A DNA stretch of 63,668 bases, filler included, from Intoshia linei (Eukaryota > Animalia > Orthonectida), in assembly GCA_001642005.1 (NCBI GenBank). It is 5 parts of 5 records of this genome, joined end to end, with 100 filler letters (N's around TTAATTAATTAA, not from the genome) between each part and the next. Parts side by side here need not be neighbours in the genome. Positions count along the whole stretch, not along the records: positions 31,117 to 60,626 come from LWCA01000382.1; 4 more parts are not named here. One strand, written 5' to 3'. The position numbers and the translations under genes were made by a program. Below are positions 1 through 63,668 of this stretch, in pieces. The first letter of the stretch is position 1. Every line of letters begins with the position of its first letter. Below the pieces are notes generated by a model, which worked only from the letters and a program-made list of their open reading frames with translations, did no database searches and was not told the DNA's origin.

Positions 1-512
1 AGGTCCAAATACTGATAAAGTTGCGTGTGATAGTTTTATGATAATCGTGAAAAGTATAAAAAATCACACCCCTAATGCACAGTATAAAGACGACTGAAGT
101 GTAAATTATAAGATAATTACCTGTAATTATGCATTGTTGAATCGACAATGAAGATATATACACATTTGCGACAATGCCACATGCGAAAGCGCATACATTC
201 CGTTAATAACATCAATGGTACCCTAATCAAATTGACAGTACAAATAACTCATCCAACAAAAGCTACACCTTTGAAGTTTAATCTTATTTAAAAACGTCTA
301 AAGTAGACTAGGGTTTTATAATAAATTTCCAATGACCAATTTTTGGTGTATGTTAAATAAATTTTATAAAAATATTTATTTGAAACTAATTAAATATATT
401 TAACATAAAACAAATGTATATATAAATATTTTGCTGTTAGTAGTTTCATTTGACAAATTTATGATAAAAAACTAGACTAGATAGAATATGACACAAAGTA
501 TATAATTAAAAT

Positions 513-3500
513 TTAGTTGATATTTAATTTCATGATATCAGAAAAATGCATTGTATCATTCTTATAAGGAGGAGAATTCGATACGAAAGAGATGGGTGTA
601 ATAGAATCATTTGAAGGATTCCCTGAAGATTGACTATTGAAAGAGGAAATTAAAAATTCCTTTTCATCACATTTTGAAGAAAATTTACATTCTGGGCAGA
701 CCATACAACTACTGTCGCGATTGATAAATGTATTGAATGATTTTTGAACACACGTGTTGCAAAATGAATGACAATTCAGATTAAGAGACACTTTCTGAGA
801 TCTACAATAATGACAAGGTTTAATATGGCTTTTCCAGATCTCAACTTCAGTTTTATTCCAAGGAGAATTTGATCTGGTGGGACCGGGAGTCCAAATATCT
901 TTTGAAGTTTTTTCAATTGACCAGATATCCCTTTCTGGCAATTTCCGTTTTTTAGAATTCCAAATATTAGATATAGCACACTTTTCAATGTATTTATTAT
1001 ATATTGGCTTAGTTTCCTTTTCTTTACGAATTTGATTATATAAACTGTTTACTTTAAGAGTATTTTTACTGTTCAAATTTGAAGAATTTTCCGTGTTAAC
1101 TGAATCTTCATCTTCGATTTTTAAAATATTTTCTTCAAAATCACGTTCCTGTTTTAAATCGTACATTACAGTTTCCGATCCTGGTATCACATATGATTTG
1201 TAGTAAACTGCTGCATTGGTACGGTTAACTACATATTCTTTGATTTCGTCAAATGCTGATTTTATATTTAATTTGGATACAGTTAACTNTCCGATCCTGG
1301 TATCACATATGATTTGTAGTAAACTGCTGCATTGGTACGGTTAGCTACATATTCTTTGATTTCGTCAAATGCTGATTTTATATTTAATTTAGATCCAGTT
1401 AACTCGAAAACCGGTTCCCGCTCAGGAGAAGGTGTTACAATAAAAGTTTGTGTTTTTTGTTGGATTCTCTTTATAGTTGCCCCTTTTGGACCTACGATCA
1501 AACCAACTATTCTGTACGGTATACGCAATTTCACTGATATCGACTCGCAATTTTTGGTTTTATCAATATATGAATTTTTAAAATAGTCTTTGCTATGATC
1601 ACTATCCTTTAGTTTTATATAAATATCTTTCAAGTTGTTTAAAGCCGGTTCAGAGAATGCGGAAGATGTTATATTTTTTTTATATAATACTGAAAAATTT
1701 TCACTGTCCGCGTTTCTGCTCACATCACCATTGTTTGCTCTGATTTTGGTAAAATGTGAAGCAGCAGATTGAATTTCCTTGCAAGCCTACATTAAAATGG
1801 AATTAAATTGTAAAAATAGAATATATTACATATTTGACATCATCCTTTCGCCCAGTCACGACGAAAATGGGGTCATCTCCTCGAATAGGTGTCTAAAATT
1901 AAACAATAAACGTAAATCCATTTATCATAATTTGTAAAATTGATAGAATTGAATGCCTCAGGTACATGACCTTGGTTGACAAAAATAATACAGAAAAACT
2001 TTCAATGCACCGATTAAACTATTTGAATTTGACTTATCAATACAAAAGAATAAAAGAAATTTAAAATTACTTTAATATAAGTGTTGGTTTTCGCACGTAA
2101 TGATTTGATTTTGCTACCTAAATTGGCATTATTCTATTTTTACAATATCATCCATATAAATCTAATTTTAGTTATCCATTAATGTAATAATATATATTAA
2201 AATTTGGCAAGTGTCATTTATCAATAGTGGAAATGTACACTCAAACGAATTAATGAGAATTTGTTTATAAAAAAATTTAAATAAATTGACAATAATTTAT
2301 ATATTTTGAAATAAAGTCAAAGTAAATCACAAACCGCTGGTATCAATTTTTTAATTTGCATAATTTATATTGTAAATCTATTCAAAAACAGTTATCCATA
2401 TTTCTCCTATGAGAATAACCACAGAATTAAGTCTACATTTTAAATATTTGAAATTATTAAATTCGGTCGTCTCTCATGTCATTCATTAAAAATAAAACTA
2501 GTCAAGCATATTAAATTTCAGATACATTATTCAATCGAGATAATATTAATATATAAAATTTCATTAAAGAATTTATGTGAAAACATTCAAACATTAAATA
2601 AAATGGACATTTAATTTATATTAAATGGATAAAACAGCTGATAGAAATTATTCTCCCACTGGAAGCAACATTGTCATTTTTTCGAAGTTACTAATATACA
2701 ATGTTAAAGAATACTTTGCCGTTATCAATGTAATTACACATGAATTGGTACTTGGAAATTTACAAGTAGTAATAAAATAATTAACAAAATGAAAAATATC
2801 GATTATACAAAATCGATTTCTTTATTCTTTGTCAAAATGCACACCACCAGCTAAATGGGTTTTATAATATAACAGTACAATGTCATTATTAATTAAAATT
2901 TTCAACATTTCAAAATGGCATATTTTGTAATTTGATTGCGACAAGATTGCAATTATGTTGTTAATCAAAGAAAAATCTCGCAAAATTTATATTTTTAAAT
3001 TATCCGATGGTTTGTTAAATTATTTTGCAAATAAACTTAAAATTTCATGTCAAAATATGATTTTTGTAAACGTTATTTAATACAATTTTTAATTCACAGG
3101 AAAATATTCTATAATATTATGACTCTATAGAAGATAACTAAATAATTCCAACATTTATCGTGGTAAACTTGACACAAAGATGAATAGACCCACATTAAAT
3201 TTTAAATATTATAATTAATGATATGTTTATTTAAATTAGTTCCTGTAAATATAATACGACCCAAAGGGTCATCATCAATATGATGTGAAAAATGTTAGGG
3301 AATCTCTGTTCCAAAGATTTTAATTTAAAAAAATAGTTGACGGGAATGTTAAAGTTGGTGATGTCACCATTAGGTAATGATTAGTGTTAAATCTAGGATA
3401 GTGGCTCTCAAACTGGAATGCTTAAAATTTTTACAAATTTACATAATTTTTTTATGTTTTTAATAATAAAAGCCTCATGTTCCCAGCTTTATGCGATTAT

Positions 3501-5649
3501 ACGTTTAGCATGGATTTATTTTGTTTACAAAAAATACAAGGAACCCAAGATTGTGGAGAGCTAGCAGTAGGTCCGAACCGGATGGAAATTGTAGGCATCA
3601 TATGAAAATGATGAGGGCCATGTGGCCTGTCCTCTCCACGGTCCTGGTTGAACCAACCATGATCTAGTTCAGACGTGGGGAAGCATTTACTGTTCAAAGG
3701 CAGCACTAACGTCCCAAAAAAATTAATAAGGCCACACCTTTCTAAATAAAATTTAATCAAATACAGCAGTGCTTCTCATGGGTGACTGGTTACCCCAAGG
3801 GTTGAATAATTTTATTAGGAGTGAAATACGAAAATTTTAGATGGGTAAATGATAAATTTTTAGCATATTTTATTAATTTAGTAAAATCTTGTAAGAAAAA
3901 ACCAAAATTTTACCACCCTTAAAGAAAAAATACCATTCTACCAAAAATAATCAAATTGTTCAGAAGCCCACACCAAATCGTCAATAAGGCCACACTTTCG
4001 CCACCTCTGATCTAGTCCCTAAAAATGTTTTGTTCCATCCTACTTTGAAAAATTAGGAATACTGCTTATGAAAAACTATCGATTAAGAAAAATGTGAAAC
4101 ACTGAAAACTGAATTATGCAAAAATAATATCATTCTTTTTTTTAAATTTTAAGGGAAATGAGCATATGATAACAAAAAATATAAACTATGTCAATACAAC
4201 AATACATCAACTCTATACTGTGTAGTGATAGTGTAGCAGATGAAGCATGTGAAATAAAAAAAATTGATTTAATTCTGAATTTTTTTGGCTCATTTTAAAT
4301 AATCCCAATTTAGACTAAATTTTAGTTATAGAATGTAAAAAATTGATAAATTAAACCGAGAACTAAAAATATGTCACCCTAAAAAATAATAAAAACCAAA
4401 CTGTTCTATAGCAATATTAAAAAAATGTAAATAAAAATCTCCAACAATCAAAAATAAATATTAAACCATAAAAATGAATACACTTAAACCGAATGAAAAA
4501 AATTAAAAAAACCTCAAAATTTTAATCAATCTTTTTTGAAACAATTACAAAATAAATAACTTTATTACTAAATTATGAAGAATGGAAAAAAAACAAATTC
4601 TTACCACTGAAAATTACATAACATGAAAAATAAAATAGAAATATAGTTCCAAACAAGTTAAAAGTAAAAATATTTTAAAATGTGAATCCATGTAAAACGA
4701 AAAAAGTAATATTCAATTTTCAATTTTAAATTTTCGACTCTTTTCAAAAATTTAAAAAACCGATAAATGAAAATACAAAATTAAATTAAATTAAAATTGA
4801 ACAAAGGAAAAATGTCTACCTATAAATTATGTAAACCAATGTGAAATATTTATTTGATGGCACCCTTCATTAAATTGTTAAGATTGAATCATTCAAATGT
4901 ATTGTGGTATTGATGTGAAAGCTTTTATGTGTAGTGTAAAAATTTTATAATGGATTAAATTTGTAAATGTAGTGATTGAGTTTTATTGTTTATATGACAG
5001 TGATAGAATATAAAAAATACTTTAATAGTGTACTAAATTAAGTTTGGTTTCAACCAATTCAAAAATGTAAAAATTTTGTCATTAATGACATTATTAGTAG
5101 ATATAAAAAATATCTTTAAATTTTAAAACATGTGCGTCGTAACAATTAAAAAAATTGATTGACGCAGAACATTTGGGTAAAATTTGTAGATTATCGAATA
5201 TATGAAACTTTTCCCCTATAAATGACCAATAATAAATATGTACCTTGTCGGCCAACAATTTCTGCGACGTGCTCAGAACTTGGTACCGCTACACGTTCGG
5301 TAGTGTTCATTGATTCAGAATCTTCATCGTTTTCTGAATTTGATCGACCTATTTTTAAATCAGAATAACTTTGTAAAAATTACATTTATCGTTTAAGATA
5401 TCTTTATTTAGACTGTTATAAATAATATTTAAAATATTGTCAGACTCTAGGTACTTTAATTTAGCATTTGTTTCATTTTCTACGTGAATTTATTAAAATT
5501 GTAATTATAAAAAATGTACCATTATCGGGAAAAGATTGAGGAAATTCTTTGGGTTCCAATTCAAATTCTTCACATCTTTTCAAGCTATGCACAAACATTG
5601 GCCCACTATCGGGAAAATAAATTTTTTCTTGATGGACACTTTGATGCAT
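513..5649 (-). CDS. MEX3: MEX3 RNA-binding E3 ligase (2 KH domains + C-terminal RING); multi-exon, 5' start approximate
   Basis: Exons ~5649-5520, 5348-5244 (MNTTERVAVPSSEHVAEIVGRQG), 2117-2071 (SKIKSLRAKTNTYIK), 1892-1830 (TPIRGDDPIFVVTGRKDDV), 1786-513 (KH2 VGLIVGPKGATIKRIQQKTQTFIVTPS; RING CHYC..CHSFCNTC..CPEC). These match the MEX3 KH signature and have GT-AG boundaries. The last exon is broken by an artefactual 115 bp duplication at the N (1289). Confidence 0.93.
1174..1404. repeat. 115 bp near-identical tandem duplication around a single N (haplotype/contig-overlap artefact)
   Basis: 1174-1288 matches 1290-1404 with about 3 substitutions; N at 1289. Confidence 0.9.
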
Positions 5650-7214
5650 GTCTACAGGAATTTGGTTAAAATGCAATGAATAAAATATAAATGAGAAATT
5701 TGATAAAAACTAATAATTCAAATGTTTATGCGATAAAATTGGTATAGCAGGGAAAATAATGTAGGCAAGCAACAGTGCATAAAAATCGATACATTTCTAG
5801 ACAGTAGAAATATTCAATGCAACATAAAACTCTAAACTAGAGGCAGACTAGATTAATGTATCGTGACAAAATTGAGAAATTAATTTAATATTGATTTGTT
5901 CGACAGTGCCAACTTGTATGTTTCGTACTGTTATCGGTGCAATGACCACAATAGTGTCACAATTTAACTAAATTCATAATGATCGTCGTGTAAATGAACC
6001 GCCTTTTTTATGAAAAATGAACTAGACTTGTTAAATTAGAAACGTAGTGTACTGATTTAAGTATCAATAAGTGCACATTTAATCCCTTATGTAGACGAGA
6101 CATGTGACATTAGATATGTGACGCAGTTGATAATTTTAGCATTTAAATTATATTAATTATTAGCAAACCTGTCGGGTTCCCAAGTTGAATATAAATTTGA
6201 ATTTTAAATTACAATATATTTTAATTAGTAATATCTGTTTATCGCCCTAACTCGAGCTGGATTTATTGATATTGTTAGACTCCACCCATAAACTGTTTAG
6301 CAATGTATTTCCGACTCGTTTGCACTATTATATTATCATCAATTGTTAGCATTGAGTAAATTGTGTCAATCTGATGGCAATTTATTATTATGGCATTAGT
6401 TTACTCAAATCATTGCGTAATTGAAACAAAATCAAACACCAAAGACACAATCCATTATATACCATTATTTCAGGTGTCGTTAAGGCTCAAACAGGAAATT
6501 TTGCGTTACAAAAGTTTCATTTTAACGGTTAAATAAATAAGTAACAATAGATGCAGCTGCCGTTTCCGCAATCATTATATTTATTAAATGCATCAATAAT
6601 CTCATTCACTTCGGTACTACTGTTGGGCATGCCAATTATTAATTATAAACTCCTTTACGACTGCGTACCACTTATCCATTATATTTTAGAAATGTTTTAT
6701 TATTTTAAATTACTTTCAAATTTTAAGATTATTACATTATTAAAGGTTGACAGGTCATATCAATTGTGAATTTTTGTCATGTGACGGTATATTTAATTTA
6801 ACAGATTAAAAAATTTAAAAAAATTCAATCACTTTTATGTCACTTAAATCTTAACAAAGGTGAGTGCTTTTAGATGGGATTGAGAAAATTTAGATAATTT
6901 GAATGGTTTTAATGTAAATATTGACCATCTTATCTACAAAATGTTCAAATCAAAAACAAAACCACCAAAAATCATAATTATTGTCAATTTTTCCACCTTT
7001 TTGACTTGAATGTCTTGTTTTGTCTCATTTACAGACCGGTAAAATGTGCTAACTTGAATTAAACATTAACAGTGGTTCTCAATGGTCAGCGAAAAGGTAT
7101 TTTTTATTTCCTCGAAAATATGTTTAAAAAATGACTCGAGTCAATATTTTCCAATTTTTATCAAACCGTCGTGACCAATATTCACTCCAGTTTCTATAAA
7201 TTAACTGTTTACAT

Positions 7215-7815
7215 CAGTGGTTCCCGGTTCAAATAATATACGGAGCCTTATTACAGACTCCCATTTCAAAATATTTATTTTTTTGACCCCAAAGGAACAT
7301 GAAATATAAAAAATAAAAGGTTTTTTCAAAAAGATACTGGAAAAAGAGGATGTTTCGCTTAAGCGTTGCTAAAATTGGATTTTTATTTTGGGGTTGGAAA
7401 TTTTGAGGTTTTTTTGATAGGATTTGGTAAAATCGTTTTTTTCAAATAAATAATGAAAAAACGGGGATTTTTGAAAAAGAGGATATTTCCCTTAAACGTT
7501 GCTAAAATTGTATTTTTAATTTGGGGTTAGAAATTTTGAGGTTTTTCTGATACGATTTGGTAAAATCGTGTTTTTACAGTGTTGTGCATCTATATAAATA
7601 CTATTGTGCATTCACATACGGACCCATTGTATAACATTATATAATGCCCTGCAATACAATCAAAAGTTAAAATGGTTAGTATATGAGTGCACAACACTGT
7701 AAAAAAATGAACAAAGGTTAATAAAAATTTTTTATATTTTAATTGAATCTCAGGGAGTACCAGAAATATAGTTTTGGACCCAAGGGATCCAGACACTTTC
7801 AATCGGGAACCACTG
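7215..7815. mobile_element. Non-autonomous hAT MITE
   Basis: TIRs CAGTGGTTCCCG / CGGGAACCACTG; 8-bp TSD gtttacat/gttcacat; internal ~120 bp direct repeat; a related left end lies at ~58778. Confidence 0.8.
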
Positions 7816-9248
7816 GTTCACATAGACAGGAACCATTTACCAAAAATAGGAATTAGTATCAATACAGAAAAATCAGTTTTAATCCAATTATTGAAATTGA
7901 TTGTAAATCAAAATTTTTCATCAATTAAAAAATAATATTTTTCTCGACCGTACCGGTGCAGGTTCTATCTTATATTACACTGAAGTGATTAAAAATTTAG
8001 TTTAGTTTTTATAGTGCAAAAATTTTTTCATATTAAATATAATTGGACAATTAACAAAATATAAAAATATTTATTTATTTTTAGATGAAGCAAATTTTTT
8101 CCAGAGATCGAGAAATGTTTGAAGGGAAGACATTATGTCACATTTAATTTAGTAAAACCGTTAATTCGAAAATTAATACATTATAGAAGTGGCAAACTAG
8201 TGCTGGCAATCAATAAAAATTGATCGATTAATTTTTTTAACATACAATGTAATAAATGTAAATAACCAATTTGTAAATGAATCATTATCATGAAATACTC
8301 GACATAACAAAATATTGGAAGTGAAAAAAGAATTGACCTCTGTCAACCGGTTTGATTGTATTCTTAAAATTTCATATATGAATGATATACATATGTATAA
8401 AAAGTAAAATGTAGATGTATATGAAAATGTAAAAAATATATTTGAAATGTTTTCCTAGTTTTAAAAATCTTTTGTAGGAAATTAGCTTGGCGTTATTAGG
8501 TACAAAATTTTTATTTATTCGTAGTTTTACATTAGATGAAAGATTTTCGTTAGTTAATTATATTTAAATTGTTTTCGTTAATTTCATAAATGAGAATAAC
8601 AGCTCGAGTACCCATGCAGAGCCAAATATAGTCATTATTTTAGTGTAAAGCCTGGTAAAGGCAAACAATGAGTGTTTTCACTCATTATCTCTAATATATT
8701 AAAAAAAATGGATTTCAAAATTCTTTAAACAAATGTAAATCCTTTGGCATTAAAGTGAATTTTAATTCTTTTATTCTTGAAATTCGATTGGTTCACTGTA
8801 TATTTCGTCAATTGGTTAAAATTTTATTTAAAATAATATTGTATATGAAAATTAAAATTAGATACTAGTATCAATTTCATTAATTATTTATGAATAAAAT
8901 AAAATTGGTCACGCTATAATAATCACTTCGTAGAAACAACTAATTGATACAACGGACACATTAACGGTCATTACTATTGAAATTCATCACTATGACTAAA
9001 TTTATTGGATCTTTTCTGTTAGATGACTACCAAATTTTAAATGACTACCATAAATAACGATCAAATTTATTCAATAACCAAAACAGAAATAATACAGAGT
9101 GGCGTTTTAACTCTTTGTTTCAGTTTTCTGTGGGGGCATGAAACTGTTAATATCACATAAGATTACATCGAATAAGTCTTCACCCTTATTTTTATGACGC
9201 CACATAAATTCACACAAGTAACTGTCTAATAAGCTTCTAGCTGTGCCA

Positions 9249-9348
9249 NNNNNNNNNNNNNNNNNNNNNNNNNNNNNNNNNNNNNNNNNNNNTTAATTAA
9301 TTAANNNNNNNNNNNNNNNNNNNNNNNNNNNNNNNNNNNNNNNNNNNN
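9249..9348. other. Scaffold gap with TTAATTAATTAA linker (also 17960-18059, 31017-31116, 60627-60726)
   Basis: Identical 100 bp N/linker blocks. Confidence 0.97.
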
Positions 9349-10011
9349 TATGGGCTGCATTTGGTAAAAATAGCAGATCAAAGATATGCTTCATAGAAGG
9401 GATAATGAATTCTGTAAAATACACAAAAGTGTTATAAGACTATTTATTAAATTTCAGGGATTATTTTGATGTGAACGGGATACACGTATCTAAATATACA
9501 AAAGAGTGGTTATCAAACAAAATAATACATTTATTAAAATGGCCTGCTTGTAACCCTGACCTCAATCCAATCGAAAATTTATGAGGAATTCTTTCAAGGG
9601 ATATATACTCACACAATCAACAATATTCATCATTAAAATATCTCAAATTATCCATTATAGCAGCATGGGCAATATTAAACCAGATGTAATTAATAACCTC
9701 ATTAATTCGATGCCATATCGAATTTTTGAAGTTATTAAAAAAACGAATGTTGTACCCATTATTAAAACATATAATCATTTCATTATGATTAATATTAAGA
9801 TATTTTAACTCAATTGTCCTCGACTTTTTTCCAATAGAATTGTTGGAGAATTTGATTAATTAAGCATAGGTTTTAATTAAATTTTTTTTATGTTATTAAA
9901 TCGAGCAATACATTAGTTGTGATTATAATATTATTTCGAAATGGCAAATTCCGATTATTTTAAGGTTTTAGAATACTTTCTGTAAATGTCCCAAACTTTT
10001 TTCTAACAGTG
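9349..10011 (+). mobile_element. Tc1-like transposon, 3' half, decayed
   Basis: Translates WAAFG..CFIEGIMNSVKY and [15 protein letters not shown] (Tc1 DDE motifs); right TIR ends ...ctaacagtg followed by TA. Confidence 0.8.
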
Positions 10012-11013
10012 TATTGCATTCAAAATGCATTATGCGTTGTAATTTTACAATTAAAATTATTTTTTAATGGTTTCATTAATTTTTTTAACAAAATTATCAT
10101 TATATATATATTCTTTTCGTTAACCGTATTAATTTATTTACCTAAAAATGTAAACTATTACACAATACATTTAGAAAAAGAAAAAATAGACAAAAAATTA
10201 GAAGAATTTGGTAAACTTGATGATGAAATGTTAATTAACAATATTGGAGACCGTGACATGGAAAAGTACATTGACACCCGAACAAAATGTACCAAAATAG
10301 AACGCAAAATGATGTTTGATGGATTAGGAATAATATCATTCTACTTCTGGGTATACATGATACTATTCACAATAGATTTCAGCATATACATTCAAATAAA
10401 AAACATTCGATACAATTACTTTAAATTCAACGAAAATGGATCAACCTTTGAAAATGAATTAAATTTAGAAAAAGTAGACAAACAAAATATTAGCTACTTA
10501 ATCTATGTATTTTTGAAATATTTACATGCCAGTACATTTGACAATCACTATTTATACTATTCAGAGTGCTTACCAGAGATTGTATCAAAAAATATTTCAG
10601 TCTACAAATACAGTCTACTAGTAACATTTTTAATGTACACATTTATCGTCATAACATGCTTGATTAGACCATTTGTAATTCGTCACATTCTGGCTATATG
10701 TGGATATTTTTATCCGGTACAAGATTTTCAAAGAAGCATTTTTTTGAAAGATAAATTAATGCAAATTTTATACATTAAAAAAATTTTTTACAATTTAAAA
10801 ATGAAAATGATGTGTACACGACAACAGGAAATGATTCAAAATGAACTTTACACTTGTATAATTTGTCACACGAAATGCAATGTTGTGTTATGTAATCAAA
10901 TGTACAATAATCCTAGTACCAATGAAATAATTAAATGTCAAGCAAAATTGTGTAAAGTCTGTTTTAAAAATGTTAAATTTACATGTCCCATATGTAATAA
11001 TAAAAGTATTTAA
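10009..11013 (+). CDS. DC-STAMP domain protein with C-terminal RING (DCST1/DCST2/sneaky/SPE-42 family), C-terminal part
   Basis: 334-codon ORF with TM segments, FVIRHILAICGYFYPVQDFQRSIFL (DC-STAMP R..I...YFP..E..R..FL pattern) and terminal CIIC..C..C..C..CKVC..CPIC. Confidence 0.75.
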   Translation: MYCIQNALCVVILQLKLFFNGFINFFNKIIIIYIFFSLTVLIYLPKNVNYYTIHLEKEKIDKKLEEFGKLDDEMLINNIGDRDMEKYIDTRTKCTKIERKMMFDGLGIISFYFWVYMILFTIDFSIYIQIKNIRYNYFKFNENGSTFENELNLEKVDKQNISYLIYVFLKYLHASTFDNHYLYYSECLPEIVSKNISVYKYSLLVTFLMYTFIVITCLIRPFVIRHILAICGYFYPVQDFQRSIFLKDKLMQILYIKKIFYNLKMKMMCTRQQEMIQNELYTCIICHTKCNVVLCNQMYNNPSTNEIIKCQAKLCKVCFKNVKFTCPICNNKSI

Positions 11014-11289
11014 ATTGAAATTCATTCAAATTATTATTCATACAAAATTGTAATTACCTTTTGCCCCGTCAATGAATTGAAAACTTTCAATCCACAATTT
11101 TCAATATTTTTCATGTGTAATTAGTAATTCCTACAAATTTGATATATATATAAACCGTTAACAATACTTATCAACTAAATATCAAAAGTCATGCTTTAGT
11201 TAAAAATTAGAAAATCAATATAAACAATTTTCAATAAATGATTTATTCCCATCGCTTTGTTTATTTAAATATCACTCTTTCAATTTAAA

Positions 11290-14200
11290 ATGGTTTTTAT
11301 AGTTGGTCATAATATAAATGAAAAAAATAGATTAAGAATTGTAATTCTTAATTTTATGTAATTTTAATTCATTTGTTATTTTATATTAGTTGCAAAAGAC
11401 TTATGAAAATTTATGTTCGATTTTGGAAATTACTAAATCGGATGTTAATATAACTGATGATATTAAATTAATCGAAACACTTGTTGATATTATTGTTGAA
11501 CATCGACACAGTTTTTATGACGGAATAGGTAATTTTTATTTGTTAGAATTGGGAGTTATAGAGATTTTTTCCATTTTGAATTGATTATCTTATTTAGATA
11601 CTGAAGAGGTGTTTTCCGTACTATTATATGTAATGTTTCACCTGAAACAAAAAAATTTTAAAACATTTGAATCTTTAATGCGAAAATTCTGTGAAGGGTG
11701 GTGTTCTGTTAATATGAACTTGGAAGAATCAATTAATGCAGAAAATAATGTAGCTTCATTTTCACGTATCAATCTCAAGAATAAACTAACCAGGATTAAG
11801 GTGTATGTATATTTCAAAGTTTTAACTGTACTGTATAATGGGGTTCACACGGTGCTAAAGGAGTGTCAATTATATGGACCTCGCTAGCAAAACTTTGGGT
11901 GTTTTTTTTTCCTCCAAAAATTTGGTGATGTATTTTCTTTGCGTGGCCCACTCTATTTATATCAAAATTCACTATTTTCAGGTTAAAATCTTATTTAGAT
12001 TGAAAATGTTATATGGATTACTTGAATTTTCCGAATTTGGATATTATCTTCTCATCAATATGATTCAATTTGCTATGAAACATAACGTTTACAATTACCT
12101 ACGATTCACCTGCAACGATGTAATTGTTATATTATGATTCATGAAATTTTTTAATTTTTACGTTTCTATTTTTTCTATTTTGGGGAATATTCTGAAAAAT
12201 TAAATAACTAATTTCTTACCTGGTATATTTCTAAGCGTGGGCTGCATAAATTTTTGTACTTTATAGAAAACGTGCTTTAAAATTCATAATCAGTAATCAT
12301 TTATTAAGTGGCTTGCAAATTTTCCTCAAAAAATTTTTGCATTTTCAATATAAATATTTTTTTAAATTGTATTTTGTCATATGAACTTATTGCTTTGACT
12401 TTTTTATATTATTTATTATCAAATTTAGTTAGAGACTTGGGTTGCATGCACAGTAATATCAGACGAGGAAAAACGAAACTTGATTAACATTGTCTACCCT
12501 GAATTATTAAAATTAAATGATGTGTAATTTTTTGGACTACTTTTTTATTTTTATTTATTTTTACTTTAGAAATATGGCCATAAAAATTTTTAATTTGCTT
12601 TTTTCTACCTACCCAAAAAATTCGAATAGGGAGTTGATTACCCGAGATGTTGTAAAGTAAGTTTTTAAAATTGAGTTTGGTTAGAGTGCGTAAAAGTATA
12701 TATTTTTGAATGTAACTTTATATTTTTAATATACCAAACAATTTTCCTACTATTGCTGTAATTTTTGAAATTTAGATTAACGTTTATTTATTTACTTGTA
12801 CCACAGACACTTGACACTCACGTAATCCTACAAGACAAAAATATAAAGGAATACTGCCCTGACGATTTAATCAAAGTAAATTATTAATATTGTAAAATTT
12901 GAAAAGTATTTAAAACTATTCGGAAAATGTATATACCAGAGCTAGCCAACTACAGTCTCATTTTATAAAATTTGCTCATTGAGGAACACGAGAAAACTCA
13001 TTTTCAATTTAAACAACGCATGATATTTAAATACAAATTTATAACAAGATGATTTTATAATATGACACTTTCATAAGAAACAAGCTTATTATTTTTAATC
13101 TTAGGCTGCTCATTGAAAATATTAATAATTTTTAAATCAACAATGTCAAATTTATTTATTTATATTGATTTATTTTGTTAGCAAATTTTTCATATTTTTA
13201 ATTTTTAAATGGAATCTTTTTTTTTATCAAACACAATGCAAAACATTATTGCTTAATATGTTAAAAACAATTTTCATTGAACAAATATAATGCAAAAAGG
13301 CATTTCTTAACGAAGCATAAGGATGTTGTTTCTAAAAATGAGATACATCAAAGAAATGCTTATAATGAAATGTCCGAGAAGTTTAATAACGTAATAAAGG
13401 AAACTCAAAGAGATAAAATAGCTATGACTTTAGCCAATCACTGTAAACCTTTCCAGGATTCTCTGATTATTAAGGAATGCCTAGAACATATCTCAAATCT
13501 AAAAATGCCCGAATCCACTAAAAAAATTTTATTGAAGCTGCCTCTTTCTCCTCAATCCATTACTAGAAGAGTAGATGAACTGGCTGGTAGTTTTGAAATT
13601 ATACTAAAAAAAACAAATGAAAAACTACATATTTCTCCATATGTTTAGATGAAACTAATAATATTAGGGACATGGCTCAAGTTGCTGTCTTTGTTCGTAT
13701 GATTAATGAAGAATTTTATGTATCCGGAAAAATTATGGGGATAGTTGCATTAATTGGTACAACGAAGGCACAGGGTGTATACAGCGCTGTCATTAATATA
13801 TTTGAAACGTTGAATGTAAATATGATGAAGTTGACAGGAATATTTACAGACGGCGCAGCTGCAATGATTGATCAGCACAATGGCGTCGCTACGTTATTGA
13901 AAAGGTACGCATCGCATAATGGAAATAATAATGTTGTATCTTACCATTGCTACATACATCAACAAGCGCTATGCTCTCGAGTATGTGACATAAACGGTAT
14001 ATGTGAAATAGTAGTCAGAGCAATCAATTTTTTAAGGAGGCATGGGGCTAACAATTTTATCGGTTGTTCGATTATCGACATCAACCTTGTTAATTGTTCA
14101 TCGACAATTTCAAAAATTTTTAAATGAATCTAATAGCGATTATAATGACCTATTATTTGTATTATATTTTACAAATGCGAGATGGCTTTCTAAAGGGCGA

Positions 14201-15937
14201 ATGCTGGAAAGATTTTATAATCTACTGCCAGAAGTAAAATCATTTCTAGACTCAAAAAATAAACATTTTGCAGAGTTTTCAGACGCAATCTGGCTGTCTG
14301 ATTTATCTTTTATGGTAGATATTACTAGTCATCTGAACTCTTTAAATTTAAAACTGCAGGGAAAGAATAAAATAATTACAGATTATTATAATATTGTGAA
14401 TGCATTCGAATGTAAACTGTTTTTGTGGATTAATAATTTTGAAAATAATATTCTTGAACATTTCCCAAATTTCAAAGAAACATCTTAAAATGAAAGTCCA
14501 TGTATATCAATATATATGCAAATTTTGAAAAACTTTTAAGAATTTTATCGCAGATTTTCAGATTTAAGAAGTAATAATTTTAAATTTTTAGGTACATCAA
14601 ATAGATTCTCGTTATTTACCAAACCGTTTTTTTAGAGCCTGATAATGTTTGTGTTGATTACCAATTAGAATTGATTGATTTTCAATCAAGTGAACTATTG
14701 AGAGACCGTTTTTATAATATGGAATGTACGGAGTTTTATAAAAATTACTTGCCAGTTGAATATGTAAAACTTAAAGAAAATGCTTTGTGAGTTTTATCAT
14801 TATTTGGAACAACTTACCCATGTGAACATTTATTTTTGTTGTTAAAAGTTATTAAGAGTGAAAAAAAAAGTTGCATCACTCACAAAAATCTTTCTAATTG
14901 TTTACAACTAAAATCAACGAATTATACAATTGAACAGTTACTTGATAGTTTAATATTATAAATTTGAATTTAATGTTTTATTTTTATATAAATTGTAAAC
15001 TCTAACATCATTTATTAGTATATTGCCTCAATTTAGTCTTTGTTGTATTTTAATACCTATAAAATGACATTCTATTCGTGTTAACTATCAACAGGAAGTT
15101 TGCGACTTTAATACATGAGAATTATATAATAAACTTTAATTGCACAAGTTCCTCATTTATCATTTTTTTAAAATTTAACTTGGCTAGCACTGATATATAC
15201 AATTTAAACAATGAATACATGACAAGATATGACTTTTAATTAAAACACCATTTATAATTTTATTAATCTAACTTTAAAAATGTTTTTGGGTGTAAAGTAG
15301 AATGAATTCAAATCTACGATTATAGAATAATCCGTATTGGGACAGATTTTTATAGACGTGTATTTTTTAATATATTATCGCTAATTAAAATCTGTACAAC
15401 TATGCTTGACAAGTTACAAATTTTTGTATATTAAAATTTTCAATTAGTTTATCAATAATGTCATTAAATCAACAGAATCTATTCCTTCACTGGAAGAATT
15501 TTTGTCAAAATATTCAACTTTATTGAACCATTTGGAGTCAAATGATGAAAAAATTTGTTTGTACTCAAAAATGAAACATTTAAAATTATTGTCATTGTGC
15601 AAAAAAAATAATAGCATTAGTTATGAATGTCTCATGGTGAATTTGAAAATTGAACAAGATGATTTGGAAGAATTTATCATGGACGGTATTTTATTTAATT
15701 CTTTTATATTAAAAAATATTTATCTGAATTTTAGCAATGGAGCGAGGTTTCATCCATGGGAAAATGAATCAATTGACTCAAAATTTAAACATAGAGTCGT
15801 ACAAAAGTTTTTATTTGGACTCTATGGATTTAAAAAACATGCAAAAAAATATTCAAGGATGGATTGATAATATGGACAGCCTAATTGTTTATTTTTCCAT
15901 GAGTGGAAAACGACTAGATTCACAAACTCAAAGTTAA
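11290..15937 (+). CDS. EIF3M: Eukaryotic translation initiation factor 3 subunit M (PCI domain), multi-exon
   Basis: Exon 1 at 11290-11340. Internal LETWVACTVISDEEKRNLINIVY resembles eIF3m VRKWISDWNLTTEKKHTLLRLLY. C-terminal PCI segment SKMKHLKLLSL..ISYECLMVNLKIEQDDLEEFIMD|AMERGFIHGKMNQ. Confidence 0.8.
12937..15192 (+). mobile_element. Near full-length hAT (Buster/SPIN, GTF2IRD2-like) transposon in an eIF3m intron, frameshifted
   Basis: TIRs CAGAGCTAGCCAA / TTGGCTAGCACTG; TSD gtatatac/atatatac; motifs LDET, TDGAAAM, HCYIHQQALC, RWLSKGRML, LFGTTYPCE across ORFs 13277-14488 and beyond. Confidence 0.9.
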
Positions 15938-16689
15938 TGTGAATCGTTTTTTGATAAATATGATAATTTCATTTTTTAGTTTTATATCCTTATTTTTATT
16001 TATGTTTGTAAATATAGTTAGTTCTGCATTATCTCAATATCCTATAATTCGAACATTGCGAATTTGAATAGTATAATTATTAGTTCCTATAAACACCAAT
16101 TAAAACTGAAATATTATTAATTAATTTAAAAAGTTATTCTTTATCTACAAAACAAATCTATTAAAAAATAAAATTATTAACGCCCTTGAAAACTAGAATC
16201 AGGCTACTTAAATATTTCCACATACCAAAGTTAAGACTGAAAAACGAAGAACCAACTAATATTAAAAATCTACTTATTTTCTGGTGTTGCGAAAGACAAA
16301 TTTTTAAAAAATAAAATGTTGCTGTTTTTTATTGCTATAAATTTTATTTTAATAATTCTCTGAAACATGAAATCCGTCTGTATATTCACAACTAGTTTAA
16401 CTATTATCAACGGCAGAGTTTTCCAATCATTTTTGGTTGACGACACATTTCAATCTCAAGAATTTTCGCAACACCAATAAAAAAACTATATATCAATAAA
16501 TCTGGTGAAACTAACTTTTTTCTAAAAATAAGATATGTAAATCTATTTTATAATAAAAATGAAATTATTACCCGGAGTTCTTTACATGCCTTAGCTTATA
16601 ATTTATGATACAAAATAATTGTTGACGCGAATGCTGACAGGAATATTATTTAGTTAATACTTGAAATCCTAACTTATATAAATGGTGCG

Positions 16690-17190
16690 TGATTTTTGTT
16701 TGTGTGTAGAAAAATAAATTTAAACCTCCCAAACTCACATCTTAAGAGTCAAAAAGCCCAATTGTTTTTTTTTGAAAATCAAACAAGTTGGAGAATTTAA
16801 AAAAAGATACACTCTGATACAGATTTTAAAATCATAAATTTAAATAAATTATATCTTTATGGCCAAATTCCTTTCGTTTTTTTTGAAATCAACTCTAGAA
16901 TTTCAAAAAATTTACAGATTGTACAGTTGTATTTTTTTAACACACACAGAAAATTTCAATTTAACTAAGTGACGACTTTACGGTCAAAAAAGCATAATAG
17001 TATTTATATATTTTTTTTTCGAAATATTTTATTAAAACAAAAAATGTGAAATATTTAACGGTCCGAAAATTAAAAAAAAGATTATTCTGATAGAGCTTAT
17101 TCCAGTTGGATATAAATGTAGACTACACAATTCCAATAAAGAAATATGGGTGAAAATCTATATAATTATTTTTTTCGTTGCTACGCAAAT
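16690..17190 (+). repeat. Dispersed repeat family copy (also ~42325-42700, ~54308-54782 inverted, ~56230-56657)
   Basis: Shared cccaaactcacatct..aaatcaaacaagttggagaattt..ctgatacggattttaaaatc. Confidence 0.8.
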
Positions 17191-18405
17191 TTTAATTTTC
17201 GAAACATTTCGAATATAATTTAAATTGAAACTAAAACAACTTTGTTAATATCATTTTTATATTTATTACAATCCTTTGATAATTTGGTAAAATTTGACTA
17301 AAATGTTTATAAAAAAAAATTCGGTTAATTATTGATACATAAATGGTATTTTTAAGTATTTATTAGATTAAAGGTACTGAATATATATTATCACTAGGGT
17401 GTAACACCCATCAAAGGATCAAGGGCAATTAGCACTAAAAGTGTGTATTTTTAAAATAGAAAAACTAATTCGCATTAAAAAATATTTAATGCTATCTATT
17501 CGGGTTGCGTTTGCCATTTTAAATATTATGAAGAAATTAAAACTGAACTATATTTTAACGAAAATCGGCGTTTGAGCTTTTAAACGTGGTACCGCCTTTA
17601 TAATACTGTTCTCCATGTTTAGTTATACCGTTTATTTTTTTAAATTTTTTCTAGCTCATTTTTTTTTGAATTTTATTAACGATTTAATTTCTCAAATTTT
17701 AGTTATGTATAATATAATAAATTCATTCAAATACAAGACATTCACGATCTTATTAATCATGTTTGCATTGAATATGGTCAATACAGAGATTCCATCATGT
17801 ACCAAAATTTATTAGATATTTGTTGTTAAAATAAATTTTAAGTCATTTTTAAGAAACAATAGTTAAATTAATCTTTCACAATATATTCGGGAAATTTTTT
17901 TTCATCATAAAATTCTTAATTGCACATTTTTCGATAATTATATTTAAATTTTATTCAATNNNNNNNNNNNNNNNNNNNNNNNNNNNNNNNNNNNNNNNNN
18001 NNNTTAATTAATTAANNNNNNNNNNNNNNNNNNNNNNNNNNNNNNNNNNNNNNNNNNNNAATCTTGTGGTAGATAATCGTACAAAGATTATTGAAGTTAT
18101 AGACTTCCCTCAAAAAAATTTTGATGATGCCATTATTTATTTCAATGGTTTTCCTGAAATTGAGAAATGCTCAATTGTCAGTGATAAATTGCGTATATAT
18201 TTTAAAACTCAGAATATGGCAAAAAAGTTGGCTCAAAGTGGTGTCAGATTTAAGGGAATTACATACAAATCGAAAAATAGTTTAGTTGCCAAAGACTATA
18301 AAAACTTGCTGTACATTTCAATATGCCATTTGATAAAATTTTTACTTCATTTGCGCATATTGTACATAATATTCATATAAATTTTAAAATTCAAAAAAAT
18401 ATAAA

Positions 18406-18606
18406 ATGTCGAATCAATCAGCTTTCACTGAACAGAAGCCCTTTAACTTTGAAGGTTGCAATATTTTATATGTCGGTGATTTGATTTTGGATGTGACAAA
18501 ATCTGATTTGGAATTGTTTAAACCGTATGGTAATTTGTCGTCTGTTAGATTAGTCAGTCATGCTGATGGTACTAGAAGTGGAAATTACGCTTATATAAAC
18601 TCATGA
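18406..18606 (+). pseudogene. Truncated RRM-domain fragment
   Basis: RNP2 ILYVGDL, then LFKPYGNLSSVRLV and RNP1-like SGNYAYIN followed by a stop; 18066-18380 upstream is also weakly RRM-like. Confidence 0.6.
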
Positions 18607-19838
18607 TTTTACATTTTTTATTCACAATTATATTGAAAAATATGGAATAAACTCTTATTTTGCATTGGAAGGCATCATGTATTGTTTTTTATTGCTATGT
18701 GCACTTATATGGACTGAAAACCCTACAAAAAGTGTTATTTTAAATAAAAAAAAATGAAGAAAAAGAAGACTTTAAAATGACTTTACCACTTGATGAGAAA
18801 AATGACACATCTAAACAACTACAATGGAAGATAACCGACTCGGCGTATTTCAAAATTTTTAGAAATCGGAAATATCTTATTTGGACTTTATCAATGGGAC
18901 TTGTATTTTTATCTTTTCCCATTCCATACACTTTCACGGTAAAATATTTATACCATTTAAGGCAGTCGTTAGTTTTAATGTTGATTCCTATATTTTTAGA
19001 TTAAATATGCCAAGTTAATGACTGCTAAAATCAAACCGGAACTATTATTAAGTACAATTGGATTAGGTTCAATTATTGGCAGAGCTGTTTTAGGATTTAT
19101 TTCAGATTTTAAAAATTTAAATAGATTAATTATGCAACAGATTACAATAGGTATATATTATATCTGTTTTATACTTTTCCCCATTTCAATTGAAACATAT
19201 TTCATTCTAATTAATTGTATCATAATTGAATTATGTGATGGATGTATAATTTTCCTTATATGTCAATATATAGTAGGTATGTTAAATTTCATTTCTGTCC
19301 TCAGATCTCAAATTATTAATATTTTCATATTATATATAACCTACATTGTATTATTTTTTATATATAGGGTTCTATATTACATCTTGTATGTGAGTATTAA
19401 TTTTCATTTAATCGATTGGGGAATTTTCGATCTCCACAGTCCTGTATAGGGAAAAAACTTTTGTAAGTGTAAGTGAAATAAAATATATTTACCCTCTGTA
19501 ATGCTAAAACTAGTAATAATTGAAATTAGATGAGAGTTAATATTTTTGAGTTGACAGAAGAAAAATGTACATTTAGTGTCATAGTTTATATCGGATAATA
19601 ATATGTGTTTAAAAATTAACATATGCTCAATTTAGGTCATATTCCTGCTGAACCAGCTTTAAGTTTTTGTATATCCTTTACTTCGATTCCAGTATTATTT
19701 GGACCGATAATTGCAGGTCTGATTATCGATAAAACCAACAATTACAGTACAATATATTATATAACATCGATATATCCATTTTTGGCGACAGGGCTGTCTT
19801 TTCTAATACATACGAAGATTTTTAAGTATAAAGTATGA
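18599..19838 (+). CDS. MFS monocarboxylate/aromatic amino acid transporter (SLC16A10/SLC16A2-like); 5'-truncated, frameshift in the A9 run at ~18750
   Basis: IGLGSIIGRAVLGFISD, LCDGCI, SIPVLFGPIIAGLIIDKTNNYSTIYY match the SLC16 C-terminal half; GT-AG introns. Confidence 0.75.
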
Positions 19839-20029
19839 CATTGAACATATTCACATACATGTATATAAAAATATTTAGAGAAAATATTCAAAAAATACTG
19901 ATAACAATAAAATACCACTAGTAATTCAAAATAAAAACTTCATATTGTAAACTTGTATAAATAAAATCTAAAAATGATACATTTGATAATAAAAATACAT
20001 ATTGTAAATCAGTGGTTCTCAACCTTTTA

Positions 20030-20240
20030 TACCTCGCGACCGCTTATGAACAACAATAATTTTCTTGTCCCTTTAACACTAGGAACTTTTTCTTTTATTT
20101 GTACCTGAAAACCAGATTTTGTCCCAAGCATAGCTGGTGCACCATCAGTACAAACATCGCATATATTGTTTCAAATTAAATTTCCTTCAATAAAAAAGTC
20201 ATCAATTTTTTTATAGATATTCATGTTTTTGTATTTGTAA
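20030..20240 (-). mobile_element. hAT (Buster/Charlie) remnant
   Basis: CAGTGGTTCTCAACC terminus; minus-strand VCTDGAPAMLGTKSGFQ. Confidence 0.65.
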
Positions 20241-20570
20241 AAAATTTATTGAGGTCCCAGAATAAATAATTATAATAACCGTTAAATTTTTTCGCAAATC
20301 ATGCACAATGCCATGTTATCCTATGTAATAATAAAGCTCCGGTATCCAGGGACACTGTTCACTTAATTATCAACCGATTGAAGTTGGTGGTCCAAATGTG
20401 GATATAAATGTACTACGTGTAATATTAAATATTTATTGAAATATTGTTTAATCAGACCGATAGCTTCGAACCATTACATCCTAAGTCACTTCTCATCCGT
20501 GAACGGGTTTAAACGTGACAATTTCAATTTACACAACAGTTATGATTAGTCATTCAAACATGCTTTTATT

Positions 20571-20729
20571 TAAAGTGGCCAGAAAAAAATACGTACTATC
20601 AACTTTAGTTTATTCGGTGTTAAATGTAAAACCAAAACTACTTATCTATGATGATGAATAAAAATTTTCGGCTTAAAATTTATTTCAAATAAACCAAAAG
20701 TGATAGTACGTATTTTTCTAGCCACTTTA
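20571..20729. mobile_element. ~160 bp MITE with ~35 bp TIRs (TA-flanked)
   Basis: taaagtggccagaaaaaaatacgtactatca ... tgatagtacgtatttttctagccacttta. Confidence 0.75.
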
Positions 20730-21097
20730 TTTTATTATGCTGTAAAGTCGCTAAGCAACATTAGAACAATTATCAAACTTTATTATAAATGATGCAAACT
20801 TCTTTAAGAGTATAATTAAAATGTTACGTAACCTAGTAATTATACTTTACGAATGGCTCTAGTTATGATATTGAAAATAAGCCCTCATTTTACAAAATTA
20901 TATGGTACATAATTTGTAGAACATATATTAAATTATTTATACACAATTTACACATTAAGAATAATTTTTAGTAACAATTGTAAATTTAAATTGTTGATAA
21001 TAAAATTGGAAATCATAAGTTACAAATAAATATTTTGATTTAAATGTAACTTTAATTTAATCGAATTAAATATTTCTGAATAATTATAACACCAATA

Positions 21098-23148
21098 ATG
21101 ACTCAAAAAGATGTTCAAGATATTTTATCCGTGGAGAAAAAAGTTGTAAAAAAAGTAAAGAATAAGGTTTGAGATTAACCTGATTGAAATAAATATTTTC
21201 TTAGGCTATACGTCACAAAAGACCAAAAGGCATGAGTAGGGACTTGTGGAATTTAGTTTCAAATAATAGATCGTATCATTTTATTGAATATAATTTGATT
21301 TATATAGAACTACTTTATCTTTGGCTCCATCTTTAAACAAAGACGAGTATTCTAAAAACAAGGCTACATTTAATAAAGGGAAAACTCGTAGATGGAAATG
21401 GATGTCCTTCATTAATTCAGCTAGAAAAGTTTTACTTTTTTTTTATTTGATCAATTGTATTAGGACAACCTTCAACTTAACCATTGGAGGCGTGCTAAAG
21501 ATTTTCAGATTGATGCAGAATACCAATTTTCTAGGTTTAATAAGGTAAATATTATTATATATGATGTTACCGTCAGGTGGCTGGAACGGATTTTAACGTG
21601 ACCAAATGGATTGTTTATTAAGTAGAAGATTTTGGGTCGCTAAAAGGAATAAATTGTTAAATTTCATTATTTTATTAAATTTTCAAAAATAGTAAAAATT
21701 ATACCCCTCAAATTAGTTTTTATAACCAAATAATTATATTTTCATAAAATTGTTAAAATACCCTCAAAAATGTATTATTTTCAATGAATTTGACAATTTT
21801 ATAGAAAATTATAATTTTTCTTAAATTTTCATAAATTTGTTAAAATACTTTCAAAAACACTACTTAATAAGAATTTAGCTAATTTTAAAAAATATATATT
21901 TTTACTAAATTTTCATACAAATCGTCCAAGAATGTTTTGTTTTCAATGGATGTGACAATTTTAAAGAAAATTATTCTAATAATAATATTTTTAATGTTTC
22001 CGAAACAGAACTTTTATCGTGTTCTATTACAAATATGTTTAGAAAATGTCGACATTGGATTATAATGACGTAGAATATGAAAAACTTCCAATAGACAAAT
22101 CTTGGACAAAGGAAGAAACTGATTATTTGTTTAAATTGTGCAAAAATTTTGATAATCGGTTTATTATTGTTCATGACCGATACAATAATGATTTGTATAA
22201 TACACGATCATTGGATGAATTGAAGGATAGATATTACAGTGTACTGGCAAGTGTAAAAAAGGTTTATATTAGGTATTTATTCTTACACGTTAATTATTAG
22301 ACGAGAAACGCGGAATGTGCAGTATACTCTTTTAATATTCAACATGAAGTTAAGAGAAGAGATCAACTGGAAAAATTGCAAAACAGATCAAAAAAAGAAG
22401 TATAGTGTACACTGAAACTTATTTTAACACAGATTAAGGTTGACGAAGAAAAAGAGCTATTGATTGAATTGAAACGTATTGATATTCGAAAAAAGGAACG
22501 TGAGCGAAAAGCAATGGATTTGCATAGATTAATGTCACTTCAAAAAGAAAATAAAGAAATGAAGGATAAAAAGATTACCAAAAATCAAACCCCTAACCAA
22601 ACATCAAACAAAGGACAATTTCACAAAGTTGTCGGTGTAACATCCACAATAAAGAAAAAATTGGACATGGGAGTAAGAACTTTATATAATTAATGTAATT
22701 TTGTTAAGATACCCGTAGAATCAGCAAATATTATCAAATTCCCAGAAATGAAAACAAACGGTGTGTCTCTGCGTAGTTCTCTGGTAATTTTATTATAACA
22801 TGTGTAACGGAAAATTTAGATGCGTATGCCGGCTAGCATAGGACAAAAGAAGATAAAAAGCATCAACACAGTCTTGTTGCAAATGGAAATATGTAATAAA
22901 CAAATTTAAAAAATTAATTAAAATTAGCTTTCCCCACTATCGCTGTAAAGGAAATTGTTAGTGAATATAATCAAATAAGACAAGAACTAATTCTCATTAA
23001 CGAACTACGCAATGCAGTAGCAACATGCGAATACGAACTAGAAATCCTAAAACACCAAGTCATGACATTAAATACCACCAAAGATGTAAGTTAAAAATTT
23101 GTCATGTACATTTCTTTTTAGGTCAATATTAATAACAAGGATACATAA
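21098..23148 (+). CDS. DMAP1: DNA methyltransferase 1-associated protein 1 (SWC4 homologue), multi-exon
   Basis: DVQDIL, KRPKGMSRDLWNL, RRWKWMSFINSARKD, SANT domain WTKEETDYLFKLCKNFDNRFIIVHDRY..LKDRYY, IKFPEMKTNGVSLRS. Confidence 0.93.
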
Positions 23149-23238
23149 CATAATTAAACTTGTAAATATGCATTATAATTATAAAATTGATATATTTACG
23201 AAAAGTATATATAATTGTACAACAATGAGATATTTAAT

Positions 23239-24328
23239 TTAGCCGTTAAATTGGCGTTGTAGTTGTAATACTTGACGTTTAAGGGTTAAATTCTCTCGCA
23301 TCAATCTCACATTATCTACACTAATATCGTTTAAACGGCGCTTGAGTCTGATTGATTCGAGTACAAGTTCGTTGCCGTACCGAGATTTTTCATTAACTTT
23401 TTTTTCGAGTATAGAGATTCTTTCAATTTTACGATCCCTGCACCTTCGCGCAGCAAGCCTGTTTCGAGCTCGTTTTTGGTCGAGTTTAGATTGGATGGTT
23501 TCCGTTTTTTTATTTCCATTTTTCGCATCTTTTTGTTTATCAAGCTCTGAGGTTTTTATATTTGAGCAATCTAGGGGTGAACTTTGAGGGTTTATTTTAT
23601 CAATAATGGAATTTTTGGGATTTGGAAGATTGCAATCATTTGGTATTATATCTAATTCACCACGATCCTTTGAATTGCACTTCAAAAGATCTTGCGATAA
23701 GTTAATGTCAAAAGAGTTGTTGAGAATGCTATTTAAGAAATATTTTTGTAAATCAAAATCTTCAGAGTGTAATACTTGTTCCATAATACTGTCAGTAATA
23801 GGGGTTAATTTGTTTATTGTTTCGTTATTTTGATGCACATTTATTTTTTTGGGCTGGTTGATGTTTTCTAATTTTACAGTAGCCTCAGGTAAAATTGAAT
23901 TGTCTTCAATTTTGGGAACGGACTCGGCGACCTGAAAAGACTTTGAATCTATTTTGTATTTATTGAAAGCACTGAGAATATAATTTTCCTTCTCATATTG
24001 GCACATGAGAGGTGTTAAAATAGTATTGAGAGTGGGTTCTTTGTAACTTTGTTTCAGAAATCTCTCCATTTCAGGTGATAACATACCAGCTTGAAGGTCT
24101 GGAGTGCGTAGTAATTCAGAAATCATTGGAGTTTTATTAATATTTTGACTAGTTGCTCCATTTTCTTCCAATTTTTGCAAATCTACTCCATTTGAGTCAA
24201 AATTTAAATTATTTAAATGTTTTACCTGTTGCATTTTCTTGGGCTTGGACAACATCAGAAGGGTTTTCACGTTTAAGAGATAGTTTCAGGTTGTGTTTGG
24301 CAATGAATCCGAGTTTGTTATATGTCAT
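23239..24328 (-). CDS. JUN: AP-1 transcription factor Jun; ATG at 24328, 43 bp intron 24225-24183
   Basis: Delta-like KHNLKLSL; LLRTPDL..LSPEMERFL (cf. c-Jun LLTSPDV..ASPELERLI); basic region KRARNRLAARRCRDRKIERISILEKKV plus zipper. The intron restores the frame to the upstream ATG. Confidence 0.88.
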
Positions 24329-25429
24329 AAACTAAACAATGTTAAATAATAAATGAAATTTTAAAACGCGTTTCAAAATATAAAGATTTGTGTTTCAAAT
24401 TTTATAATTACGCACATTCTGACGAATTTCACTATTGATAACTACACCAAAAATCCAAGTTTTAAAGACAGCCTTCGACCCATTTAACTAATATTAAAAA
24501 AAAATAGAACACTAATCTATCTAATTTTATATATAATTGTAACGTTATCCTACATACGCAAATTTAAATTTGGAGTTTTATAAGCTAAACTGTTCAACAT
24601 CTCTCATCAATAATTTCGAAAAGTAATGTGCGTACATATTTTTAAAAGTGTAGTATACCTTACAATTTAGTGAAATCACAAAGGTGTTTTTAATTTTGAC
24701 GATAATTAAAATGGACGAGGTAATTGTGTTTCAGTTTAACCCACCGAATCATTAGTATTTATTACAAAGTAAATAAACCACAATTATGATTGACAACACC
24801 TTAGTTTTGAACTAATGCATATTTATTTTTTTGTTCATTTGACAATTCAGTATATTCAGTCCAATCAATTATACATTTTACAATTATTACGTATTACATT
24901 TTTTCATCATGCTTAATTTGGATTACTGAAGAATTATAATGAGTTATATTTGATGTAAATTTATTTAAATTATTGGTCTAGTTTCAAATTGGCACAATCG
25001 CGTTTGTCGTGATTAAATTATTTACTTGAGTTTACTTCGCGTACGTTACGTTTGCACAAATTTCAGTTATTGATTTTCAATCATCCTATATTAACGTCAC
25101 CCTATATTCTACTTTTTTATTCTATATTTTAATACATGTACAAATTTAGTGTGATATTGTTATTACAAAGATTTGTGGAATATTTCGTATCACGTTTATT
25201 GATGTGAATCAAATTTCTTGAAATGTAATTATCAATTTAAAGCTGAAAATTTCATAAATCCACAATATGTAAAAATACATATGGTACAGCTGTTTTATTG
25301 GCAATCTGCCAAAATTTTCAATATACAGTCAGACCTCTCAATACCGCAATTTTGGTTTTTCGATATTTATTATTTATTAATTTCACTCTTCATTCCAACA
25401 GGTTCTCTGTAGACATTTTTATAGGTAAA

Positions 25430-25800
25430 TAGCTTCATATTTAGGTAATTGCTAAAAGTTGAACTTGATAGTGTATTCCAAAGTTCATTATTACCTTTTC
25501 ACAAATCTTTTTGAGTGTGATCTGGGGATCGTATTCGACCCAGGAAACTATCTCTTCTATTTGGCTGTTAGAGAGGCTTTTCATTTTATAGCCGCCTATT
25601 TTCTTCTCAGGTAAACTTCCATTTACAAGCCAACCATAGGCAGTTCTATGATTAATATTTAAAATAACTGCAACAAGCATCCAGTTTTATCCAGTGGTTA
25701 ATGTACCCAAAATTCTCTTTTTATTTTCATTAGACACTTTTTTATATTTTCCTCTTCTTAGAGAGTTTTCATTGTTTAGATTTTGAGACATATTTAATAA
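25430..25800 (-). mobile_element. IS630/Tc1-type transposase N-terminal HTH fragment
   Basis: LNINHRTAYGW..GG..LS..IVSWVEYDPQITLKKI; in-frame stop upstream. Confidence 0.6.
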
Positions 25801-26139
25801 AGTTCAACTGATCTTATTTAAATAATTCCCTCCATTTTGCTAATTAAAAAAAATTTTGTAGGATTTGAAATTAAAATGGAAATGGTGTAGACATCTACAA
25901 TACTGTTTTTATGTTAAAAATATTAATATGGAACGCCCGCCCTAAATGGTTAGTGGATATATACTATTGGAATCTGATTTAAATTGAAAATTAACAAATT
26001 AATATACAGTAATTTAGTTCAAAATATTGAATTAAAATTAAAAGTGTCAATGTTAATCATAATTAGTTGTTAATACAATTAATCTTAATTTGTATAAATA
26101 ATCTCTATAATCTATTTGAATGCACTAAATTGGATCAAG

Positions 26140-27656
26140 TAGGGCATTATATGAGAATATAAAATTGATAGAAGTACAAAGAAAAGGAATTGGATCGATA
26201 GGTAGCTCTTCCAATAAACCTCATTTGTATAAAAGACCCCTTAAATTTAATAAAACAAAGGAACAGCTAAGCCAACAAAATATTTATTTCGAAGGACCAA
26301 GTGGAAGCTATGATAGAAATGACTATATATATTATGATAGAATGGTTAGAAATTACTTATTTGAAATATCTCATACAAATGATTTAAGCCAATGGGCCAT
26401 TCTAAAATAGTTTCTAATAGAGCAGTTGGTTCTTTTATGAAGTTATTCTATGAAACCATGCGTTGTCGAAGAAAAATACAACGAGAAAGAGATTTTGCTA
26501 AATTACGTTTAATCGTTGCCGATATTCAATCTGTTAACGTTTATTTTAACGATAGAAAATTCGATAAAGACAGATTAGCCGTCGTTATAGTGGATATAGA
26601 CTCTGGACTATAAGTTGCATTGGTTGATGTTGAACAACCAAACGGAAAAGGTATCACGATTGCCAATTCTGTTAGTGTTGTTTTAAATGATTGTGGTTTA
26701 ATAAAACGAGTGGTGAGTTTATCATATGATACGACAGCAGCCAACACTGGAAGGATGAGGGGAAGTCTAAATTACTTACAAAAAATATTTCCTCAAAATC
26801 TAATCTTACCTCCCTGTCGACATCATATTTTTGAGCTGATAATGAAATCTGTGTTTATAGAATTGTTCGGGAATCATCTACACCACACGTACCCGGCTAT
26901 GATTTTATGAAAAATGTGAATAATGTCTACCTTAAATTTAGGGATATATAATGATTCTCATGATTTGACTCCCATTGAATCTTTTAGTTTAAACATGGAT
27001 TACGCTAAATCGGTCATTTGTCGAAAACAGTGTCTTCGAGATGATTATAAAGAGTGTTGTAGTTTAATATTACGAATTATGTTTCGTGGTCAATTGACTT
27101 TGAAAAAACCGGATCTGTGTCAAAGGCAAGATGGATGTTTCATATATTATATTGTGATAAATCATATATATTGGAATTTAATCAAACTGATGAGGTAAAA
27201 TGTTTCCATTTATGACTTTCAATGGTTATTTACCGTTATAGTTGAAGGCCGCTGATACACAAAAGGCTAGAATAAATGACATGTCCATGATTTTTGCCTG
27301 GGAATCAACGTCAACAATTAATCCAATATTTACAAGAATATACAACTGTGATAAACTCAAATTGACCCTTTACACTGATTACTTCATCAAGGATGTGAAA
27401 TGCGTGAAAAATGCTCTTTCTGTCAATGATCCAGCTTAATGAGCATTAATGAAATACAAAAAAAGCCATTAAAATTTCAAAAATCGAAGAGGATGTTTAA
27501 AAAATTTATCGTAAAAGTTTGATTGCTTCCTGCATGGTAAATTCTCATCTATTTTCTGAATAAATTTAGGATACTAATTATTTGATTCATAAGAATAGAA
27601 TTATCCCTGAGCACCACCGCAAAACTCAAATTTTTAAAAAAATGTGACATCCTACT
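26140..27656 (+). mobile_element. Decayed hAT-related (hATm-like) transposase
   Basis: DRLAV, SYDTTAANTG, CRHHIFEL (CxxH), RDDYKE, SVND motifs with stops and frameshifts; boundaries approximate. Confidence 0.65.
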
Positions 27657-27793
27657 GTACAGTGTACACAAAATTTATTATAAATATAGTAATAAAGTAC
27701 ATTTTAATTTTTGTAATTTTTTGACTTTTGCTATCAAATTAAAATCTTGGATTAATTATGAAATTAGATAAAAAAATGATTAAATAATTTGAA

Positions 27794-28307
27794 ATGCAAG
27801 ACCTCGAAAAGTCAATTTTAAGTGTCATTTCTACATTTACGAGGTTGATAAGAAAACTAATGCAACTATTTTTATTTTGAATTTAGTGAAAATAGATACT
27901 TGTTCAATAAAGAAATTATTGATAAACTAATGACATGTCTTCACGATACAACAATATTTCAAATTGTAGAGAGTTTGAGAGATGTTCAACAACTTGAAGA
28001 AAAAAGAATGTATTCGAAAAGAAAAGAAAGTATAAATAAATGTATAAGTAATGTCCAAACAAATGTATTAAATTTACTCTGAATTTTAGACGAAAAAAAA
28101 TCAAAGAAAGATATTGTATCTCATATTCAGAAAGTTGATGCAGAAATCATAACAGATTTGGATAAAAAGCTATCCGAGCAACAATCAATATTAGAAAGAA
28201 CTGGAATACCCTTTTTCCGAATAACTAACGATTATGATGAAATTAAACTTCAAAAAGCAATTCTAGACTTAATAATAAAACTACAAGTTGTTTATAATTT
28301 ACCTTGA
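27794..28307 (+). CDS. DGCR6: DGCR6/gonadal family protein, 3 exons
   Basis: LHDTTIFQIVESLRDVQQLEEK..; DAEIITDLDKKLSEQQSILERTGIPFFRITND..LQKAILDLIIKL match the DGCR6 consensus. Confidence 0.85.
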
Positions 28308-28409
28308 AGTTTAGCCTGTTAAAAATACAAATTTGTATACAATTTCATGTAAATTAAATTTTAATTAAATTTCGAAAATAAAGTCCATTCAATAAGCGAT
28401 ATTACGTGA

Positions 28410-30438
28410 ATGTATTTAAATCGAACAGTAAATGTGCTTTGTCGCAATTTTGGAAGAGATTTGGTATATTGATTGAGATTACGAGATTTTTATTCTTTAG
28501 AAATTTGTAAATTATGCTGCGAGACAAAGACGTTATCGTACAACTTTACCCATGAATACTATATTTCTGTTTGTTCCTACTCAGGAGGCTTGGATTATAG
28601 AACGATTTGGAAAATTTAAAACTATTTTACAACCGGTTAATACTTTTTTGTCATGTATTCCATTTAATCTTCATTATATTAGGGATTGAATATTATTTAT
28701 CCCATTATTGATAAAATTAAATATGTCCAAAATTTAAAAGAAATGGCAATTTCCATTCCACAACAGAGTGCTATTACGAAAGGTTTTTATTTAGAATAAT
28801 TTCAATTTTTTATCACTTTAGACAATGTGACTGTTAGAATTGACGGGATTTTGTATGTTAAAGTGTCAGATCCATACTTAGTACTTTTCTTTCGTGTTTC
28901 TATTATATTGAATTAGGCATGTTACGGAGTAGACGATCCGGAATTTGCCATTACTCAGCTTGCTCAGACTACTATGCGATCTGAAATTGGAAAAATTTCA
29001 CTAGATTCTCTTTTCAGAGAAAGAGAATCTCTAAATGCAACCATTGTTGGTATTTTTATTATTTTTTATAATATAAACGTAATTTTAGAATCTATAAACA
29101 AAGCTTCTACTTCGTGGGGACTGGATTGTAAAAGATATGAAATAAGTATTTTATAGACAATATAAGGTAAAGTGGAACGATATATATCTTTTTGTGATCT
29201 AGATTCTGGGCAAGATTAATCGTTTTAACTTATAGACATTTCGATCAATTTAAATTTTATATTCGGAAAATTACGAATTTTGCATTTTAGGAACCTTTAA
29301 TTCTTCACAAGTAGATTTTTATAGTTACCCTAATATCATATTCACGTTTATATCTTTCCAATGTTGTTGTCTAAATGTTGCTCGTAATATCGTTTATAAT
29401 TCAATATAGGAGATATTGATTTGCCGGTTAAAGTTCAAGAAGCTATGCAAACACAAGTAGAAGCAGAAAGAAAAAAGCGAGCCAGTATTTTGGAATCTGA
29501 AGGTTTATATTTTCTTTCGTACAAAAATTCTTAACCATGTTCAGGGGTTATAAAATTAGTCAATATAGAAAATGTCCTAGTGTCTATAAAAAATATTTAA
29601 GGTTAATAAATGAATCCTGGGACAACGAATTTTTTTATTTATTGGATTGTTAAAGTTTGAATTAAATGTAATATACTACATTTAAAATTATTTATTTTTT
29701 GATTCGTGGGATTTATCGATCTATGACTGTTTTTAGTCCATTAGAATTAGACATTTCAGATATTTATTAATTATTTTGGAAAAGGGAAATTTTAAGTTAT
29801 AGTTTATTTCACTTTTCTTAACCTTTTTCAAACATACATATGGTTAGCGACTTCTAATTGTTTTAGCACCCTTTCAAAAAATACTGAATACCTTAAAATT
29901 TAATGCTTAAATAAAGGTCCGTGATATTCAAATAAAATATGAAAAAATTTTTATAGAAGAAATTTTAATATTTAATTTTTGGAATTTACCCCTTAGCCTA
30001 TACGACCGCTATATTATTATTTCAAAAACTCCACTTTTATTCCACCATTTATAAAATTTACAGTGCCATAAGTGTTACCATTTCAAACACCCAGGGAAAA
30101 ATCGACTTTTACTGATATTTTTTTGAAAAACACGTATTTACCAAATCTTATGAGAAAAACCTTTAATTTTTTCAAATTTATATATTTCATGTTTCCTTTG
30201 GTGTACAAAAAAATAAATATTTTGAAATGGGGTATTATTTTGAAATATTTGAACCACTGCCTTAAATGTAATCTAAAAATCGTATTTTTATAGTCCGATT
30301 AATAGACTAAATCTAATTGTAGTTTATTCATTATTTTAGGCGTTCGAGATTCGCAAATTAATATAGCTAATGGTAAAAGAGAAGCAGTTATTTTGTCATC
30401 TGAAGCTTACAAAATAGAGCAAATTAATCGAGCTGAAG
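28410..30438 (+). CDS. STOML2: Stomatin-like protein 2 (mitochondrial SPFH); 3' exons not visible, probably lost in the gap at 31017-31116
   Basis: NTIFLFVPTQEAWIIERFGKF, AITQLAQTTMRSEIGKISLD, QVEAERKKRASILESEG, SEAYKIEQINRAEG across about 8 small exons. Confidence 0.93.
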
Positions 30439-32093
30439 GTTATTTATTTTAAAAAAATGTCAGAATGTCCAAAAATATGGGGTCAGGGCCTATAATGAAC
30501 GCAGGTTTCAAATTTATAAACATTTCGATAAGGTATTATGTGAATGCTTTTTATGTAAATTTTTGTTTACAGTATAGAGCAGTGTTTCCCAACCCATTTT
30601 ACGTTATCGTCCATTTTTTAGAATTTTATTAAATATATTATTTTTATCGCCAAGTAAAAATAAAATTTTACTTTTAAAATGTAACGTTATATATATTGTA
30701 TGCACGAACAAATACATTTATTTTTTTTTCAAATGAATGGAAACTAAATAAATGTATTATGAAAGTATTATTAGAGAATAAGATAATTAAATTTAATGTG
30801 ATCATTGCGCTTCATGGTCGTTAACCAATCTTTTTTATTTTATTTTGTTTTTCATAGAATGCAATCTAAGAAATTGGTATAATTCCTTTATTGCAAAATT
30901 ATTACTAAAGATTTCTAATTTTTTAATAAACACTGATATACTTTTGTTGCAGCATATCAGTTTCAATTTATTTCCTACAAGGCACATACTTACTACACAG
31001 ATAATTAGTGTTAGATNNNNNNNNNNNNNNNNNNNNNNNNNNNNNNNNNNNNNNNNNNNNTTAATTAATTAANNNNNNNNNNNNNNNNNNNNNNNNNNNN
31101 NNNNNNNNNNNNNNNNAATTCATTAATAATAATAAAACAAATTTAAAATAACAGTACTTAAATTGATGCTAAAGTCTCGTTATATATCATTATGTACAGT
31201 TTAATTTTATTAAAAATTGAAGATAGTTTCATTCAATAAGGGTAAAGTGTAAGAACATATTATCTAATGCGCAAAAACTGAAATACTCCTAAAATAATAA
31301 TATTATAATTTTTGATATAATTGACTTAAAAAATTAATTTTAGCATCATTATGTACAGTTTAATTATATTAAAAATATACAATTTATTAATTCAATAAGG
31401 GTACAGATGGGAACATTTTATCTAATGCGCAAAAACTGAAATATCCCTTCATAAAGTAATATTTTATTGTTGACACTATGTAAACATAGGTAATAAAATT
31501 AATTTTGTACTCATATTTCATGAGTAATAATTTGTTTACAATTGACATATGTACCGCCTTATTTTTGTTTGTATGCAAACAATTTAAATTTATTAATTGA
31601 TTTTTTTGCATGCCCGCAAACAATAGCAAATTTATGATTTTACTTTTTTGCATGTATACGTGTTATTGTCTCGTAAGGGTTAAGGGTTGGTAAAATTTTG
31701 GTTTTTTGACATTTGACTAAATTGAAAAAAATATGTTAAAAATTTATCATTTACCCCCAATCATCTAAAATTTTAATATTAACCCCTTGGGGTGCACAGT
31801 CACCCCCAGGCGAAGCACTGTTCTAAAATAATAATCTTTCTACAAAACCGTAGACTTTTAAAATTCTAATCATTAGAATTTTAAAAATAAATACTGATTA
31901 ACCAGTCTATAGTCAGATACAGTCAAAATCTCATTTAACGAACGTCGAAATTTTATTTTTTATGTAAATGCCTAACTATCTGGTATTTAACGAATTTCTG
32001 ATTAACGAACATGTAAATTCAATATTATTTTATTTTTTCAGTAGTTTGAGGTTAGTATTTAGTAGTTTTTTAAATATTGTTATGGTTTTAAAT

Positions 32094-32655
32094 CAGGGGT
32101 TCAAACCACTTGTGGGCCACAGAAAATTTTCAACGTTAAAAAAAATTGGTGTATTAAGTCATAACCAAAACAAAATCTATAAATGCATAATGAATTTGAA
32201 ATATAAATTTGAAATTATGGAATACAGATTTTCAAAACTTTAAACCAGATGATGAAACCAGTCCTAAACTAACTGAAAAACTCTTGGACTTAATTTAATT
32301 ATTTTAAGTCTTAAAAGAAAATTTGAAATTAGTAAGACGAATAGAAAAGGTAGGTGTATTTGGATTTATGGGAATTCAAGAATCAAATATAATTTTGTTT
32401 GATAATGTTCAACCAAGTATTATTGCTTTGCCTACAACATGGCTTGTAGAAGCTGGATTTTCAGCAGTGGTCGTAATTTTTAGTAAGAAGAGGTCAAAAT
32501 TGGATGTGAACAACCGAGGAATAATGCGATTAAGATTGAATAAACTAATAGAAATTGATTACGATTCATTATGCAACACACACAATGCGAAGGCAGTCAG
32601 TAACTATGTAGCGTTGTTACCTAGTAACAATACAATTCCTAGTGTGCTTTGGTAG
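32094..32655 (+). mobile_element. hAT remnant (C-terminal dimerisation region)
   Basis: CAGGGGT terminus; LPTTWLVEAGFSAV..KKRSKLD..RG.MRLRL. Confidence 0.65.
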
Positions 32656-33712
32656 TGCTGTGTATTCCAATACCATATACCATTGTGGAGATCCCAAGGT
32701 TGCTTCTAAAAATAACAAAGAAATGTTTCAATTTTGGGAAATAATGGCTACTCAATCAATTCATCTCAAAGGTATAGTTCGAGTAGCTAAAGAATAGTAT
32801 AATAATCACAATTATTATATAAATAAAAATTTAATAAATATTGATATTGCTCCAATTGTGAATGATGCAGCCGAAAAAGCTCTACAAAAATACAAAAGAG
32901 CCTCAAATTTTTCCAAAAACGAAGTAGAAATCCAAAATATAGTGTCAGTTTTGAATAAATTTTGATGATTTTATTAGAAATATACAAAAATAAACTTAAA
33001 TTTACAAATATTTTATCTAATTACTTAATTGATCATCGCAACGTTGTTACTTAATTTTTTCAAAAATAGTCTTTTACATCTTGGTTTGCATTTAAAAATA
33101 CATCTAGTCCACATGGTACGTCTTTAAAAATATTAAAATTTAAAAACGATGTGACACCCTAGTGTACAGTCCTTATCATTATATTCTATGTATATTATGG
33201 GATTCACAGCCAGTCCTTTTGGCCAAATATCCTCTTCACATTACAAACTAGTATAAATTTAAATAAATAAAGCATTTTACTGTAAATAAAAGTAGATATT
33301 TTAACTATTAGTGTAAAAGTGAGTGAAAATGTTGACAATTTTATTACAATCTGTGTAAAAGTAAGTAATACTGAGTAAACTTTATTAATTTGATGACCTA
33401 ACTCCCTCCGCGATCCGACACTCATACATTTTTTAAAACAGACTTACGAGAATAATATAAAATTGATGTTAATTAAAAAAATTTGGTTAAAAGGTAGAAA
33501 ACATTTCACGAAATTGTACAAGGTCAGTTGAAAAATTTATGTTTATTTATAATGCAATGTAAAATGTAATAATTTATTATTATTATTACTAATAAATTAA
33601 TACACAAATGGAAAGTTTGATGTGTAATAATAAATTGTATTAATTATCTAACTTTGGTAAACCCTCATACATTGTGAATTTATTATATCATGTATCTAAC
33701 ATTTTAATATAG

Positions 33713-34538
33713 TGCTTTCCATTCGACGATCACAATCCGCCATTATTCGAGATGATTGATCAATGTTGCAAGAATTTACGACAATGGCTTTCGGAGGATA
33801 TAGACAATGTAGTAGTGATCCACTGTAAAGCCGGTAAAGGCAGAACTGGAGTCATAATTTCGGCATACTTGTTATTCACCAACATGTTTCACACGGCCAG
33901 TGACGCTTTAGCATTTTACGACAAAACTAGAACATCTGATCATAAAGTAAATTTCACATTATTTGGCTATAAATATTTAGGGAGTTACAATTCCTAGTCA
34001 ACGTAGATATGTAGAATATTACCATAAAACATTATATTCACCCAAAGATTATTCTTTGATACCAATGTTTATTACAGAAATTATCATTGACCACCCTCCA
34101 TTCGTTGCTTGTAATGAATTTTTAAATTGTAATCATGTATTATTTTAGCTCTTTATATAGTAGTAAGTGAAAGGAACAATATATTATACACCTCTAAAGA
34201 ATATACCATACCTAAGAATACACAAATAACTATTGCACTACCAACTCCACTAAAAGTTGAAGGAGATATAAACTTAGAATTTTATACTAAATCAATCTTA
34301 GTAAAGGTAAAAATTTATAAAATTATAAAACAATGAATAGGGAAAGCTTTGTAATTATTGGTTCAACACCTTTTTCGTAAAAAATGAAAACGATGCAAAT
34401 GTAGTTGTAAACGATTTCTTCTATTTATTAACATACAAAAAAAATGAAATTGACAAAGCTGTCAAAGATAAAGATGAAAAAATTTTCAACAATGAATTTC
34501 AAGTAACTACAAAAATGATTGCAGAATTAGAAGATTGA
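33713..34538 (+). CDS. PTEN: PTEN lipid phosphatase; N-terminal exons not visible
   Basis: FPFDDHNPP, HCKAGKGRTG, GVTIPSQRRYVEYY, C2 domain VEGDINLEF, YWFNTFF, EIDKAVKDK. Confidence 0.93.
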
Positions 34539-34609
34539 ATTTTAACGAGTTATTATGTATATATGAATGTAATTTTCAAATAAACTTTAATACAAAATGG
34601 TTCTATACA

Positions 34610-36006
34610 TTAATCAAATTTTATACATCTAAATTTTCCTAAAAGGTAAACATTGTAAAATAATAAATACTCTTAATTTCGTAATTGTTGTACTCGTCAT
34701 TGCTATCACTTTGTCGCTTCACACTAGGTTGAGTTGTATCCTTAGAATTAACATCGAAAGGTAATTCGTTATTGTCACATGGCATTGGGTTTTTGTTTAA
34801 GAAATTACTATGTAAAACCTTGAAATAATTTTGATTAAGTTAAATTACATCTAAGGAAGTGAATCTTTTTAATGGATTGAGAACTAATAATTTTGTAATA
34901 AAATCAATGCTGTCATCATCCACTGCAGTGAATATTGATTTGAGAGGAACGGGCTGTTGGACATTGAATTTTATAAACGACGAAAAATTAGATGCAAACT
35001 AATTGTATATAAATTTTTAGTGATTAAATTACTGGCCAATTTTCTTCGTCCGGAAGACCAAAAATTTTAACAATTGTCGCCAATTGTTGTATATCCGAAT
35101 CTTCCGAAATTAAAGGAACCTAAAGATTATTTTTCAATCTATGGGTAAGATTACTCTCAAAAATAATTGAGCTATAATACACCCGACGGACCACATATCG
35201 ACGGCCGGACCGTATTTTTTCGCGCCCATTATCAATTCTGGACATCGATACCAACTGACTAGTTTTTTTTATAGAAAAAGTAGCAAATACCGAGTAACAA
35301 CTTGGTTAGTATAAATTCTATCAGGCGAGGCGAAGGTTCGAGCTAGACCAAAATCAGTTATGGTAAGTAAGCCAGTTTTTCTAAGTAAAAGATTGTCTGG
35401 CTTTAAATCCTAAATTTTAAATAAAACTTTACAATATTTTTGATATACCCTGTGGAGTATCCAATTTTTGTGCAAATAGTGTAAACCAGTACACAACTGC
35501 TTGGTATAATTTTTTATGTGGGATAATTTGAATATAATACTGCGGTTCTCAATAATATTCTAGTTATAAGTGTATTAACCAAAAAATAAAAAAATACGAA
35601 TAGATCTGTATCCATATGCTCAAATACCAGACAGATGTTTCCATATTCGCTGTAAACATCGAGTAACTAATTTTGATGATAAACTTGTCACAAAAATGAA
35701 ATAACCTTTATAATATTTTCGTGGTTAAGTTCTCCCAATAATTTAATTTCTCTATAGGCAGTTCGGTTAATACCATACTGAGTTTCATCTCTACTACCTA
35801 CATTAATCTATCTTTGTAAAACAAAAATTCAATGACAAATTTTATTTAAAATTAAACCTTTTTGATGGCAACAATTTGGCCAGTTTCTTTGTTTTTAGCT
35901 TCGTAAACAGTGGCAAACTAAATAAAAATAAATACTAAAAATTTAAAAATTTTCAAACCCGCCCAGAGCCCAAAATATCAAGTTTTGTGTACATTTCGCC
36001 ACTCAT
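34610..36006 (-). CDS. CDK7: Cyclin-dependent kinase 7 (CAK), multi-exon
   Basis: LGSGR|[20 protein letters not shown] (NRTALRE variant), [35 protein letters not shown]. Confidence 0.93.
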
Positions 36007-36161
36007 TTTATATTAAAATAAAAGTAGTATATGGACTTATTATCGTTTAATAGATTGTACAGATAACAAGTGTTTGTTTATATACTTAAAATTTAAAACA
36101 ATTAATTGTGAAATGGTCTATATTTATATTTTTTCAATGATTTCACTTTAACTTTATTTGA
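36007..36161. promoter_or_regulatory. Putative bidirectional promoter between CDK7 and SMIM4
   Basis: Only 155 bp separate the divergent ATGs. Confidence 0.55.
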
Positions 36162-36421
36162 ATGTTTAAATTATTAAATCGAGTAGTCAATTCAGTTCCA
36201 GGTGAAAAATGGATTGGTCCGTATAGATTTTTGCCAATTTTTTTTCTTGTTGGGGCAGGGACAGAGTTTTTAATGATAAAATTCAAAATCAATAATGTAG
36301 ATTTTTGTAACGTACCCATCAGTTTTAGATTCAACTTTATTTAGATACTGTTTATCGCAGGAATGAATTAAGGAAAAAGAAAATTTATTTTGAAAACAAG
36401 TACAAAACGCTTGAAACGTAA
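36162..36421 (+). CDS. SMIM4: SMIM4/UQCC5 (sloth1) complex III assembly micropeptide, 73 aa; intron 36307-36344
   Basis: VPGEKWIGPYRFLPIFFLVGAGTEFLMIK..F|YTVYRR resembles SMIM4 VPGKQRFGIYRFLPFFFVLGGTMEWIMIK..FYDVYRR. Confidence 0.9.
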
Positions 36422-36429
36422 CTAATATC

Positions 36430-36618
36430 ATGAATATCGTAAATAAATTCTTTTTTTACTCTTCCTCTTTATTATTGACCATCACTGGTACTCAATGGGT
36501 TCACATGAAATATTTGCCTTTGAAAGTAGAAATTTAAAATCAAAACTATCATTTTATTTAGGGATTAGAAGATGAAATTGATGAATTAGAAAAGGAAATT
36601 AAACGAAAATATGCTTGA
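36430..36618 (+). CDS. UQCC6: BRAWNIN/C12orf73/UQCC6 (sloth2)-like micropeptide, 50 aa; intron 36526-36561; absent from the ORF track
   Basis: MNIVNKFFFYSSSLLLTITGTQWVHMKYLPLK|GLEDEIDELEKEIKRKYA*; single TM plus G.Q.VH..Y.PL..L motif of the family; clean 36 bp GT-AG intron; position directly after SMIM4. Confidence 0.75.
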
Positions 36619-36691
36619 GACACATAGTTTGTATAATAAACTTTATTGTTGTCCAATGATGCATAGAATTTATGATGAGATTTAGTTTTGT

Positions 36692-37285
36692 ATGTCTATG
36701 ATCACTTTTCTGATTTATATATCACTGCTCGGCATAAATGGTAATTCAGTGTATATGAGTCCTTATATTTATTAGATCACTATGTACGATCCATTCGATG
36801 TTATGAGTGCAATATATACCAGGGTAATGATGTGTCAATCGAATTTATATTTTTATAGGAAACTACCGTGTTTCTTGCGTTTACCCAAATTACACTAAAT
36901 CTGTCGTCTGGGGCTGTAAAGCTTGTATGCAAATTGTAGCTTATACGAAAACTCATTATCATAATGGACGATCATCAGGTGGATTTTATATTGGGCCGGC
37001 ATTAACTACTATGCAGATATTTCATTTTCAATATACTTTGTGACAAAAAATGTTGCTAAACGCTGTTATATGAAATTTAATTTAGTATCAATGGCGGAAA
37101 GTCGCACTTGTGTTGTACCTAGATATTATAAACAAAAAATTATGCAAAATCAATGCCACACAAAAAACAAGGGATCTTCAAAGGTCACAATTTGTTACTG
37201 CACTGGACAAGATTTTTGCACATCTGCATCATTTAAAATTTATTCGTTTTTAAATTTTCTAATTTTATTAATTTTGCAAGTTTAA
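36692..37285 (+). CDS. Ly6/uPAR three-finger (quiver/sleepless-like) GPI-anchored protein, 4 exons
   Basis: Signal peptide MSMITFLIYISLLG, IRCYECN, CKACMQ, KRC, ICYCTGQDFCTS and a hydrophobic tail. Confidence 0.7.
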
Positions 37286-37567
37286 AATAAATTGTACAGT
37301 TGAAAAACCAAATATACACAGTATTCTGTCTACTTTGCTAATGTTTCGATCCCCACTTGTAATGGTACATTTTCACTAAATAGATAAACGTTAACCAGAG
37401 ACGTCATATATTACTACAGTCGGACCTCGGATTGGGGCACCATTTTTTGAAAAGTGTCCAAAATCAGGGGTTATAGTAAGTTATCTAATTTTTCATTGAA
37501 TATTTAAACTATTGCAATACATTATGATAATATACTTGTTTCGATTAGAGTCCAACACTGTATAGGG

Positions 37568-39240
37568 CAGGGGTCATCATAGGGGGTTGATTTGATTAAA
37601 GCTAATTAAATTTTATTAAAAAATACATTTAAATTTTAAATGTAATTTGAACTTGTAAAATAAAATATTCTATTATGCAATATCACCAACGAAATATATG
37701 AGTAGTAAATAATGAATAAATTGTGTTAACGTATACTTGTCAATTTTTTATTGTATAAATAAAGACACAAATTTTTTTTTGTGAATTTATTTGAATTGAT
37801 TAAAAGTTATTCTTATGTCATCTGCAAAAAAAATTTCGCCAATATTCTCAACAATATTTGAATATGGTATTCACACCCTCACCATCTAATCCAATTAATC
37901 CAATGTGCTTATTATGCAAAAAAATATTTAGCAGTGATGCTATGAAGCCTTCAAGATGAATGATCACTTGCATCGAATCCATCCAGATAAATGTTAATAA
38001 AATGCTGATTATTTCAAAATATTAAAAACGGAGTATGAAACTTTAAACAAAATTCCAAATTTTTTAAAACCTTGCATAGTTACAAAACCAATTTGTGGAT
38101 TAAAAGCGTCCTACAATATGTCTTTACTAGCTGGACTGTTATGTACTATTTATAAACAGCACCTAGCTCTGCCAAGGGGAGGGCAAAAATCGCGTAGCCT
38201 TTTATATAAGTTAGGATTATATCTTTATTAATTGCTAAAAATGGTGAACCTAATAATATTGCTGAAAATTTAATATTACCTGCTTTAAAAGAAGTTCCCA
38301 ATGTTATGAAACAAAATTCAGATCAAGTTCTGAAGCACTTTACGTTAAGTTCTTCAACTGTTAAGAGACGTATGGACCAAACGGCTGATAATGTTGAAAA
38401 AATTTTAATAAACGAATTAAAAAGTTTCAAATTTTCTTTTCAACTGGATGAATCTATTTTTAGATGTGAGAATATATTGATGTCATATGTAAGGTACTTC
38501 AGTAAGTCCAAACAACAAATAATCGATAAATTTTTACTTGCAAAATACTTAACTAGTGATTCAAGGGGAATAACGATATTTAATACTGCTGAACAATATT
38601 TTATTATGAATGAAATACCCCTTGAAAACATATTTACAGTTGCGACAGATGGTGCTCTGTCAATGGTTGGACGGTACAGTGGGTTTGCTTCATTATTGGA
38701 ATAAAAAACTCCAAAGTTTGCTCAATTCATTGTGTGATACATAGAAATCACCTTGTAGCTAAAAATTTAAGTAGGACATTGAAAATAAATATTTTCGTAA
38801 AAGTAAAAGTTATTAACAAAATTAAAAGCAAACCACTAAACAGTAGATTATTTTCTCTGTTGTATAAAGAAAACGATAAACAATACACTAATTTACTTGT
38901 ACACACAGATGTAAGATGGTTGTCCAAGGGATATTCTCTATGGAGGCTTGTTGAATTATTCCACTCACTGTAACTTTTCTAGAAATATATGAACTTTCCC
39001 TCTGTGAATCATTAATTAATAATACACACAATTTATATTATCTGTCTGATTTGTATGCAAAATTTAATGTCATACAAAAAAAGGCTTTAAGGAAAAAATG
39101 CAACAATTTTAGAATGTCGAACTATTCTTATGGGTTTTAAAATAAGTTTGGTATGAATGTTGTCGATGCTCAACAGAAAAAATTATCAGTATTTTTCTCG
39201 GTTATTGTCAATACAAGATGAGATATTATAATAGATATAA
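37568..39240 (+). mobile_element. Decayed hAT Buster (ZBED5/SCAND3-like) transposon, 3'-truncated
   Basis: CAGGGGTC terminus; BED finger PMCLLC..AMKPS; FQLDES, ATDGA, HCVIHR, HTDVRWLSKG. Confidence 0.85.
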
Positions 39241-39940
39241 TGAGATATATACAAGAGAACAAGACCATCAGTAAATCTGACTGGTTAGATCGTTATTAAA
39301 ATCTTAAAACCCCAGAACCTCGACATTGTCAGTCAATTAATAAGTTCTTAGATTACATATTAACCACATACGCTTTTGAACATCTGGAGACATTTCACAT
39401 AGTGAGTAAATACTGAATACTAATACATTGAATGGATGTATTATAATTTATAAACAATGTAAGAGGTGCTTTCCATCCCGTCGATGATATTCATTAGACT
39501 TGTGTACACAGTGTTTGGAATGTATGTAATGTCATTGACGTACCATTTAGAATTATAGAAAAAGGACGGTGGATTGAAGGTTTTTACCAAAATTATTTGT
39601 AAATATAATAAAAGCATATATTTAAAATTGTTTTATTTCGAAAGCTTCACATTCACAAACCGACTGTATTTTTAAATTTAAAACTATTAAAGACAGAAAC
39701 AAGATATTATTTTTATCGCATTTCTCATACCGTACGGTCCTGTATTTTTTTAATTTCTAAAATTTGAACAAAAAGTTAATACACTAGTATATATTTATTT
39801 TATACATTAAATATATATTTTTTTGTGCATTGCAGGGATTAAATAATATTTAATTAAGAATATTTTAAAAAATGGAATTTTGCAATCCGTAGGTTTTAAA
39901 CGTAATAATATTAAGAATTTAAATATAAATATTTATACAG

Positions 39941-41180
39941 GTGTTATTTTATTTATTTTTTGCGTAAAATGTCGAAAATAGGTAGCTGTCTGATTTTGGT
40001 GTCCTTTGTAAGATTTTATAAAACTACTTTATATAAATTACATATATATATATATTTTATAGAATAATTTTAGACAATTATATCAGTATCAAATATGATA
40101 ATATTATACACGGGTTTGTTGGAATATAATACTGATTTTTTGGAAAGAAACCCATCCATTTTCGTCAAATTTAGCAATCACATAAACCACATTTCTCAGA
40201 AATTCAATATTCATTTCATTATTGTATTATCCATCTTTATTACGTTTGTAGCAACAATGAGTGTTTTGGCTATTTTATCAGAATATCAGCTTTTTACCAA
40301 AATTGTAAAATTTTATTTACTTATTTTTAATATGATTTCTTATGCATGTTTCCGTCCGTTTAAAGTTTAGGGTCAATTGACAATTTTAAATCCACTTTTT
40401 ACGAACCATTACAGAAAAAATAACTTTAGTAATAATCCCTATACATAAAATACGAGATAAAAATTTTTTAACTATCGAAAAGTCAATTCATAATCAGGTT
40501 CGTATTCTCAAATTGTCTGAAATAACAAAAGGCCATAAATAGTAAATGGACGGTTACACATAAAATGTATTTTAGGTTTTACTGTGGACATTAGCATTGT
40601 TCATAATCTATATTTTCGTGTTGGTTTTGCTCTTTATTCCACAGGTATGCTTAATTTGTTAATTAGTTTAGTTTTAAAATATTTATGAATACATTAAGTA
40701 TGTTTGAAATGAGATCAGATGCTGTAAATGGGAAATAGTGTACCAAATAACTTTGAATACAAAGTAGTATGGGTGGAACCTCTCGTATCCATAAAATTTA
40801 CACTGAGATTTAAATTACATAAATTTAGAAATATTGATCTTGGTCAGTATTTTTGAGTTTGGTATGCGTCAATAATTATTAATATTATTAATATATTAAA
40901 TTTTAGAACAATGAAAATTATTATAAATCAGTAACTCATAAGTTTATTGTCAACAAAGTTTATTCAAAAGCAGGAGAAATGAACGAATTGAAATCAAAAG
41001 TACGTATAATTTATAAAATTGAAAAAATATCATTTTGAACATTATTTTTAGAGCAAATGCTACTTTGTAGAAAAAGTGAATTCTTGTTATAATTTTCTGT
41101 ATAACAAAATGTATAATGCATTATTTATATCTTATATTGCATTGCATACATCTTGTTTGGTATATTTTACATCATTATAA
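39941..41180 (+). CDS. Divergent multi-exon membrane protein (tetraspanin-like topology); boundaries approximate
   Basis: GT-AG exons encoding FIIVLSIFITFVATMSVLAILSEYQ, VLLWTLALFIIYIFVLVLLFIPQ, a polar loop with 2 Cys, then ALFISYIALHTSCLVYF. Confidence 0.4.
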
Positions 41181-41583
41181 AGTAAATGTTTCGGAAAAAA
41201 AATCATTAGTGCTGTTGTTCCCAAACTTATTTTGTATACGCCACTTTTTTACCATATATTCGCTCAGTGCCCCTAAAATAATTGTCGTACACCGCCACCG
41301 GGAACTCCCGAAACCGTAACAATTTTGACTGAAACTGAAACAACATAAATTAATCTTAAATAAATAAATAAATTTATCTTTAACAAAACAAAAATGATCC
41401 CTTTAAACCAACAGTACCAAATATACAATTATAAATTATATATGTACTTCACAGTTAGTACCACTACACTGAAAAAAAATTATTTAAATTATTTATCGAA
41501 TAATTCCGGTTTTTTGAACAACGATTATCCGATTAATCGGAATTTAAAATTTTTAACATAAAAACCAATAATCCTTACTTATA

Positions 41584-42318
41584 CATGGGTGGCTAAAAGT
41601 CGTTTCACAAAAGGTAAATAATAAAAAATTTAAATTTAAAATAATACAGCTTTTATTTAATATCGTACATTAATAATCCAAAACAAAAGCATGAAAAGAA
41701 TTACATTTTATCTTCAAAGCATTCAAAGTTAACGTGGCCATTCAACTTAAAATTAGCTTCCTTGGTCCAAATTATTCTATTCCTGATTTCAATGTTCTCA
41801 TGGAGTTGTTGCTGTAACCATTTACAAAATTCTATGCATCTATCATAATCGTCATCATTCATTTTATAAAGCAAGCGAGGTCGCCAAACTTTCAAATCAA
41901 TGTTCTTCATTATTTTACGTAGATTTGTGCGTGGTATATACAACTGCAAACTTGCACGAACTGCGGATGTTGATGGCGCATTCTGATAAAAAGCTCTAAC
42001 ATTTTCCTTATTTTCATTGGTATTCATATTTTTTGGGCGTCCACTTCTTTTCTTATCGATAACCGAACCAGTATTGTGAAATTTTTTAGCCAAAGCATAC
42101 ATTGATTGTCGTGATCGAGGAATCTTATTAGGATGCTCTTGTGCAAACGCTGCAGTTGTAGTTGTTGGATTTTTACCATGCATTAATCACTGCTCTACTA
42201 TGAAAATTCGTTGGCGAAGAGTTAATTGTCATCTCATGCTAATATCGATAACAACAATAATTTGAAATTTTGTCCTTGTTATTATTAACCTTTTGTAAAG
42301 CGACTTATGGCTACCCTA
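41584..42318 (-). mobile_element. Internally deleted mariner/Tc1-like element
   Basis: ~40 bp TIRs (gggtggctaaaagtcgtttcacaaaagg / ccttttgtaaagcgacttatggctaccc), TA flanks; ORF with KFHNTGSV..RSGRPK and WTKEANFKLNGHVN. Confidence 0.85.
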
Positions 42319-44439
42319 TATAATATGCTACGCGATTTTTGCTTATGATTATGTTCCACTTTATTTAAATAACTACCCGTCTTAGAATCTTAGAATCAAG
42401 TCCACATTTCAATTACAGTTTTTTCTGGGGATGTTCGCAAAATAACTTTCAACATCCCAAACTCATATCCTACGGGTCAAATACCCAAATTTCCTTTTTT
42501 AAAAATCAAACGAGTTGGAGAATTTACAAAAATGTATATGCTGATACGGATTTTAAAATCATAATCATTATCATACATTTCAATTTATAATTATTATGTC
42601 TTCAGGGCCAAAACCACAAATTACCCTTTTTTTTTAATGAAAACAGCCCTAGAATTTAAAAAAATTTTTGGAATTTATGCTATTTATGACAATTTTTAGG
42701 ATTGGACTGTCTTTACTTTATTTTTAATATTATACACACATTCTGTTTAATAAATTAAAAAAATGGGATAAAAATTTTTTTAAAATTCTTTACGCAAATG
42801 TTAACAAACGAAAAATTAAGATGGAATAATTCACTTTAAAGTAAAAAATAATGTAATATATGACTTCAATTATATATTTATGAAATTTTTGAAAATCCGA
42901 TTATTCGAAATATATTCCGATTATTGTAAGCAATTAACCGGGTTTTCGATTAATCGATTAATTTGATATCATTCCCTAATAAATACATAAGGAACAAAAA
43001 TACATTATTACAAATTAATTTTTATTTTCAATTACATATGTATTTTTGGGAATTTAAAAAATATCTAGAATTTATGAGTCATAGTATTGGACGAGCTGGT
43101 ACCCCAAAATAATTTTGATATAAATAAATAATAATCAAATAATAATAATAAATAATCCAAAATCAGTATTTCTATTTGGGAACCGCTGCTATAAACCCAA
43201 ATTAAGATTGAATGCAGACTGAAAAAATGCAGAACCAACAAATATTACAAAATAAAAAAGGTGTGCATTTATCGCGTCAGTATTGGTGATGGTTTTTCAG
43301 TAGAAACATTGATTTTTCAGTATTGTAGATGGTTTTTCAGTATTTTAGGTACCAATTGACAAGGTGTCAGTATAAATAATTGATTGGCAGTATTTAAATT
43401 GAATTTTCTGTATAAAATGAAACTGACAAAAAATTTTGATTTCATAAAAAAATATTATCCGGTGTGAACACCATAGAATATTTCTAATTTTTTAGTAATA
43501 TGGTTTGTAGATATAATATGGTATCTTAATATTTCAGTTTTAACTTGGGTCTGTAGTGGACATATATTATTTCAAAAACTAAATTTTTAATTTTTATACT
43601 GACACTCCAAAATCATCAAACTTACAATTCAATTTTTTTACTGACAAAATATTATTTTATAAAATTTGTTTATTTCTATATACTTTTTTGTTGAGTTACT
43701 TACAAGTTTCGATGAATACTGATCTAGTTAATATATTTATTGACAAAAATGGAATTATGTATTGACAAGAAAGCAATTAAAAACTGACAAATATTTAATT
43801 GAATACTGACAATTTTATGTTGAAAATACAGAAAATTTTTAATTAAAAAATGTCAGTATTTTAATTAAATACTGAAAAATTAATTACTCCACAAATAAAA
43901 ACATTTTGTGGTGTTTACAGTTTTATGAAAATATTTTTTATCTTCGGGTCCTCGATCATGGTGATATTGTTTTGTGTCGAATAATAACTTTTGAATATAC
44001 ATATTATGATTAGATAATATTCAGTTCTTATTATTTTAGTTGAATCTGATTGCTGGATTAATTTTTTCTATAAAATGTCAACAAAAATTTGATAAAGAAA
44101 AATGGCAAAAATACTATGAAATATAGATATACTGTATATTTATATATAATAAATTTAATACTAAAAATGTTATTGTAAACTCATCCCCAAAACTATGTGA
44201 AAAACATTAATTTCTTCGAATAATGGTATTTTTGTGTTGCCATATAAGTTATTTATGCAATGTATGAATTTCTTGATGTTATAAATGTTGTATGCAAAAA
44301 TTTATAAAAAATGATCTATTAATTTAGAAAAAAATTAGCCATTAAAATTTTGATGATTAAAAATTCTCTAAAACTATGTGAAATGTGTATATAAATGCAA
44401 AACAAAACAATTTATAAATATAAATTTTTAATTACTAGT

Positions 44440-44680
44440 AATTACGTAGATTCCCACCTTAATTTTCTCCAACTTCAGTTAATCTTGATGATAAGGATTG
44501 AACCAATCGGTGAATTTCATCAACTTCCAGCGAATCCCAAATAATATCAATTTCAGCTTTTAATTCGTTAAGACTAAGGTATAGAACGATATACGAACGA
44601 CTATAGTCATAGATTTTCAATTTGGATTACAATCAGGGCTATAAGGTGGTCAATCAACTACCGATATGCTATTTTCTTTC
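44440..44680 (-). mobile_element. Tc1 transposase C-terminal remnant
   Basis: PPYSPDCNPN.., AEIDIIWDSL..HRLVQS on the minus strand. Confidence 0.5.
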
Positions 44681-46949
44681 AAAAAATAAAAACTATGTTA
44701 ATTAATTAAATGATCAATATGTAAATTAAATGTATTTTAAAAAAATTAAAATTTAATTGTACCTTTGTAAGTGAAAATTATTATTAGCGTATTAAAAAGA
44801 GTTTTTAACCGATATTATGACGGTACTTAAAATTCCCGTGAGCGTAAGCAACAGAAAATGAATTATCAAAGTAGAGATATAACAAAAATTGAGGCAAATT
44901 TTATTTTATTATAATATTATATTATTAAGAGAGCGGTATGCAGAAAAAATTATATACCGTTACCTTCCATGGTTACAATGAAGTACTTAAAGTTTTTTGT
45001 ATTAAATTAAAGTATACACCAAACGGAACATTACTTATTGTGCAGCCTTAATTAAAATACATTTTAATTAATTTTTAATTAATTATTGGTTAATTCAGCG
45101 GTTTTCAAATGCGGCTTCACAGAAAAAATATAACATTGAACTAAGAACGCAAAAGGTAATGTAAATATAATATTTTGACGTATATAAAAAATTATATTTT
45201 AATGATGCGGTAAATATTCAATGTGAAATTACTAGTCTACGGTAAAAAAACTTTAATTTTAATTCATTCACTTATGAAAAAAATAATGGTTCAGAATGGA
45301 TAAATGGTGAAGTGAAGATTTTTTAAACTCATCTATAGATAATTGTATAGAATCTCATTATCTATTATTATTATAGAAATATATAGATAAAAATACAATT
45401 ATATGACATTAAATACACGATTGAAATAAGGTATCAAAGCTTTTTATCTTACGGATCTGTGAAAATTTGCATATCTTTTGTAGTATAAAATTTTACGAAC
45501 TAAAATATAGTGTGAATTTAAGTTAAAAATATGGTGACTCTCAACGGTTGGAAAATTGCTATTTTTTATTCTTTAGAAATCTGATTTAAGCTAACAAATA
45601 AAAAATTTCATGAATTGGTAACATTTTTAATGATAATGTCTTTGTTTCTTCGAATTAAGAAATAAATTATCTCTAAGAGTGGGTTTTTCATAGATGACTC
45701 GAATATCGCACGTATATACGGGTGTTTACATTTTTAAATATTTTTTAGATTTGAAAAGTATGTTAAATATCATTCTACTACAAAAATGAACCTTTTGTCG
45801 TACTTATGGGGTATGATTTCATTTTAAATGTTACGTCTTCGGAGCAAAGTGACACTATGAATGATATTGGATTGTAAATTATAATCAATTCTTCATAGTA
45901 GTTTTTTTAATATTAATTTTAATACAAGAACAATAGATCCCTCGAAATAAAATAAAAAGAATCGATTATGCATCCCCTTTAAGAACCACTGTTCCAGTGG
46001 ATTTGTCCAAAATATAAATTAAACAATTATAATTATTAGTAGACAGTATTTTTACCTATCACTTATGTCCAATTTCAATAGATATTTTATAAAATGTTAT
46101 AATATAAGTATAATTATACTCAGTCAAAATGAGAGAAACTGTAAAATATGTAATTTTAAAAATTAAGTTATCAGTGAATTTCGACCCAATTTAAATTAGC
46201 CCAATTGCGCTTTAAAATTGTTTACACAATGTATATGATGTTCTACATAAACTATGTTTGCAGACTGAGTGTGCATCAAACTTATTTACTGTAGGGACTC
46301 TTGTATCTCAATATTAAAGTTAATTTTTATTGACATAAATCGATTATATTCTATATGCTGTCCGCAACTAGTTGAATTTACTATATTTAAAATTTTCCAT
46401 TAATTTATATTGTGTGTTGTTAACTTTTAATTAGTTTAGGTATCGATTAATTTAACTTGCGTGGATTTTTTTTAATTTATCAACCATTTATAGAGATTCA
46501 AAATTATATAACATTTTCCATTCGTTTCATATCAAATGAACAATGCAAACCTTATAGGTAACAACGTTGTATATTTATATTGATACTTTATACAGACGAT
46601 TGCGTTTACAATGAAGAAGAAAAAACCATTCAAATTAAAAGAATTAGGTTCATTTATACTTGATTTAACTGACAGTGAGTAAGATTAATTAATTGCGAAA
46701 TCAAAATTTTTTACTTGTTGCAAAATTAATAATAATAGCCTAAAGACGGGTACTTTTACAACCTTATCAAAAATATAAATGACTATATAATTGCGTGAAA
46801 TATATTATCAATTAATATGAATTCGTTAAAATACAAATGTATGTTAAGTAGGAAATAATTTAACTAGTGATCTGTTAACGCAATTTCGTGTTATACATGT
46901 TCATTTTAAAATTTTAAATAAGATAAATTATAATATAGATACACAATTA

Positions 46950-47260
46950 ATATTTTGTAGGGCCACCTTTTGACTTGATGCATGCTTGAATTCATCTAGG
47001 CATACCCTTAATTAATTTTTGGAGAATTCTTCCATACGAGGTTAATACGGCTAATCAGTTTTGCTTTGGATCCAATTTTTTTTTCATGTACTTCATATTT
47101 TAATACTTTCCATATGTTATCTATTTGGCTCATATCTGCAGCGTTACCAGGCCAAGGCAGAATCTATATGTTGACGGTTTTGAAAAATTCTTTTACAGAC
47201 TGGCAGTGTGACAGGGAGCTAGATCTTGTTGGAAAATATGATTAACAGTGTTCTTCCAAT
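46950..47260 (-). mobile_element. Tc1 transposase remnant
   Basis: IFQQDLAPCHTA, PWPGNAADMSQIDNIWK, MPR..QAC..KGG. Confidence 0.7.
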
Positions 47261-48407
47261 GTGGGTTAATATTAATACAGTCTTTAATAACATTTGTATT
47301 GTTATTTATGTTTACCAATTTTCCTTCGCCCAATTTCACGGTTTCATTTTCATAGTATTGTATATATTGTATATTTCTTAATTTTCTAGTAATTTTCTCA
47401 ACCCACACCCATATGACACGTCAAAATGTATAAAATTTATACTATAAACGTTTTATTACCTACCAATATTGATGGGTTTAACATTTCTTAAAGATCCCCT
47501 CCAAGCCAAAAATTTAATTACATATTAGCAACATGTTATCACTGGGGCATGGGTTTTTAAACTTCTTAAGATTAAATAAATGATTTTCCATTAGCTAATT
47601 CCTTTTTTTAACAAAGAATATCGAAAGCGCAACTAATGTGGTGTATATATTGTACAGTAATTGTTTCATTTTATTTGAAATTTTAGCATTTATTAAGTAT
47701 ACATGTGTAACATGTAAAACATTGCATATTACTAAATTTTACCCTCATCAATCACCAAATTTTTTCTATTACACGTACTTTGATTAAATTGATTTTTTTA
47801 TTTACAATTATTTATTATACCAAAGTTTATTAGATATAAATTAAGTGTGTGTTTAACACACTTTTTACGTATTTCAAAATTATTGTGTGTCAAATTTAAT
47901 TTAATTTAATTTATTTTTTGTGTAATCTACTTCAAAATTAAAATTCATTATTAATGAAACTCAAACTGCATGTATCTATAATGAATTTAAAATAAATACC
48001 TTTGGGGTACCTACTCCACAGAAATGAAAATTTTCATGGACTCCTGATATAAGCAATGACAAGCCAACAAAAATGGATAAAATGTATAACGTAATGTTCC
48101 CCAACCTCGACAGCACCAATAAATGCATGAATTGCATGGTGAAAAAGTTACATTATAATTATAATAAGATAATATTCTTAAATCCAACCATTTTTACTTA
48201 AATTCAACTATTTTTACTTAAATTCAATTATTTTTACTACCTACCATAAAGAAAAATCTACTTTTACCAACCATTTAGGGAAAGTTCCAGTTTTACTTAA
48301 AATGTCTCATGGGTATTTAGAAAAAGTATCCTTAGGACTTAAAATTATAGTATTACTAAAATAATAACTATTGTAAAATATTTTGGGCCAACTCCTAACG
48401 GTCAAGT

Positions 48408-48714
48408 TAGCCTGACCATTTAAAGTTTTCTATACATATACTTTATACTATATATTACAAAATTAAAACTGAACTTCATTGTAACGGAATTTGGCGTCTG
48501 AGCTGTTAAACGTGGTACCGACTTTATAATATTGTTCGCCATGTTCAGTTATACAGTTTATTTTTTTAAATGTGTTTCTAGCTCAATTTTTTTGGATTTT
48601 ATTTTTTTTGGGATGCTTTGAATACAATTTAAATAATGTAAATAGCCAGAATTCGAGAAATTAAATTATTAATATTTTTATAATATATATAAAAAACTTT
48701 AAATGGTCAGGCTA
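48408..48714. mobile_element. MITE with ~30 bp TIRs
   Basis: tagcctgaccatttaaagtttt ... aaaactttaaatggtcaggcta; interior shared with ~17566-17680. Confidence 0.7.
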
Positions 48715-49324
48715 TCTTCAATATTCATTAAAATTCATTAATATTTTGGAAATATTATTTTTCATTTTTTTGAGACATCTTACTGTATATTATAAAAAAA
48801 TTTATAAAACTGTAGAAAAATAACAATTAAATTGTTTTTTTTAGATTTTCGTTACAAACTTGACAATATACTAATTTTTAAAGTGGAATATTTTTGATAT
48901 TTTAATAAATAGTTTATGCAATTTTATAAATATTGCATTATTATATAATTATATAAACTCACAGTAACCAAACAATACATAAAATATACAACTTTTTAAT
49001 TCAATAAGGGTAAAGGTAATAACATTTTATCTAATGCAAAAATATTATCTTAAAAATTATAAATTTGTAAACTCAATGGATTGCATGTAAAACAGATCGT
49101 GTTTTAGAATCGTATGTTATAAAATATATATGTTATGTAGTAGATAAAAATGGAATTTTCCCTCAAGGGTTGGTAAAACTGGATTCCTTAAAATTCCTTA
49201 GATCGTAATAAAAAGTATTATTTTTTTAATTTTTGATTGAGATGATTAAAATAAACAAAAATGTAAAACTAAGATAATATTAAAGGGAGTGATTTTTAAA
49301 CGATGGAGAAATAATTTTATCTAA

Positions 49325-52300
49325 GCTGTTTCAATAATAAAATTAGAAATAAATAGATTAAACATTGAAGCAATTTTGAACATATCTTTTTCTGAATTGA
49401 TAAATATTGAAAAATTAAATAGTCCGCTGAAACTACTATCCATGGATGTTTCAAATGAAAAATTACAATTTAATACATCACTGGAAAAAAGAGATTGCGA
49501 TGAAAATGGATTCATTTATGCTTGTCATTATAGTAAAAAAGAGTAGTAATTATCATTATAAATAATAATCAAGTTTCAAAGTTTAGAGAAATATAATTGG
49601 GATAATCCAAGTAGTCCAAATTTGAAATGGCATGATTTTAGTATCATCACTAAAGATTTTGAAGATTATCGTGGCGAAGATCGTAATAACTATCAAAGAA
49701 ATCTTAAATATACCAAAATTTTAAAAAAATCAAAGGTATTCTTTTAAATTTAAAAGAAACATGACAATTATATTACATTACATCAGAGAGAGGCATATTT
49801 TTATACCAATTGTATGTTTTTTTAAAGTTAAAAACGATTGCGGTCCACTTAGATAAAGAAATTAATCCGATAAACCGATTGAAACTGTTTATTAGATACT
49901 ACTCAATCTATTAATGCTATCAGAGATTTTTTACCTTTGGTGTCGAATGACCCCATATTTTACACCTTACATTTTATCGATATTTTATTACTCATTAGCT
50001 AATCTAAAGTTAGTGTGTAATTGTAGTCTGTTATGTACTTTGTTCAAACAGCACTTTTCCATGTATTTTTACACATTCAATACTGTATTCTCTCCACTAC
50101 TTGCCAATTTTGTATTTCGTTAAATGATTATTACTGTAACCAAGAAATATTAACATTTATTCTATAACTCGTCATTAATTTAAAATATAAAGCTAAAAGT
50201 TTTAAAACCATTTTTCAAAATTAGTTATGATTTTATGTACGTAAGTTTTAAATCATTTCGAAACTTCAAATTCTTCTAAATCGAAAAAGAAAACTTAAAG
50301 GTTTAAGCATTTTAAGTTTATGCATAATACATTAATTTAAAAAAGGGAATCTGTATAAAAAAATTGTCCTTATATTCCATCGAATAGAATCTATTCTATT
50401 TACTGATTTATTGTTGAGTAACTTGGTTTTTAATTTAAATAATTTTTAGAAAATATTTATTAATTAAAAAAAGAATTAATTAATTTCAGTTTTAAAAATA
50501 GATTTTTTAATAAATTAGATTTTAATTATTTTGTATTAAAATTTACATTTTATTGTAATTTGCCTTTAATTTTAAAGGTTTTATCTGTTGTTCTTATAGT
50601 TTTAAATTCTCTATCTCGCCAATTTTTCTAGTGAATAATTATTTTGACATAAAACATGTTTACCATAAAGTTTACCGGTAAACGAAAGAATTACTTGTTG
50701 TAAGCATTAAAATACATTTTTAACCCTCCTATAAATAGTCCAGTTTAGTGTATTATCCTTAGTATACTTATTTAAATTATAATACTTATATTAGAAAAAT
50801 TTAGATCGATATATCCAATTTAGTCTTTGATTATGGTATACCAGATACAATAAGAAATGAGATTTGGATGCTTCTATTGCGAATTTACCCACAATATAAA
50901 TATGATGAATATAATTATACTGTAATTTGACTATTTACTAACTTCAGGTTTTAGAGAGAGGGCTGGGCGGACCATGTGACGCTATACTATTTTATAGATG
51001 ATGTTAAAAAAGTATGAAAACATACTTTGCATTTTTCCTTTGGGGGTAATATTGACCGATTTTATTTTTTCGGATAAAATCTTAAAAAGCTTAAAATCAA
51101 AAATGGCATAAACGTGTAAAATTAATCTTTCTACTATACAAATTATAAAAAGTGAATACCCTATTGCAGTATATATAATGCACTTCGATGCATTAAACAA
51201 TCTATTTTAAAATAAAATAATAATATAATTTTGTTGGTAATAAAACTAGAAATGCTGATAACACCTTTGACTATAATAATTACATAAATATATCCCAAAT
51301 CTCAAATATTTAGAAGTTATTTTCATTTTTAATATAACCCTTGTGGAAACATCAAATAACTAACGACATTAATTGAAAAATCTTTCAAATTTGGTTACTG
51401 TCGACCAATAAAAATTACTTTGTAAGTTTTAAATTTAAAATTTAGACATTATTAAAAAACGGAATCAATAAGTTCTCTAATCTATACCATGAAATTCAAA
51501 AATTTTCAAAAAAAGTGTGGCAATCACATAAAAATTACACCGAAAAGTAATTTATAAATACCATGTGATTAATTAAATTTTTAGCTGTAAAATCGTCACA
51601 AATATATGTATTGCATATTCTGTTTTCAAAAAAGTCAAACATTTCAATATTTACATCATTAATACAGCCGCATTATTATACATAGCCATAAAAGATGAAA
51701 AAATTGCATTTTATACCTTTGTTGCTTTTATGCACCATTTTAAGAACAGTATTGATGAATATCATGTAATTTTAGTAATATTATAAGTATACTAGGTTGA
51801 TTGTTATGTACTACGTACAAACAGCACTTAGCTTTGCCGAGGGCAGGGTTAAAACGGTGTTTTAAAGTTAAAAAAGAAATAAATTACCTATCTATTATAA
51901 AGTCCACCAAAATTATTCTGTGGGTCACTTGTTGCCGACCATGCATTACACAATGAGAATGTACCAAATTAAAAATTTTTTTATTTGTTTGATCTTGATA
52001 TTTTTTAATGTTTTTTCTTGATGATTTTTTAATTCTTCTGCAAAATCTCATATATTATGATTGTACATGTGTAAATCGTAATTATTAAAAAATATGAAAA
52101 ATACAATTTTTATTTTTTTTTACATTTTAGACTTTGAATGTTGTACCTGAAACCGTTCGAGAAATTGGATATGAACATTACAAAAATTTAAAATTCTTAT
52201 TGGTGAATTTAAAATTATTTAATTATATTTAAATTAGACCAATGAAGAATTCAATGATATCGTTATAAAAACTATGAGTACTTGTATATTGCGGTCATTA

Positions 52301-52817
52301 TTTTGTTTTTGCCCATGGATGCCATTTTCATTTTTGATTAGATTGATAGATGTTTTATTAATTTATGGTAAATTATTATTAAAATATGTAAAAATTACAA
52401 GTAGTATTATAAATTCATATTATCATTACAAAATGCATTATATATAGGTTCTGCAATCGTATATGTAATTGCACTTTCGATTTTGGATAATATAATTGGG
52501 AATGAATCTAATTGGAGCAAATTGGTGCAAAAGTGTGGTTCTTTTACTAATAGTTGTTATCACGTTATAGCCGCCATATTGTATAACAATTACAAAAACT
52601 TATTAGACGCCAACAAAGTTTTTTCTTCAGTAAGCATTTCGTATAAATTTAATATAAATATTTAATATAGTTAAAAAAAAAGAATTTGAACGAAATTCAA
52701 AAATTCGTAATGTCTAGAAATGAATATGTTAGCATAGCCAAAGTTTACAGTAAACCTCAAAATAGTTTTAAAAATTTTATATGCAACAATTGCATTAGTC
52801 AATTTGATTGCGACTAA
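49325..52817 (+). CDS. Divergent TBC (Rab-GAP fold) domain protein, multi-exon; start uncertain
   Basis: Exons give VFDYGIPDTIRNEIWMLLLRIYP (motif A), NICIAYSVFK..TAALLYIAIKDEKIAFYTFVAFM, PFSFLIRLIDVFINY|GSAIVYVIALSIL. Confidence 0.65.
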
Positions 52818-53069
52818 ACTAGTTTAAATTTATTGAACGTGTACTTAAATTTTAAGAATAAAATTATAAAATATCAGTTGTCTTTGAATTGTATTTTATT
52901 TTCCAAAACCGGTTGTTAGATCTATCAAGGTTACACCCAAACCACAATATCGTGTTTCGTTTTATATGATGGTGTAAGGATTATACTGATAAAACATATG
53001 TCAAAGAATATATGATCGCTAAAAGAATTTATTCATTTTTACTTGACTTAATTTGTATATGTTTAGTAA

Positions 53070-54185
53070 TTATGAGGTATCCAATTCTTGTAATGATTCA
53101 TTAATTTCTTTTAATTGTGATATTGATATATTACCCAGTTTACTGAGTTGTTGTATAAATTGTTGATTTTGTTCCTAGATGTTAAAAATTATAATACAGA
53201 TTTTAAAGATGTACTTTTAATTGTTTATCCAAGTCTAATTGCATTTCTTTTTTTATTATTTCGGCTTCAGAGTGTAATTCTTTGGATAATTGGCGAAACA
53301 TATTGTTTTGCTTATTTTTAAATATTGAATTTTCCAAAATTTTACCGGTTAAACTAAAAAAAATAATTTTTTAAATCTGTACTCTACCCGAAATCCCTCC
53401 TCGACCAAATGTCAAAGATTTGTAAAATAGAGATTTTATTTTTAAATATCATCTGTTTTATGTATAAAATTTGAACTGTCAAGCCATTAATTTAAAAGAG
53501 ACCTCTAGCATGGTAGGTTCGGTTTTGGTTATACCAATAATATTTAACAATAAAAGTAAACGGTATAAAAATAAATATTGTCAAATGGGCCATTTTATTG
53601 TGTAAATGGACAGGACTCAAAATAAAATTCATGATTTCATTAAATTAATATCATTCGTATAAGTATATTTATGTGAACCATGTGATAAGTTTTGGTTAAG
53701 TTTCCCCTTAACTTAATTATACTTGAAATACTTCTTAAAATGAGTAATACGAATTATACAAATTTATAACCTTTTTCCAACGTTTAATGAATGAGTTGCT
53801 CTTCTTTTAGCTTTACTAAAAATATTATATTGAATTTATATTTTCTTAATCTTACGCATTTTGTTTGTTTTTTTTTGCTTGTAATCTTTTTTCCATGATT
53901 TGACGTTGTTTCTCCCTATTCGCGGATAGATTTCGAATGTTCATTTTTTCTTGCTCATTCATCTTTTCAATCAATTGGTCAGCCTCATCTGAGTCTGCAC
54001 TACTGTCACTTTCTTTTTCAGGTATAATTTTCAACTCTTCAGAACCTTCTCCTTCTTCTACACTTTCCCTTTGTTTCATTCTTTCCTAAAAACAATTGTA
54101 TAATATGCTATTTTAATTATACTTTTAATTGAATAATTTCATCTTCTTGTTTTTTAATCCTTGCCAATCTGCGAGATTCTACTGC
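53070..54185 (-). CDS. 3' exons of a coiled-coil protein (weak EVC-like C-terminus); 5' part not located
   Basis: Five phase-compatible GT-AG exons ending LDLDKQLK|EQNQQFIQQLSKLGNISISQLKEINESLQELDTS*. Confidence 0.6.
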
Positions 54186-55199
54186 CTATTTTGAAATTAG
54201 AAAAATTAAAAAATTAAGTCCGAGAATTTAGAATAATATCATAGTTAATACTTTATTTTCCAGTTAATATACAGGATATTTTTCAATATGATAAAATATA
54301 TTAACATTAGCTAGCTCTATCGAGGGCGAACTTTTCTAATATTACCTCAAAAAAATGAAATTCAATCTGGGGTTGAAATTTTGTATTAATATCAACTGAA
54401 TTAAGCTCTATCAAAATAACCTTTTTTTTTAATTTTTGCACATTTAATTATTTCACATTTTTTGTTTTAATAAAATATTTTGGAAAGAAAGTATATGAAT
54501 ATTAAAATGCTGTTGTGACTGTGAAGTCATTTATTTAGATTGAAATTTTTTTAAAATCTAGGGCTGATTTCATAAAAAAAAGGTAATTTGGGATTTTGGC
54601 CCTGAAGATATATTTTTTTTAAATTTAAATTAATGATAATATTTATGATTTTAAAATCCGTATCAGAGTATACATTTTTTTTAATTCTCTAACTTGTTTA
54701 TTTTCAAAAAAAAATGACAATTGGGCTTTTTGAAGCGTATAATGTGAGTTTGGCAGGTTGAAATTTATTTTGCTAACACCCCGGAACAGGACCGTGGAGA
54801 GGGGGGCTAGGGCCTATATGGCCCGGGCCTACAATCATAGGGGGCCTACTTTTTAAATTTAATAATAGGTAATGTTGGAAAATTATCGTATAATATAATG
54901 TTCCATTAACATTAAAATTAGTGCTGTGTAAATAGCTTATATAACACTGTCCAACATTGCAAAAAGAAACTTAATGTAACATATATTAAAATAATTAGCT
55001 AATTTTTGTCATTCTAACGATATACATATTTTTATAATTGAAGATCTAAAAATGGTGATATTTTAATTAGTAATTTTATTATTCTATTAAATTTTTACCC
55101 ACAAAAAACATAGTGACATGTTTTACATGTCAAATAAAGTTTTTATTACATCTTTCAATTAATTAAAGCGATGATTTAATTTCATAATTGCATTCTCAC

Positions 55200-55699
55200 G
55201 AAACATTTAAACAAGATTTAAACAAAGAATTACAATGTCGAACACGTATACTACAAACTTATTGCGACCAACATAAATTTTTCCTAATCTCAGCGACACT
55301 AAATTAATGGCTGGTATATTAAATGGCCCACAAATTAGAAAACTATTAAAAGATGTACATTTTCGATCTATCCTTAAACCTGAAAAAAAAGATGCGTTTA
55401 ATGCTTTGGAAAATGTAATCTCATTTTTTCTTTGAAACAATCGATCTGAAAATTACAAGGATTTAATCGAAGAGTTATTGATAAAATACCAAGAAATGAA
55501 CTGCCTTTATACCATAAAAATGCATTACCTAGAATATCATTTAGATTTCTTTGCGTTAAACTGCGGTATGTGGTCAGACGAAAAGGGTGAAAAATTTCAT
55601 CAAACTATGATGTTATATGAAAGACGTTTTGGAAGATGTAGAACATTAAATATGATTTGTGATTTTGTTTGGTGGTGTTCAATAAAAAATAAATTTTAA
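55200..55699 (+). mobile_element. C-terminal transposase fragment (Chapaev/Transib-RAG-related type)
   Basis: GILNGPQIRKLL and KMHYLEYHLDFF..NCG..SDEKGEKFHQ. Confidence 0.55.
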
Positions 55700-56657
55700 A
55701 TTTATCTAATTATTACTTTTTTTATTAAATATTTTTAATTGATACCTTCTTATATCTTAATTTTTGAAATTTATGTCTATCACTTAAATCCTTGATATTG
55801 AACAAGATTCGTCCAGGGGTAACCCGAAAAAGTTGATTTTACGTGTAATGTAAGTAGTACATCTAGAAAATTTTTATTTCATATTGTTTATCGATGTTGC
55901 CTTCAAATTAGCGTTAATTAATTAAGGTAATTAAATAATTAATGACAATTTTTTTAATACATATGTAAACGTGTATGTCTATCTGTCATTTTACCATTTG
56001 TAATATACAATATTAATTGTAAATAGACCTTACGATGGAGTGTACTTTTTTAAAAAAAAACTTTGACCCTTAATTAAATCCAAAGTCCATCTTAAAATTA
56101 ATAAATTTTTTTTAAAAATGGATGTATACTGGTTCACTTACATATAACAATAGTATATAACAAAAGTTTCGGTCAGTTTGTCGAAATTTTGTTGGACAGT
56201 GTAATTATAATTATAGTGTGTGTGTTCAGCTTTATTTAATTAACTACCCGTCTTAGAATTTTATCAAATCCACATTTCAATTACAGTTTTTTCCGGGAGT
56301 GTTCGCAAACTTAATTTGAACCTCCCAAACTCACATCTTACACGTCAAAAATCCAAATTGTCCTTTTTTTGAAAATCAAACAAGTTGGAAAATTTAAAAA
56401 ATGTATATGCTGATACGGATTTTAAAATGGTAAACATTATCATAAATTTAAATTTAAAAAAATTATGTCTTCAGGAACAAAACCACAAATTACCTTTTTT
56501 TTTTTAATGAAAAAAGCTCTAGAATTTTAAAACATTTACAGGTTGTACAATTGTATCCTGTTAACACACACAGAAAATTTCAATCCGAATAAATGACGAC
56601 TTCACTGTCAAAAAAGCATTTTAGTATTCATATTTTTTTTTCGAAATATTTTATTAA

Positions 56658-58692
56658 CAGTAAGCGTCACCTACATGGCCTATAAGAAAAAAAGTGTGTT
56701 GCAATTTAAATTTTAAATATGTATGTGTCTAATAAAGTTTATATCTAGCAAATTTATGTGTAAATGGTAAAAATTAAAATTGCGTCATGATTTGCTTTGT
56801 GATTATTTCTAAATTCATAATTCATTATTAATGAATCATTTATAATTATGATGAATCATTAGCAATGCTATACACAAAATTTTCACTAATTATTACCCAA
56901 AACACACGTAATGGCTTTAGGGTCTTATATCAACAATATAATTCCCTTTACATAGTCATTGTCATAGAGTACGTAAGATTACATTAAAATTAATTATACA
57001 TTTACCAATTTATAAAATTATGGAGAATGAAAAAATATACAAAGACGCGATTGAATTTGTAAAAAAGAAAAGAAATTAGACATCATTCTTATACAGGCAA
57101 ATAGTCGCCTAGAAAATTTTCAGATAAAATCAAAAACCGGAAAAGGAAAAAAAACCGCATTAGTTAACCCTAATATTCAGACAGCACACCTTTTGAATAG
57201 TGGTCATAATTTATGTTACGATATTTGGAGTGAATACTTAAATATATAACTCAAATATAACTGTACAAGGCAATTGGAAAAGATTCGATATCATGTCTGA
57301 TATTAAACGACTTGACGTAACTGTTATGATTAGAGAATTCTTGAGAGATCGACAGCTGACAAAGTCTAGAACTGTATTTAAAAATATCTTAAATCTGTTA
57401 ATCGAAAATACATATATATCCTCTGCCGAATCGAATTTTTCAAGTAAACTAAGAAAGGTCCAAAGGTTTTTGTCAAAAAATAGATATGAACGTGGCCACC
57501 GAAAAGGAAAACAATTGTACATTCACGTCAATTATGCTCGACATGACGATTCTCTGTATGCTCCGGAAATGATTTGTATTCCGACATCCCCTATAACTCT
57601 GATCTCAACCCTATAGAATTGATATAGGTCATTAGCAAAGGAGAAGTTGGAAAGAGTATTCAATGGGTACAAATTTGTCAATTTTAAAAGATAGACTTAA
57701 AAAATCTTTTGATAATATACATTCAGATACAGTCACTGGATGTATTAGAAAGACAGATTCATACATACAAAAATTGTATTCTGACTTGAAGGATGATGAC
57801 AGTGATGTTGAAGATATCAATGCTTATTTTAAAATGTATGATTTTTTTAGTATTATGTAAAATAAATATATTTTACCCCCCTTTTGAATAGTTTACGGCA
57901 GATAAGAATATTTTTTAACAAATATTGGGATAAAATTAAAGTTGGTGTAAGTGGATTATGGTACATAAAACTTAGAAAATTAAATTATCATGTTTCATAA
58001 TTAGACCCTTCATAATTGTAACTATCAAATGCAATTTTTATAATAACTCAAACTTCAAACCGACGATAACATATTTATAGTATAAGTCAAATTTAACGGA
58101 ATATTTGGAACATTTAAATCAAAATTATAAAATTTTATTCAACTATCCTACTTAGTATTTCGATGAAAATTTTTTCATTTTAAAAATGAATCATCTACAG
58201 ATCAGGACTAATTACACTTGTATATTTTCATTTATAGATGTTTATTTTAGAATAAAAAATTTAAATTATTATTCCGATACTAATGATATATTACCATAAA
58301 AATGATACTTCCCGGGTGGCCAACTAAATATATTGTGGTCATATTTCGATAATTATTATATGTTAAAACACAAGTTACAAATGTTTATTATTCTTAATAA
58401 CAATCATACTTACATGCAAAAATGAACGAAGGCGTGTCAATCTCGTGTCATAATTTTATAACTTTTAATAGCAAGCAATCTCGAACCGAGTTATATTTTG
58501 CTTTGATTTAATTGGTTTTAGTTATTTTTATTTTTAATAATTAGTATTTGTTGTTATGCGTTAATTATTTCGAATTTAAAATATTTGCGCTGTTATGAAT
58601 GAAATGTTTTCTACATTATCTATTTTTTAAATTTTGATTTAACTCTATTTTGAAGCTTTTATTAACATAGGCCATGTAGGTGACATCCACTG
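56658..58692 (+). mobile_element. Decayed IS630/Tc1-superfamily element with 26 bp TIRs
   Basis: cagtaagcgtcacctacatggcctat / ataggccatgtaggtgacatccactg; internal PYNSDLNPIELI DDE remnant. Confidence 0.75.
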
Positions 58693-60837
58693 TTATCAAA
58701 TTTTTTTTTAGATATTAATTCATACAAAGTTTTATTCTCTATTGAAAAATTCAAAATATATGCATAATTCTCTATAGCAGTGGTTCCGATTCAAATAGTT
58801 TACGGACCCCATTTCAAAATATTCATTTTTTTTTACCACAAAGGAAACATGAAATATAAAACGTTTATGAAAAAATTAAAAGTTTTTTCTCATAAGATTT
58901 AGTAAAATTGCGTTTTTTCAAAAACGCATTGAAAAAAAGAAGAAAAATTTTTCTTTACTTATCTTACTTACTTATTATGCTATTATATAATTAAAATACT
59001 CCAAAAACCAAATATTCCATAATACAATTCAAAATTTCAAAATCGTTTGCTCATAAAGAGGTTTATTATTATGTGCTGTTTTAATCACTATTAACCCTTC
59101 GAGACATTTCGACGCATTTTTGAGTCAATTTGTGTAATCAGATAGATTATTGGCTCGTGTATTTTAACATACTTTGAAAATGTAGATCAAATGTATCAAA
59201 AGGCTAAATATTTAAATTTCAAAGTATAAATTTACAGACTGTTAAATACACATTGAACTAAAAAATAATTTATTTATCAATTATATTAATAAAAATTGTA
59301 TTGTATAACCAAGGGTGCTTAAATGTTAGAGCCAAGTCTCAATTTTTTAACACAGATGCATATATCTCTATTTCATTGTACCGCTACATAATGTTTCATC
59401 TAAATATTTCCTTTTTCGAAGTAATACTCCATGGACCGTATTATAACAAAAATTTTTCTCTCTTAAACAATTTCTAAATAATTTAATAGACTAACTATTA
59501 GATATTGTTAACAGCGAAGAGGTTAATTTGTGAGATAAAAACATAATTTTTTATTATAATGTATATATAAAAAAGTGTAATGGATAAAAGCCGAACCTGG
59601 TATACTCGAATTTCTCTCAAAAATCAAAAATAGGCACTAAAATTTTATATAAACGATGTATAATACCATATAACCCGAGCCACTTCTCCACGGGTCTAGA
59701 CATACAGTTTAAATTTGACAGAAAAAATAGTTATGATATTCAAGAATTTAATTTTTTTAAATGATGAAATGATGATCAAAATAATTCGCGGACCCATAGG
59801 GCTCGTGGACATCAGTGTTAGAACTATAGTTTTAGAGAATGAAATTTTTACAGTAAAGTAATTAAACTTTTATTATAATTATATTTTAAATTACCATCTA
59901 TATTTTATTAGGTTTGTATGTATTTGCATTGTACAATTTATATAAATTTAAATTACAACACATGCATTGCAAATTGCAATACATTAAAATATTGTAAATT
60001 GTTGAAGAAAAATTATGTTGAAACTAAGTTTTAAATGACAATCGTATGTAAACTGTACATTGTATTCAATAATGTACTTAAACATTACAATGTACAGTTC
60101 ACAGCGTACATAATTACAAATTAAAAATTATTGTAAAATTTACATCCTATTTAATGATTTATTTATATATGGTACATTAATATACAGTACAACTTGTTTA
60201 AATCAAACCGATTAAGTCAAACGTAATAATCGAAAAGTTGCAGAATTAAATTTTAAGTGTATAACGAAAATGTTTGATACAATATATAAATAAAAATACC
60301 AACTAATGATGATGATATTTTATTATTAGTTTAAAATTCATATTTAATATTTATTAATTGTGTCAATATAACTATGAATATAATATTAATGTTATGTTTA
60401 CATCCTAATAAGTAATTTAATAATAATTTTATTTTTGTAATTTTATAAAGTACATTTGTAATAGTGATTTTAACATTTATATACCAGCTACAAAAAAATT
60501 TTTTAGTCATAAAGTATATGTAAACATAATACACATCTTAAACTAGTATTATTTACGAACTATGATTAAATAACGGTATAACTCCGTAATAACATATAAT
60601 AACATTTTTAGGAAAATATTATCATANNNNNNNNNNNNNNNNNNNNNNNNNNNNNNNNNNNNNNNNNNNNTTAATTAATTAANNNNNNNNNNNNNNNNNN
60701 NNNNNNNNNNNNNNNNNNNNNNNNNNTCACAAGTGAGTTATATCAAAAGTATATATTCGAATCTCGATTAGTATGATAGCTATATATAACTACATTGAGA
60801 GGCCTCACTGTATTTATGATGATGAATAAAAATTTTT

Positions 60838-62087
60838 GATTTAAAATTTAATATAGAGTGTCCATAAGTACTATTTACAATATTCTAGCGATTAATAGCT
60901 AGCCATGGTATATCAGTATTACTGAGCTATTTTCGATATTGCTAATCTATTTAAACTGTTAGTTGTCTAAATGATTATTAGTTGTGAACATTGATATTGT
61001 GCATCAACATCGTGTTTTATTCATTATAAATTCTTTTGTTGAGTAAAACACGCCTTCTTGTATTTACATTTAATTAATTAGTGCTAATTTAGGCTGAGTC
61101 AGCCTGGCTGACCATATTTTTGTCTTACTAAAAGTAGTACTTTTATTGTTTAGTAACAAAATATGATTAATTTTTGATTAGAAAAATGAACATTTAAGTT
61201 AAATTTCAATTTATAAGTTTATTTAGTTTTAAAAAGTACGTAGAAAGTACGACTTTGGAACAGTGCCAAAAGTCGTATTTCTGGTCGACTGTGCGACTCG
61301 CACTAGCTAATTTTAAATTAAAATTAAAAACCATGATGTCAACATGACAACAATAATAATAACCTCTAACGACAATCAATCAATCGACAATTTTATTTAA
61401 CTTTCCCGAAAGATAAATATACAGAAAAATACATGCTCGGAAAAGCCTATGAATCAATAGTGACTAAAATAAGTGGGTTTTGATGAATAGTTTCTTTAAT
61501 ATCTGAACAATTTAAAAATACGAAATTATTTGATGAAAATATTGTAATATTAAAATAAAATAAATAAGAGTAAATAATAAATAAGTAAATAAGAGAGTAA
61601 AGTAAATATAGAAATAAAACAAACAATTGTGAACAAGTGATAATTAAAATATTACAACAAAAAACTAAACTTTTTATTTTAAAAATATAATTGAGCTATA
61701 AAATTGCATAGNGATTTAAAATTTAATATAGAGTGTCCATAAGTACTATTTACAATATTCTAGCGATTAATAGCTAGCCATGGTATATCAGTATTACTGA
61801 GCTATTTTCGATATTGCTAATCTATTTAAACTGTTAGTTGTCTGAATGATTATTAGTTGTGAACATTGATATTGTGCATCAACGTCGTGTTTTATCCATT
61901 ATAAATTCTTTTGTTGAGTAACACGCCTTCTTGTATTTACATTTAATTAATTAGTGCTAATTTAGGCTGAGTCAGCCTGGCTGACCATATTTTTGTAATA
62001 CTAAAAGTAGTACTTTTATTGTTTAGTAACAAAATATGATTAATTTTTGATTAGAAAAATGAACATTTAAGTTAAATTTCAATTTAT
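60838..62087. repeat. ~375 bp direct duplication (60838-61214 and 61713-62087) with a single N at 61712
   Basis: Near-identical copies with a few SNPs/indels. Confidence 0.85.
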
Positions 62088-62199
62088 GGGTGAAACCCTT
62101 TTACCAACCCTTAAAAAAAAATCACTCTATCTGATCCCAAAAGAAAAAACCAAATTTTACCAACTCTCAAGGAAATAATCCCTTTTTACCAATATTTTT

Positions 62200-62622
62200 T
62201 TGAAAAATCTAATTTTGATTAAATTCAAAGATATAATTAATTTAAATACTCTAGATTGGATAATGTTACATTTTGTTGTAAACGTAGAAAATCAATTAAG
62301 AGACGAATTTATTAATATGAAATTTGATTTGGAAACTAAAACTAGGTTTAAATATTCGACACTTGGCAATTACTGGCTAAATCTAGAAAATATGAGAAAT
62401 TACTATAAAATAAACGCAATTTCTGAAAATCTGATGTTGTCATTTCTAACTTCATATATGGTCAATCTGGATTTAGCCATGTCAATTATCTTTTGGGTAA
62501 AAAGAACATGTTTTAACATTGAAAAACATATATGGGTAAATAAAACAAAAATATGTGTCACAGGGGCTGAATGCTCAAAAAAGTTTGAGAATCATCGACT
62601 TAGATATACGATACACGTTTGA
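62200..62622 (+). mobile_element. hAT C-terminal remnant
   Basis: DWIM.., LRDEFINMKFD, YW, LSFLTSYMV resemble the hAT dimerisation domain. Confidence 0.5.
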
Positions 62623-62822
62623 ATTAAAGTTAAAAAGAAATTTACATTATTGTATTAGTAAAGAAATGAAAATTAAATTACAAATTAGATGTTTTGGCTT
62701 ACAATTTATATATGTTAATAATGAAACTTAATACTGAGGTGTAAAATGCATATGAAATAATATATTTTCGACACACCCATTACTGAAATGTCTGTACTTT
62801 GGAGTCTAACTTAGACTTTAAG

Positions 62823-62893
62823 GCAGTGTTTCCCAACCCATTTTGCGTTATCGCCCAGTAAAAATATAATTTTAATTTTAAAATGTAACGTTA
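62823..62893 (+). mobile_element. hAT MITE end, same family as the one at 30579
   Basis: cagtgtttcccaacccatttt.cgttatcg shared with 30579-30612. Confidence 0.6.
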
Positions 62894-63668
62894 TACAGTC
62901 AGCGTCAAAACTATGTCAACAAACTTATTTTTTTTGATAAATTTTTACTTTTTACAATAACTCATATTTAAAATTGATATTATTAATTTTACTTTTATGT
63001 ATATTATAGCAATGGATGCTTTTATCTCAACTTAAATTAAAAACTACGTTTCCATAATTATTTAAATATATTACATCAAAAGAAAATTGAACTTTTTTTA
63101 AATTTTATCAAATGACCACGTCAAAAGTATGTCAACAAAGTATATATTTAGATTTAATTGTTAATTAAAACAGCTATCTTTTGATTTTACTGCAATAAGG
63201 GACAAAAAAATAGAATATATTAGTATATAACCAAATTATGTCATAATTAAAAGAGTCATACGAAATATTAAAACAAAATATAAATTAAATATTATTTAAT
63301 ATTTTTGTGTATTGTTTTTTGTTGACATACTTATGATGCGTCATTTCATTATTTTTTATGTTTGAGATGAGATGGGACATGCAATAAGATGCCGTTAATC
63401 CATTTTTATTTTTTATATGCTGGTTTTTAAATAATGTAAATACAGTATGACGGTTCTGAAATTTTTGATAGACGTCTTCAAAAAAAGTAGCTGAAATTAT
63501 TTGGATGTTGTGATTTAAGGTGATATAATAGGCAGGATGATTTCATAGCTTCGTTTGACAATGTCTTATGACATAACAAACAGAACGGTAATTGTTTCGA
63601 AACACTAAATTCGATAAAACCAAATTTTAAATAATCGGTAGAATATCCACGAACATATTTTTTGGAAG

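What the first reader, a model, noticed from the sequence alone, without database searches (positions are those of the whole stretch)
36162..36640. Hidden SMIM4-BRAWNIN (sloth1-sloth2-type) bicistronic micropeptide locus
Seen: the SMIM4 stop ends at 36421 and a second ATG follows at 36430 after only 8 nt. It opens a spliced 50-aa single-TM ORF (..LLLTITGTQWVHMKYLPLK|GLEDEIDELEKE..) missed by the ORF track, with AATAAA at 36635. Known: SMIM4/UQCC5 and C12orf73/BRAWNIN/UQCC6 are complex III assembly peptides encoded bicistronically in Drosophila (sloth1/sloth2) but unlinked in mammals. Inference: the ancestral bicistron survives here. Eight nt leaves no room for a promoter, so reinitiation or leaky scanning is implied. 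This BRAWNIN lacks the usual MPAGV N-terminus.
Basis: partly seen in the sequence, partly recalled or inferred. Interest (0 to 1): 0.8.

Follow-up and report, generated by a model that had tools for sequence, protein, structure and literature searches.

The report
Two-in-one complex III assembly microprotein gene
In the tiny parasitic worm Intoshia linei, two very small mitochondrial proteins that help build respiratory complex III lie 8 bases apart on one strand, as in the fruit fly, so this is a sound but expected new example of a known arrangement.

Summary
The piece is contig LWCA01000382.1 of the orthonectid Intoshia linei.

- **ORF1** (36162-36306 + 36345-36421, 38-nt intron) is a clear SMIM4/UQCC5 (Pfam PF15114, E 2.6e-15 on exon 1).
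- **ORF2** starts 8 nt after the ORF1 stop, in another frame (36430-36525 + 36562-36618, 36-nt intron). It equals the public 50-aa 'hypothetical protein A3Q56_03431'.

ORF2 is very probably BRAWNIN/UQCC6:
- Its only Pfam hit is PF14990 (E 0.011, below the family cut-off).
- The three nearest ESM-Atlas clusters are all PF14990/UQCC6.
- It keeps the core G-x-Q-x-V-H-x-x-Y-x-P-L.
- Both cistrons keep their introns at the position and phase seen in fly and lamprey.

What is missing from the public gene set is ORF1, not ORF2.

The architecture is already published for Drosophila (5-nt spacer), a choanoflagellate, a sea squirt and lamprey (Bosch et al. 2022). This is therefore a new member of a known kind. 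It extends the tight bicistron to a fast-evolving spiralian.

No RNA data were within reach, so a single transcript and the way ORF2 is translated remain inferred. Four AUGs lie between the two starts. That argues against simple leaky scanning and for reinitiation.

The parts
36007..36161 (+). 155-nt gap between the start of the divergent kinase gene (minus strand, 34639-36006) and the ORF1 ATG. It is the presumed promoter and 5' UTR. It holds possible upstream AUGs at 36031, 36113 and 36137 (ORFs of 11, 12 and 4 codons).
   Evidence: Gene table; ATG list. The transcription start is unknown, so this part is inferred.
36162..36306 (+). ORF1 (SMIM4/UQCC5, sloth1 type) exon 1: 48 codons plus the first base of a Tyr codon. 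The ATG context tttgaATGt is weak (T at -3, T at +4).
   Evidence: Pfam PF15114 at E 2.6e-15, 56.5 bits against a cut-off of 27, residues 4-48 on profile 5-49/67. Translation; context.
36307..36344 (+). Intron 1: 38 nt, GT..AG, phase 1, inside the Tyr codon after ..DF.
   Evidence: Sequence. The position and phase match fly sloth1 (..NF|Y) and lamprey (..TF|Y) in Supplementary file 1 of Bosch et al. 2022.
36345..36421 (+). ORF1 exon 2: completes Tyr, then TVYRRNELRKKKIYFENKYKTLET and stop TAA at 36419-36421. The tail is basic (8 K/R, 3 D/E).
   Evidence: The junction reads F-Y-T-V-Y-R-R-N, against sea squirt F-Y-D-V-W-R-R-N and lamprey F-Y-D-V-Y-R-R-K. Alone, exon 2 has no Pfam hit.
36422..36429 (+). 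Intercistronic spacer CTAATATC, 8 nt. It contains no AG dinucleotide.
   Evidence: The fly spacer is 5 nt, GCAAA.
36430..36525 (+). ORF2 (BRAWNIN/UQCC6, sloth2 type) exon 1: 32 codons, in a different frame from ORF1. The ATG context atatcATGa has A at -3. The frame is closed upstream by TGA at 36412-36414.
   Evidence: Translation. Pfam PF14990 is the only hit, E 0.053 for exon 1 alone..
36526..36561 (+). Intron 2: 36 nt, GT..AG, phase 0, after ..VHMKYLPLK.
   Evidence: The public gene model uses this intron. Lamprey sloth2 has a phase-0 intron after ..VHRYYRPDL, the homologous codon given the ungapped +4 offset of the Pfam alignment.
36562..36618 (+). ORF2 exon 2: GLEDEIDELEKEIKRKYA and stop TGA at 36616-36618. 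The tail is acidic (7 D/E, 4 K/R).
   Evidence: With exon 2 included (P0001) the PF14990 alignment extends to profile position 43/46 and the score rises from 13.6 to 15.8 bits.
36635..36640 (+). AATAAA 17 nt after the ORF2 stop: a candidate polyadenylation signal for the bicistronic mRNA.
   Evidence: This is weak evidence, because the hexamer occurs 2.6 times per kb on this strand.
36442..36447 (+). AATAAA inside ORF2, 21 nt after the ORF1 stop: a possible alternative 3' end for an ORF1-only mRNA.
   Evidence: It is expected by chance at this base composition. Its use is untested.

Best explanation
This is the Intoshia linei (Orthonectida) version of the sloth1-sloth2 gene. It has two small cistrons on one strand. 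The first encodes a 73-codon SMIM4/UQCC5. The second, 8 nt later and in another frame, encodes a 50-aa BRAWNIN/UQCC6.

By analogy with human and fly, both products are single-pass proteins of the mitochondrial inner membrane. There they bind newly made cytochrome b together with UQCC1 and UQCC2 and promote an early step of complex III assembly. One mRNA would keep the two in a fixed ratio.

Shown here:
- the identity of ORF1;
- family-specific similarity of ORF2;
- conserved intron positions in both cistrons;
- the order, strand and 8-nt spacing.

Inferred:
- one transcript, running from a promoter in the 155-nt gap shared with the divergent kinase gene to the AATAAA at 36635;
- translation of ORF2 by ribosomes that either pass the weak ORF1 AUG and reinitiate after the very short out-of-frame ORFs, or reinitiate 8 nt after terminating ORF1;
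- the mitochondrial function.

My odds are 0.97 that ORF1 is UQCC5, about 0.9 that ORF2 is UQCC6, and about 0.75-0.8 that both sit on one mRNA.
For: - **Organism and contig.** GCA_001642005.1 LWCA01000382.1. P0001 is named 'hypothetical protein A3Q56_03431 [Intoshia linei]'.
- **ORF1.** PF15114 at E 2.6e-15, above the cut-off.
- **ORF2 against Pfam.** P0001 hits only PF14990 out of 24,736 Pfam models: E 0.011, residues 8-39 on profile 12-43/46, ungapped. None of 58 other ORFs of 32-60 aa from the same contig hits PF14990.
- **ORF2 against the ESM Atlas.** The three nearest clusters are all PF14990/UQCC6 (0.90, 0.89, 0.89; 184-186 shared features). Seven of the ten best hits that carry a family share one.
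- **Core motif.** ORF2 reads SLL...G-T-Q-W-V-H-M-K-Y-L-P-L. Fly reads G-S-Q-A-V-H-L-Y-Y-K-P-L and lamprey SLL...G-A-E-V-V-H-R-Y-Y-R-P-D-L.
- **Introns.** The ORF1 intron is phase 1 in the same Tyr codon as in fly and lamprey. The ORF2 intron is phase 0 at the lamprey position.
- **Published architecture.** Fly, choanoflagellate, sea squirt and lamprey have it; the fly spacer is 5 nt.
- **AUG contexts.** ORF1's is weak and ORF2's has A at -3, as in fly.
- **Out-of-frame AUGs in between.** They open ORFs of only 5, 1 and 2 codons.
- **The client exists.** The I. linei mitochondrial genome carries cob.
- **Function of the human pair.** PMC8719881.
Against: - The PF14990 score of 15.8 bits is below Pfam's cut-off of 27. 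Chance hits at E 0.03-0.15 to unrelated families were common among the control ORFs.
- phmmer of P0001 against 1.84 billion proteins found no small relative at E 0.001 or better, only repeat artefacts.
- ORF2 lacks the MPAGV start.
- ORF2's hydrophobic stretch is only moderately hydrophobic (Kyte-Doolittle mean 1.21 over 15 residues, against 1.77 for ORF1).
- No transcript contig carries the locus, so the bicistronic mRNA is unproven.
- An AATAAA sits 21 nt after the ORF1 stop.
- Four AUGs, one in a strong context (36209; A at -3, G at +4), lie between the two starts. This would hamper simple leaky scanning.
Confidence: 0.75

Rival explanations
1. Both genes are real, but each has its own mRNA. 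The ORF1 message would end after the AATAAA at 36442. ORF2 would be transcribed from a start inside the ORF1 coding region or intron.
For: AATAAA at 36442-36447 lies 21 nt after the ORF1 stop. The public annotation models ORF2 as a separate gene. The paper's Figure 1C legend allows 'adjacent separate transcripts' for some species.
Against: An 8-nt spacer leaves no intergenic room, so the promoter would have to lie inside ORF1. AATAAA is expected by chance at 2.6 per kb. The fly locus with a 5-nt spacer is proven bicistronic.
Confidence: 0.14
2. ORF2 is a chance open frame in AT-rich 3' UTR that an ab initio gene finder turned into a model. Only SMIM4 is a real gene here.
For: - The Pfam hit is below the cut-off, and weak chance hits are frequent in control ORFs.
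- There is no relative in 1.84 billion proteins.
- By the tool's own figures, an Atlas score of 0.90 is reached by 4-10% of shuffled proteins.
- ORFs of 32-60 aa are common in this contig.
Against: A chance frame would have to meet five conditions at once:
- hit the one family that partners SMIM4, out of 24,736;
- give the same family by the language-model route with 184-186 shared features;
- keep the G-x-Q-x-V-H-x-x-Y-x-P-L motif;
- carry a GT..AG intron at the lamprey position and phase;
- start 8 nt after the SMIM4 stop, as in fly.
Confidence: 0.07
3. The pair is an operon, and its pre-mRNA is cut into two capped mRNAs by spliced-leader trans-splicing.
For: Some compact animal genomes use operons with trans-splicing (reviewed in PMC7854359).
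Against: The spacer has no AG acceptor, and the nearest AG upstream is at 36399, inside ORF1. No spliced-leader RNA or other Rfam family was found in the contig. I found no report of trans-splicing in orthonectids.
Confidence: 0.03

Closest known systems
Drosophila sloth1-sloth2 (CG32736-CG42308) bicistronic gene, Bosch et al. 2022, eLife 11:e82709
   Same: - The order is SMIM4-type then BRAWNIN-type, on one strand.
- The spacer is tiny (5 nt against 8 nt), and the two ORFs are in different frames.
- A phase-1 intron sits in the same Tyr codon of cistron 1.
- The first AUG has a weak context and the second a better one.
- The core motifs of both peptides are shared.
   Different: - The Intoshia cistron 2 has an intron; fly has none.
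- It lacks the MPAGV start and is shorter (50 aa against 61 aa).
- Four AUGs lie between the two starts, whereas I count one, in frame, in the fly sequence of the supplement.
- The transcript and translation are proven in fly and untested here.
Linked sloth1-sloth2 loci of lamprey, sea squirt and the choanoflagellate Salpingoeca urceolata (same paper, Supplementary file 1)
   Same: The gene order and strand are the same. Lamprey shares both intron positions and phases with Intoshia.
   Different: By my count in the supplement, their spacers are roughly 100-330 nt, not 8 nt. Their BRAWNIN-type peptides start MP(A/F/Y)GV.
Human SMIM4 (UQCC5) and C12orf73/BRAWNIN (UQCC6)
   Same: They belong to the same two Pfam families (PF15114, PF14990). 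They are small single-pass inner-membrane proteins that depend on each other and bind new cytochrome b with UQCC1 and UQCC2 (PMC8719881).
   Different: In human the genes are on chromosomes 3 and 12. The function in Intoshia is inferred only.

Membership tests
SMIM4/UQCC5 (Pfam PF15114, UPF0640) | Profile match above Pfam's gathering score | tested here: met
   Exon 1 alone scores 56.5 bits against a cut-off of 27, E 2.6e-15, on profile 5-49/67.
SMIM4/UQCC5 (Pfam PF15114, UPF0640) | Conserved phase-1 intron in the Tyr codon of the F-Y-x-x-[YWF]-[RK]-R motif | tested here: met
   Intoshia DF|Y-TVYRRN against fly NF|Y-RTFKRR and lamprey TF|Y-DVYRRK. This was read by eye from the paper's supplement. 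The joined 73-aa product was not searched.
SMIM4/UQCC5 (Pfam PF15114, UPF0640) | Inner-membrane location and a role in complex III assembly | not testable with these tools
   Only a hydrophobic stretch FLPIFFLVGAGTEFL (Kyte-Doolittle mean 1.77) and the presence of mitochondrial cob in I. linei.
BRAWNIN/UQCC6 (Pfam PF14990, DUF4516) | Profile match above Pfam's gathering score | tested here: not met
   15.8 bits against a cut-off of 27. It is still the only family hit, at E 0.011, ungapped over 32 of 46 profile positions. 0 of 58 control ORFs hit it.
BRAWNIN/UQCC6 (Pfam PF14990, DUF4516) | Independent similarity measure pointing to the same family | tested here: met
   The top three ESM-Atlas clusters are PF14990/UQCC6 at 0.89-0.90, with 184-186 of 256 features shared.
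BRAWNIN/UQCC6 (Pfam PF14990, DUF4516) | Core motif G-x-[QE]-x-V-H-x-x-Y-x-P at the end of the membrane segment | tested here: met
   ORF2 has GTQWVHMKYLP, against fly GSQAVHLYYKP and lamprey GAEVVHRYYRP.
BRAWNIN/UQCC6 (Pfam PF14990, DUF4516) | N-terminal M-P-x-G-V start | tested here: not met
   ORF2 starts MNIVNKF. Its frame is closed 5 codons upstream, and no MP start exists in any + frame between 35900 and 36640.
BRAWNIN/UQCC6 (Pfam PF14990, DUF4516) | Significant pairwise similarity to individual family members | tested here: not met
   phmmer against 1.84 billion representatives gave no small protein at E 0.001 or better. The nine hits are long repeat proteins that carry a 12-residue motif many times.
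sloth1-sloth2-type bicistronic gene | SMIM4-type ORF followed on the same strand by a BRAWNIN-type ORF, with no room for a promoter between them | tested here: met
   8-nt spacer at 36422-36429, with the two ORFs in different frames.
sloth1-sloth2-type bicistronic gene | One mature mRNA carrying both ORFs | not testable with these tools
   P0001 is found only on the genome contig, and no transcript assembly carries it.
sloth1-sloth2-type bicistronic gene | Both ORFs translated, with the first AUG weak enough to let ribosomes reach the second | tested here: inconclusive
   The ORF1 context is weak (T at -3, T at +4) and ORF2 has A at -3. However, four AUGs lie in between, one of them in a strong context.

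The most novel reading that the evidence does not exclude
In Intoshia the second cistron is reached mainly by reinitiation, not by the leaky scanning shown in fly. Reinitiation would follow either termination of the 73-codon ORF1 8 nt upstream, or the 5-, 1- and 2-codon mini-ORFs that every out-of-frame AUG inside ORF1 opens. That would make this locus a natural, minimal model of termination-reinitiation on a cellular animal mRNA. It would also show that the linkage of UQCC5 and UQCC6 is kept by selection for a fixed ratio even in one of the most reduced and fastest-evolving animal genomes.
Probability: 0.3. Interest if true: 0.45.

Novelty: new member of a known kind. Interest (0 to 1): 0.3.

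Why it matters
- **Annotation.** It corrects a public annotation. A3Q56_03431 can be named UQCC6/BRAWNIN-like. An unannotated SMIM4/UQCC5 gene can be added directly upstream of it.
- **Evolution.** It places the tight sloth1-sloth2 arrangement in a spiralian. The published text I read names no spiralian. It also adds shared intron positions as an argument that the linked pair is ancestral for animals.

None of this would surprise a specialist, because the arrangement and its ancient origin are already published.

Tried and rejected
- **Word search with ORF1 exon 1.** No candidate. The SMIM4 product is therefore absent from the public protein set, and no close relative is indexed.
- **The same search with ORF2 exon 1.** The stop-to-stop frame 36415-36534 (40 aa) then found only P0001.
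- **PDB sequence search with either exon 1.** Nothing.
- **BLASTP of ORF1 exon 1 against ORF2 exon 1.** No alignment. The paralogy of the two peptides cannot be shown pairwise here.
- **Big HMMER search with P0001.** Only repeat artefacts, a GTGFVHMGELP motif repeated about 15 times in long kinase-domain proteins.
- **RNA structure.** Folding 36375-36485 shows no special structure (z 0.54), so nothing suggests an IRES or a hairpin.
- **Other RNA genes.** Rfam and tRNA scans of the contig are empty.
- **Accession searches in the papers.** Nothing found. The organism came from the protein's own name.
- For ORF2 the whole product was searched only as the public protein P0001.

Full report
**1. 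Where the piece comes from**

An exact look-up of a 160-aa ORF placed the piece on NCBI assembly GCA_001642005.1, contig LWCA01000382.1. The contig is 29,510 bases, and window coordinate = record coordinate + 31116. The 50-aa protein encoded at the finding is named by NCBI 'hypothetical protein A3Q56_03431 [Intoshia linei]'. I. linei is an orthonectid (Spiralia, 'Mesozoa').

The contig has 24-30% G+C. The published median intron length for the species is 57 bp, with many shorter introns (PMC6543705). Introns of 36 and 38 nt fit that range.

**2. The observation**

- ORF1 runs 36162-36306, then a GT..AG intron of 38 nt (36307-36344, phase 1), then 36345-36421 with TAA at 36419-36421.
- Eight bases (CTAATATC) follow.
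- ORF2 runs 36430-36525, then a GT..AG intron of 36 nt (36526-36561, phase 0), then 36562-36618 with TGA at 36616-36618.
- The two ORFs are in different frames. The ORF2 frame is closed by TGA five codons upstream of its ATG, so read-through cannot fuse them.
- AATAAA lies at 36442 and at 36635. This hexamer occurs 2.6 times per kb on this strand, so neither copy means much on its own.

**3. ORF1**

Exon 1 alone matches Pfam PF15114 (UPF0640, the SMIM4 family) at E 2.6e-15, 56.5 bits against a cut-off of 27.

Exon 2 alone is too short to score. Across the splice junction, however, the product reads D-F-Y-T-V-Y-R-R-N. The loci printed in Supplementary file 1 of Bosch et al. 2022 read, by my translation:
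- N-F-Y-R-T-F-K-R-R in fly;
- T-F-Y-D-V-Y-R-R-K in lamprey;
- T-F-Y-D-V-W-R-R-N in sea squirt.

In fly and lamprey the intron splits that same Tyr codon after its first base, as it does here. This shared position and phase is the best evidence for the ORF1 splice model.

**4. ORF2**

The public protein P0001 equals the spliced model exactly. The whole product could therefore be searched without any joining on my part.

*Evidence for membership of the BRAWNIN/UQCC6 family:*

- Against Pfam its only hit is PF14990 (DUF4516, the C12orf73/BRAWNIN/UQCC6 family): E 0.011, 15.8 bits, residues 8-39 on profile positions 12-43 of 46, without a gap. This is below Pfam's cut-off of 27 bits, so formal membership by that criterion is not met.
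- Exon 1 alone gave 13.6 bits on positions 12-35. The alignment therefore continues across the proposed splice site.
- As a control I scanned 58 other ATG ORFs of 32-60 aa from the same contig. None hit PF14990. Single chance hits at E 0.03-0.15 to assorted other families were common, as the E-values predict. The weight of the hit lies in which family it is, namely the known partner of the gene 8 nt upstream.
- A separate method agrees. In the ESM Atlas the three nearest clusters all carry PF14990 (scores 0.90, 0.89 and 0.89; 184-186 shared features); the second is named 'ubiquinol-cytochrome-c reductase complex assembly factor 6 family' and the first 'DUF4516 domain-containing protein'. Seven of the ten best hits that carry a family share one.
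- By eye against the paper's supplement, ORF2 reads S-L-L-L-T-I-T-G-T-Q-W-V-H-M-K-Y-L-P-L-K. Lamprey reads S-L-L-S-M-L-A-G-A-E-V-V-H-R-Y-Y-R-P-D-L. Fly reads G-S-Q-A-V-H-L-Y-Y-K-P-L.
- The lamprey gene has a phase-0 intron directly after ..R-P-D-L, its codon 36. Intoshia has its phase-0 intron after ..L-P-L-K, its codon 32. With the +4 offset of the Pfam alignment these are the same position.

*Evidence against:*

- There is no MPAGV start, and none is available nearby.
- The hydrophobic stretch is only moderately hydrophobic.
- There is no significant pairwise relative. phmmer of P0001 against 1.84 billion representatives returned, besides itself, nine long proteins. The ones I checked (P0002 by pairwise alignment; P0002, P0003, P0005, P0007 and P0009 by Pfam) score by repetition of a short motif and carry kinase or bacterial Ig-like domains, or no clear family. 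I take all nine for artefacts, since all match in two to five separate stretches.

I put the chance that ORF2 is a true UQCC6 orthologue at about 0.9.

**5. Context and annotation**

The public gene table lists, in window coordinates:
- a PTEN-like phosphatase gene (+ strand), ending near 34538;
- a protein kinase gene on the minus strand, 34639-36006;
- the 50-aa gene, 36430-36618;
- a FAM200/ZBED5-like transposase-derived model, 36692-41180.

No gene is listed between 36006 and 36430. The word search with ORF1 exon 1 found nothing in 5.8 billion proteins. The unannotated gene is therefore SMIM4, not BRAWNIN.

Only 155 nt separate the kinase start from the ORF1 ATG, so a shared divergent promoter is likely. 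This is an inference.

**6. How it probably works**

In human cells SMIM4 and C12orf73 depend on each other. They sit in a complex with UQCC1 and UQCC2, bind newly made cytochrome b, and are needed for normal complex III levels (PMC8719881).

In fly both peptides come from one mRNA with a 5-nt spacer. Both are essential and not redundant, and their ratio matters. ORF2 is reached by leaky scanning past a weak sloth1 AUG (PMC9681215).

I. linei has a mitochondrial cob gene, so the client protein exists.

At this locus:
- The ORF1 AUG has a weak context (T at -3, T at +4).
- The ORF2 AUG has A at -3, the same asymmetry as in fly.
- Unlike fly, four AUGs lie between the two starts. They are 36209 (A at -3, G at +4), 36273 (in frame), 36295 and 36363.
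- The three out-of-frame AUGs open ORFs of only 5, 1 and 2 codons. Ribosomes that start there could resume scanning. With about 7.5% stop codons per triplet in this DNA, such short ORFs are only mildly unexpected, and I noticed the pattern after the fact.

I therefore favour a mix of leaky scanning and reinitiation, or reinitiation 8 nt after ORF1 terminates, over pure leaky scanning.

The spacer region shows no unusual RNA structure (z 0.54). It has no AG that could serve as a trans-splice acceptor.

No RNA evidence could be reached, since P0001 is found only on the genome contig. The single transcript therefore remains an inference from the 8-nt spacing and the fly precedent.

**7. Comparison with what is known, and novelty**

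The architecture is published for Drosophila, a choanoflagellate, a sea squirt and lamprey. The authors conclude that the pair arose by an old duplication and became unlinked on the way to jawed vertebrates.

The Intoshia locus is a further member of that kind. The new points are modest:
- a spiralian example with a spacer as tight as in fly;
- both ancestral introns retained at miniature size;
- a divergent BRAWNIN N-terminus;
- a concrete correction of a public annotation.

I rate it a new member of a known kind, interest 0.3.

The contig is not human.

Noticed in passing
window 36692-41180 (+): The public annotation has a 430-aa FAM200/ZBED5 RNase-like (hAT transposase-derived) gene model. 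It starts only 74 nt after the ORF2 stop and 52 nt after the AATAAA at 36635. ORFs at 38306-38704 and 38734-38973 belong to it but have no Pfam hit on their own. Its first exon at 36692 may be a prediction artefact.
   Followed up: partly
window 41704-42183 (-): This 160-aa ORF is annotated as a gene. It has only a DUF4817 helix-turn-helix match (E 3e-05), so it looks like the N-terminal remnant of a transposase.
   Followed up: partly
window 33752-33997 (+): This exon carries the PTEN-type active site HCKAGKGRTG. It is part of an annotated 363-aa PTEN-like gene with a PTEN_C2 domain. Together with a divergent kinase gene (34639-36006, minus strand) it forms the very compact surroundings of the locus.
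   Followed up: partly
proteins P0002, P0003, P0005: These long proteins (828-1325 aa) have a kinase domain. P0002 also has about 15 tandem copies of a motif, GTGFVHMGELP. By repetition the motif scores E 1.6e-10 against the 50-aa query. This shows how summed repeats can fake significance for a microprotein query.
   Followed up: partly
alignment A1 (58 control ORFs of the contig): One control ORF hit Pfam Glyco_tranf_2_5 at E 0.00078, and another hit Clat_adaptor_s at E 0.056. I did not determine which ORFs they were. Either could be an exon of an unannotated or annotated gene.
   Followed up: no
window 36209, 36295, 36363: Every out-of-frame AUG inside ORF1 is followed by a stop within 5, 1 and 2 codons. 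The case at 36295 is ATG directly followed by TAG. This may be chance in AT-rich DNA, or selection that lets ribosomes travel on to ORF2.
   Followed up: partly
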